Translations under genes and position numbers: made by a program
Shown: positions 1-64,000 of the stretch, piece after piece
Position numbering within the stretch: position 1 is the first letter of the stretch
Layout: the number at the start of each line of letters is the position of its first letter
Notes under the pieces: generated by a model
Told to the model about the DNA's origin: nothing
Databases searched by the model: none
Seen by the model: only the letters and a program-made list of their open reading frames with translations
NCBI GenBank assembly: GCA_003971905.1
Contig: RSEE01000126.1
Coordinates: forward strand, 1-64,000
DNA: 64,000 bases
Origin: Moniliella sp. 'wahieum'
Lineage: Eukaryota
Direction of reading: 5' to 3'

Positions 1-836
1 TCGTCCCCCGTTCTGGCCGCCCCAGCGCAGCGATGAGGGATGAGGCTCATGGCTCGTCCCCAGATGGGCGGCTAGGATTCATCCGCACGAGATGCGATGC
101 GACATGTGGTGCACGGTGCACGATGGACACCAGAAAGAGGGCCGCTAAGTCCAATGGTTTGTCTCCCGTAGATCGGATGTACGGGCACACTGTACGCCAG
201 AACTATATCGTGCCAGAACTATCGTACCAGCAGAGAGTCGGCCTGCAGTGGCGACGAGAGCCGTACCCGCTATACTATCCTTTCCTCGCATCAGTCGTTA
301 TACCCCCGTGTACGCGTCTCGCGTTCGCGTTCTGGGTTCCGCGTTACGCGGTACGCGTTCTACGCCAACTACTCTAGATGGGGCAAGAGACCGCAGCACG
401 CACCTGCTGGACCCGCTCTCTCGGACTGAGTACGGACTACGACGACAGGCGTTAGGTCCTCTTCCCATACGTTCAATCGTGGACCGTGTTGGCCCAAAGG
501 GGAGGCAGGGGGGGGTACCTTACCTTACCGCATTCCCGCGTTACCTTTTTACCCCCGCTACAGTCGACTTCACCCTCAACTTGACTCACTTAACTTCACC
601 TTCCGGTCAACTTGGAGTCGCGAAGCGAATTCGGGTACCACTCACCCCCAGCACCCCCGGCACCCGGCACCCGGCACTCCGCACTCCGCACTTTGTTGCG
701 CTGAAGTGGCAGGACGCACCAGCTGTTGCTCGTCTCAGATCTCAGATCCCATTCCGCGGCTCCCCGCGGCGTCCACACACCCACCTCCAGCTGCGTCGTC
801 TATATAGTACTGGGGTGTTGGGGTGTACGGGCCTGT

Positions 837-910
837 CTGTGGCCTGTGGCCTGTGGCCCGTGGCCTGTGGCCTGTGGCCTGTGGCTTGCTGTGGCCTGTG
901 GCCTGTGGCC
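837..910. repeat. (GTGGCCT)n heptamer tandem repeat, about 10 imperfect copies
   Basis: Read directly: ctgtggcctgtggcctgtggcccgtggcctgtggcc... Confidence 0.95.
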
Positions 911-1774
911 AAGGAATGCAGCACGCGTCTTGCACGTGCTCAGACTAGCGTCTGTCGGGCACGTTGCGTTCGTAGCTAAGTCAGAGGACACAGTCTGAGA
1001 TTCTGAGATTCTCAGCTCGAAGTCTGAGTACTCAGACGAGGCCCACAGTACCTGCAAAGGCAGCCGCGGCGATGGAGAGGCAACGCTATACTTAGTACGC
1101 GCACCCTGCATCTGCCTCTCTGCATTTGCATTTGCTTCTCGGCGCGCACGGATTCATCCACCGTATGTGCGCGCAGCCTCTGAGGGACTGGTAACTGGGC
1201 GGACAGTCAGGAAGTTGACAAATACGTCCGCTCCCAAGTACATTGGGGTCGACCTGGGACGGCCGTGGCACCAGCCGTCCCGCACAGGCGGCAGGGGAGG
1301 GGGGGACTTAAACTTCACGTTAAACGTTACACGTTAGCGTATAACTTTGCTCGGCGTTACGACGCTTGCTCGCGTTACGCGTCCGCGGCGAGGCGTGGCG
1401 GCCCGCGGCAGGGCGGATAACCGGTGATACAACGGACGTAAGCCAGCCGCGAACGAACGCCTCGGCACTAGACACTCGGTACTCGGCACGTGCTCCTTCC
1501 CGTCGGTTGGCGCGTTTGTATCTCAATCTGAGATCTGAATCTCAATCTTGGCTGTCAGAATCTCAGCATCACAGCGAAATCTGAGGCGCAATCGTACCCA
1601 CTTGCCAAGGCACCGTGGATACAGTAGTAATACTAGAGCCACTGCCCAACACCACAGCCGCGAGATAAAAGACGAGTTTGGTTCGCCTTGTCGGCCCATT
1701 CAGCTCTTTATCCTGCGCCTCGCCCTCCCTTCACATTCTCCCCACACTCACTCACACTCTCACATTCACACCGC

Positions 1775-2764
1775 ATGAGATCTTCTTCTGCTGCACTGCG
1801 TCCGGCGAGTGGGTGCTGGTCACGGGCGCCAGTGGGTTTGTCGGATCGCACGTGTGGACCAAGCGCTGAAAGCGGGGCTGAACGTGCGTGCTGCTGTGCG
1901 CACCGAGGCCAAAGCCGATGCGCTGCGCAAGGGCTTTGCGCCCGTCGGGTCCGACCGACTAGAGGTGGTAGTCGTACCGGACATGGCCGCCGAGGGGCGT
2001 ACGCGTCGGCGGTGCAGGGCGTGCAGGGCGTCGCGCACGTCGCGTCCAACCTAACGTTTGGCACTGGGTGGGACATTGTCACGTCCTCCGTCGCGGGCAC
2101 ACAGGGTCTGCTCGACGCTAGCAAAGATGCCAAAACTGTACGTCGCATAGTCGTCACGTCTAGTTCGGTTGCTGTCGCCCCGTCGGACCTGAACGTTTCG
2201 CACCACCTCACCCCGGCCACATGGAACGATGAAGGCTTGGCGCAGGCCAAGACGCAGCCCACTCCGCTCAACATCTATACCGCCAGCAATACCAGGCGGA
2301 AAAAGCCGTGTGGGCGTTCCAGCGCGCCAATCCACACATTGCCGTGTCCACTGTCAATCCCAATTTGGTGCTTGGCAGCGAACTCCCGGGCGCCTCGACA
2401 AATAGCACCAACGTCGCCCTGCACCAGTTGGAAAGGGCGACACGAGCGCCATCAACCTTTTTGGCGGATCGCAATTCTTCGTCAATGCAACCACGTCGCC
2501 CAGCTGCACGTCGAGGCGCTCATCAACCCCACCGTGACCAACGAACGGATCTTGGCTTACCACTCGGCGTTTACTCTACGCAGTCTGGTCCACGCCGTGC
2601 TCAAGGCCGTGCCGCACGCACCCCTCGTCGCCACCTGGCAGTCCCTCCCCGACTTGGACGCTAAAGATCTCAACACGGTCGACAATTCTCGCTTTCTCTC
2701 CTTGCTGGGCGACCGGGTCGTAGGCCTCGACGAGACCGTCGCGCAATCACTTGCGTCGCCCTAA
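1775..2764 (+). CDS. NAD(P)-dependent epimerase/dehydratase-family aldehyde reductase (extended SDR, Gre2/ARII-like), copy 1; frameshifted in assembly
   Basis: Across frames: VLVTGASGFVGSHV (GxxGxxG), GVAHVAS, RRIVVTSS, YTAS(K) with a 1-nt deletion, STVNPNLVLG, VAQLHVEAL; TAA at 2762-2764. Colinear with the copy at 25529. Confidence 0.88.
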   Translation: MRSSSAALRPASGCWSRAPVGLSDRTCGPSAESGAERACCCAHRGQSRCAAQGLCARRVRPTRGGSRTGHGRRGAYASAVQGVQGVAHVASNLTFGTGWDIVTSSVAGTQGLLDASKDAKTVRRIVVTSSSVAVAPSDLNVSHHLTPATWNDEGLAQAKTQPTPLNIYTASNTRRKKPCGRSSAPIHTLPCPLSIPIWCLAANSRAPRQIAPTSPCTSWKGRHERHQPFWRIAILRQCNHVAQLHVEALINPTVTNERILAYHSAFTLRSLVHAVLKAVPHAPLVATWQSLPDLDAKDLNTVDNSRFLSLLGDRVVGLDETVAQSLASP

Positions 2765-4689
2765 GTTGCTCACTTGCTCACTTGATCACTTGATCACTTG
2801 CTCACGTGCGGCCTTCCTATCTTACTATACTGCGCCACCGTTGGACCCGCCCTTTACAAGCATTTTTGTCAGTACTAAGGGGGTCTTCCGCTGGTATTCA
2901 ATACATGTTGCTCCTTTCAGGTCCCAATTGCTGCTATCCCTCTCCCGCCTGGCATGTGCGAACCCCGGTTGCGATTAGTGAGGGAACCGTCCGTAGAATG
3001 GTATGATGGTAAAATGGTAAAAGTGGTTATCCCGCTTTTCTGTAGAGGCAGAGGCACGGCACGCACGGCACGCACGGCAAGACACACCAGTAGTTTGTTA
3101 TGTACCCGCTGGAGGATGCGTCGGGAGGTTCATACTACAGAACTGTGAGAGGGGAGGGGAAAGGAAGGGCGGAAGTGGATGAGGTGCAAGCAAATAAATG
3201 CGCCGCTGAGTCCATGGGCCACAAAGGACGTAAACAGTGCCGGAACAGAACCGAAGCTTCGCTCAAGACCCTCATTGATCTCACTGGAAACTTAATTCAC
3301 TCTGAAGCCGAAGTCTGAATAACTCATCCCAAAAAGAAGATCTGTAGTGTGACTACGAGGGACGAGTGGTTGTTGATGAGACCTGGAGTCCGGATGGTCC
3401 TCGAGGGTGATGCAATCGCACTGATGGTGGTAGTGATGGTCTAAGCCAACCAGCAACGCCTACTGAGGAACATCAAACAGCGAGTCGCCACCAGGGGCTA
3501 AGCTGCGGAACAAGGAAAAACGGAGAGAAAAATAACGGAACTCCTAAGCCTGAGGAGGAACTGAAGGGACATTGGCCAAAGCACGAGCCACCCGGTGGCT
3601 CAACAGTTGTTCCTGGATCTGAAGGTTGCCTGTACCGAGGTAACAGCACAGCTTTGGCGCAATGAGACTTTGTGGAAGAACTACATTTTGTGATGTAGCA
3701 TAGCACGATTTGACTGCCTACCCTTTTGTACCAATTCTTTCATGACCCTTGCTCTCACATCCTCCTTTTCTGACGTATTCTACTTTGTACAGAGAGCCTA
3801 TGCTCATGAGATCATATCCCCGACTAGCACAGCATCGCTTTCACCTACTCAGAGAACAGAAACCGTCTCTTGTCAGGTCTTCACTGTTGCACAGTTGACT
3901 TTCAGTAGTTTCCCCTTGATTTCTACTCCCTCCTTAAAGGGCATCGTCAGTGTGAACACCTCCCCATGCGATAAGAACCTTGAATTTTGAAAAGGCATCG
4001 TCTTACCCGGATGAGCGATTTTATCGTTGAATTTGAATAAGAGGCTACCGTGTGCATTGGTTGTAAGATAGGCGGTTCTAAGATCATCATCGTAGGAGAT
4101 GCACAAAATATGTGTTTTCAACTTGAACCCGACAGAATTTATTGGATGCTTGGCAATGAAAAAATGACCCCGAAACCCGGTTGCTGGTGTCGATCAACTA
4201 ATACACACATCTGGGTGTGCTAGGTGTAACTCCCTGAACAGCTCTCAGCTGTTCAAGGACGCTTGCCCAGCGGGGCAGAAGAAATACCGCTCGCAGGCTG
4301 CCCACCCCTCGCACCGTCTTCCTCCTGTCTCTCTTCACTTCGTAGTTTTAACCCGTTCCTTGAAGCCCTGTGGCTAACCACTTTGCCTTCACGCCTAGAG
4401 CTGTGTTGCTGAAAGCTGATGCATCGGATCGCCAGTGCTCCCCATCTTGCACTTTAGGAGTATCGGAATTGTATCAATCATTCCTATATTTTAACGTACC
4501 GATGCAATTGATCATGCAAAACGCGCTGCATAAGACGATAGCCGTTCATTCCCGTCGTCATGCATTGAAAAAAATCACTATGCACTGATACAGAACCTGA
4601 TATTTACTAGAATACAGCTAGGGAACACTATGAGTAACACAAAAGAAAATGTCCAAGGCGAACGACAAGGCTGGCTACACAGCGGATTT

Positions 4690-4845
4690 CAAAAAGAGGT
4701 AAAAGATATCAGCGATGTCAGGGAGCTGACATCGGCGACGTGTTTGCATGGTTTTGAGGAAAATGATGTCAGCGACGTCGAAAAGAGGTCGTTGATGTCA
4801 GCGACGGCGCAAAAGAGGTCGTTGATATCAATGATGTGCAGCGCG
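4690..4845. repeat. Array of GAYRTC motifs at 9-bp spacing (30-bp higher-order unit) ending in TGATGTGCAGCGCG
   Basis: gatatc-agc-gatgtc, gacatc-ggc-gacgtg, gatgtc-agc-gacgtc, and aaaagaggtcgttgat twice. Confidence 0.8.
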
Positions 4846-5357
4846 GGGGGCCAACTGCCGGCTACATGTGAAACTTTGCATCGTTTCAAAATCGCACCCG
4901 GCCACACCATTTCGTGTCTTCTCCTAGCAAATGCTACCATCAGAACCACCTAGTCAACACGCGTCCTTCCTATACGCGCTCACGGTAGCTGGCCAACGGC
5001 ATGGATTCGATTTCGCGTCGCACGGAAGGGTGTGCTCTACGGGGACATGCGTATTCAGATTAGCCAGGGAGCATCGGCAATTAATGTGGCTAAGATCTAG
5101 CCGTCACAGGTAAAAGGAACCTCATTTCATGTGGACCAAAAGGCAGGCCATGCGAGACAATATTGTGCCTTCTGATAGGGGTTTGGCTCATCAGGAACCC
5201 ATCCTGCGCCTAGTGCTGCTTGGGCGCCGGGAACGCAGGGACGACTGGTGCAGCCCGGCTGAAGATAGGCTTTTGTTTTGGTCCTTCACATTACTTTGAC
5301 CCCGCAAACGAAAGCCATGAAACGTCTGTATTAGGTTCTCTGTGCAAACTGACGAGG

Positions 5358-5744
5358 TCATCGAGAGTCGGTCCTCCTGATAAACCCATAGTCGGACAGG
5401 CGCGTTTGAGAGGTGGGTCTGAAATCGAAATCCGTCAAGCGAGACTGTCTCCAAGAGGGTAGGCTGTCGTATACGCGGACTTGACACTTCTTCACCATCT
5501 CTTCTTCTTGTTCCATCAGGTCACTGTGTGTGCTCGTGAGCCAACCATCTGATTCCGCTTCCGCGTTGGCTCCGACAACAGTAAGGTGTTGGATGAGGTC
5601 GGAGCTTGGGCCCCACTGGTCCGTGTAGTATAGGCGTCCTTCATCGCAGTGTTCCGACTCGGCCTGATATTCATTGGACCAGATCAATTGTCGGTGGTCA
5701 CAGAATGACCCTGACCCCGTCGAACGGACCGTAGCGAACGACAC
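5358..5744 (-). CDS. Hypothetical protein fragment with two PIP-box-like motifs
   Basis: ORF contains QSRLTDFDF and QTRLSDYGF 13 aa apart; no other recognisable homology. Confidence 0.25.
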   Translation of the reverse strand: MSFATVRSTGSGSFCDHRQLIWSNEYQAESEHCDEGRLYYTDQWGPSSDLIQHLTVVGANAEAESDGWLTSTHSDLMEQEEEMVKKCQVRVYDSLPSWRQSRLTDFDFRPTSQTRLSDYGFIRRTDSR

Positions 5745-6281
5745 CAGTTCGACAATGAATACGGCTAACGACAGGTTTTACTTTTGCGGACCGGCATGCC
5801 CTTCAACTGTTCCTTGACGCAAAACTCCACCTTTTGCTTAATGAACGCGGTGTTGCGTGTGCGATCTGTCCCAATGTCCCGGAAGATTGTCATTGGAAGT
5901 CTCCGCTCATCAGCTGGCCGTCTGGCAAATAATAAAGGCGATGTGCAGAGTCACGTCGCGTCGCGCCAGCAGAGGCCCAGGGAAGTACCGATGCCCAGTA
6001 GCTCCCCCTATAAAGGTGACCGGCTAGAGATAAACGTGAGCGTGCCAACATACGCGCTTGTATAGTTAGAGCACAGTCGTCTCGCTTGGCACGTCGCGAG
6101 CCGGATGGTGAAGTGGGATTCGCGTTAATCCATCCACCCCATCTTGCGGGTGGAGATCATCTGAGACATCACACATAGTCAACGTGGGAACGGTGAAAAG
6201 ATATTATTTTCCCACTCCAGCGTGGCATGGTTCCAGCGTGGAACGGTGGCTAAGGTGGCGACGCAGCAATAGCTAATCTCA

Positions 6282-7051
6282 TCAGTGACAGAACCAGTTC
6301 GGCGAGCTCTCGCCGCATAGACCTTTTGGTAACCATAACTGGGTGATGTTGATGACGGCAATGAACGGATTCGTAAAGGGTGCGAACATATTGCTATCAA
6401 TCGGGCCGTGGTGACGTATTATTGTTTCCGACAGATCCTCAAATACAGAGATGGAGACTGCAAAGGAGTGCGTCTTCTTGTGAGGCATCAGACTTGTGTG
6501 CGCGCCGAGTTGATCGCCGCTCTGGCTTGGATCCGGCCTGAGGATCAACTGCCGCTTCGGGTTCGGTCGGCGGGCCAGCCGACTGAGCAATTCCTGTTTC
6601 AACGTTGTCCTCCATCCAAACATCTTCCACATCACCATTCTGCGTGGGAGAAGCAGGGACGATCCAGAGAGGGGCCGATGGGGCAATTGAGGGGAGGCCA
6701 CGTCTGACATCCTGTCAGATGGGTCAGCCGAGATCGTGGTTAGCTCTTGCTGGTTGGAACCAGCTGAGATCGTGCTCGCGCGCCGGCGTGCATGGAGTCG
6801 GAACAATGCCTTCTGCAGTATGCGGTGGTGCAGGTGGCTTATTGGACGCAAGCCGGTGTGCCCGGTGCGATCATGGTGACGTAGAACGTCCCTGTGTCGA
6901 AAAGCCGAGTACGGCATCGACCACATCCGGTGCACATCCAATAATCCCTGACAATGCTGGACATGCTTCCAGCCAAATAGCTGGAGCAGGAGTTGGAGGA
7001 GTGAGGGCACCAGTACGTCGGTGCCGATACATTCAATGCCAGGTTACCCAC
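6282..7051 (-). CDS. Hypothetical protein exon(s), possibly with degenerate C2H2 zinc fingers
   Basis: Acceptor-like ctaat...cgcag just upstream on the minus strand. YWCPHSSNSC and WMCTGCGRC in one frame; AFRHRDVLRHHDRTGH in the adjacent frame. Needs frameshift correction. Confidence 0.3.
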
Positions 7052-7981
7052 TGCGAGCGTTATTAGAATGTGTCAATCGACCTTCACTGTTGGCCTGATT
7101 AATGATTGCTTCGATCTGGCCAAACACTCACTGAGTACGCAACCTTATTCGCCGATCATCGATCATCCAGCGACAGTTGCCTACACCTGTCAACACATGT
7201 TACACATATGTCACGGGCGTAGATTGAAGTCCGGCGGAGCCTACGCGCGCCTTTCAACTTACTAGTAACCCCATCCCCAGGTTGGTCATGGGGCCAGATT
7301 CAATCTGGAAACACGATAGTCTCCCGGTACCCTTTTGCATTATACCTTGCTACGTAGGTTGCCCATGCGGCAACCGCCCTCCTTGTTTTCCCCAGTCCCC
7401 CGTTTTCTTCTCTATATATGCTGCACAGCCTTGCCACACTTGCAGCCCCGCCTCTGTTATAAGCCCAGAGGCCTCTCCTTGTCCCTAGCCCCGCTCAGAC
7501 CCTGGCACCAATCAGCCCAAGCGTGTAACTGTCGTGAGTCACCTTATAGGATGATCTCCCTGATGGATTGTACCACTTAACCACCCCCGGGCCCCCTGGC
7601 AGCGCCCACCCTTACACTGCCTGGTGCAGAGAATGGTGGGCGCAGCTTTTTCCCTGCAGCCACAGCGCCCCAGTGGTTTTTCAGTTAGGACCCTCTGGCT
7701 ATCCAAATCCGGCCACGGGCAAAAGGACTTTCCTAGTGCATTGTATGGAGCCCCCCGCATGTGAGTGGCGCAATCTCCTCTACCCCCATACTGTAGCCCA
7801 CACTTGACAAAAAGAGCCATCCAGCCCCCCTGGTCCTGCCTCTTTCCACATACACCCACCAGCATCGCTCGCCGCGGTTCAAACAGAGTAAATGCAACAG
7901 CCCACCCATGCAATGCTCGCGTGAACACCTCTCGCGGACGCAGCAACATCGCCGGTGCCGCCCACACCCGTACCGCGAACA

Positions 7982-9644
7982 ATGAGCGAGGTCGCCAGGC
8001 AGCCGAAATGGACGAACCGACATGGACGAGCCTGCCCCCAACCGGACTCGCCGCCCCGCCTTCATCCTGACGGTCCCTGAGCCAGCAACGACGACGATGA
8101 AGGCGCGCAGGCAAATGGTCCGGAAGCTGTCGATCAAAATGACGCAAGCGATCCAGAAGATCACCCCCATGCCCCTGAGGGCGTGCGGGATGCCATGGAC
8201 CAACATAATGGGGAACCTTGGCTGCAAGCGCTTCAAAGTCTGTGTGCTGAACTTAGGAACGACGTCAACGCCACCAGGAGTGAAGTCCGCGCCACCAGGA
8301 GTGAATTCCATGCCGCCCTCCAACAACAAAGAACGATACAGTTGGATATGATTTCCGATCTGGCCTTGCGTCGCGAGCACGACGAGATGGACCGCTTGTT
8401 TGGAGACTTGAGACGTACTGTGATGCGTCACGACACGGACATCAATGACCTTAATGACCGAGTCCGCAACCCGGACAATGCGGCCGACGTGGAACACAAC
8501 AGCACGGTTGAGCGGGTCAGTATCACCACAGGTATCATATACCACATCACCGCCCCCTCATGCACACAAAGCACACTCACTGACCTAACGTACATATGTT
8601 CTTTTTGCGTCTGACAGCGATACTTGATCAACGACCTCGTCTGGGTTTGCTTCCTGTTCAAGGCACCCTGGAAGGGCCAGCGAATGGTCGACTTCGTTCG
8701 TAAGTTCGCCAGAGAGCACGTTACTGATGGTGGTCTAGAGGCCACCGCTCTCGAGATCAACCCTACTAGACCAGCGTTGAACAGGGACACAGACCGCTAC
8801 ATCCAGAGGCGGGTAACGCTCAACAAATGCTATTTGAAAGAGGTGCGTTAACCCAAACGCCGAAGCCATCTATTACTAACAATAACACATCGTCCAGTTG
8901 CCGGAGAGCATGCACCGTACCGATCAAGGAAACGGAACGCGCACAATTGAAGACTTTCAGGCTGAGTTCGTGCGTCATAGGTTTCCCGTCTACTTTCGCA
9001 GCCTCTCCCCGGGAGAGCTCACTGTCGCCAAGGAGCGCGTCCGAATCCTGGTACGTACTGGCCCCGCCTTTTCACGCGTGCTCTCCTCGCAATATGGCCA
9101 CAATAACTTATCTCTCACCCGTTCTCATCAAAAGCGCTTCTGTTGCTATGCACCGAACGACATTGACTTCCGGAGGGAAATGGATCGTGTCTCACAACAT
9201 CTTCGCAACTTCCCTGACCCATCTGCCCTGTGCACAGTCTTGCTCAACCAGAGTCTGAACCGCGGCAGGCGCTGCGATGACATATTCAGTGCCATCACTG
9301 TCTCATCGTCCGATCATAAGTACGTCGCCACCCCGTTGTCGTCCAGCAGGTCATCTGACTTTTTTCACACATCTCGCCCCGCAAGCTATCTACTGGGCTG
9401 GACAAGTGCATGGGAGAATTTCGAGGGCATTGCGGACACGCATCTTCCGCAAGGTAACCCTGAAATTTGTACTGCCTGGCATGCGACCCGTGCAAAAATC
9501 ACCCACCTCCGTCACATCGCAGTAACCCGGGCACAAATAACAGACGAAGAGGATGCAGGGGACAACCAAGGCACTGCAGTCAACCTCTTTGACGCAGAGG
9601 GCACGGACGACGACCGCACAGACGACTCTGAGACTGAAGAGTAA
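7982..9644 (+). CDS. Multi-exon hypothetical protein with N-terminal coiled coil and acidic tail (start approximate)
   Basis: ORFs 8183-, 8624- and 8898- join in frame through phase-0 GT..AG introns at 8516-8617 and 8843-8897 (CTAAC branch sites); probable third intron 9051-9134. Heptad-like LQSLCAELRNDVNATRSEVRATRSEF. Confidence 0.65.
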
Positions 9645-9850
9645 TTTGGCGGCTATACATTCCAAAGACCTCTCAATGGCAAGCCCCCAAGTCCATATTG
9701 ACCCATCGCAATGCAAAAAAGTACCCTCGAAGACGATTGCACTGCATTCGATGGTGCTAGAATGAGTAGTAGTATAAAATGTAATACCAATAGTAACCCA
9801 GGGAGAGCGAGCATAGGAGGATCAGATTCGTCAGATACGTCGCCCAAGGG

Positions 9851-9980
9851 CACGTCAACGACGTTTCTGATGTTCAAGGGGGTGACGTCGGCGACGTTTC
9901 TGACGTTCAAGGGGGAGACATCGAGGACATATCTGACGTTCAGGGTGGTGACATCGGCGACGTCACTGACGTGCAGCGCG
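9851..9980. repeat. Four 33-bp units, each with three GAYRTY motifs at 9-bp spacing, ending in TGACGTGCAGCGCG
   Basis: cacgtcaacgacgtttctgatgttcaagggggt / gacgtcggcgacgtttctgacgttcaaggggga / gacatcgaggacatatctgacgttcagggtggt / gacatcggcgacgtcactgacgtgcagcgcg. Confidence 0.9.
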
Positions 9981-12398
9981 CTGGCAGAATTGTCTCACCC
10001 ACGGCAAATTACTCCTCTGACCTTTTTTATATCAAAAACATAAATGATGTCTTTTGGTGATCCGCTGTGTATTCAGCCGATACAAGTCATTTGATATACA
10101 CCATTGCAAAGTGCAGCATTAGAATCGGGGATGCAGACAGCCATAAGTTATTAGGAGACTGCAGGAGTACCGTAGCACTCGTAGCTATCATTACTGTAGA
10201 GAGCACCTCTTTATTTAAAGGGGCATGCAGATGTAGTGATTGATCACGACATCCGAGTCGATCGCTTGCACGCTGCAGACCGATGTGACCGACAGGCGTA
10301 ATTATTTCATGAGGCCTGAAAAGGAGCTTACGTCCTCTCTAGCACTATCCTATCCTGCCGAGATGGGATAGTTGCATTGGTAGCGATAATCAACAGTCCA
10401 CAACATTTGTAGGCATGATGACCGTTTGACGGAGGAATGGACAAAGAACAAGAAAGACCAAATGGAATCCTCTACTGTACGTTTAATGATTCGGAGGTAG
10501 CCGATCGTTGAACGCTCGAGGCCAACCACCAAACGGTAATTGGGTGATGGTGATAATTGTTGCCAAAGTCAAGCCACCTTGATCGAGTTGTAGGGATAGT
10601 CTCGTCCATGCACGCGCTTCATTGCAAGAACTTGTGATAAGGTATCCAATAACTGCTCACTCGAGTGCAAGGGTTGCCTCTTCTCCGTAAAACACCATTA
10701 TTATGATGGACAAGGATGTTGTTCGTCACATTCACTCCCGCTTCAGCCCCACCCAAATGTACCAACGCTGAGATTGGGGGTATAATCTGTTGACATCCGT
10801 CCTAGGACCGCGCGGACCCTGAGTCACGTGAGTCAGTTGTCATTCCTTCCGAGCTCGCACCTGTCTTCTGGACGAGTCAGTCGCAGAAGCTTCTTAGTCC
10901 AACACGACGTTCAGTGCTCACATTCTGTGGTAGTAGCGAGGCCGACATAATCCGTACATATCTGGACATCTCTAGAACGGTAGAGCTTGTCTTGTGGGAA
11001 ATGGTGGTTGGGAGTTGCGTTTTATACCTTGGAGGATCACTTGAAGACAGGCAAGTGAAACTGAAATATCTCGTTCCGTTTGGGGCTGCGGGAAAGCAGA
11101 ATTCGAGCTATCTTTCACCACCCACGCAGGTTTAGCTCGGCCTCTGGTTTATCATGGAGCGTATAAACCAAGGTGGCGGCCGCGATAACTTCCCTGAACG
11201 CTGAACATATTCGCTCCGTCACGAGCTCATGTGCAAATGTCTGTCGGAAACCCCACGGGGAATCCGAATTGGGTGAGTAACTAGTAGTCCCTGGGCTATG
11301 TGAGTTCAGCACGTCTGAATTGGCGCCCACCTTAAGGGTGACCCCTGTTGGGAAATTGTCGCGGGCCTCCGACTCTTCAAATAATTAATTGCAAGAACTT
11401 GGGCCCATCCTTTATTTTATTTACACCATTCAGCGCCTCGAAGCGAAGCTATTTCCTTGTGCCCACCAATTGGGTTGATTGTCCCATTCCATCGTCCGAT
11501 CTGTGTCACGCCATTGTATGAGGTGTTCATACCACAAAGTGGCCGGAATTTCTCGGCTCCATATCATACGCGGCACATAGACAGCCAAAGCGAGATCTAC
11601 GTGACATGTTGACAATAGCTCCTTCATCTCAACAATCGCTTAAAGCGATTTTTTGGCAGAAACTATAGAAATGGACAAACAACGTCTTGATGGCTGGACA
11701 TGTGCTCTACCTAAAAGAATGGCCCGGCCTTGCACTTCCTTCTTATTCAACAGGCTCGTTTATTCTCGATGCACGGTAATGCAGATGGACAACTTGAAGC
11801 GACGCAACCAGTAAAGAGAAGATAATAGGCACGGCACATCTGTCTTCGCAGTTCCCATACAAACAATTTGGTGCCACCATCGCGTCCCCCAACTTCCACG
11901 TCGGGGGAAAGGGCGATCATTGCGGCCCGCATACGTAGATCCGATGACCACTTAGGACATGGCACCAGGTGGTTAAGGTTGGGAACCAGCTCTGGTGCAC
12001 TTGGTAAAAAAAAAGACAGCTACAGCTCGGTCTCGATTAAAGATTAGACCAGATTCGACTCACCTCTAACGATGATTTCTTCCGCTTTCTCAAGGAGAAA
12101 GGGGATCGCATTATGGTTGGCCATTGACCAATCATGGTTCAAAGTCTGGAAGGCGAAGACAGCCCTGAGGCTCGGCCATGCTTCTCCAACCCCGTCGTTT
12201 CGCCCGTAACAGCGAAGGTCGCTCATGAGGCTGGTGCCATTAACCACTGAACCCATAGCAACAGGGCAGCTCCTCGTCTGGTGTAACTACACCATACATA
12301 TTACTTGTGGTATAAAAGATGGTATCGTACGGTCTGTCGCGGAGGGCGAAAACATACTACCCTGATGCGAATCTCGGTACCGAAAAAGACCTGACGGG

Positions 12399-13450
12399 GT
12401 GGTTCGAGGCAGGGTAGCTCAGAGGTTTTGCCCCCCCATACTTGCTATTCGGGCTAGCATACTTTCCTGCCCAAACAAAAGAGGGCTATTGTCACGAGTG
12501 GAGATGGGCCAGCGAGCCTGGATGCGCCGACGCGCGCCCTTCTTCTTCATCAAGCCGACAAGTTCTGCTTCCAGGCTCGCGGTTGGGCTTTAGCACTGTT
12601 TACGCCAGGAGTAGGTCCCCTGTGTATTCAAGTGACTAATCAGTAGAGGCAATGATCATGTCACCTCCTCCCCAATGGAGTAGAGGTAATGAACCTTCCC
12701 AGGAAGGCGTGAGGACACGTCTTGTGAAAAGGTGAGTGTGATGATAGAGGCGAACCCAGATTCAATCCGATCTACTTCTGATGTTCTGTCCACAGTCTGA
12801 AAAAAGGTCTTGCTCCCAACCCTTGTGGCAATCAATATGTTACTATCGTAAAGCTGCCGTGCCATGTCCGCTAACCGGAGAGTGAGCACCATCCCTACTA
12901 TGTAAGTATAGCCACAACTAAGTCTCGTGAAGAGCTGACGGATGTAGATCGTGTCCTTTCCCCATGTATTGATACCCGGGCTCCCTTCTATCCATGGGAG
13001 AATGTGTATTTCGCCCTTCATCATGTGTCTGCTGAAGGTTCATGGAACTGACGCCCACTTCCACCACACCTTCCGATATACGGCCTCAACTGGTCCCGAT
13101 CCGGATGAGGTTGAAAGTCTTTGGCCCGGTGAGCCCCAAGCTCTCTGTTCCTGGTTTTCACTCGGGAGAACGACTTCAACTTCATCGGTCACCTGGGTCT
13201 CGTAGGACCTACCGCTTGGAAGTGCTGCCTCCTCTGTGTGGTCTGTACGCACCCTGCTGATCGAGCGAATTTTAGGGGACCTCTCTTAGCAGGTTCACCG
13301 CACACCGCCGCTTTCACCAGAAACATATATGGGGACCCAGTAGCTTTTTCGCTTTTGGCTCTGGAACGAACGAAATCGGCCAAACCCGGTTCCAGAGACT
13401 ATCAGGAGATGGAGATGGGGGAAAGGATGAGGATCATATTCATTGAGTGA
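12399..13450 (+). other. Probable intron-containing orphan gene or pseudogene; frame could not be reconstructed
   Basis: Canonical-looking introns GTGAGT..CTGAT..CACAG (12732-12795) and GTAAGT..GCTGAC..GTAG (12902-12947). Confidence 0.25.
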
Positions 13451-14315
13451 CATGGGGGCGAGGTATATATATTCCTCGGAGAAGAGGAGGACAAGTGAAC
13501 TGAGTCACACAGAGAAAAGAAAGGGGAGCATAGACCAAAAGGGGAAACAGGGTCTAGAACAAAACAGGGTCCAGTCAATCTGGTAACCATGGGTGACCAG
13601 ATGGGTCTGATCCCGACAGAGACCACCATTACTACCAAATAGTAAAGTCTGCTGTGAGTATGGTCAGTGGAAAGGTTCAACAGAGGGAATCTTCGTATAG
13701 CTTGCGCAGCTATGAAGTACTACTGTAGCATCAGCTGGTGGTGCACAGTCTCCAGGCTCACTTTTCTACTGGTGCACGTTCTCTAGCCGCACACACGTTC
13801 TCCAGGCCCAAGACCGAATCCATGCTTCACACCTCGATCTCCATTTCGTCATCGTAGAACCGACGAAGGCACTACCGACACGCAGATAACGACTCCTTTC
13901 TCGTTGCCATCATTCCAGGTACAAGCGGGGGGCTGATGCGGTGTGTGGGTGTGGGTGTGGGTGTGGGTGTATGTCAGGTGGTCGCGAGATGCTCATCTTT
14001 CTCCTGTTGCCTTCTTCGCCATCTCCCCCCACGCTTCCGGGGCTTTCAGTGGCTCCTATGTGCTTCCCATGTACGTCCCGTGTGATGCTTCCCAGAAGGT
14101 GCTTACCAGATGTTTCCGTGCTGTCTCCATCGAAACGGAGTATAAATGTTGAACCATACCAATTGTCTAATCGTAATCCTGGTCCCCGGGGACACTGCCT
14201 CAATCACGCGGGGCAGACGAGGGAGGTGAGTGTGGTAATAAAAGGAGAACCCCCACCACCCCTTTTCAACTGCCTTGATGGGAGGGCTAAAGCGGCTAGC
14301 AAACGATCCAAGTGG

Positions 14316-15010
14316 CTAGTGAGAGCCTAGGGCTTGCACCACAGTCTCGTCCAGCCCCACAATGCGGTCGCCCAACAATGCCAGCATGCGGCTATTGTCG
14401 ACCGAGTTGAGGTCTCTGGCGTCCAAGTCGGGCAGGGTTTCCCAGTTGGTCACTGCAAGCGGGGCGTGAGGCGAGGCCTTAAGCACTGCCTGGTCTAGGT
14501 CGGGTAACGTAAAGACCGAACGGTACGCCAAGATGCGTTCGTTGTTCGCGTCGGGGTTGATGAGCGCTTCGACGTGCAGTTGCCACGTTGGTCGCATTGA
14601 CGAAAAATTGCGCACACCAAATACGCGGAGTGTACTCGCTTTGCCCTGGGCCAAGTCGTGCACGACCTACCATTGGTACTGCGTCGACGTCCCGGCACCT
14701 CGGACCCTAGAACTAACGTGGGGTTGACCGTATCCACGCCGATCTGGGCGTTGGCGCGCTGGAACGCCCAAACGGCTTTTTCCGCCTCTCGTACTTGCTC
14801 ACGGTGTAGATGCTGAACGGAGTGGACTGCGTCTTGGCCTGCTCCAACCTGGCACCGTTCCATGTAGCCGTGGTGAGGTGGTGCGCATAGCGTGACATGC
14901 ACATTGAGCCCCGCGTTGAGCGCTTGGTCCACCACGTGCGATCCGATAAACCCACTGACGCCCGTTACCTGCACCCACTGGCCCGATCGAAGTGCAGCAG
15001 GAGAGGACAT
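14316..15010 (-). pseudogene. SDR aldehyde reductase copy 2 with ~300-bp internal deletion
   Basis: MSSPAALRSGQWVQVTGVSGFIGSHVVDQALNAGLNV runs directly into HHLTTATWN, skipping about 100 codons present in copies 1 and 3. C-terminus LHVEALINP...VGLDETVVQALGSH is retained. Confidence 0.85.
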
Positions 15011-16254
15011 GTTGTGGTACGCGTGTGGGAGTATGTGTATAAGCGTGAGTGTGAGTATGAGGGCAAAAGCGGATGCGGGGGGAGAGGCGGGAGTGCAGGA
15101 TGGAGAGAGGAGCGGGCAAACAAGACGAACCGACTCGTTTTTGTTTCTTCGTGTGATCTCTTGTAAATGGCAAATTGCTATGGGAGAACAACTGGGGTGT
15201 AGTCGTTTGTTCTTGAGGGGGGGGGAGGGGCGCGGGCGCGCCACAGTGACAAACCCATTCATAGCGCCGGGAAACACGTCATTGGTCCGCTCCCGGTATA
15301 GCCGTTGCTGTATTGTGTCCGTTTGCCTGCCTGTGTGTCGTTTCGGTCGGTGTGTCGGGCCTTATTGCCATATCGGGGTCGGAATGGCACTTTGCCGAAC
15401 AGAATGATTCATCTTGTATCCTCTTCTTTGTCACCAGCAGACTCGTTACTCTCATGCACCATAAGCGGTCTTTCATGATCTTGTCGGAAACAGCTCAGCT
15501 ACTGTCTTATTACTAGCCCCGACGCCATTCCCTCCGCTGTGCAACTGCAGAGTAGGACGAGCCTTCTCACATTCGTGAGACTCGCTAGTCTCACACAGTC
15601 GACCACAGCCATAACGCAGGCCTTGTGATCCTACCGCTGGCATTCCCTCAATCTAATAGTTGGTATATCCCGGAATTTGACACCAAACTCAACCGTCGTC
15701 GTCAGGGAGCGCTCGGAGAAAATCCCTCGGGCTCATTGAGCCCCTAGAGTCCCGCCACCCTCCTTGATGAAATGAGGGGAAGTGAGGCAGGGCAAGATAG
15801 AGGAGAGCGCGTGAGGAGATCCAAGGAACACTCAATTTCCTTCTATCTATGGTTGTTGGGAGTATATATCGGTTTCATGGAGGGCAACCGCTTCCATGAC
15901 TGCCCATGGTCTCTCGTCGTTAGACCGAGAGCATGTGTGGCGTTCGCTCTAACGAGCACGGGGATGTTCTGATTTCGATTACTCCAAACAACGTCAGCTG
16001 TGCTGTCAGCTGGCTTCATGGGGGGGCAGGCTGATGCCCGTGGTGGCTTTCTGGAAAAGCTTGAATGTCCGTCCCTAGGTTGGTATGGCTGCCACGGAGG
16101 ACCTGGCGGATGAGCGGAAGGGGGGGAGACGACACAGGCTGTCGTTGCCTGTGTTCATCAAGACTCTTTGACCGCATGCGCTCACACCTGTGTACCGAGG
16201 TGTGGTGGCCGATCCAGAGGAGGGGAGAGCTTGCGGAGATTAGTTGCCAGGGAC

Positions 16255-16447
16255 GGGATGGGATGAGATGAGATGAGATGAGATGAGATGGGATGGGATG
16301 GGATGGGATGGGATGGGATGGGATGGGATGGGATGGGATGGGATGGGATGGGATGGGATGGATGGGATGGGATGGGATGGGATGGGATGGGATGGGATGG
16401 GATGGGATGGGATGGGATGGGATGGGATGGGATGGGATGGGAGGATG
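16255..16447. repeat. (GGATG)n / (AGATG)n pentanucleotide microsatellite
   Basis: Read directly; about 190 bp. Confidence 0.97.
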
Positions 16448-16581
16448 GAAGGGCTGCGACAAGGCCGGAATAACAACTTGATCAACCCTTACCTTACCTG
16501 AGAGAAAACCCCGTGCAAATGGCACGTGATGGGCGCGGCGGGGTTAGGGTTAAGCGTGCACCAGGCGTCCACCTCTCGTCA

Positions 16582-18261
16582 ATGATCTCGTTTCTTTTCG
16601 CCTTTGCGTCTGCGTTTGCTCCTGCTCGGGCGCAATGCTTGTCGAGCCGACGCCGACGGGCGCCGAGGCGCAGCCGCCGTCGTTCATCGCCGTGCTCCAC
16701 GACAGCAAGCTTGCGCGCTGCTCGCGCGCCGAACCCCCAGCGGCTTTGCTTCTGCGCCGCTTCCACCACCCCACCCCTCCCACACGCACAGGTAGAGCAA
16801 GAGCAAGAGCAAGAGCAAGAGCAAGAGCAAGAGGAAGCGCCCAAGCCTGCGCTCAGTCGCGGACGCTTCAGTCTCCGCTTTGTGCTCTTGTTCTCCATGG
16901 GAACCTACGTGCTGGGCTTCCTACTGGTCATGGGTCTTCTCTATGCTGTACGTGTCCTGTCCCTTTGGGTCTGTAGCACCGCCGTTTTCTTTGCGGACGC
17001 TAACGACTGTCTGCTTCGTCTCTCGGTTGTTCTCGGTTGTTTCTCGATTGTTTCTCCATCGTGTCTCGACTGCAGACCGGCCGCTTTCCTTACTTTTTGT
17101 TGGCGGGCCCTGACGAGATGGGCTGGCACCCTGGCCGGCACTTGGGCCGCCACCGGCACTTCAAGCACCGCTTTGGCCTGCCTCCTCCGCCTCCGCTAGA
17201 GGGGTACCCTCCCTGCCCTCGCTCCTCCGCCTGGGCCTCAGCCTGCGCTTCCGCTGCCTCTGGACTCCAACGTGGAGCATCGTCTGTCCCAAGTGCGCGT
17301 TCAGACCGGAACGACCGACCGGCCGTTGAGCTGGGTCCCAGTGCAGGACGACCTTCCTTTCACCTTCCCTTCCTTGGCCGCCGAAGCGTGTGCCCACCTC
17401 GCCGGACTGGGCGCGGTCACGGTCACTAAGCATGTGGCCGCGCACACTTTCTTCTCCCTTGAGCCATCGTTGTATGGGGCCAAGTCGGTCCGCTTCGTAC
17501 GTGCGCCGCCCACTGCTGCCAGCGGTCAGGAGGGGCTGGTCAGTGGGGTGAACTTGCCGGTAGCGCAGCAAGGACCAGAACCAGAACGGAGCCAAGGGAA
17601 TTCGACTGCGACTGCGACTGCGACTGCGACTGCGACTGCGACTGCGACTGCGACTGCGATTGCGACTGCGACTGCAGGTGTGACTGCGGGTGTGACTGAG
17701 CGGCGTGCCTCTGCCGAAACGGAGAAAGTGTGGTACAGCATTTCAGTCCAGGTGGAGCGGAGCACTTCCGTCCGCCCCACATCGTCCACATCCACATCTC
17801 TGCTCGACGTGTACGTCTGTCCGGTCACGCTACCCTTTTTGGGTGCCGGCGTGGCTGGGTTGGTGCGAGGGCAGGATGGTCTGCGTCTTGTGCGTCCGGA
17901 TGAGGAGGGCGAAGCGAGCGTGATGGCCGATTTGGACATTAGCATTGTTCTGCCGTCCGACCTGCCCGTTTCGACCATGGGATTGCGTGTGACTGCACCC
18001 CCCGTCCGAGCCGATACCGATACGTATGCTTCCCCGTCCTTGCCTTCCGCGTCGTCGTCGCCGCCCCCACCGCCACCGCCACCTCCACCCGTCCTGGTCC
18101 GGTTGATGAGCGTGGTGACCAACTGGGTCAAGACGACCGGGACCTGGTTCCGGGGTTCGCGCGCTGCCGATTCTCGCACCGCTTCTACCTCCTTCCCCAC
18201 TGCGACTTCGACGCCGATTGTGGTCGCGGTGGCTTCTTCCACTGTGCCGGCTGAGCCATGA
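16582..18261 (+). CDS. Hypothetical protein with microsatellite-encoded EQ and TA runs (structure approximate)
   Basis: Long GC-rich ORF 17272-18261, upstream hydrophobic ORF segments, candidate intron GTACGT..GCTAAC..TGCAG at about 16948-17075; no recognised domain. Confidence 0.4.
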
Positions 18262-19079
18262 GGCCGATGAGGCTCAGACAGGCGCTCGTTGGCCCAACCC
18301 ACGGCCCAAACAAACCGAACGCCCACAACCCTCCCTCCCGGGCCATTGGACAATTGAAATGAGTGGTTAAGGTGACTTTTTTCTCCTTCGTCTTGGTTTT
18401 GTTTTTGTTTTTTTCCCGCTTTCCATCTCGGTTCCGGATCCCGTCGTCCGTCTCTCTCTTTCCCCTCATGTCACGGTGACAGGCCTGGGCCTGACATGTG
18501 ATGTTTCCCCCCGCCCCCTGGTCTGGCTTGGGGCTTTGCCGTTTGCTTGCCTGGACCCAACTCTTGAAGCTTGAAACGCTGAACTGAACACTCACTGAAC
18601 ACTGAATATTATTGAATGTACACCCGCCATTTCCCCAATTCATCCATCATCGACATCCATCCCATGGCAGACGGGCGCCTGACAAGGCACACAGGCCCAA
18701 CACAACGCAGTACAGCACTGCGACAGGGCCGGTGCGCAAGCGAGACGGAGACGCGAAAGGCAGATGCAAGAGGGGCATGGGATGGAATATGGAATGATGG
18801 ATGGATGGGAGCACTAGTCACTTAACTAGTCGGAAAGTCGATTGTCCGCCGGACTTACAAGCAAGCCATGGGCCAAGTCCGACGCACACTGCCGCCCTGC
18901 GGGGAGCACCAAGTTTGACTAGTGGCTTCCAGCCCGCCAGCGCACGCCAGCCAGCGCACAGGCCACCTCACCTCACCCAGCGCAACCCAACCCAACCCCC
19001 CCAAGCGGGACTGCCTCGAGAGCGCTGGTTTGCTCCCATCCACCGCACCGCCTCCGCCTCCCTGTTCTGCGTTCTCTGC

Positions 19080-21094
19080 ATGGCTGCTGCGTCCGAGCCG
19101 TTTGCGTTGGCGTCAGCGGTGAATGGCCGCGTGCCTCCGCACCTGGGCTACGTGGATGCGTCGACGGGCTACCCGGACAAGCAGCGGATCGACTATGGCC
19201 TGTACCTCATCACGGCGCGATCGACGTTACCTGCTTGCTGGCGTGCTGGCGGGCGTACGGAGCTGGAGGCGTACGAGGCGCACCTCGATGCCATTCTCGC
19301 CACGGGCGCGGTGACGATCCTGCAATTGCGGGAAAAGGCGTCTGGGCAGGGCGCAAAGTCGGCCGAGGGCGGGGAACTGTACGTGCTGGCGCAGCGCACG
19401 CTCGCCGTGTGCGACAAGTACGGCGTGCCGTTGGTGGTGGACGACAATGTCGGGTTGGTAGCGGCGCTTCCGCGGCGGGTGGGTCTGCACCTTGGTCAGT
19501 CCGACTTGCCGCTCGCGGCGGCGCGGGCGGTGCTGGGTCCCGACCGACTGATTGGCGTGTCGTGCAAGCGGCGGGAACATGTGGAGCGCGCGCGGGCGCC
19601 CGTGCTGGTGGATACGCCCTGGCCCGGCATGCCGCAGACGAGCGAAGGGCTGTACATGTTGCCTGGCGCGGACTATGTGGGGATCGGCACGCTGTACCCG
19701 ACGCAGAGCAAAGTGGGCATCCCCGATGCGGACATTATCGGCCCGAGGGGCGCCAAGCAAGTGGTCGAAGCGTGTTTTGCCCCGCCACACTGGTCCCGCG
19801 ATGTGCCACCGACGTATGCGAACCCAAAGCCCATGCCGAGCGTGTTGATTGGTGGCATCAACCGCTCCACTGTGGCGCGCGCGCTGTACGGAGCCACGTC
19901 GTCCGTGCTGGACGGCCAGGGCAAGCCCCGGGTCTCGCACCCGTCGGGGGGGCGGTGATTTCGGACATTTATGCTGCTGCCGACCCGCCCGCTGCGGCGC
20001 GGGAGCTGAAGCGCGTCTGGACGCAGTACACGGCCGGGCTCGGCGCGCAACGGCAGCGGGGGGACTTGCCTCTGGCCGCGGTAGGGCGTTACCTGGCGCC
20101 TGGGACGTCCGCCGCCACCGCGACCGCCACTGAATCCCAAACCACTGTGCTGAACATCCTACGTGGTCTGCACCGACTGCACACGGCCTCCACTGCCGTA
20201 CCTCCGCTGGTGCAGACGCTCACGTCGCACGTATCGGCGAACCTGAGTGCGAACGTGGCGTTGGGACTGCACGCGTCGCCGATCATGAGCCAAGAAGCGA
20301 GGGAAGCTTCGGACCTAGCCCAGGCCACGTCAGCGCTCGTGCTCAACATTGGCACGATTACGCCCGAGGCGCAACGCGGCATGCGCGCGGTCGGCCAGGC
20401 GGCCAACTTGCGCGGTACGCCTGTGGTGCTGGATCCGGTGGGCGTGGGTGCGTCTTCGTTCCGTCGGGCGGCGGTGGAGGAAATTTTGAACCACACCCAA
20501 GTCACGCTGATCAAGGGCAACGCGGCGGAGATTGGCACGTTGGCCGGTGCGGCGGGGGTACGGTCGCGCGGGGTGGACGTGGGTGCAGGTCAGTTGGCCG
20601 ACCCAGCGCAGGTGGCCAAGAGCCTGGCCCAAAAAGAACGCTGCCTCGTGCTCTTGACGGGCGCAACGGACTACCTGACCGACGGCGAGACGGTCGTGGC
20701 GATCCGCAATGGCCACCCCTGGTTGGGGAGCGTGACCGCGACGGGCTGTTCGCTCGGGGTGGCGGTGGCGGTGGGCTTGGCGCGCGGGTCGGACCCCGCT
20801 GTGACATCGGTACTGGACCCCACGGCCGACGCAGCCGACGCAGCCGACGCACGTCCCCTGTTGCCCGCTTTGCCCAGTTGGTTCTCGACGCCCTCGTCGC
20901 TCGTGCTGGCTGGGCGGGCGGACGCACTGTTTTGGGGTGCGCTGTACGGGATTGTGTACTTTGAAGTGGCCGCGGAGCGTGCTGCGGCGCAAGCCAACGG
21001 ACCTGGCTCGTTCTTGGCCGCGTGGCTGGACGTGCTGCCGACGCTGACGGAGGAAGTGTTGCTGTCGGAGGCCAAGGTTGAGGTGGTGCTGTGA
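19080..21094 (+). CDS. THI6: Bifunctional thiamine-phosphate synthase / hydroxyethylthiazole kinase
   Basis: ThiE-like half: IDYGLYLIT, ILQLREK, VPLVVDD, GLHLGQSD, ADYVGIGTLYPTQSK, IGGIN. ThiM-like half: SANVALGLHASPIMS, ALVLNIGT, PVVLDPVGVGAS, IKGNAAEI, VTATGCSLG, GPGSF. One frameshift in the G run near 19950. Confidence 0.93.
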
Positions 21095-21343
21095 AAACGC
21101 AGCTGACGTTTGAATCAACTCGACTCCTTTCAAATGGAATGGAATCCAATGCAATGCAATGCAATCGATACTTGCTGCCCACATCGAATGATGGCGGTGG
21201 GGGGGGATGGGAACGAACGCGAGTGATGGTGTGGGTTTGGGTTGAGATAGACGTGTAAGCAGACTACGTGCCGATCGATGATATGGCCACGCAACTCAAA
21301 GTTGGTAGGAGGAACGAAAGCCCATCGACATGCCCGTGCCCAG

Positions 21344-21498
21344 GCTCATGCTCATGCTCATGCTCATGCTCATGCTCATGCTCATGCTCATGCTCATGCT
21401 CAATGCTCATGCTCATGCTCATGCTCATGCTCATGCTCATGCTCATGCTCATGCTCATGCTCATGCTCATGCTCATGCTCATGCTCATGCTCATGCTC
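21344..21498. repeat. (CATGCT)n hexanucleotide microsatellite
   Basis: Read directly; about 25 copies with one interruption. Confidence 0.97.
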
Positions 21499-21651
21499 CT
21501 GTTCACAGCCGACAGCTCCCCCCGTCGGTAGGAGCGTGAAGCAAGGCGAGGCAAGGCGAGTGGCTCAAGCCAGTCAAACTTCAAGCCATCTTCCAGGCAC
21601 AGGCATCCAAGGCGCCCACAGCAACCGGGGGAGGGGCAGGCGCAAAAAAAG

Positions 21652-21738
21652 CGCCTCACGCGGGACTCGAACCAGCAGCCGTGGGATGAACCTCTGTAAT
21701 GTAAAAGTCCCAAATTCTACCGATTGAAATAGCGAGGC
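21652..21738 (-). tRNA. tRNA-Lys(UUU) with 14-nt intron
   Basis: Minus strand: gcctcgc..tggga-ct-TTT-a[cattacagaggttc]a-tccca..ggttcgagtcc..gtgaggcg, followed by a T7 pol III terminator. Confidence 0.85.
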
Positions 21739-22356
21739 TTGTTGACTGGCGTGGGGATCTTTATCCACACGAGTGTATGTGCGCACCAGCATACCCTGTC
21801 CGATACTTCGAATAGCCCGAGTGCGTCTGTCCATTCTGCCTTGTCTGCCTCCTCGGCGGTGTTTGTACTGCTGCCACGTCTGTCTGTTCACTATGAGCCT
21901 ACCTGGTCGGGGCCATTAATGGATCAGCACTATCAATCAGCACCTTGGTTAGCGTGCCATGTGGACGAAACGGAGTTCTGAGTTCTGAGTTCTGAGTGAT
22001 GATGAATGGATTTGGGCAGCACTGCCACCCGCGCCCCCCACCCGACTACGCAAGAAGATCGGCGTGTGTGCCGTGCTGTGCCGTGCCTACGCGCCGAATC
22101 CATCTTGGTTCGCACATACAAAGGGGGGGAAGTAAAGGATCAGGTGCATGGAGGGGGGGAGGAACGCGTATGTGCAGGGGGGGTTGGCTGAGGGCCCAGA
22201 AAGAGCCCGGCGGGGGGGGGAAGTCTACGCGCCAGACCGCACAGGACCCAAGTGCCGAAGCACCTCAGCACCCACGGCCGTGTGCAGCGAGGGGGCCCGA
22301 GCTCTGGACCGCTGGCCAGCAGAGAGGGGAGGGGAAAGGATGAGTGCGCATCTGGC

Positions 22357-23824
22357 TCACATCACCACGCACCCACTTTCCGGCTCGTCATCTTCCCACT
22401 CTGCCTCGGCCTCTTCGCGGACCTTGTTGCTGCCATACTGGTCCATCGTCGTAGGCACCGCGGTTTCCTGAGCGACGACCGTGTCGGGACGCTCGGGTTT
22501 GAGCTCGGGCAAAGGCGGTGCGAGGCGTTGGAGCGCGGCAGCGGTGGCGGGGTCGACGGTGGTGCCTTCAGGGGGGAAATGGATGTCCCAGTGAAGGAAG
22601 AGGTCGCCGTAGTACATGCCTACGGGTCCGGGCATGCCTTGGCCAGTAATCTTGTCGATCGCACCGGGGGTGGTGATGTGGCCGGGAGGCTTGGCGATAC
22701 GAATGAGGCGTCCATCGAGGTGCTGGAGCACGACGCGGTCAAAGCCCAAGATGGCCTCGCTCAAGCTGAGCTGGACATGGACCAACAAGTCCAGTCCGTT
22801 CATCGAGAAGGTAGGATGATCTTTCACGTCGAGGCGAAGGATCAAGTCGGCGGTTTTGGCGCCGGGCACCTCGTCGGCCATACCGGGAAAGACGATTTTT
22901 TCCGAAGGCCGCATGCCCTTTAGAATGTCCACGTCCAACGACGTTTTTTCCTTGACGACTTGTTTGCCCTTGCATTTTTTGCACTGGTCCTTTTCGCGGT
23001 ACTTTTTGCCGGCGCCCTCGCAGGCGGAACAGGTGGTGACGCGTTGTTGCAAGAACCCGCCCCCGGCGGCCGTCATCTCGACCGTCTGACCTTTGCCGCC
23101 ACACTGCACGCACGGTTGCGGCTTGGCGCCTGCTTTGGCGCCCGAGCCGTGGCAGTGCCCACAGATCACGTCGCGCGACAGTTTCAAATGCGCCGTTCGA
23201 CCCACGTAGAGGTCTTCCAACGTCACGGCATACGGCACCACCGAATCCTTCGAGCGAGGGGGCGGACGACGCGGACCGCCATGGGGCAGATCGTCAAAGT
23301 CGAACCCCATCCCCGCGCCCATACCGCCCATACCACCCATGCCGCCCATGCCACCCATGCCACCGAACATGGAGGCTAAGAGGAAAAGTCAGTAGGGAGA
23401 AGGAGAGGAGAGGAGAGGGAGCGGGGCGGGAGCGGGAGAGGGAGGGAGAGGGAGAGGGAGAGGAAGAAGAGGAAGAGAGGAAGAAGGAAGAAGAGGAAGA
23501 AGAGGAGAAGAGGAAGAAGAGGAAGAGGGAAGATGCGAGGAGCCCATCGACGTACCAAACAAATCATCCATATCTGGGCCAGCACCCGCGCCGCCCTTCA
23601 TGCCTTCTGCGCCGTAGCGATCGTATGCGGCGCGCGCATCTTCGTCCGACAAGACTTCGTACGCGGCAGAGATGTTGGAAGCGGACCGAGGCGGCTTCTT
23701 GGTCGTCGGGGTTCTTGTCGGGGTGGTGTTCGAGCGAAGCTTTGCGGAACGCTTTCTTGATTTCGGTCGGGGACGCATCGGGGGCGATGCCCAGCAGATC
23801 GTAGTACCCTGTCTCGGCGACCAT
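22357..23824 (-). CDS. Type I DnaJ/Hsp40 (Ydj1/Mas5/Xdj1-like) with C-terminal CaaX
   Basis: J domain [27 protein letters not shown]-rich linker; four CxxCxGxG; ends CVVM. Intron 23376-23555. Confidence 0.93.
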
Positions 23825-25528
23825 CGTGGGGGAGAAGAGGCGGAGGCAGGAACGGAAAAGGAAAAGACAGAGGCAGAGGCAGAGGCAGGAGAAAAAGAAT
23901 AGGAAAACGCACACCGCAGAGGCGGACAGGAGGCACAGCAGGACGCAGGGCCGAGCGAGGGGCGTGTGTGGCGTGGCGGAGGCGAGCCAAGAAGCGCGAC
24001 CGACGACACCAACCACTCACGCACTCCCTACCCAGTGGCTTCCCTCTGGTTTTTTTGCACACGCCTTCCCTCTCATTCCGACGCCTGCTGAGGTAAGCCA
24101 CACGCACCCCTCCTTTCAATCCTCCATCAGCGCATCAGCCCCCATCATTCCTCCCTCGTCTGGCCCCGCTGAGATAAGCACCGCATGCCCACCCCAACGA
24201 GCACCACCTCCTGGCCAGCTCCATCGCCATCCATCCTACCTCCTCCACGCCCACCCATCCAATCCCATTCCAATCCAATTCCAACCTCGCCACTCTCCGG
24301 CACCCACGTTTGCTTATCACTCGCCCGCTCGCACCCGCCACACAAATAGAAAAAGGCATGCTGCGACCGAGCACGCCGCCCTCTCCAACCCCTCGAGCCC
24401 TCTTCGTTCCGGCCTGCCTTGAACGTTCAACGTCGACGACCTGCCCTGCTCGGGCGCGTGCGCAGACGGACGGTGGGTAGAATAGTGCGTTGCCGCAGAC
24501 ACGAGCGAGGTCAGAAGGGGTGTCAGGGGTGGGCCCCGCCAGGGGCACGCCCAGCAGGGTTTGGGGGTACAATCCCTTAGGCGATGGTAGGTCGACTCAG
24601 TACTCACGATAGTTTCGGGCTTGGGCTGGTCGGTGAATCCGAGCGGAGCTAGGGACGAGGAGAGACCGTTGGGGGCGGCTGCACATGTGGCAAGGCTGCG
24701 TCTGCACCGGCTTGGGCCGTAGTATTGAACGTGTCTGAAGCCTCCGGGACTTAGGGACGGGAGGCGGCGGCGGTCAAACACTGCCTCAACTGAGACTGGA
24801 TGGATACTGGAAATCGACGTGGCCAAAGAAGGGCTCATGCGACGGGACTGACGGATTGCTGGGGGACGAGGTCGGAGGAGAAGTCGGACGCTAACAAGAG
24901 GAGGCTGCCTGTACTGGATCAATTGGCTGGAAAACGGGCAGGAGTCGGACAGGATAGGCGAGAGGGTAGATGGGGGATGACGAGAATGGAAAGTGGGGGA
25001 AAGGATCCCCATCAACAAGGGGTGCAGGCAAGATCAAAAGGGAAACGGATACAAGAGGGGGTGTAGAAAGGAATACTTGGTCTGAACGGTCAGGGATGGG
25101 TGGGTGGGGGTGAGTCAGCGGGCTGAGCGCGCTGAGCGGTGGTGACATGGTGACAGAAGTGAGGCTCACTTCCAAGATCTCTGGGGGGTCGGGCGGGCTC
25201 GGCCTTGCGCTACGCTTCCGCGGATGGTGTCTAGCTAGTGGGCCGGGCACGCCGGGCGTGCGGGGTGGTGCGGCCGGGGATAGCCCGGAGGTAAGCCTCG
25301 GGTCGCGTCGGTGTGCGCCACCCAACTGTCCAATGACCGAACCTCAGCGAGACCCAGTACCAACGCGCAATTCCAACATGCAGCACTACTATAACCCTTT
25401 GGTAGAGCCACTCGCGAAGAAATAAAAGACGAGCATGGTCCGTCTTGGCTGCACTGCTCCTATCTCCATCGACACTTTCCTCCTCTCCGCATCCCAACCT
25501 TACCCACCCACACAACCATACACACAAC

Positions 25529-26527
25529 ATGAGCTCTTCTTCTGCTGCACTTCGTCCGGGCGAGTGGGTGCTGGTCACGGGCGCGAGTGGGTTTGTCGGC
25601 TCGCACGTGGTGGACCAAGCGCTGAAAGCGGGGCTGAACGTGCGTGCCTCCGTGCGCACAGAGGCGAAAGCCGATGCGTTGCGCAAGGGCTTTGCGCCGC
25701 TCGGGTCCGACCGGCTAGAGGTGGTGGTGGTACCGGACATGGCGGCCGAGGGGGCGTATGCGTCGGTAGTACAAGGCGTGCAGGGCGTGGCGCACATCGC
25801 GTCCAACCTGTCGCTTGGGACTGGGTGGGACGTGATCACGTCTCCGTCGCGGGGACGCAAAGTGTGTTGGACGCTAGCAAAGATGCCAAAACTGTACGTC
25901 GCGTAGTGGTCACGTCTAGTTCCGTTGCCATCGCCCCGCCGGACCTGGAAGTGTCGCACCACCTCACCCCGGCAACATGGAACGAAGCCGGGTTAGAGAA
26001 AGCCAAGACGCATCCCACTCCGTTCAGCATCTACACAGCGAGCAAGTACGAAGCGGAAAAAGCCGTGTGGGCATTCCACCGTGCCAACCCTCAAATCGGC
26101 GTGTCGACCGTCAACCCCAATTTGGTTCTGGGTGGTGAGTTGGCTGGCGCATCGACCAACAGTACCAATGGTGCGGTGCACCAATTGGCGCAGGGCGACG
26201 CGAGCTTGATCAGCATGTTTGGTGTGACGCAATTCTTCGTGAATGTGACCAACGTGGCGCAGCTGCACGTCGAGGCGCTCATCAACCCCGCCGTGAGCAA
26301 CGAACGGATCTTGGCGTACCACTCGGTCTATACGTTGCGCAGTCTGGTGCAGGCGGTGCTCAAGGCGGTGCCCGAAGCACCGCTGGCCGCCAGCTGGCAG
26401 TCCTTGCCCGACTTGGACGTCAAAGATCTCAACACGGTGGACAATTCCCGTTTTTCTGGCTTTGCTGGGTGACCGCGTGATCGGCCTGGACGAGACGGTG
26501 GCGCAAGCACTTGCGTCTCATCACTAG
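25529..26527 (+). CDS. NAD(P)-dependent aldehyde reductase (extended SDR), copy 3
   Basis: VLVTGASGFVGSHVVDQAL, RRVVVTSS, YTASKYEAEKAVW (YxxxK); TAG at 26525-26527; two 1-nt frameshifts. Confidence 0.92.
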
Positions 26528-27055
26528 TTCCCTCGCTTGGTTCCTTGCCGTCTCACAACTATTACACCGCTTTGTTAACCTCCCCTCACAAGCCCATCTT
26601 AAGGGGGGGAACGTCTCCCACTGTTATACATGTTACCGTTCTCAGACCTCACCTCGATCCTGTCCCTCTGTGCCGCGCCTGACTGGCACACTGTGGGAAC
26701 CTCACAGTTGTGATATGATTTCGTTGGACAATCCGACGGTATGATGGTTGCCACGGTTATACTACTCAGTTTTCTATAGAAGCAGAGGCATAGGAAGCAC
26801 GGGAAGAACAGCCAAAGAGGCACCCGTTGCACGAAGAGGCAACGTGGTGCCACTGCTCGATTGGAGCAATATTGAGCAACCACATTGACAGTGTCCGTAT
26901 GTATTGCGTTCACACGATGAGTCGTCAAAAACAGTTGTAGACTGAGCGTGTACACCACGATTGTCTGCATCAATCATCACTGATGAGTATAGTACAAGTA
27001 TACCATGAACGTCGCGGGCACCAGAAGCTCGGCCAAACCGTTGCAAAAAAAGATG

Positions 27056-27143
27056 TTCCCCGACCGGGAGTCGAACCCGGGTCTTGACGGATCTTTGCTG
27101 GGGCAGTGAGAGCGTCACATCATAGCCGTTGGACCATCGAGGA
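27056..27143 (-). tRNA. tRNA-Glu(CUC) with 16-nt intron
   Basis: Minus strand: tcctcga..tgacg-ct-CTC-a[ctgccccagcaaagat]c-cgtca..ccgggttcgactcccgg-tcgggga; T-run terminator downstream. Confidence 0.93.
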
Positions 27144-27347
27144 GTGATGCATGATTCGCATTACTTGTTCAGCCTATGTGAAGAGTGCTGGGTCATCTGC
27201 AAACGTCAGACGTCACGCGTCAGATCCCAACCATCGTTTGGTCTGCCCAATCCGCGCGTAGGACGCTACCGCCTACAGGAGGCACGCAGCCTAGCCAACC
27301 GCCGTCCTGCGCTGCCCTTCCCTGCACCTCCTCCCCCTCTTCCGCAC

Positions 27348-28428
27348 ATGGTTCGTCCCCCCTCCTGCCCCCCCCCCTGGCGGCTAGTACTGACCGCTGG
27401 CGCCGTTGGCTTTGCTAGCAGTCCGCCCGCGCACCGTCTGCGCCCGCGAGTGGGACAAGGCGCTGAACCGGGACGTGCGTGTGAGCCGGAACGACGTCAA
27501 CCGGCTGGTGATGGACTACCTTGTAGTTGAAGGCTACCAATCGGCAGCCGAAGCGTTTGCGAGGGAGACGGGCCAGCATCCCGGTGTAGACCTGGGTCAG
27601 TATCGAGCCGAATGCGGATCCGCACGGCCGTGCAGCGGGCGATATGGCAGTGCTCTGGACCAAGTGAACGAGCTAGATCCTACGGTGCTAGATTGTGATC
27701 CGGCGCTCCTGTTCCGTGTGCAGCAAAACATTTGATTGAGCTGATTCGGGAGGGAGATCCCCTGGCTGCCATGACGTTTGCCCGTGCGAGTTGGCCGGTG
27801 TGTGCGAGGAGAACCCGGTCCTGCTACCGCTGTTGGAACAGACTATGGCGCTGCTGGTATTTGACCTGACACCAACACCAGCATCTGCCTCGGACGGTAG
27901 GCAGACTGCGCTCCACGTCCACGTCCCACCCCACCTGCCGAAGTGGCGCAGCTACTTACGCCTGCCCACCGGCTCCAAACGGCCGACGAACTGAATGCGG
28001 CCATCTTAGCTTCCCAAAGCCAGACGCGCAACCCGAAACTGGTGCAACTACTGCGCATGATGCTGTTTGGTGAGCAGGTGCTGGGTCCCACAGGTCCTGG
28101 GCACACCGACTTCCCCCACCTGGACACGAGCTTAGTCTTGGACCCTACGCCTACGCCAGCCGGACCGTCCGACCCGGAGGCAGATGCACGCGGCCGGGAG
28201 GACGTGTCGGGAGGCACAGATGACGGTACCGCTAGTCCACTGGTGTCGGGCCGGCCTGGGCAGGACCCGTGGCAAGCGTCCGCCCTGTCTGGCACTACGC
28301 ACACCGTGCTGGATGGCAGTGCCCCCGGCCTGATCTGGGCTCCGAGACCATGGTTCTCTGACAGAATACGACACGACAGCGCGGGCGAGGTACAAGAGAT
28401 ACAGAGACTTTACTTTGTTGTATATTGA
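27348..28428 (+). CDS. GID8: GID8/Twa1-like LisH-CTLH-CRA protein (ends approximate)
   Basis: LisH VSRNDVNRLVMDYLVVEGYQSAAEAFARETG; ALDQVNELDPTVLD..LLFRVQQ..LIELIREG; LEQTMALLVF; HRLQTADELNAAILASQ..PKLVQLLRMMLFGE; several frameshifts. Confidence 0.82.
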
Positions 28429-28717
28429 GTTTGGAGCCAAAAAGCGAAAAAGCGAAAAAGCGAACAAGCGATCTACGATTCGAGGATACGAGGATATTGA
28501 CCTGACCGTGGGAAAGAAGCAAAGGCCCGCAAGGATGGCGGAAGGACGACGGCTGGGTTCCTCTCGCCCGCCCACATGCATGCAGGCGTAGCCCCAGGAT
28601 GATGGCTGGCCCTAACACACCACGCTGGGGGGGGTCAGGAGAGGGCTATGGGCAAACAGAGCCAAAAATAGCTTGTCAGAGACGCAGAGAAAAAGCAAGA
28701 GCAACCGTGTGCACACG

Positions 28718-28813
28718 GGCGAGATAGCGAAGTGGTTAACGCGCTGTGTTCAGGTCGAGGTGTAGTCTGTACCGCAGTCCTCCGGGGCGTGGGTTCGAAT
28801 CCCACTCTCGTCA
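28718..28813 (+). tRNA. tRNA-Leu(CAG) with 17-nt intron
   Basis: ggcgaga..ctgtg-tt-CAG-g[tcgaggtgtagtctgta]c-cgcag, long variable arm, gtgggttcgaatcccac, tctcgtc-A73. Confidence 0.92.
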
Positions 28814-29923
28814 GTCTTTGCTCTGTTTTGCTAGCTCTCCCCTTAACCTAGCATTCTAGACCTTGTGCCATTCTTCTGTGTGCGTCTTGCTGCTCCCCTG
28901 CTCTCGATCAGCCACCGCACCACTGGAAAATGCCAGTGGCAAGGTGATTGATCAGGGCGCAGTACCAACAAGGCAGGATATTTTAGCGAACAGCCCGTTC
29001 CACTGGGAGCTCTTCTGCACAAGAAGCGTGTGAGAGGCGTGTTCGAGGTCAAAGGCACTGATGCAGTCCGCGTCTCTTGGTCTACTTACCCGTTCTTGCG
29101 CTTTTGCACACTCCAAAGTCGCGCATGTGTACCAGCTCGGTGCAGAGTGGGCTGTACACCTACTTTCTCGCCGCGGGAGGTGGAGTAGAGTAACCTGTGT
29201 CACATGTATATCCGAACATCCTCCGATCCAAAAAGAGCCCAAAGTAGGACTCCGGTATGTCGGTGCCGCGTCGGGGGCATGAAGCGGCATCGTGTGTGAC
29301 CGACATTTCAGTTGGAATAGGCCCCCCGGGGGGGAATATACAATTCGTACCGTTTAGCATGTCGTTTAAACATAATTAACGAGCCCCCCCACCTCAGGCC
29401 TTACCTGCATTAGTCCTAGTGGGCAGGGGAGTCCCTGAAGCACTCTACGATCTCTGGCATGGACAACTTTTCTCGTAATTAACATGTAGTCTCGCGTTGC
29501 ATCTTAAGTTCTTGCGCGATCTGCGGGCCAAACCAGTTATTGGTGGGCGCAGGGACTTCAGCTTCTTGTTCGCACGGCTCACGCCTTTTTGTCGCTTGAG
29601 GAAGCTACCTCTCAACCGCTTCCCGGCATCGTCTCCCTCCCTCCCCCCCCGGCTCGTGCGGCCACCAGGCTATCTCAGTACATTGAGCCAGGGTCAAACG
29701 TCCGCAGCCAGGCCTTAGTACTGACAAAAGGCGAAAAAGCGCCCCTGCAAGGAAAGTATGCATCCCCCAACCTATCCTTGACGTGGCCTAGGATACCTGC
29801 AAGCTACCATATGGATCGGCTCATCACATCGTGCTTCTCATTCCTTCTCTTCTTCCCGCTCCAAACCAAGGGGACGGGGGGGGGGGGACCATACCCCAGC
29901 CCCCTGCCCGAGAGGAAGATGGC

Positions 29924-31270
29924 TTAGGTATTAGGCCGGCGATCGAAACGGCGGTTGATGCCGCCCAGGAGGGCTTTAACGATCAAGTCGTACGACAAGG
30001 CCATGCCGCTAGCTGGGTGGTATCCACAATATCGCGTACGTGGCCTTGGGAGCTTAAACGTTCGTCGAGCGTCTGGAGGAATCGTGTGGCATCGGGGTCG
30101 TCGCCCACTTGGACAAAGGAAAAGCCCAATTGGGATAGGGGAAGTGATTCTGATCGAGACGACGAGCAATGGTAAGCAAGACTTGGTCCACGTCGTCCGT
30201 AGCTGCTCCGTCAGTGAGGATGAGGTAATTGCGTTTACGAGGCTCGACAGGTCCGCGGGGACCTACACCAATAGGTTGAACAGGTTGGCCGGTCGCACGA
30301 GCATGTTTGGCGCACTCGATGGCGTCAAGGTAGTCCTCATGAGTTCTTCGATCTTTGCCCCGGTCGGAGTCGCGCCATCGGGCACAACACTATCGAACAA
30401 AGCGCGGATAGCACCAGGATCAGTGCAGGCAAGCAAGCTGCGTGGGGAATTGAGGAAATGAACATCGATCCCATCGGGATCTTTACAAGCGACCAAGCTA
30501 GCCAAGCCAGCCAATGCTTCGCGCGCTTCGTGCCACCGACTAGGCCCGCCCGATGACCGACTCAGTTGCATAGAACCACTGTCGTCCACAATGATGACCG
30601 TGTCAAACGCTTTAAGTAGGTCCAATGGGTCCTCTGCCAAAGGCGCTGGCCCAGAACCCGAAGACATAGCTGGTGGTCTCACCGCCTCATTCGTCCCATC
30701 TGTCCCACTTGTCCCACTTGACATTCGCCCCGAACCTAACGCGCCCAACGCAGCTGCTCCCACCGCTACCCCGGCCATGACTGGTGCGTACCCCGCCCGC
30801 TCACCGCCGGGTTGGCCGGGGGATAGCCACCACTGGTTGGGCCTGCGGGGGGTACCCGCCATTGCTCCCGTTCGGGGAGGGTACCCGCCATTGCTCCCGT
30901 TCGGGGAGGGTAGCCGCCACTGCTCTGGTTGGGGGGAGGATAGCCTCCACTGCTCTGGTTGGGGGGAGGATAGCCGCCGCTGCTCTGGTTGGGGGAGGAT
31001 AACCTCCAGTTTGGTTCGGCGGAGGATAGCCTCCACTGCTCTGGTTCGGGGGAGGGTACGCTCCACTTTGACTCGGGGGGGATAGCCGCCACTACTTTGA
31101 CTCGGAGGAGGATAGCCTCCACTTTGGTTTGGCGGAGGGTAGGCGCCATAGACTTGGTTGGATGGCGGGTAGGCAGGGTAGCCAGGCGTGGCGTTGGCGT
31201 AGGGCGCGGGGGGCTGGCTGGCGGGCGGGGCGCCGGTGGGGTTCGCGTACGCGTACGGTTCGAAGGCCAT
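29924..31270 (-). CDS. Fungal VWA-domain protein with N-terminal Pro/Gly/Tyr repeats
   Basis: FDTVIIVDDSGSM (MIDAS DxSxS), RWHEAREAL, DPDGIDVHFLN, TPTG, NYLILTDG, FVQVGDD, RDIVDT, KALLGGINRRFD; several frameshifts. Confidence 0.85.
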
Positions 31271-32252
31271 GGCGGAGGTGCTGGGGTGCGGGCTGGCGCT
31301 GAGGAGGTAAGTCCGAAGTGCGGGTCCTGCTCGGGGCCAAGCAGGTGGTGGGGAGCGAGCTGGCCGGGCGGGACACTGGACCCGGCCACACCTTACTATT
31401 ACGCACCCACAGCTGCGCAGCGTCGATCTTAATCTTTCAGATTTCGGATTTCAGATTTCAGTCCGCCCGCACTCTCCCGAGCTACGCGGGCGGGTCGTCG
31501 CTAAATACCTGACCCATCCGACTGCGAATGCGAGCGGAGGACTTGGTCCTTAGTACTTGATGGTGGTGAGGCTCACCGGCTCACCCCTCTGCCTGAGGAC
31601 AGACTCTGGGGGGATGGACCAAGGGGCACCCGTGTCGTAACCTCTTCGCATGTGTGCTACGGCTCTACTACGGCTCTATGGCGCGAGAGTGCCCACCAGA
31701 ACCACAGTCGATCAGGTGAGGGGTGGCGCAGTGGCGAGGGCAAGCAGAGGGCGTGGACCACGGTGCCTAGGTCCAGTGCAGTCCAGGCCGGTGGAGTGGC
31801 ATCGTTCGCCCGTGGCTCGACCTAGACCCAAATGCGCATTGCCTACGCCCCGAGACCGAGGCAGGAACGGGAGGCTGACGTCCAACGTCCACCTCGCCAA
31901 GTGAGGGCGTTGGCACAGCTACCGCCTAGTGGGTACTATGGGGTTCCCTGTGCCAAGCCAGTCGGGTGTCAGGGATGCGCGGAGCGCGAAATGCAAGGAC
32001 GTGTCACGTTCAATCACAGAACGAGAGGGGGGGGGGGGGGGGACAGGGCAGAATGAAAGGAAAGGAAAGGAAATTATTATGTCGATCATGGATCATGAAT
32101 AAGGGAGACCCGCGATCTGGGGTTGGATCCGACGCACGGACCAAACCGAGCCGGCGGGCCTGCCCGTGGCGCGTGCGGGACCGAGGGGGAGGGGGAAAAG
32201 GGGGAGGTACATGCGAGAAAGAGAGGAAGGTGGACCTCGACGAGAAGCGAAA

Positions 32253-33089
32253 TCAACGGCGGGAGCTAGAGCCAGGTTTCTGGTTCTGGTTCTTACTCTG
32301 GGCGAACTTTTTCTTGTCCCTGGAAGCCGCAGCGTCCGCAGCCACATCAAAGGGGAGGAGATCAAGATCAAAGTGTTTAGCAAACAAAGATGCCAAACTT
32401 TGATACCGTTCTTGGGGGTTCTTGGGGGTCTTACCAATGTTGCCCGCCTGCCTCGCCGCCTCGGCCTCGGCTTTCGTGGTCTTACTACCACTGGCCGAAG
32501 ATGGCCCGGCTTTGGCATTGCCTTTGGCGTTGGCGTTGGTGTTAGACTTGGCGTTCGCGTTGGCGTTGGACTTGGCTTTGGCGTTGGTCTTGGCTTGGGC
32601 TTGGGTCGCTTGCGCGGACGCATTCGCAGTACTGCATTTTGCCTTTGCGGCCGTCCCAGTGCCCATCGTTTGGCTAAACTGCTTGGTCATCGCATCGACA
32701 TCAGGAGCCGGCGCCGACGCCGGCTTCGGCTACGGCTTCGGCACCGGAGCAGGAGCAGGAGCAGGCGTCGGTGCCGAAGTGGGGGTATCTACACGGCTTT
32801 TGGAAGAAATTTCAAGCGCCTTGGTGCGCACAGCGTGGGGGGAAGCCTGTTGACCAAAGAGGTTGAAACTTGGCGCGGTACGCAGGTGGGAGAGGGCCTA
32901 GGAGGTCGATGTGGCGCTGAGCAGTGGCAGGAGTAACGAGGGGAGCTTGTATGCGCGTAGCTCGGGGAGGGACACGTGGTGCAGACACCGAGGGCATATG
33001 CACAGGCTGGAAGATTCGGGTGCATGTTCAGTGGCGATACGCTCGGTGCGCACTACGGCCCAGTTGGTCTCGCGTGGAAAGGCGACCAT
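32253..33089 (-). CDS. Hypothetical protein with Ala/Lys/Asn-rich C-terminal half
   Basis: ccATGg start after a pyrimidine-rich leader; overlapping ORFs ending ..HFDLDLLPFD..KKKFAQSKNQNQKPGSSSRR. Confidence 0.4.
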
Positions 33090-34187
33090 GGTGGAGATGG
33101 CGAGGGGACGGTGAGGGTGGTGAGGTGGCGGTGGGGCGGGCGACGAGGCGGGCTGGGCGTGACACGTGACGCGTAACGTGGGTGGGTGGGTGGACGAGGT
33201 AGGGTTGGAAGGTAGGGTTGGATGGAGAGGACAATAGAGGGGGGGGTTCTTGGGCTGGCAGGCTGCTTTGAAATGGGCAAGCGGGTGAGCTGCGCAATTT
33301 GAAATGTGCAATGGCAACGTTAAACGTTGAGCTGCCGATTGAAACCGGGAACGTCAAGCTCAACCTTCAAGTTGAAGGTAAGGATGTGAGATGTGGGAGG
33401 CGAGTGGGATGGGGCGGGTTGGGCGGTGGGCGGGACGCACTTGCTGGAGCGCGCGCACCGACGCGCCCATCGGTCGTGCCAGCAAGACACAGGACAGGCA
33501 GGATGGAATAGGGATGGAATAGGGATGGAATAGGGATGGGCGCTGAAAGCGCTACCACCAAAGCGCAGGCCGCGGCTGGGCAGCCGAAAAAGCTACCCGA
33601 TCCGACCGGCCGTGGCGCGTGGGGGGGCTTGCGATCCCCAATCGAGATCCTCAGCCGAGTGGGATGGTGGGCAACCAGCAATCGTTAATCGACCAAGATC
33701 ACCAAGTACCAAGTACTAAGTACTAACACCTACTCCGGCCTAGCCGCCTAAAACGCTAAACGCTAAACGCTAAACAGTAAACCCTGGCCGCCCCCCCCCC
33801 GACGGGCCAATGCAAACCTTAAGCGCAAGAGCGGCGCCGGCGGGGGAGGACGCCGGCGGCTTGGCGGCGCGGCGCGCGGGCCAACAACCACACTGCCCCC
33901 CCGCTGCGCCGTTGCTGCGTCGGAAGCTGCGGAGCTGCCCAGCGCGTGTTGGTTGTCCCGCCTCCGTCACTGGCCGTGCGGCGCACGTGATCCCGCGCGG
34001 CACGCGTTGGGCTGCGCACCGCAGAACATGCCAGCTTACACTTTTCCTGGCCTGCTTCTGTGCTCTTGTCCCTGTCGCTGTCGTCTGTCGTCTGTCGTTG
34101 CCATCGCCGTCTCCGTCATCGCCGTCGTCCTCGCCCTCCCTCGTCCTTGGCCTCTCCTCTCCACCGCCCACCTACCCTGCCCTGTCC

Positions 34188-35525
34188 ATGGCCAACACGG
34201 CCTGCCCCCTCCGCCAGCGCCACGGGCGAACTACCCCGTATCGACGTGCGACCAGCCCAACTGCACCAAGGCGTATGCCGGCCGAACGCCGTGAGCAACC
34301 TCAAGCGGCACAAGGCCAACGTGCACCACATCCCGCTCTCCCCAGCCGCGGCACACGCGATGGGACCGTAACCCCAACCGTCCCAAGGACGAGCAGGAGC
34401 GTCGACAGCGCATGCTCGAAGCTAAGCGCAAGTACGCTCGTAAAGCGCGTGCGCGTCAAAAAGCAGCCCAACAGGCCGCACTGGCCCTTGCCCTTCCCCC
34501 GCCGCTGCCCCTCCCGCTCCCGCTGGACCTTCCCACTCCCACCTGTCTCCGCCTGCCAGCTGCACTGCCTCGCCCTCCGTGCCCCTGTCTCTGTCTGCCT
34601 CTGCCCTTTTCCTGTGCGCAGGCGCCCAGCCTACCCCAGTCCGCCGTGCGCGGCACAGCAGGCAACCTTCTGTTCTACACGCCCCCCGTTGCGTCGGTGG
34701 CCTTACCGTCTCCAGTGCCTTTGCCATGCGCGCACTGAGCGTGCCCTGCCCCCCGTTGCTCTGCCCCCACCTCTCCGCCCCCCGCGCTGGTGGAGTAGTG
34801 GCGCGAGCCCACGTCCCAAACGAGTAACACCCTGGGCTTGGTATCCGCTTCCCTCCCAGCTTCCCTCCTGCTTCGGTACCTGCTTCCGCGTCTGGTTGCG
34901 TGCCGTACCCCGCACCATTTCAGCCACACGAACGGGCTCCTCTGTGGCACATCAAGTTTCTACTACTGCGTGAGCGCGGGGGAGGATCTAGAGGATCTAT
35001 TACCTGTCCCGCGCCGGCGCAGCTAGACCATAGCTGGCTACTTGCTACTTGCCCGGCCCCGCCTCGCCCGATCCTGGCCCACTGCCCATGTCCGATCCCA
35101 TGTCCCTGTCCGTCCCCGTGTCCGTGTCCGTGTCCGTGTCCGTGGAGCGTTCCGCCACCCGTACGTCTCACACGGAAACGCCCACCCCCGCACCTACGCC
35201 TGCACCTGTCCTTGCGCCCACACACGTGCGCCCAGGTCACGCTGCAGCTACCGGCACAACCACAGCCACAGGCACAGAGACAAGCACCGAGCCGGTCGGA
35301 GGTGGAAGTGGAAGTGGGAGTGGGAGTGGGAGTGGGAGTGGGAGCAGACGTACGGCTACGGGGGGCAGTAACAGAAGTCATTCTACTGGCTATCGCCACT
35401 TGGTTTCACCGCATTCGGCGTTCCGTTTTGGAGGTGCGGGCGAGGGTGACTGGCCCGCGTTCCAGGTTGGCTGTCTGAGCAGGCAGCAAGGGCTGACGAT
35501 TCGTGCGCTGACGAGAGTGCGGTGA
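34188..35525 (+). CDS. C2H2 zinc-finger protein with low-complexity tail (boundaries uncertain)
   Basis: C-DQPN-C-TKAYAG/(1-nt shift)NAVSNLKR-H-KANV-H at about 34248-34326, then basic helix MLEAKRKYARKARARQK. Confidence 0.55.
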
Positions 35526-36618
35526 GTAGGTGGTGGTGTGAGCGGGCAAGGGGACAAGTGGGGACAAGTGGGACAAGTGGGATGGGGTGTACGAGTTGGA
35601 CGAGTACAGGCAGCGACGAGACATGCGAAACGTCGTACTAGTACTTGCCACACCTACACTAGGACCAACACCTTCGCTCAAACGTTTTCGCGCTAGAGTG
35701 TGGTGCGGCAGAGGGTGCGTTGGGCCTGCCCTCTTGCTCCCCACAGGTCGCATGAACACCGTGAGCTGCGTCCCATGTCCATGCCAATGTCCATGCCCAT
35801 GCCATGCCCATGCCCTTACACCCACACCATGGCTCCCATGGCCCCCATGGCCTCGCTCACGCACGGTTCACACAAGCGCGCCCCAGGGCAGCACGGCAGT
35901 CCACGCAGGACCCGCAGGGACCACAGACACGCAGGGGAGACAGAGCACTTCGGTGCCCGTGTGGTGGAAATTGAAGACTGGGCGGTGTGGCGCGGGGGAC
36001 GTGGACCCTGCTTCTGCTTCTACGCCTGCTTCTGAGCTGCTCTGCTTCTGTGCCTGCTGCTGCGCCTGCTCCTGCGTGCCTGCGGCGTGGAGTGCGTGGC
36101 GATCAGCGGACGATGCGGGACCTAAGTTCGGACAACCTGTGGGGTTGGGCCTGGGCTTGGGGCTTGGGTTGGGGCTTGGGTTGGGGTTAGGGTGGGATGT
36201 GGAGGGGAGAAGGTGCGCCTGTCGGGGTCGAGTTGGGGGATGGGGGGAGTGTAACAGAAAGAGCGAAGAGGGGGGTAGTAGGGTGTTCCCCCGTGGTCTG
36301 GTAAGCTCTTGACTCCTACTCCTACTCCTGCCGCTTCCAACTTCTACGTCCACTTCTACGTCCACGTCCACGTCGACCTACGCCTGCGGGTGACCCGCAC
36401 GCGCACGTCTCGCTCCCACCTGACCCCTTCCGTGGTTCAGCGCCGTGCACAGTCGCCCTGTCGGCTTTATTGTGCCCATGCCGTGCCGTGGCCGTGCGAC
36501 CGTGCAGGCCACAGAGTCGATTATTGTTTCGGGCCGTTATATCTGCATCAGTAATCTTATTGGGGAGGGAGCGGAAATAAGAGTCACTATGCGGGTGGAG
36601 AGAAGACGCTGCCCATCA

Positions 36619-36661
<43 letters not shown>

Positions 36662-38362
36662 TCCCACTTGTCTTGTCTTGTCTTGTCTTGTCTTGTCTTT
36701 GTCTTCCCCACCTTGCCCACCTTGCCCACCTTGCCCGTTCCCCTCCCCGGTACCCCTTTTTGATTCCCTTTTGGTTCCCTTTGGACCTCCATGGCTTCAT
36801 GGCCGCGTGGGCGTCCTTCTTTCTCGTGTCTCGTGTCTCGGCCTTCAACCCTCGGTTCTGGGCTGTTGGTGGTCTCGTCCCGCCGCACCTGTCTCCTGGT
36901 GGGTGTTCGCTTAGGAGACGGGCGTGGGATACTGCCCTGCCCTGGCCTGGGGTGGGGTTACGGTGGAGGTCTCCTACTATGCCCACGGACCATTACTCAT
37001 TCCTCCTTGGCTAAGTACGTCGTCAACGGTCACAAAAAACCCCCAAGACCTCTTCCCGACCCTTTTTCCCGCCCTGCAAGCCTCTGGCCCACACACGCCT
37101 CGGCGCACCACAGTCTCCATTCAGTCTCCCCGTATTCAGGATTCAGGATTCATCTCTCCCTGCTTGGTGCCTACCATCCCCCCCCCCCCCAAGGGAATTT
37201 TTTATCTCTCTCCTTCTCGTATTTATGATGGGTCTTGGCGGGTGGTGTGGGGTTGGGTGTGATCTCTGAGAAGATCTTTCTCGGTCCTTCTCTCACCCAC
37301 GCTGTGGTGTTCCTATCCCTCTCGCGTGGATTCCTTCTCCCTTATTCTTCCGTTTTCCTTCTCCCTTCTTGCTTCGTGACTCCTATTTACACTTGGCCCG
37401 GTCCTGATCCTGTTCCTCAGGTTCCTGTTCCTTCTTGGCTCGTCGGCCTTCTTTCTCGTTTGGGCTCTTGTGGCATTTTTTCCCCCTCTCCCTCTCTCTC
37501 TCCTTCTCCCTCTCGGCCTCGGCCTCCATACATGTCCGTCTCTCTCTCTCTCTCTTTTACCTTTTCTCCCCGTGCCACTCGACCTTGTGCTCCGGTCTCC
37601 ACCCGTGTTACCTGTTACCCCACCCAAAACCTACCCTTCTTATCGAACTTCCACTTCAATCTTCCCGTTGGATATAAACTACTACTACTACTACAGCCAG
37701 GCCATGCGCATTCCCTCGTCAGACAGATTGGGGGGGGGGGGGGGGGACAACGCTAAACCTCATCCCCGAAAACCAAACAATACAATCTGAACAGAGCATA
37801 AAAGAGGGGGGTATATCCATACAATATATCCATCGGACCCAGGCACGACAGCACAGACCTAAACCTAAACAAACAAAGTACAAGCCCACAAGCCCACAGC
37901 CACGCACGCACAGCAAGGGGCAAAGCGAAGCGCGAGCGGCCAGATAGTGGAGCGCTCAGCGCAGCACATACACGGCAGAGGAGAGTGGGTGAGGCGAGAC
38001 GAGGCAGGGGGGGGAGAAGCCCAAGGCTATTCGCCCAAGGCTATTCGCCCAAGGCTATTCGCCCAAGGCTGTACGCCCAAGGCCGAATACGGCCGCAGAC
38101 GTACGTCCCAACACGGGGGACGTACGAGCCGTACGGCCCACGACGCAAGGGGTGAGAAGGGATAAGCTGTGGTGGTGGTGGGACGGGTGGGGTGAGCGGT
38201 GGAGTGGTGGCACGGTTGAGTGGTAGAGTGGTAGAGCGGTAACACGCATGAGTGGTGGAGTGGTGGAATGGTAGACTGGTGAAGCGTGGAATGGCAGAGG
38301 CAGAGTGGTGGCGTGTGTGCAATGGGGAAAATAGTGCAGGGAGAGGTAGACGAACGAGTGCG

Positions 38363-39721
38363 TCAGGTGGGGCGTCCGGCCGATAGGCCGAGACCTACGA
38401 TCGGACCTACTGATGCTGCTGCAACTAGTACTGTGGCTTGCTGTTGGTGTGGCTGTTGCAGGTGGTACTGTTGCTGGAGCGGTTGGAGCGGGGAGAGCTT
38501 GCCCGCGTCTCGGGAAGTAGGGGAGGAGGGGAGGGTAGTGGCCCGACTGGCATGGTAAGAGCATTCGGTCGATGCCCCCATCGACAATGTCCCCATCGAC
38601 AATGCCCCTGTCGACGATGCCCCCGTCAACGATGACGATGACGATGAGCCGCCTGGCGACATGACCGTGCCCATGGGTACCGAGGGCGAAGCGAGGGCGA
38701 GGGGGGCAAGAGCGGGGTCAAGGTTAACCACGAAGGAGATACCCGGCCGAAGTCGCCGTGCCACCAGTACCACCACCATTGCTGCCACCCCACCTCCACT
38801 ACCGAGTGCGGCACCCACCTCCGGCACCACCTCCGGCAGCGTATTCCCAGTGGCCAGGGGGCGAAGCAGCGAGGCTGGGGACGCACGAGGGGGAAAGGCA
38901 GGTTGCACTGCTGGCCGTGCAGGCCGATAAGGTCGAAGTGGCCGAGTTGCTACGGGACGGGATGGGGCGAGGTTGCAAGTGAGGCTGCAAGTGAGGTTGG
39001 GAGTGAGACGGAGAGTAGGAGTGGGGGGTAAGATGGTTCGCCCACAGCGATGCGACGGGGTGGGGGGGACGGGTGGCGTGTGGTGGGCCGACTGGCAGAA
39101 CGACTGGTGGGCGACTGGCGGAACAGCTGGAGGGGAGACTGGTAGGCCCACTGGCGAGCCGATTGCAGCCGTCTCGGACTTGGGACGGGACGCGTACGGA
39201 TGCGGTCGGGCGCGGAGGGTAGTGTGGTTGGAGGAGGTGCGCGCTGGGCGGCGGACAAGGGGGGGGAGGAGGTGCCCTCGCAAGTGCGTGTTCCTACGGC
39301 TGGAGACAGGGGGCGAGGCGGGGAAGGTGCTGGTGCTGGTGCCGGTGGAGCGCAGCGGGGGGCAAGAGGCTCCAGGGGGAAGCGTCGGTGGTGCGCTCGG
39401 GGGGCGAGGCAAGGGCGCAGAGGCGGGAGGGAACACGTGGGCGGGGAAGGAGGAGGCATCATGGCACGGGGGAGACGGCACGGGAGGAGGAGAGCACGAG
39501 GCAGAGCCCGAGGAGGAGGAAGGCAAGGGCCGAGAGGGCCCGAGGGCGACGCTGCCCAGGCTGGAGAAGAGGGTGGAGCGGAGGTCGTGGAGCGCGTGGC
39601 CGCGGGTCGCCGCATAGACGGCCTGGAAGGAGCCCAGGAGCGCGTCGATGTCGGACGCGACGGGGGGCGGCGCATGGGAGACGGAGGAGGAGGAGGTGGT
39701 GGCGGTGGTGGGGTGGCACAA
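38363..39721 (-). CDS. Pro/Ser-rich hypothetical protein
   Basis: 452-codon ORF; N-terminal helical segment SDIDALLGSFQAVYAA; otherwise low complexity. Confidence 0.4.
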   Translation of the reverse strand: MCHPTTATTSSSSVSHAPPPVASDIDALLGSFQAVYAATRGHALHDLRSTLFSSLGSVALGPSRPLPSSSSGSASCSPPPVPSPPCHDASSFPAHVFPPASAPLPRPPSAPPTLPPGASCPPLRSTGTSTSTFPASPPVSSRRNTHLRGHLLPPLVRRPARTSSNHTTLRARPHPYASRPKSETAAIGSPVGLPVSPPAVPPVAHQSFCQSAHHTPPVPPTPSHRCGRTILPPTPTLRLTPNLTCSLTCNLAPSRPVATRPLRPYRPARPAVQPAFPPRASPASLLRPLATGNTLPEVVPEVGAALGSGGGVAAMVVVLVARRLRPGISFVVNLDPALAPLALASPSVPMGTVMSPGGSSSSSSLTGASSTGALSMGTLSMGASTECSYHASRATTLPSSPTSRDAGKLSPLQPLQQQYHLQQPHQQQATVLVAAASVGPIVGLGLSAGRPT

Positions 39722-42700
39722 GGGTTAGACAGACCAGACGAGCAGCGGCGGCGTGCAAGAAACAAACACAAAGACAGCATGCTAACCACTATCCCCCCGT
39801 GCGTCGCTTCCTTCCCCCACCGGTGAGGTTATGCAGCGGCAAGCGGCAAGCGAAGCGGCAAGCAAGACGCGTGGGGTGTGTGACATGTGATGGCTGACGG
39901 GTGACGAGACGGCGCGGGGCGGATGGATGATAGCCCCAACGCCCGCACAACCGCACAGCGGCTGCCGCTGCGGCGCACCCGGCTGGTTGGGGGCCGCGGC
40001 GGGGCAGCCAGGGTCACCCGGTCACGGTCAGGACAGAGCGCCGTCCCGCCTGCGGCTGCCGCTCGCGCCATCGGCCCGCGGCTACGCGACTGGCGGCGCC
40101 CGACCAGCCGCTCACCGGCTCACCGGTCCACGGTCCACCGGCCCACCGGCTCCCTGCCACAGCCGGATCCGGCGCCGGTGGCTCGCATTGGCCTGCACTA
40201 CAGCCCGCTCGCACTGGCAGAGAGGAAGGATGCATGATTCTTGACGCATGACGCATGACGCATGAGCGTGACGGTTCTTTGGGGCACTGTCACATGTCAC
40301 CCCATTACATGTCACATGTCACCTTGTACCCGGCATCCCACGCATCCCATCCATCCCGCGTCCCGCGTCCCATCCCACAGGCAGCACTCTGCTACTCCAC
40401 CTCCTCGCGTCTTGCGCGGCCACATCCACAGCTGGTCCTAGGCCGCTCATCCGCTCATCCAGTCGTACCGGGCCACACGCTCCCCCATGTGGCAGAGTGC
40501 ATGGCGCATGGGATCCGGGTGATGCATGTGACATGTGATGTGTCGGGTGCGGGCGGGGGAGGTAGTCCAAAGTAGGGTAGTAGGCACATGGTGCATAGCC
40601 CAGCCCAGCGCCTAACCACGATTCACCCGCCTCGGGCCGTTTCGGAGTCCCTTGAAGCTAGCGGGAAGCGTGAAGCGTGAGCCTGACGAACATAGACTAG
40701 GGAGGCGCGGCAGCCGCGGTACCGGATGGACGGATGCATGATGCATCATGCAGGATGCATCAGGCGGGCCGATTCCCGATTGTTGATTGCCCCCCCGGGC
40801 CCCCCCGCACCCGGTTTATATACGCCGTACGCAGCTCCCGGTTCCTGGCGGCAAATCTGGTACACCCAGCCTGTTTTGTTTTGTTTGTTTTGTTTTGTTT
40901 TTGCACCGCTGGGACGAGCGACTGGGCACCACGTGACATGTGACATGGCCCGCTCAACCGGTCACCGGCCACCGGCCACGGCCACGGGTCACGTGGGATG
41001 CGCACGCCGCTGTGCCTCCCTTGGCTCTCTATCAGCCTGTTCAGCCGCCGGTTCGAGACGGGCCATGCGCCATGGGTGCGTGCGAACGCTCAGCGCCAAC
41101 GGTCAACCCAACCTGGGCGCCGGACCGAGCGGGATGCTCGATGCTCGATGCCAAGCCGTGCCTGACGTGCATGACGACGGCCGACAGCCAACGGGACCTC
41201 AGTAGATATGGGCATTTCGCTCTGAGATCTGAGATTAGATCTCCTGAGATGGAGGTTGGGGTTGGCCTTTGGGGGCACTAACTGCATGATGTGCACCGTG
41301 CCGCATTAGCTGTGTCTTGCATATGTCATCCCTACTGGCTACTCCGGTGCGTAACTCTTTTGCTCTGTAGCGCTTACTACACATGACAGTCGGAAAGGTG
41401 AGCTGACGGTAGGACATGTTCTGCACAAGCCCAAGCTCGATGGAGAATCCGAGACGGGAGGAGGCAGGAGATCGAGGTCTGGGGGACGTACTGGACTGTG
41501 GACGGGATCCGAAAAATGCGGGATTGGAGCGAAGCGCGAAAGCTGTACTATATATGAGAGACGGAAGTGGACAGAGTGTGGGTGCCGAAAAGCCGATCCG
41601 AACCACGGATCCGAGCGGCTGATGCACTCTTGCAGCCTGGGGAGGAGAGACAGAGAGCGCAGTGGAAAGTAAGCTGAAAAGAGAGAGACGAAGACGGCGA
41701 GAGGAGATAGAAGAGGTACTAAAGTGTAAAACGCGGAATGGCGTTTGCGTTTACTGTATGGACTGTGTGGACAGGGGGAAGACGCCAAAATGGATTGGGG
41801 GAGGTAACCACGAACCACGCATTTTGCTTACAGAGACAGGGAGACGAACTGGGGAAACAACACAGTACAGAGAGGGTTAGACAAGGTCCGGGGGAGCAGT
41901 CGCCACAAGGAAGACCGTTCCCCGAGCGGGGATGACAACGAGGAACCCTTGAAGGGGACTCTCGCAGCGCTCCGTCCTCAAAAATGAGGATGAAACGTGG
42001 GCAAGAACAAAACCTATAACCAGGCAACAGAGGCGATCGCCCATGTCAAAAACGGCCCGATGTAAAAGGTCGATGGCCACTCAGCCACGGGGTATGGCAT
42101 GGCACCTTCATTTCTCAAAAAATTGCGACTTTTGTTAGTTGGAGGTGGGAGCGAGAGTAGCTATGTTGAGACTGGACCAAGCTACCGGGCCTTATAGGTC
42201 TCGCCTAATAGGTTCGTTGTAGTTTCCCGCTTCCCTTGATAATCTGAAGGTGTGTCCGCGTGCATTAGTGGGCGACTTGTTCCTATCTACTCGTCCACAC
42301 GGGAGATGGCATGAGGATTGAGTCGGCTGACTCGGATGAAGCAGAACAATGTACCTATTCCGGGCTAGTCGGTAGGAGACGAGTCCCAGCCTTCCTGCGC
42401 TCTAGAAGCAGACCTTCTCACGGCAGATAAAGGAGACATGAATAAGTGAGCACACATCGGGACGACCTTCATTACAGACGCACGCTAAAAGCATCGATTC
42501 GATAAAAGGTACGCAGACCGGGCCGTATATAGGCCTGGTGGTTCTCTCTCGTACTTCTAATACAGCTAGGTAGGAATCCTCGATGCGCGCCCTCCCAGCT
42601 GTCATCCTGCGCGCCGACCAACACGGGCGGGGCGTTCCGGGCGCTGGACTGTAGCTCCGGACACTGAGGAGGCCATGCGTGCTCCGATGGACTATAGGGT

Positions 42701-43188
42701 CCTCTGTGTCCCCACAGCTTTGGCACATGCGTTTCGTTCCGTTCTTGCGTTTCGGTTCGTTTGGGGCCTACTGCCCATTCCGTCTTTCTCTCCGTTGCCG
42801 GCCGCCGTCCCACCCGACCACACGGGATGGCCTGGTTGATTTGATCGTAGGTAGGTATATATATGGCTTTTTCCTGGCTCAGGGCAGAGCCTGATGGTTG
42901 TCTCGTGCAGCAGCGGCGGTCATAGTATATATGCCTGTGGGAGAGGGCTTGCGAACTCATGCGGAGGAGATGCTCTCGAGCATGTAATGGTGCCTGGACT
43001 GGACGTTGGGTGATGAATGATGAATGACCAATGAGTGTACATTGCGTCCAATCTGTCCCTGCTGTTCTCGGTGGCCGGCACACGTACTACCCTTCTTCAT
43101 GGCAGAACAACAGGAAGGGATAAAAAGCCAACTTGTTCCAACCATTTTCTTAGAGGTCGGATACCATTCGAACCACAGCTGTCAATCC

Positions 43189-43283
43189 GGTCGATTAGCT
43201 CAGTTGGTCAGAGCGTGGTACTAATACATCTAGCAAGAGTGTTGGTGATGCCAAGGTCATGAGTTCAAGCCTCATATTGACCA
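43189..43283 (+). tRNA. tRNA-Ile(AAU) with 21-nt intron
   Basis: ggtcgattagctcagttggtcagagcg-tggta-ct-AAT-a[catctagcaagagtgttggtg]a-tgcca..atgagttcaagcctcat-attgacc-a, followed by a T run. Confidence 0.93.
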
Positions 43284-43638
43284 TATTTTTTTTACTGCCT
43301 CTCGCCCTAACCCGGCCCCACACCCACTTGGTGTGGGGAGCAAGTATCCCCGGTGAACACAGCACAAGGAGGGCGGAAATGAACAGGAGGGCCGTGTTTG
43401 TGTGCCATTGTACCCGACGGCAACCAGCGTCTAGCGAGGGAACATAGAACATTAGGCTGAGCGCATCTTGGCCAGGGCGGGGTAAACCCCCCCGCTGGAG
43501 CGAGGGTGCGATGGCGCGACTTACCTCATCCGGGCGCCACGTGGCAGTGGGCGCATGCCGTCGGCTGCACCGCCAGCGTCGCGCCACCGCCTGCCCTCTC
43601 CACCGGCTGCGCTCGCCACCGCCTGCCCTCCCTCAAGC

Positions 43639-44999
43639 ATGGCGCGCTACGGGCTGTTTGGTCCGCTCAAGGGCCTGGACGCGTTCGGGCGGCCGCTGGA
43701 GGACGTGCGGGTGCGGACGAACGTCGGGGCGTGCATTACGCTCGTTGCTGGTCTGCTCATTCTCCTCCTGACCATTGGCGAGGTGCGCGACTACCGGCGC
43801 GTGACGTTGCGCGACAGTCTGCAGGTCGATGTCAGTCGCGGAGACAAGTTGACGGTGCAGCTGGACGTGTCCTTCCCGCACGTACCGTGTTACCTTTTGA
43901 GTCTGGACGTGATGGACGTTTCGGGCGAGCACCAGGACGACATTCAGCACGACATTACGCGTACGCGTCTCTCCAAGGCCGGGGTACCGATTGACGAGGG
44001 GTGCGTGGTCTGCGTGGCGAGGCGAATGATGCAGCCAGGCCAAGGGCAAGGACTACTGCGGCGACTGTTACAGTGCCACGCCGCCTGACGGGAGCAAGTG
44101 CTGCAACTCGTGTGATGCGGTGCGCGCGCGCGTACCAGGCCAAAGGGTGGTCCTTTGGTTCGCCCGATACGATTGAGCAGTGTCGCACCGAGCACTGGGT
44201 CGAGAAGATTACGCAGCAAAAGGAAGGGTGTCGTGTGGCCGGGCGCGTGCACGTTAACAAGGTCGTTGGGAACTTGACCTCAGTCCCGGTCGCGCCTTCC
44301 AAGCTAATAGCTTGCACATGCACGACCTCGTTCCCTACCTCCGCGGCGAGGGTAAGGACCTGCACAACTTTGGTCACACCATTCATACTTTACGCTTCAC
44401 TTCGGCCGACGACTTTACCCGTACCAAGTCGCAGGTCTCGACTGACGACCTGGTCCGCACCCAGCTCGCCATTACCGACCCGCTCGAAGGCCAGGTACGC
44501 ACGACCAACAAGAGCAATTACATGTACCAGTACTTTCTCAAGGTGGTCTCGACCGAGCTGAGTCTGGTGAATGGGGAAACGCGTCGGTCGCACCAGTACG
44601 CTGCGACGGCGTCGGAAGCTGACCTAGAAACGCTGGGTCACGGGGGAATTTCGCAAGCCCAGATGGGCGCTGGCTTCCCAGGCATCCCCGTGTATTTTTC
44701 CTGTACGAAATTTCGCCGCTCAAGGCGGTGCATGAGGAACGGCGCGGTCCCTCCTGGCCTTGGTCGCCAACACATGTGCCCTGGCAGGAGGCATCTTGAC
44801 CATTGCAGGTCTTTTGGATCGAATCTACAATCGTGCCCGACTGGTGCGCCGTAAACCTGCGCCATCTAGCCCCGTTGCTTCCCCGCTCGCCTCCTCGGCA
44901 GGCTACGGCTACGGCTACCCCGCCCCAGCGCCGCAGTACGGCGGCTACGCACAAGGTTATGGTGCTTCGGCCCTGGCCGGGCCTGGCCGCCTGGTGTGA
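43639..44999 (+). CDS. ERV46: ER-derived vesicle protein Erv46 / ERGIC3
   Basis: LKGLDAFGRPLEDVRVRTNVGACITL, LDVSFPHVPCYLLSLDVMDVSGEHQ, YCGDCY, CCNSC, EGCRVAGRVHVNKVVGN, MYQYFLKVVST, CALAGGILTIAGLLD; multiple frameshifts. Confidence 0.92.
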
Positions 45000-45997
45000 G
45001 TACTGCCTACTGCCTACTGCGTACTGAGTGGTGCGTACTGAGTGGTGCGAGCTGCCCGCCGCCCAGTGCTGGTCTGCCTCTTAAAAAGGCGCGAGACGGG
45101 GGAGGGGGTGAGAGGACCTCGCCCCCCCCCCCCCCGGTTCTGCATTCCCTTCATTGCTCCCCTCTGCTTTCCGTACTAGTGGGAGCCAAGCGTAGCCCTC
45201 GTCGATCGTCGTAGACCAGGTTGGCCATGCTAGATTGCCAGCAAATGTGGATCGGCAGTCGAGAGCCCATCTGAGATCTGAGATTGGATCTCCCCCACCC
45301 CACCGTGGTGCCTTTTTCTCCCTTCAAAACTTCAAGCTCCAACTCCACCACCAGTCGAGTGCCGAACCAGCATGCAACTAACTACTTGCGAGGGAGCACG
45401 ATGTCATTAATGCCATTGCGGGTGGTAGCCTGGATGGGCAAGCTCGCCAAGACAGCGATTGAGACAGGACAAAGACAAAGCAGCGTGGTCCAGTGCGTGG
45501 GCGTACTGGTTCTCCTGGGCCTTGAATGGTGCGTTGTCAGTACTCAGTGGGCTTCGCTTGGGCGGTGCTACCACAGCGACCATGGATCCAACCCAGTCCA
45601 TGGTCCAGCTAATCACCCTTTGAAATGTTCGACCCAGCCTGTCTTCTGGCAGAACGTCGCGCATTGCACCGACCCACGCCGCGCAACAGGGTTAGAGGCT
45701 CCGCCGCACAGGGGCGCAGCTGTTGTTCTGGGCCGGGGAGCTGCGCGTGTGCTAGGGTTGAGCACGGGAGCAGTGTGGCGGGTGTGTTGGTCGGCGGGCA
45801 AGTTGAACATTCAAATCAAAACTTTGCGCGTGGGTGGCGCGGCGCCAGTGTTCTGCGCGGCTAGGGTTGTCTGCCGCCTGCCCTGTGTTGGGCCAACCAA
45901 ACTAGCTGCCTTTCCCCTGCCCCCCCACCTCCACCTCCCCTCCATCTCCCATCTCCTCCTCCTCCTCCTCCTCCTCCACCTCCTCCTCCCCCCCGCC

Positions 45998-47690
45998 ATG
46001 TCCAGCCGCACCACGGGCCGCCTCGACTCGTACAAGAGCAAGGGTCTGCTCCACTCCGACGACCTCCGCCGCCGCCGCGAGGACCAGCAGGTCGAGATCC
46101 GCCGTCAGAAGCGCGATGAGACCCACGCCAAGCGCCGCCAGATGGACCTCACCAGCGCCGACCTGACCGACGATGATGAGGAGGACGAGGAGGGCCGGTC
46201 GGCAGCAGCATCGAGGTAGTCTTCTTTCTCCGCTCTGGCGGTGTGCATTGCATTGCATTGGAGTGCTAACGTTGCTACGTGCTCCCCCCACGCAGCAGAA
46301 CCGCCTGCCGAGATGGTGACCAAGCTCATGTCCGACAACCCGGCCGACCAGCTGGAGGCCACGTCGCTGTTCCGCAAGCTGCTGTCCAAGGAGAAGAACC
46401 CGCCGATCGACGGGTCATTGCCACGGGTGCTGTGCCGCGCTTTGTCGAGTTTCTGCGCTCGGACAACAGCCTGATCCAGTTCGAAGCCGCCTGGGCGCTG
46501 ACCAACATCGCCTCTGGCACATCGGAGCACACCAAGGTGGTGATTGGGGCCGGTGCGGTGCCCGTGTTTATTGAGTTGCTCTCTTCGCCCATTTTGGATG
46601 TGCGCGAACAAGCTGTCTGGGCCCTGGGCAACATTGCCGGTGACAACCCGCAGTGCCGGGACTATGTGCTGAGCCAAGGCGCGATGCAGCCGTTGTTGAC
46701 GCTGCTGAATGAGAACCAAAAGATTGGCATGCTGCGTAACGCGACCTGGACCCTGAGCAACTTTTGCCGTGGCAAGAACCCCCCGCCGGCATGGGAGTTT
46801 GTCGCGCCGGCACTGCCAATGCTCGGCAAGCTCATCTACTCGATGGACGAGGAAATTTTGATCGACACGTGCTGGGCCATCTCATACCTTTCCGATGGAT
46901 CCAACGACAAGATCCAAGCCGTCATCGAGGCTGGCATTGTGCGTCGTCTGGTCGAACTCTTGACTGCCGACTCGACCGCAATCCAGACCCCCGCCCTCCG
47001 CTCCGTCGGCAACATTGTCACGGGCGACGACTTGCAAACCCAAGTGGTTGTGGCGGCCGGTGCACTGACGCCGCTACTGGCACTGCTCTCGTCTCAAAAG
47101 GAAGGGATCAAGAAGGAAGCCTGTTGGACCATCTCCAACATCACGCTGGCTCGACGCACCAAGTGCAATCGGTCATTGACGCCAACATCATCCCGCCCCT
47201 GATTGAGATTCTCAAGACGGCCGACTTTAAGACGCGCAAAGAAGCGTGTTGGGCCATCAGCAACGCCACCTCGGCCGGGCTGCAGCGCCGGAACAGATCC
47301 GGTACCCTCGTTTCTCAAGGCTGCATCCGTCCGCTGTGCGACCTGCTGACGATTATGGACAACAAGATTATCCAGGTAGCCCTGGACGGGTTGGAGAACA
47401 TCCTCAGGTGGGCGAGCAAGACAAGGTCGCTGCTGGTCCTGGGGCTGTGAACCAGTATGCGGCACACATTGAGGAGAGTGGTGGCCTGGTCACCATTCAC
47501 AACTTGCAGCAGCACGAGAACCATGACATTTACCAAAAGTCGTTCTACTCATGGACCATTACTTCCCCGATGACGAGGACGACCAGGCGGAAGAAGGAGC
47601 GGCGCAACCCGCTCTGGATGCCCAGGAGCGTACACGTTCCAGACCGATATGGCTGCGCCCCAGGGCGGCTTCTCATTTGGGGCGGCCTAA
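45998..47690 (+). CDS. SRP1: Importin alpha (karyopherin alpha)
   Basis: IBB domain [22 protein letters not shown] repeats [51 protein letters not shown]; intron at about 46216-46295. Confidence 0.96.
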
Positions 47691-48973
47691 GGCCAAAGGG
47701 AAAGAGGGCGGAAAGGAAAGGAAAGGAAAGGACCCATCTCATCTCATCTTCTCCTATTCTCTCCTCTCCTCTCCTCTCCTGCCCTCTCTGCCTGCTCTAC
47801 CGACGATCCCATTGCACAGGTACAAACTTACCTTGTCCCCTCTTTCATAATCCTGTTGTGGGCTTCTGCACTCTCTGACCCTCTCAATACCACTCTCCTC
47901 AACCTTCGCCCCCCCCCCCCCCCCCCGTCCCTTCCCATGGCTATCCCCCGACGTAAACCGGGCTCGGTGTGCCAGTGCTTCTTCCGCTTCTCCTTGCCTT
48001 TTCTTTTCCCCTCTTACTTCGATCAGCCGGGTTGCCCCGCTCTTGTTGGCCTTGCAGACTGCATACTGCATAGGTACCCGCGCAGCATCTTCCTATTCTT
48101 TTTTCCGCATCGCTTTTTTTTTCGCTGCCTCATCTCCCCCTCCTACCATCTGCCTGCCCCCTTTGCCCTTTTCTTTTGCCCTTTGCTCCGGCCCTCCCCC
48201 CCCCCCCCCTCGCGCAATGAAGCCCCCCTGTTGGATCGCTCGCCCCGCAGGCCTCTCAACTCTCAACTCCGACAAAGCCCAAGTGACTCCGTATAAGTAT
48301 ACGTATACGTAGGAAAGACCCCCCGCCTACTGTCCGTTGCGGACAGGAGGAACCGATCACCGTGGCCGAGCTGGAGGCGAACAGGCAGACTACTAAGGTA
48401 CCGTTGATCGTGCGACTCGAGTTGGATGTCTGATGTCTCAAAAAATGGTGGAGGTACTTAGAGGTAGAGGTAGAGGAATGCCAGGTACTACTGGTGGTAT
48501 GCCAGCATTAGTGGGACATTGAATTCGACAGCTGAGAAAAGTGTGCGAGTGCGGGGAGGGAGGCGTGCGGGCGGGGCGGGGAAAAAGGGAGGGGGGAGGG
48601 AGAGAAGAGCTGAGGGGAGGGAGATTACGGGTACGGATTACGCAGAAAATGTGTTTCGCATTTCGTGTTAGTTATATTATGGTACGTTTTGGCAGCTGAT
48701 GGGCTGTGGGTGGAACATGGACATGGAAGGTGGCAAGACAAGATAAGCCAATTAGAGTACTACTAGGACTTAGTAGAAGGAGGAGTATTAGATCTAGGAA
48801 AACAACAGTAGTATCATGTGTGTTGTGTTGTGAAGGTGATGACGCGGGAGAGGCGATGAACAGGTGACCATACAGCGGCACCAGAAGCAGAAGCAGAGGG
48901 ATGGGATTTCCACTCTGCCTCCAGTTCTTCCTCCCCAATTCCACCCGCTCGATCTGCGCCTTGTTGGGCCAGA

Positions 48974-50200
48974 TCAATTGATCCGTCGATCCCCGGACTG
49001 ATGATCTCTGATCTCTTTAACCCTTGACGATCTGCTCAGTCGACCGAGAGAGTCGCGGTAAACCGTGGAGCCCACGTTTGTGGTGCGTCCCAACTGGTCC
49101 CAGGGCGCCAGCCACACCCTGTTGGTGTGCCCTCGAGACGAGTAAAGGGTTGCCGGCCCATTTCGAGCACAGGAGGGCGGTGTTGTGGTTCGGCTCGGCC
49201 GGCCGGTACAGGCGGGGAGGAGGTAGGTGCGTCGGGCGCCCATCCCAGGAGAGAGTCTCGCTTGTCGTAGGATGATGATGGAACCCAAACGGAGGTGCCG
49301 GAGGCAACTGCATCGCTCCATCGTCCGCTTGTGGTGTAGTACTATTGATCGTCGCGACGGAGCGGAGGGGTGGCGCGTCCAGAGTGTCGACGGGGTAGAG
49401 TGAGTTGGCAAGACCAAGGACGGCATGTACGTGTACCTCATCGGGCGAAAGGGATGCCGACGGGGATTGGAAGAGGGCGTCAATGGGGTCCTGCTCGGGC
49501 ACGATGGTGGTGGTGAAGGAGGGAGGGGAGGAAAGGGGAAGCGGCGCGGCGGGAGCATGCGGATGGTTAAAGAGGAGGCACGATGCGTCGGCGGAAGGAG
49601 GCATGCGGGCTTGACGTTGATCACACTCTTGCTACCCCAACTCAACTTGCACGGAGCATTGCCGAGTCTCGGTGGCATGGCGGCAAGGTGCGGCAGGGGC
49701 TGCCCCACCAGGAAGAGGGCACGTTAGGCGAAGAAGGGTGTTCAGCAGTCACGTGGACCGCAGGGATAGGAAGCAAGGTGGCCGTGGGTGTTCTGCCGCT
49801 CGCTTCTTCCTCGGAAACAAAGGGGGCCAGACCGCCGTCGGCCAGGCGGACCCCTGGCCGGGGAACAACAAAGGGGCGCTGGCAGGATCTTCCAACGACG
49901 CCAGCTTGGCGCTTCGGGTAGGAAACCAAACGTCGTTGAGGCCCGACGTGGTCGACGGAGCGGGTCCCTTGCGCCCGCCCGCCGACGGGGGTGGGATGCA
50001 GGGCAGGTACACAGCCCTGACGGATGCGGTTTGGCGCTGCGACGTCGCCCCTTTTCTCGGCAGAATAAGCAGCGCTTCGAAGGTCGGCCGCGTGGACGGA
50101 TGGCGATCAGGTCGGCCGCGTTGACGTGGGAGCAAATGTTGCTCCGGTGGCCATTGACGCACTTTTGGCACGCATACTTCTTTCCGTTGATGACAGGCAT
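48974..50200 (-). CDS. Copper-fist DNA-binding transcription factor (Ace1/Mac1/Haa1 family); 3' end approximate
   Basis: MPVINGKKYACQKCVNGHRSNICSH...RPRGRP..CLFCREK...CTC. Confidence 0.85.
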
Positions 50201-53200
50201 CGCAAGGGGAAGAGGGACAAATGGAGACACGTGTGCGCAAAAGCTTGTGGGTGGATTCAGGCGGAGGAGGTACCGCGAGCGAAGAAAGGAGGGAAGGTGG
50301 TCCTGCTGATGTTTGGTCCCAATGGTCGCACTCGCGGAAAAGCTGGCAGCGAGAATAAAGGGGAAGGGGGATGGGAAGGGCGAGTGCTGGGAATGGCGCG
50401 TGTAGATAACGAAGATGGCGAAGAATGAGAAAGAAGAGGAGCGAGAGAGGGGGAGACTTTTGTTGTGTTTTGTGGTGGGATGGAGGCGTGATATGGGGCG
50501 GATGCCGGTTGGGGGACGGCGTTCAACGCGGCTGCTGCGGGAGGGAGGTGGGCGAGCCACAGAGCGAGCGGGGGCTAGTAGGGGCGGCGTTGCCTCTGCG
50601 CCCTCTCGGCTGCCTGAAGGGGGGATGGGGGCTGCTGGGTGGCCGGGGGGCGGCGGGCGTCTATCAGTGCGCTGGGGCCCACAGCGCGCGTGATACATGT
50701 CTCGCCGGGGGGCTGGGTGCGAGCGCTGGCCCGCGGGTGGATGAGGCCGCGGCTAGCCACACGCGCAGCACGCAGGTCAGCGCAAGGCAGGCAGCGCATG
50801 CGCCGCACACGCGCCGCCAGCACGCGCACCACAGCCGGAATGGTGTCGCAGGGCACCCCCTCCGAAGTGACTACGAGCAGTACTTGTGCACGTCGCACTG
50901 AACACCCAGGGCTGAGCAACTGCGTCTCAGATCTCAGGACAGACTGAGACGTGCCCGCACCCGTCCTGCTAGTGAGCACCCTGGCTGTAATCCCTCACCG
51001 CTCGACGCAACCACAGCAGGCTCATGCACTGGACCGGTCCTTGGTCCGGCCCTCCGACCAGACCGGGCCTGTGGACGCTTCCAAAACATGCCCAGGCTGT
51101 CGGCGAGCAGTGTCTCCGTGGTACACTTACTGACTCCCACAAGTCCCCGTCAGCCCCCCCTTTCATCATACATTGCAGCCCCCACCACGGTTGACGGTCC
51201 GCGGGGTGGCCCCATGATCATCGGCGACTAACAGACCCCCCACTTTATCGTATACAGGCAACCCCCGCTCTTGCCCGAACAGGGATGGCCGTCGCGAGTG
51301 AACGCCGAAAGACTGCCAAGATGCAATCTTGGCAGGTGCCACAACTGTCAGGATCCCCCAGAGGTATACGCGGGCATGGCAGACGGATTAGGGGGACAAG
51401 CAATGTTTTGCTCAAAGAGCTATCCGGTATACACGTTTTGTGTGGTCGCATGAAGTTCTAGTACCCTGACTCCTATACACCAAACTCGTTTGGCTGTCTC
51501 CCCTATCATATCTTTTGGGGTTATACTAACAACGCTTATTTCGAGAGCGACGTACGCCCAGGGCGTAGGAGGGCATGGATGACAGCAATGTGGGGTCCAG
51601 TGCCACTCCCCAATACCCCTACTTCACATTCTGAACACGTTTTTTGGACCCTAGAAATATCCAACAGTTCCTTTGTCGGTCTCTTGGTTAATGGGGCCAT
51701 CTCTCTCGCCTTCGTTTGCGCGTATGTTGGGTCGTCCGTGACATCACGCCCCATCTGTTCCCCCTCTCCCTTGTCGCGCGTGACACCCTCTGGTTTTGCC
51801 TCTGGTTTTGCATCCATTTGAGAAAAGAAAGAAAGAGTGTTGGGCATCAGCACTCAGTTCAGCTTCAAGCTCCGCTTCAGATCGGAGCCACTGATCATGT
51901 AAATTCGGAAAAAACAGAGTCGTGTGAGCGCTGGGATCCTTATCTCCGGGGAGAGCAAGACCCTTTTTGCAGGCGACGTCGAAGGGGAGAGTCAGTCACG
52001 GGTCAAGATCTCTCACTCGTGTTTCTGGCATCTGACATATAAGATCAATGGATCAAGATCGCTGTAGGGTTGTAGATATGGCACGCCTCTGCCCTATACT
52101 AAACTGTCATGTATGGAAAGAGAAACGATTACTAAAACGGGTTTCGGAAGAGCGATGTCTCAATGAACAATGCCAGATGATGCCCGTAATGACTACCATC
52201 TGGCGTTGCAAACCAACTGGGTTTGCAAACTTCAATGTCGAAAGATGTCTTTCGACACACCCTAGCCAGCGGATGGGAGCCAGAGCACCCCTACACCATA
52301 ATACCACCACACCCGATGACATACCAGTCGACAGCCGTTTTGAATGGAGCTATATCCTGTAGAGGGGTCCTAGCCTGTCTAGCTTACCGTGAGATCTGAG
52401 AGCCGCGAGGTGCTTGAGAAGTAGGACACAAAATTCTTGTAGCCCCGTGTCCTTTTGGGTCCACAGTTTTCCAAACCCGGGGGAACGGCACTTACGCACC
52501 CATATCACCAGTGGCAGGCTGTGGTGCTCTAACCGTTTTCCCCTTGTGCTGTCAAGCGGACACAGTCCGACTGGCGCTAGCGCGTTATAGGCGACAAGAG
52601 ATCTACTAGGCCTTGGCCGTTTTTTAACAGCCAACGTTTTGGCGCTCTTCCCTCCTCTTTGACGTATATATCCCAACAAGGCTCTTCTTCTCCAGCAGTT
52701 CTCCCTTGCCCCTCACTCAGTCTGTCCTTCCGCTAAAAAGACGGTTCCGGCTGGACTCGTAAATGTTCTCCTTTCCCCTCCTAGAGACTGAACGTCTCTT
52801 CGATCCTGGGGGTCGATAGGCACCCCAACATTCCTCTCCCCTTTCCCCGTTTTCTTCACCTGAACCTCCCGGAACCCTAAGGCCTATAACCACATCTCCA
52901 CACTTCCCTGCCTGCCTTTAAAAAGGGTTTCACGCAGGGCGACGGAGAAGTAATATGGGTCAGCTTGGATGTGCCTTAGACCCCCCATCCCCCGTATGCG
53001 CTGCTCAGCTACTTGCCCCCCTTCCCCCGCTTGATACCCTGGTGTAGATGACCTTATAGTAGTTGCTTTCGAACTCACAGGAGCGTTCTTTCCCCCCCCG
53101 ATGAGACGGCCCGTGGCACTTCTGTATGGCTATATCGATCCCAGCGGAGAGATGTAAGAGGCATCTCGCCAATAGCGAGGGCTATCCATTGCTCGCTCTG

Positions 53201-54821
53201 GTGAGGCCAGAGAAGCAGAAAGTGGACGGAGGGGGCGGAGGGAAGAACAGAACAGGAGCAAGTGAGACTAAGAACAATTGAGTTTAGATCACACGAATTT
53301 AGACTCCCGCCATAGGAAGGGTTTTGGAAGCGACGGACCTTAAAGGACACCCTGAAGGACGACCCTATAACAGACGACAGCCTTTGTGTTGCTCCAGCAG
53401 ACCTTAAGTTCGTCTGTGTGTTGGTTCCTCCAGCGAGAACGACAAGGGACCAGCCGGACACACCCACTGAAGCCCTCGCAACCCTTTCGCCCGCGACCCC
53501 ATGTCGCCCCCATATGCCTGTTACATTATGTGAACGGCCTGAGGCCTGAGGCTCAGCATTGTCCATTCACTGGCAGGAGCCTGTGTCCTACTCCGCCAGC
53601 ATGCCACGGCACATGGCACGCACGCCTGGTTAAGAACAGAACGGGGTGGTGCATGGGACGGGGAGATCAGCGTCGGCCAATGATTAATGATGCAATGGCA
53701 GGCGTGTTGGAAAACGTCGACCTACACAGGGGCATATACATATGTGTGCCATTTGACTGGGGAGGCGCTTGTGGTGTCGTCTGGGCCGAATCACGCTCCA
53801 CTGCGACATGTGGCAGCAGTGCTACGGGCAAATGATCCCACTAGTAGAGTGACGGTCGCTGCTGGAGTAAATTATGATGGAGGACTGGGAAACGCCGTGG
53901 TGTGGCACCTGAAGCCTGAAGCCTTGAAGCTTGCAGCTTGCACAGGCCCGGCTGGGTGCCCCGTGTTTGGTCTGTGGATGGCGGGATAGTGACTAAAATG
54001 GTGTCACACAGCGGCATGCCAATACTCAGTACGTATGCAACTCACTCAGTGTATATGCGACCTCCTGTTCGGTGTACCCCATCCGCAGCTATAGAAAACC
54101 AGATGTGATGAACGACCCTTCCAGCTTCAAGCCTCAGGTCCTTCAGCAAGCATCTAAGGCCTCGCGGACAAGGCGAATGTGACCGTTGAACGTCGATCTT
54201 AGATCTTCAGCAGAGTATTACCAGTGAGTGTGCGCGGAAGTACTACTAGTAAACACTGTGAACACACTGTGTACCTTGCAGGCCATTATCAGAGCTCGTC
54301 TTGATGTCTTCATCAGTTTATCTCATTGGTTGATCATCAGGCCTCAGGCAGGCCCACGCCCAAGGGAACCTGAAATACCCATGTTAGTGTAGCCTGGTGA
54401 GACCGAGTGTATACCACTGGTCTGTCCACCATTCGCGTGGAATTGATTGTTGGGACGGAGGGCCAGACGCGAGCAGGTTGGCCAATACATAGATAGGAAA
54501 TGTCTGGAATGAAAAAAAGAGGTGCTGCGCGCTTGATGGTCCCGCAGCCTCAGTCTTGAGAGGTCTGATGGGCCTGACTCACCCCGAACCTATACCCCGA
54601 ACCTATAGGTGCGGCGCAGAGACTGCTGCGGCGTTTTGAACGGCCGCGCGGCATGCTGCCTGATGCTCCCTGTTCCATTGCTAGTCGTGAGAGCCACAGT
54701 GAGGCCGTGGAGGGCAGATGCGGCACGCTGTGGGGTACTCCCCGCGATCTGACGGCTTTAAGACTGCCAATTGGCCGTATATTGCGAGATGGTGAGCGAG
54801 AAGGCGCGCTTGGACTGGCCT

Positions 54822-54875
54822 TGAGGCTTGAAGCTTGAAGCTTGAAGCTTGAAGCTTGACTGGTCTTGAAGCTTG
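54822..54875. repeat. (GAAGCTT)n heptamer repeat
   Basis: tgaggcttgaagcttgaagcttgaagcttgaagcttgac...tgaagcttga. Confidence 0.9.
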
Positions 54876-55498
54876 ACCCCGCTTCAACGTGCGGAGAGGG
54901 CCGCGGCCACTCATCTATAGTAGCTCCATCAGGAACGTGGACACGTCAACCGTCAGAATACAACAACAATTGACTCAAGCGCGCTGCATCACCACCTTGC
55001 ACGACACCATTGTGTTGCGGCAGCTGTTTCGGCCAGTGTTTGCACCTTCTCAGTCTTCTCACTCTGCTCTTGCATACCACCTTTATACGTCGAGGTCCGG
55101 CTTGCTATGGTAAATGAAAGCATGCCTACCGCACAGCGTCATCGATGCTCCGCAGCACACGTGGTAACCGTATGGTTAGCCAGGAAGATACGATCTGGCT
55201 ATCTCGATCTCGCAGCCAACATCCTCACCCCTTTCTGTTGAAAGTAGCTATGCATCTCGTTGTCTAGTGTCCCTTGGGTTTCGCCAGCCACCCACTACAT
55301 CTATGCCGGCCCAGAAAAGACGAGGAGAGAGCATAGGCATGTGCATCATGGCGCCCCAGCGAGCTGGCACGACCAAAAGCGGGCGACCGAGCGCCTTTTG
55401 TGCGCCGTGGCTCCAAGCCGAGCCGACGCAACTCACTATCCGAGCCAACAAAGCCAGCTGAGAAGTGCTACAGGGCGCCGCTGCGCCCAGATGGCAGC

Positions 55499-55887
55499 TT
55501 AGTAGAAGTAGCCCAGGATCTTGCCACCGGCGTGCTTGCGGCGCGCCTCCTCGTGGTCCATGATCCCCCCGAGGTGGTGAGGACAATGAAGCCAAAGGAC
55601 CGGGCAGGAAGCAAGTTCTCCACCCAGTTCTCCACCTGGCCCAGCTGGACGTTGAAGCGGGGCGAGATGACGCCGCACTTGTTGACCCGCCCGTTGAGCT
55701 GGATGACAATCTTGCCGCTCCGGTGGTCGTCGACCTCCTCAAACTCGCCAATGTAGCCGTGCTTCTGCATCACCTGCAGGAACTTGATGATGACCTTGGA
55801 CGACGGGCGGATGAGCACCTGCCGCTTCCCGCGCCGCTCGGCGTTGACAATGGCGTTGAGGCAGTCGTTCAGGACGGAGACACGCAT
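55499..55887 (-). CDS. RPS22: 40S ribosomal protein uS8 (S22/S15a)
   Basis: [50 protein letters not shown]...LGYFY; one frameshift near 55565; probable 5'-UTR intron 55890-55946. Confidence 0.97.
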
Positions 55888-56040
55888 GGCTACGCGCAAG
55901 GTCAGCGCACAGGGCCAGGAGGGGCGGGGGGGGGCAAGCCACGTACTGATGCTAGGCTTGGCGACGCTGGGCAAAGAGGTGGGTGAAGTGCAAGCGCTGG
56001 CCCGCCGCTGTGCCTCGAAGGCACACGGGGGGCGACAAAT

Positions 56041-56093
56041 ACAACCCTAGGCGCCGCGCCGCTTATTGCTGCGGCAAATTAAATACAGTCACA
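56041..56093. promoter_or_regulatory. Bidirectional ribosomal-protein promoter: ACAACCCTAG (Homol-E/telobox-like) and CAGTCACA (Homol-D)
   Basis: acaaccctag at 56041-56050 and cagtcaca at 56086-56093, between divergent RPS22 and RPS17. Confidence 0.7.
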
Positions 56094-56230
56094 CTGCCCG
56101 GGTGCCTGCCGTGTCTGGGCGCAATGCGCGGGACGGGCCCGCGCCGTCCGCCTAGGCCGCGGCAGCTCGTTCCCCCCCTCTTTGCTCCCCACCGTCTGCC
56201 ACCCCCACCCTCCAAGCCAGTTCGTTCACC

Positions 56231-56733
56231 ATGGGCCGCGTTCGCACCAAGACCACCAAGCGCGCCGCTCGCGTGCTCATCGAGAAGTACTACCCTAAGC
56301 TCAACGCGAACGACTTCCACACCAACAAGCGTGTGCTGGACGAGGTGGCCATCGTCCCCTCCAAGCGGCTGCGCAACAAGATTGCTGGCTTCACCACCCA
56401 CCTCATGAAGCGCATTGCCAAGGGCCCCGTCCGCGGCATCTCCTTCAAGCTGCAGGAGGAGGAGCGTGAGCGCAAGGTACGCACCTTCACCGTCCCCCCC
56501 TCCTGGTATGAGTGTTTAGATGCTGACTCGTTGTCGATTCCTAGGACCAATACGTTCCCGAGGTCTCGGCTCTCGACACGGAGGCCAACGGCGGCCTCGA
56601 GGTCGACCCCGACACCAAGGCTATGCTGGGCGAGATTGGCTTCGCCTCGCTCCCCGTCACGGTGGGTGCGCCGATTACCTCGGCCCAGCCGGAGCGCCGC
56701 GGCCGCCACGTGCCTGGTGCCGGCCGGCGTTAA
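56231..56733 (+). CDS. RPS17: 40S ribosomal protein eS17
   Basis: [64 protein letters not shown]; intron 56477-56544; in-frame TAA at 56731. Confidence 0.97.
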
Positions 56734-58073
56734 AATGCCGTCGCCTTGTCCTGCCTGGCCTTTTCCCCCCAAAATTCCACCTGATGCCTGTCATGGCGTC
56801 TCCCTGGTTTGTACGCCATAATCCTATGGATTCCTCATGCACCCTCAGCCTGTGTTGATAATCTCTTTGAGTTGTGTGCCGGGTTTTACGCAGGTAGAAG
56901 CGATGACACAATGACAGGCAGCCTCTGGACCTCGTCGGCACGGCTAGGGTCGGTGTGTGCGCCGCCTGGTACGGGGCCGGCGACTCTGTATTCGAGCTGA
57001 GGGCAGTTTGATACAACCCACTTCCCTTGGCTCGGTTCGGCGGCGCTGTGACTCTCCCGGACCTCTATTGAAGAAGCTTTTCGCGAGAGCGCACCACTGC
57101 CACTTCAACGAGCTACGAGCTGTGTACCAAGGTGTGGTTCGTCATAGTCAAGTTGAGGAGCTGTGCAATGCACTCACAGTACCACTTACTACACCCACAA
57201 GCTGCAGCGACATGATACGTGAACACATGAATTGGGCCGGCGCGAGGAGGTGCGGGGCACGAATGGGGAGCTGAGACTGCGGGCGACCGAGACGCTCGAC
57301 ACTGCCTTTGACCATTCTTTTCGAGAGTGTTGACATAAGAAAGTTTATATATACGGGTTTTTTATAACACGCAGCAGCTGTGTAACACAATGCAAGACCG
57401 ATTGCCTCAACAGGCGAGCGGGTCCGTGGTGGTCTGGACGCCATGTCGGGGACGTAACAATCCCTTGGACCACCTGCTATATGGAGGGGAAGCGACAGAA
57501 GGCCACCAGACGTGCGGCACGCACACATAGTGCTTCCCCACTCGATCCCGGCAGCGGACCTGGACATCGAGAGTCTATATTATGTGGGGTTCTCACACCT
57601 CGTGTGGCGCAGCGGCCCTACTCACAAAGAAGACGCACATGCATCGCAGCCGAGCTACGAGGAGGATGCAGTGTCGCCGGATCGATGCCGCGCTCTCCCC
57701 CCAAGTCGTCACAGCATACGTGGCGGTGGCGCCCTGCACGGGGTCGCCGCCAAAGGAGCTTCCCCTTGGCTCAACCCCAGTCTGCCGCCCTCTCGCGGCT
57801 ACATTGGACGAAGCAGGCGAGAGCGAGAGGCTCCCCAGCCCGTCCTCTTCGCTGTGTGCGGGCCAGAAGAGACAAGGTTGGACGAACAAACGTATTTAAC
57901 CCCCAGCCGCGCGTCCTCAAAACCTCTCTTCCCCCACCTCCTACCCCTCCCTCTTTTCCGATCTCTCCCTTCTTCGTCATTGACAGACTACACACTCCCT
58001 ACCATCCTACTGTTGCTGGCACAGATTTCTCCCTCTTCCTTGTCTCCCAATCACCTCTTTCCCACCAACCATC

Positions 58074-60071
58074 ATGCACCTCAGTGCCAACTTCGCCGCT
58101 CTTCTGCTGTGCGCGCTGGGCGCGTCGGCAGTCCCGAGTGGATCCACACCTCGTCCGGTGGAGGTTCCTCTCAAGCGCGGTGCGCGCGGAAACTTGCTGG
58201 CCCTGATGGCCATGTCTCGTACGAAAAGATCGCCCAGGAGGTGGATCGTGTGCGAGCCAAGTACGTGCGCACCATGAAGAACTACGAGGCCAACACCGGA
58301 CACAAGCACCATATGGATGCTACCCATCTCCTTACCCCGCCCAGCGCCGAGGCACCGGTACCGTTTCTCTCACCGATACCGACAGCGAAGAGCTCTGGGT
58401 CGGTAACATTGCTTTTGGTTCGCCCGCGCAACAGATCCCCATCGGTACGCTACCCCTTCTTGCTTGATCTTGTCTATGGAACGAAGACGAGAGAGCATTG
58501 AAGAAGAGAACTGAGAGCTGACTTGCACCGCACAGACTTTGACACTGGCTCTTCTGATACGCTGTGCAACCCCTCTGCCTACACGCCCTCCAAGTCGAGC
58601 ACCAAGCAGGATACCGGCACCACGTTCCAAGATTCGTACGCTGACGGGACCACGGCTTCGGGTGAAGTGTACTCGGACAAACTGACCATCGGTGGTTTGA
58701 CAGCGAACAAGGCCTACATTGGTTTGTCCAAGCAATCCTTATCCAGGGCGAAGGTACAAGCCAAGGGATCAGCGGCATGGCCTTCCCCTCCCTCTCTCCT
58801 TTCAACAAAAGGAACCCTTTTTCCAATCCCTCATCTCATCCGGCGCGGTGGACACGCATGCATTTCAGTTCCAGCTGCGCAAGTCGGGCTCGACATTGAC
58901 TTTGGGCAAGTCTAGCAGCAGCGCAACCTGGGTCCCAGTCACCGACGCTTCATACTGGTCCGTCCAGGGGTCCATCAAAGGTGGGTCAGGTAAGCGAAGC
59001 CTGGCCGGTCACCGTAAACTGGCCCGCCAGTTTGGATCGGCCGGTTCGCTCGGAGGATTCGGACTGGGATCGGAGCCGTTCGGAGGGGGTTCCCAAGGTG
59101 GTGGAGGCATGGGAGGGGGCTCGCAGGGTGGCGGAGGCATGGGAGGGGCTCGCAGGGTGGAGGCGGTACCGGTGGGGGCTCTCAGGGCGGGGGAGGTACC
59201 GGTGGGGGCTCCCAAGGTGGCGGAGGCATGGGAGGGGGCTCTCAGGGAGGAGGCGGTACCGGTGGGGGCTCTCAGGGTGGCGGTGGTACCGGTGGGGGTT
59301 CGCAGGGTGGCGGCGGTACCGGTGGCGGTTCTCAAGGGGGCGGAGGCACGGTGGGGGCTCTCAACCGGGTGGTGGGGGCTCTGGGGGTGGCGGATCTGGG
59401 GGTGGAGGATCTGGGGGTGGAGGATCTGGGGGTGGAGGATCTGGTGGAGGGGGCCAACTTCACGGCATCGTTGACTCTGGAACGACCCTCATCGTTAGTA
59501 CGTCTGCTTTTCCCCGACCGGTTTTCTTCTGTCTGCGTTTACTTCTACAGTAGATTGTGATGGACACGGCGTATATGCTAACACTGTTGCGGACAGCCCC
59601 CACGAGCGAAGCCCAAAGCCTGTTCAAGTCGCTTGGACTGAAGAGTTCGACGCAGAACGGGCAGCTGACCGCCACTTACTCGTGCTCGCAACAGCCCGAT
59701 GTGAGTGTGACGTTTGGGAGCAAAACCATTTCGTTGGGCGACTCGACGTCCCACGGCACTGCTTCCGATGGCTCTTGCGTCTTTGCCGTTGTTGGCGCGG
59801 TACGTACTACCATACTTTCTGGCTGAGAGCTAGTAGCTGACTCTTTACTCTTCCACTCTTTCCTCTTCCCTGCAGAATGTTGGCACCACCGGTACCATCT
59901 TTGGCGACCCAGTCTTCCAACAGGCGGTACGTATTATACAACCCCGTCCATTCTCCCATTCCCAATCCCCTGTCTATCAGTTGATGGCCCAGCCAAAACT
60001 GACCCTACATTTTCCGTTGCGCGCAGACAATCACGTTTGACGTGGCGGGAAAGCGGGTTGGCTTTGAGTAA
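58074..60071 (+). CDS. Secreted pepsin-like (A1) aspartic protease with large Gly/Ser insert
   Basis: Signal-like MHLSANFAALLLCALGASA; LWVGNI..G; DFDTGSSD; flap SYADGTTASG; GIVDSGTT; IFGD; FDVAGKRVGF. Introns 58445-58535, 59498-59596, 59800-59875, 59927-60026. Confidence 0.92.
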
Positions 60072-60853
60072 GTGCACACGACGCTGGTCGTCTCTGTTCA
60101 CACCCACCGACACACACACACACACGTCTACACACAGGTGATTGTGCGCCTAGTAGTTCCTTCTCTTCTGCACTGGAAGAGTGTGAAATTCTTCTTCCTG
60201 CAGCCGTATGGGGCGGTGAGAAACAATTAAAGGCCCCCACATCTCTTCTTCAACTCATCTCTGGATGCTATGCATGGAATGCCCGGAACGCACTGCATTG
60301 TTTCCAAAGCCTGTGCCCACACCACAACCAAGCTTCTCCTTTCTCCTCTTTTGCTTTCTCCTCCACTATGATGCCCCGTACCCCTGGATGGGACCAGGCA
60401 CTTCACATTGAATTCTTGTCTATGCCACGCGTCTGTCTGCCATGGCGCAGAGCAAGTCCCACTCTCGATCCTCAAAATAATAGCGCCATCTTCATTCGTC
60501 GATAGACATACCTACTACAGTGCTATACTACTGTCACAAGCACGCTTCTGCTTCTACAACGCTGGCACCGCGGCGTCTTCGACAATACGCAACTGGGCAA
60601 CACATTGCAATGCACCGTCTCGCAAAAGCGCACGAGAGCGACCAACTGCCAGTGGCAGAAACAGCGCACAAAAGAGCCCATCGCCTCAGCCCTCGTAAGT
60701 ATGACGCCCACAACGCCAACATCAAAACGAAACGAAACGAAACGAAACGAAACCCAACCACGCGACACACTTTGACTCGAGTCGCCAGTCTACCGCGCTT
60801 GCGCGTCGAACGAGAACGCGTGACCCGGGCCGCGCGGCGCAGCGTGGTTCTCC

Positions 60854-63800
60854 TTATCCTCCATGCACGACGCGGTTGCGCAGCACGCGCTTCGGAGGCT
60901 CCACCTGCACCTGCACCTCCTCCCCATCCCCATCCTCCACGGGAGCCTGGTGCGAGCGGGTGAGGCGGGCCGGACGCACAGGCGTCGAAGTCAAAGCCGG
61001 CTGCTTCCAGCGCCTTGGCTGCCCGGCTCGGCGCGGTCGAGGTGCCGGGGCAGGGGCAGGGGCTGGGTCCTCCACTTCCTCAGAAGAAAGTTCAGTTTGG
61101 GCCTTAGGTTTCCCCCTGCGGGCTGACGTGGATGGGGGGTTGGTCTTTGCCCTTGCTTGTCGACGAGTGCGCATAGCGGCCGGCGGATCAGCTGGCTCCC
61201 CTCCGATTCGTACTGGTTGGCCGGCTCGGGCTGGGAAGGAGCCGGGTGGGACTGAGGCGGGTCGGAGGGCTCGGCTTTGGACTTGACATCCGCCGCGAGG
61301 GCAGTTTGACCTGCCTCTTGTTCTTCTTCTCTCATCAGCCTTATCTTCCTTCTCCGCTTCTTCCACATGCGGGGCAGACTTTTTCGCCCTGCTGCGAGTG
61401 GAGCGGGTGGAGGTTGCGCGGGTGCGACGGGCCGGGGTATGGTGCGCAGCGGGAGGTTTTTCCTTGTCTTCTTCCTCCTTCTCCTCTCCTCCTTCTCCTC
61501 TTCCTTCCTCTCCTCTTCCTTCTCCTTCCTTGTCCTTCTTCTCCCTTCTTCTCCTTCTCTCAACCTTCTTCCCTTTCTCCACCTTCTCCACCTTCTCCTC
61601 TTCCTCCTCTCCTTCCTCTTCGGCCTTCTCTGCCTCCTCGTCTTCTGCCTTGCCCGACTCGGTAGCATCCACCTCCTGTGTATCCATCTCCGCCTTGGTC
61701 CGGCGAGTAGAACGGGTAGAACGAGTAGACCGAGGAGGGGCAGCAGCCGCGCGGCGAGAGCGCGTCGCCCGGGCCGGGGTGGACACGGCCTTGGTGGCCC
61801 GCGTGGAGCGTCGGACTGTCTCGGGGTGCTCGGGGTGCTGGGGTGAGAATCAGGACCTTGACTCCTCTCTTCCTCGTTCGTCTCTTGTTCGGGTACAGGG
61901 CCTGTAGGCGCAGAGGGGACAGCGTCTTCCGTTGATTGGGATTCAGTTCTGCCACGGTAATGGGATGGAGCTCCTCCGATTCCGGTTCCTGCTCAGGTTC
62001 CTGCTCAGTCCCTGCTCATCTGGAGGAGACTGTGCCTGTGGTGCCTGCATCCGCTCAGGCTCGGCTTGTAATGCACCTTGCATCGCCGTCCCTTTCGCTA
62101 GCTCTTGTTCTTGGGTGCTCCACCTTCTGGCTGCAGGGTAGGTTCCTGCACCCCATCGGATCCCTCCTGCTCGCCGTCTTCCCCAACCGGCATGGCCACT
62201 GGTACCTCCTCGACCAGCTCGGACACGGGGACATCCTCTACCGGCTTGCATGCTGGGACATCTTCTTTAGCTCGCTTCCACGGTTGCTTTTCCTCGCCTG
62301 GGGACGGTTGGCCTCCCTGGCGACTGGGATGCTTGGTCATGTACCGACTCGCGAGGCCCTGAAGGGACGACGTCCGTGGGCAAGGCGACTGCGGGGTCGT
62401 GGGCGAGCGGCGGGGGACGATACCATGTCGGGCTGCGGCGAGAGAGCAAATCGGTGTTGGATCTGGGCGTTGAGTGCATTGCCTGGGCCACTTGGCTCCA
62501 CACGATCTCTCGGTGAACAAGGGGCTGAGACAGTGGCCATCGGAGGGGCAGACGTCCCACGCCGGCAGCTGATCCGGCAGTTCGGTCACCAGGGCCGCTC
62601 ACACGGCTCCAACGTCCCCCCTAGACCGCTGGGCTGGTCACCAGGTCCCTCTTGCTGCGTGCGCTCGTGCTGCTTCAGCCACGGTTCCTCGTCCGAAACG
62701 AACAGCGCAACGTTCGTCCACTCTCCCGTCTGGCCCGGAGCGCACCCCGAGCGACCGCCATCTTGCCCAAGCTGCGGCGAGAGAGGCGGCGCCTCCTCGA
62801 CCCCTGGGGCAAGCATGGCCACGTCTTGCTGCGCGAGAGGCGCATGCACGGTGGGAAGGAGCGAAGGGGAAGGCTGGCTGAGCGCGCAGGGGGGAGGCAG
62901 ACTGCAACGCCCACTGGGGGGAAGGGACGAACGCAGAGCCAAAGGACTGCTCAGGCTCTCGTCAATCTCTCGCTCGTCCGCGTCATCCTCCGCTTCCGGA
63001 GCCGCAAGCGAGACTTGGCTCGGTTGGGCGGCCTGTACGCCACCCAGCTCGTCCCAGTGGACATACGTCTCCTCGGGCGCGGGGGCATCGGAGAAGCGCT
63101 CTTGTTCCTCGTCGCCCTCGCCCTCGCTCTGGCCCTCGGCGTGAGCCTGGTGGGTGTCGTACTGCACTGGGCTGCCACGGCTGTTCCAGTGGGAGCCGGG
63201 GCGCGGCCACAGGCTCCATCCAGGACTGGAAGAGCTGCGCTTCGGTATGGGCAATGAGGGTGCGGGTGCGAAGGGAGGTGTGACGAGAGGATCTTTTGGG
63301 CGAAAGGCGCAGGGGAGAAGGCAATTGGTACCCCAACCCCAACCCCATTTCTGGTGCCGGAGGGCAGGTGGGGCAGGGGGGCAGGTGGGGCAGGTGGAGG
63401 GGGCGGGGGAGCGAGGAGCTCTGGTTCCCAGTCCATGGCCATATCGTCAGTTGCTACGGGCAGGGGATCAGGCAGCAAGGGGGGGTCCGTCTGTGTCCCC
63501 ACGGCCACGGCCACGTTCTCGTCGGCCGGCGCACGTTCCACGTCCGACAGCGACACGAATCCCTCGGCGGAAGCTGGGGCGGGAGCATGGCAGCCACATC
63601 CGCATGTGGTTCCTCGGACTTGTGGGGAATGTAGGAGATGCCCGTGACGATTTCGGGGGCAAAGGAGGCGCGTTTGCGCGGCGTTGGCGTTGGCGCAGGT
63701 TTGGCCGGCGTCTTGGTCGGGGACAGGGCACTTTTGCGCGGTTGGAGCGTCGGTGGTTCGAATGTCTGCGGTGGAGGGTCGGGCTGGGGGGGGGAGAGTC

Positions 63801-64000
63801 GAGCGGCGAGGTCCTGGCTTGTCGGTTGGTCGGTCGTCGCGGACCAGCGATTGGCCGCGCGCGCCAACAGGTCCCAGTCGGGCCCGGCGGGCGACGCGAT
63901 CTCCGCCACGCGACGAGTTCGGGATGGGGCTTGTTGGGGTGTTTGTGGCCGGCGGGCGTGGCGAGCGCGTCCATCTCGTGCTGCAGCAGCTCGGGTCGGA
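60854..64000 (-). CDS. 3' part of a large low-complexity protein (Pro/Glu/Arg-rich; 5' end outside window)
   Basis: Chain of overlapping minus-strand ORFs ending PPKRVLRNRVVHGG; acidic tracts and TRS/RRTR repeats; no folded domain seen. Confidence 0.55.

What the first reader, a model, noticed from the sequence alone, without database searches (positions are those of the whole stretch)
58979..59457. Aspartic protease with a ~155-aa Gly/Ser repeat insert and dibasic site just before the second catalytic Asp
Seen: between YWSVQGSIK and LHGIVDSGTT lie GGSGKRSLAGHRKLARQFGS, nine 30-nt GGGSQGGGG(M/T) units, and a natural (GGGGS)5 run. The units differ mostly at third codon positions, which suggests selection at the protein level. 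Known: in pepsin-family enzymes this segment is only a short loop, and KR is the Kex2 cleavage signal. Inference: the enzyme may mature into two chains with a long disordered glycine-rich arm, analogous in logic to the plant-specific insert or yapsin loop cleavage but unrelated in sequence. I do not know of this architecture being described.
Basis: partly seen in the sequence, partly recalled or inferred. Interest (0 to 1): 0.7.

Follow-up and report, generated by a model that had tools for sequence, protein, structure and literature searches.

The report
Fungal protease with cleavable glycine arm
A small family of secreted pepsin-like enzymes in a smut-related fungus carries a long floppy glycine/serine stretch in the middle of the enzyme, always preceded by the same likely cutting signal, which suggests an unusual two-chain enzyme with a flexible arm whose job is still untested.

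Summary
The insert is real and almost certainly protein-coding. It adds about 157 residues in place of a two-residue hairpin turn just before the second catalytic Asp. The window copy has two one-base gaps in it. The syntenic second copy (C133) is unbroken at both, has 12 rather than 9 units, and has its own gap elsewhere, as expected of read errors. No branch point or usable acceptor exists. Three more loci, each in two copies, carry an insert at the same place. Their repeats differ (GSGSY, GAGSG; 46-187 extra residues), but a basic cluster followed by QFG(S) is kept. None of 140 alignable outside homologues has such an arm; two Polyporales enzymes have an unrelated S/T/P insert there. Best reading: kexin-type cleavage gives a non-covalent two-chain enzyme whose second chain starts with a pyroglutamate-capped Gly/Ser arm. 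Cleavage, expression and function are inferred; no RNA run was listed. New variant of a known kind; interest 0.5.

The parts
58074..60071 (+). Gene for a secreted family A1 (pepsin-like) aspartic protease, 5 exons; six frame breaks in this assembly (4 outside, 2 inside the insert)
   Evidence: Three-frame translation; Pfam Asp 36.2 bits against a cut-off of 19.9 for 58535-58738; alignment with C133
58074..58130 (+). Probable signal peptide (hydrophobic N-terminus)
   Evidence: Sequence by inspection; no predictor run
58131..58350 (+). Pro-segment ending in QRR|GTG; 76-81% identical among insert-bearing paralogues
   Evidence: junction inferred from alignment with relatives
58445..58535 (+). 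Intron 1 (GTACGC...CTGAC...CAG)
58541..58543 (+). First catalytic Asp (DFDTGS)
   Evidence: motif present in 8 of 8 insert-bearing copies
58980..59454 (+). The insert, about 157 codons, replacing the N-G turn of the hairpin before the second Asp
58990..58995 (+). Donor-like GTAAGC; a by-product of Gly-Lys codons, with no branch point or in-phase YAG acceptor downstream in the insert
58992..58997 (+). KR, canonical dibasic site, only in the C126/C133 locus
59013..59039 (+). Conserved motif RKLAR|QFGS (RKTRR/RKNRR|QFGS in paralogues): inferred processing site and new N-terminal Gln
59091..59358 (+). Nine 30-nt units SQGGGG(M/T)GGG, two of them one base short in this assembly; 12 units in C133
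59359..59454 (+). SQP followed by (GGGGS)n tail, 15-nt units
59473..59475 (+). Second catalytic Asp (GIVDSGT)
59498..59596 (+). Intron 2
59800..59875 (+). Intron 3
59927..60026 (+). Intron 4; last exon ends the protein with no GPI-type tail

Best explanation
A secreted A1 aspartic protease of a smut-related basidiomycete, one of four loci whose common ancestor gained a coding insert at the tip of the surface hairpin that precedes the second catalytic Asp. Shown: the insert is coding, in frame with both lobes where the assembly is clean, low in complexity, and headed by a conserved basic motif. Inferred: after signal and pro-segment removal, a kexin (or the enzyme itself) cuts after the basic cluster, at R|QFGS and in this locus also at KR. 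Basic ends are trimmed and the new N-terminal Gln cyclises. The two chains, each with one catalytic Asp, stay together through shared beta-sheets, since the only Cys pair lies within the second chain. The second chain then bears a free, disordered Gly/Ser arm of variable length. Least certain: the arm acts as a flexible surface spacer or tether that changes where the enzyme stays or what reaches it, not as part of catalysis.
For: Open frame across YW, insert and DSGT in C120 (201 nt, no donor, no branch point); 114 residues of arm in frame with the second lobe in C108b. Insert at reference positions 256-267 in 8 of 24 own-genome loci examined and in none of the other 16. Arg-Gln-Phe-Gly-Ser codons in 7 of 8 copies and Arg-Arg-Gln-Phe in the error-rich eighth, while arm units differ between loci. 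Basic residues cluster just before the Gln (4-8 of the last 12 residues) and are nearly absent after it. The locus with Ala instead of Arg at P2 is the only one with an extra KR upstream. The same genes use RR|G as pro-junction, and the nearest outside relatives use AR|G. A kexin gene is in the assembly. Kex2 cuts after KR, RR or KK, possibly single Arg, and new N-terminal Gln often becomes pyroglutamate (PMC9769878, passages). Loop cleavage to a two-subunit A1 enzyme is established for Yps1 (PMC4353680, passages).
Against: No transcript or protein data (one search listed no run). Every copy has frame breaks in this assembly, and near 58800 both C126 and C133 are out of frame (by different amounts), so this locus being a pseudogene is not excluded. 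In the window copy P2 before QFGS is Ala, a weak kexin context. Arm length and repeat unit are not conserved, which fits a loosely constrained loop. Panus and Somion enzymes have an unrelated insert in the same hairpin, and Somion's has no dibasic site. The fragment model is poor (pLDDT 51; no Foldseek hit at E <= 0.001). The kexin gene was found once and may belong to another genome in this mixed assembly.
Confidence: 0.58

Rival explanations
1. A tolerated, uncut loop. The hairpin tip accepts extra sequence, slippage expands Gly/Ser repeats, and selection only keeps the frame and a harmless composition; the enzyme stays single-chain.
For: Arm length varies from 46 to 187 residues and differs by three units between the two copies of one locus. 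Independent S/T/P-rich inserts occur at the same hairpin in Panus rudis and Somion occarium.
Against: It does not explain why RK..R|QFGS stays fixed while everything after it turns over, why basic residues cluster only there, or why KR appears where RR became AR.
Confidence: 0.2
2. The insert is a removable internal segment, like the plant-specific insert. It is opened at the basic site and then digested by the enzyme itself at Phe, Leu, Met or Tyr, releasing short Gly/Ser peptides and leaving an ordinary compact two-chain protease; it may delay activity or aid secretion.
For: Arms contain regularly spaced hydrophobic residues (Met in this locus, Tyr in the GSGSY arms, Phe/Leu at the start). 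Pepsin-like enzymes prefer hydrophobic P1/P1' (recalled). Plant enzymes lose the insert partly or wholly (PMC7909840, passages), and Yps1 loop cleavage is autocatalytic and raises shedding activity.
Against: The last 40-100 residues of the arms have no basic or bulky residue and no second processing motif, so a sizeable arm would remain. The hairpin is not the N-entrance loop that guards the cleft.
Confidence: 0.14
3. An intron, an assembly artefact or a decaying pseudogene repeat.
For: Donor-like CAG|GTAAGC at 58987-58995; two frame breaks in the repeat; both copies broken near 58800.
Against: No CTRAY on the + strand between 58686 and 59578, whereas all four real introns have one. All CAG in the repeat are in phase 0 and the donor is in phase 1. 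C120/C43 have no donor at all. The insert is 70% GC against about 55% around it. Variation is at third positions. Breaks occur at a similar rate outside the insert (4 in about 1,160 coding nt against 2 in about 470) and also in the ribosomal S22-type gene of this window.
Confidence: 0.08

Closest known systems
Secreted A1 proteases of Ustilaginomycotina: Tilletiaria anomala acid protease (P0002), Ustilago 'related to pepsin precursor' (P0004), Malassezia enzymes (P0009, P0018)
   Same: Same subfamily: 33-50% identity for the 18 best hits over the C120 fragment (61% over matched stretches for P0002), same pro-segment type, motifs and C-terminus.
   Different: YW..D[ST]G[TS] is 21-22 residues in 18 of 18, with a two-residue turn; no arm and no internal basic site.
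Yapsin Yps1 (S. cerevisiae)
   Same: A large insertion loop with basic sites is cut to give two subunits, each with one catalytic Asp (PMC4353680, passages).
   Different: The Yps1 loop lies between Cys117 and Cys186 in the N-lobe (N-entrance loop), and Yps1 is GPI-anchored. Here the insert is in the hairpin before the second Asp, has no flanking Cys, is a Gly/Ser repeat, and the protein has no GPI-type tail.
Typical plant aspartic proteases with the plant-specific insert (phytepsin, cardosins)
   Same: An internal insert is processed to a heterodimeric enzyme (PMC7909840, passages).
   Different: The PSI is a folded saposin-like domain with membrane activity, located after the second Asp (position recalled; the review says C-terminal region). 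Here the insert has no Cys, is disordered and lies before the second Asp.
Polyporales acid proteases P0151 (Panus rudis KAI0075693.1) and P0173 (Somion occarium)
   Same: Low-complexity insert of about 33 residues in the same hairpin; P0151 ends it with SRR|ET.
   Different: S/T/P-rich and unrelated in sequence; the dibasic site is not shared by the two; uncharacterised gene models.
KEX2-processed repeat proteins (KEPs)
   Same: Dibasic site followed by Gln that cyclises to pyroglutamate; repeats in a secreted precursor (PMC9769878, passages).
   Different: KEP cores are each flanked by dibasic sites. Here the basic cluster occurs once, ahead of an uninterrupted repeat arm, inside an enzyme domain.

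Membership tests
Peptidase family A1 (pepsin-like) | Two hydrophobic-hydrophobic-D[ST]G motifs, one per lobe | tested here: met
   DFDTGS at 58541 and GIVDSGT at 59473
Peptidase family A1 (pepsin-like) | Pfam Asp (PF00026) above the curated cut-off | tested here: met
   36.2 bits against 19.9 for one exon piece; a second piece 16.2, below the cut-off; two other pieces no hit
Peptidase family A1 (pepsin-like) | Flap Tyr and the two hydrophobic-hydrophobic-Gly motifs | tested here: met
   SYADG, ISGM and IFGD in the window, aligning with invariant or nearly invariant columns
Peptidase family A1 (pepsin-like) | Pepstatin-sensitive acid protease activity | not testable with these tools
   Needs protein
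Peptidase family A1 (pepsin-like) | Intact reading frame in the organism | tested here: inconclusive
   Six breaks in C126 and three in C133; all but one site differ between the copies; no reads listed
Yapsins | C-terminal GPI signal | tested here: not met
   The protein ends directly after the last strand; by inspection
Yapsins | Cys-bounded insertion loop in the N-lobe | tested here: not met
   No such loop; the insert is in the hairpin before the second Asp
Yapsins | Cleavage into two subunits | not testable with these tools
   Inferred only from the motif
Plant typical AP with PSI | Saposin-like, Cys-containing insert | tested here: not met
   The insert has no Cys and is Gly/Ser repeat; insert residues 138-178 have pLDDT < 50 in a weak fragment model
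KEX2-processed repeat proteins | Each repeated core flanked by dibasic sites | tested here: not met
   No basic residue between repeat units in the window locus

The most novel reading that the evidence does not exclude
A lineage-specific class of two-chain fungal aspartic proteases in which processing unmasks a pyroglutamate-capped, rapidly diversifying low-complexity arm that has its own job: tethering or gelling the enzyme on a cell wall, cuticle or host surface (three of four loci have Tyr-bearing GSGSY repeats, like gel-forming [G/S]Y[G/S] domains; that likeness is recalled, not tested), or serving as a built-in precursor of repeat peptides released by the enzyme itself.
Probability: 0.2. 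Interest if true: 0.75.

Novelty: new variant of a known kind. Interest (0 to 1): 0.5.

Why it matters
Two-chain A1 proteases are known, but through other loops and other inserts. If confirmed, this adds a third site and a new type of insert: a kexin-type site plus a disordered arm whose sequence is swapped between paralogues while the cut site stays. It gives a simple test of how secreted fungal proteases gain localisation or regulation without changing the catalytic core. It also shows that the hairpin before the second Asp takes up to about 190 residues, including a natural (GGGGS)n run like the engineered linker, which is useful for protein engineering and for gene annotation, where such segments are easily called introns or frameshifts.

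Tried and rejected
Sequencing runs: none was listed for 58000-60200, so no reads were laid; this says nothing about expression. Metagenome scan: 325 pattern matches, none confirmed. Donor of the insert in the own genome: the insert as query hit only 4 insert-bearing protease loci; the RQFGS codon pattern gave 28 matches against 36 for the control, 7 in these proteases, and none of the other 21 has a basic cluster plus Gly/Ser arm. Insert-centred search among proteins of 115-368 residues: 2 hits, both without insert. Atlas: only A1 fragments, scores below 0.9. AlphaFold of the C120 fragment was low confidence and Foldseek gave only weak A1 hits. A tree and a scripted synonymous count could not be run because the script machine was lost; common origin rests on pro-segment and DNA similarity. 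Two rows were in the wrong frame and were ignored. Synteny of paralogues: C120 lies beside siderophore-type genes, not the ribosomal-protein pair, and the three other rps17 regions fetched hold no DFDTGS motif. No complex prediction was sent, since two halves of one fold would pass by likeness. Literature: nine searches found no description of this architecture; one search timed out; the library lacks most subscription papers, and no supplements were read.

Full report
Gene and context. The window is contig C126 of a 69.5-Mb, 223-contig eukaryotic assembly. The finding lies in exon 2 of a five-exon gene from ATG 58074 to TAA 60071, with a hydrophobic N-terminus, a pro-segment ending in QRR|GTG, DFDTGS at 58541, a flap SYADG, GIVDSGT at 59473 and IFGD near the end. 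One exon piece scores above the Pfam Asp cut-off. The best named relative is an acid protease of Tilletiaria anomala, followed by Ustilago, Violaceomyces, Tilletia and Malassezia enzymes, so the organism is a smut-related basidiomycete. The assembly holds more than one genome copy: 52-58 kb matches C133 at 91% over 6 kb, and Top2 matches three contigs.

The observation. YW to DSGT spans 532 nt in the window against 63 nt in the insert-free paralogues printed, about 157 extra codons. It holds GGSGKRSLAGHRKLARQFGS, a short linker, nine 30-nt units and a (GGGGS)n tail. Two units are 29 nt, so the frame is broken twice in this assembly.

Are the breaks real? The syntenic copy on C133 is unbroken at both places, has 12 units (90 nt more, in frame) and has one gap of its own in the tail. 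The window gene has four more breaks outside the insert, a similar rate (4 in about 1,160 coding nt, 2 in about 470), and the ribosomal S22-type gene in this window is also broken. Frameshifts were detected in 20 of 24 protease loci aligned. One result goes against the clean picture: near 58800, in a CT-rich run, both copies are out of frame, by one and by two bases. Read error is the simplest cause, but without reads (one search listed none) a pseudogene at this locus is not excluded.

Is it an intron? All four real introns have a GTACG donor, a CTRAY branch and a YAG acceptor. The + strand has no CTRAY between 58686 and 59578. Every CAG in the repeat is in phase 0 while the GTAAGC donor is in phase 1, and the last 150 nt hold no YAG. 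The paralogue on C120 has no donor-like site and reads open from YW to DSGT. In the seven full-length window units all 10 third codon positions vary and only 1 of 20 others (hand count, p about 4e-7). In the tail the eight substitutions I counted between the two copies in columns 1401-1500 are all synonymous. The segment is coding.

A paralogue group. Of 24 own-genome loci aligned to the Tilletiaria enzyme (chosen as the nearest of 101 Pfam-matching pieces, not all), 8 have a 133-560 nt gap between Trp257 and Asp273 and 16 have none over 3 nt. The eight form four pairs: C126/C133, C120/C43, and two loci each on C108 and C98. Their pro-segments are 76-100% identical to the window's over the main matched piece, against 45-55% for insert-free paralogues (62% for one 21-residue piece), which points to a single origin; no tree could be built. 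The arms differ: SQGGGG(M/T)GGG plus GGGGS here; GSGSY and GAGSG repeats of different lengths elsewhere, one with an acidic start. What stays is the head: RKLAR|QFGS, RKTRR|QFGS (two loci) and RKNRR|QFGS (C43 keeps the Thr-Arg-Arg-Gln-Phe codons amid errors). KR occurs only in the locus where RR has become AR. The first catalytic motif is intact in all eight.

Outside this genome. The 18 closest full-length homologues have 21-22 residues from YW to D[ST]G[TS]. Of 167 proteins aligned, 140 could be anchored at both ends; 138 have 19-32 residues, one has 39 (probably a retained intron) and one 60. The 27 others were fragments or misaligned and were not counted. The 60-residue case, from Panus rudis, has a T/P-rich insert ending in SRR|ET; its relative in Somion occarium has an S/N/P-rich insert of the same length with no dibasic site. 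So the hairpin tolerates inserts, but no Gly/Ser arm with this motif was found. These searches are limited by word seeds, clustering and sparse sampling of the lineage.

Structure. A confident model of the insert-free Tilletiaria enzyme (pLDDT 86) shows strands 258-263 and 266-272 joined by the two-residue turn N264-G265, directly before Asp273; the alignment places the insert at that turn. A model of the C120 fragment was weak (pLDDT 51) but showed the same two strands around a disordered stretch. Distance to the active site was not measured.

Mechanism. Shown: coding insert, position, conserved basic head, variable low-complexity arm. Established elsewhere: Kex2 cuts after KR, RR or KK, possibly single Arg, Kex1 trims, and N-terminal Gln often cyclises (PMC9769878, passages); Yps1 is cut in an insertion loop into two subunits each with one Asp (PMC4353680, passages); plant enzymes become heterodimers by loss of their insert (PMC7909840, passages). 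A kexin gene is in the assembly, and the nearest relatives use AR|G as pro-junction. Inferred: cleavage at R|QFGS yields a non-covalent two-chain enzyme whose second chain begins with a capped Gly/Ser arm (0.58). Rivals are an uncut tolerated loop (0.2), a self-digested removable segment (0.14) and an intron, artefact or pseudogene (0.08). The arm's role is a guess; a surface spacer or tether is the most economical.

Novelty. The enzyme is an ordinary member of family A1 and works, if cut, like Yps1 or the cardosins, but it fails the defining tests for yapsins, PSI-bearing plant enzymes and KEPs. Nine literature searches found no description; apart from the three papers above and two passages of PMC7161080 (not informative) I saw only listings, and no supplements. 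The scan's own notes hold nothing on this insert. Verdict: a real, apparently undescribed variant of a known kind, interest 0.5.

Noticed in passing
G000 as a whole; window 46000-47700 and 55500-56750: The assembly seems to hold more than two related genome copies: the ribosomal S22/S17-type gene pair recurs on C133, C88, C10 and C115 (79-92%), a gene at 46-47.7 kb on C88 (84%) and C127/C44 (73%), and Top2 on three contigs. Hybrid, polyploid or mixed culture.
   Followed up: partly
window 55499-56046 (-): The ribosomal S22/S15a-type gene has a frame break near its end, a handy measure of assembly indel error (gene name from my recognition of the sequence).
   Followed up: partly
window 30263-31450 (-): A 30-nt array encoding PPNQSSGGYP-type repeats lies ahead of a domain with a VDDSGSM motif (vWA-like, recalled); frame broken several times.
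   Followed up: no
P0151 and P0173: Polyporales acid proteases from Panus rudis and Somion occarium carry two extra low-complexity inserts, one in the same hairpin and one acidic insert near the C-terminus.
   Followed up: partly
L104:520-5289 (C120:118.5-123.3 kb): The C120 paralogue lies next to genes resembling an ornithine N-oxygenase and a siderophore acyltransferase (identity by recognition, not searched).
   Followed up: no
C126/C133 versus C120, C43, C108, C98: The window locus has four introns while the other three insert-bearing loci keep only the first.
   Followed up: no
G000 aspartic proteases: The family is much expanded: 101 Pfam-matching pieces, with the nearest 24 loci mostly in pairs.
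   Followed up: partly
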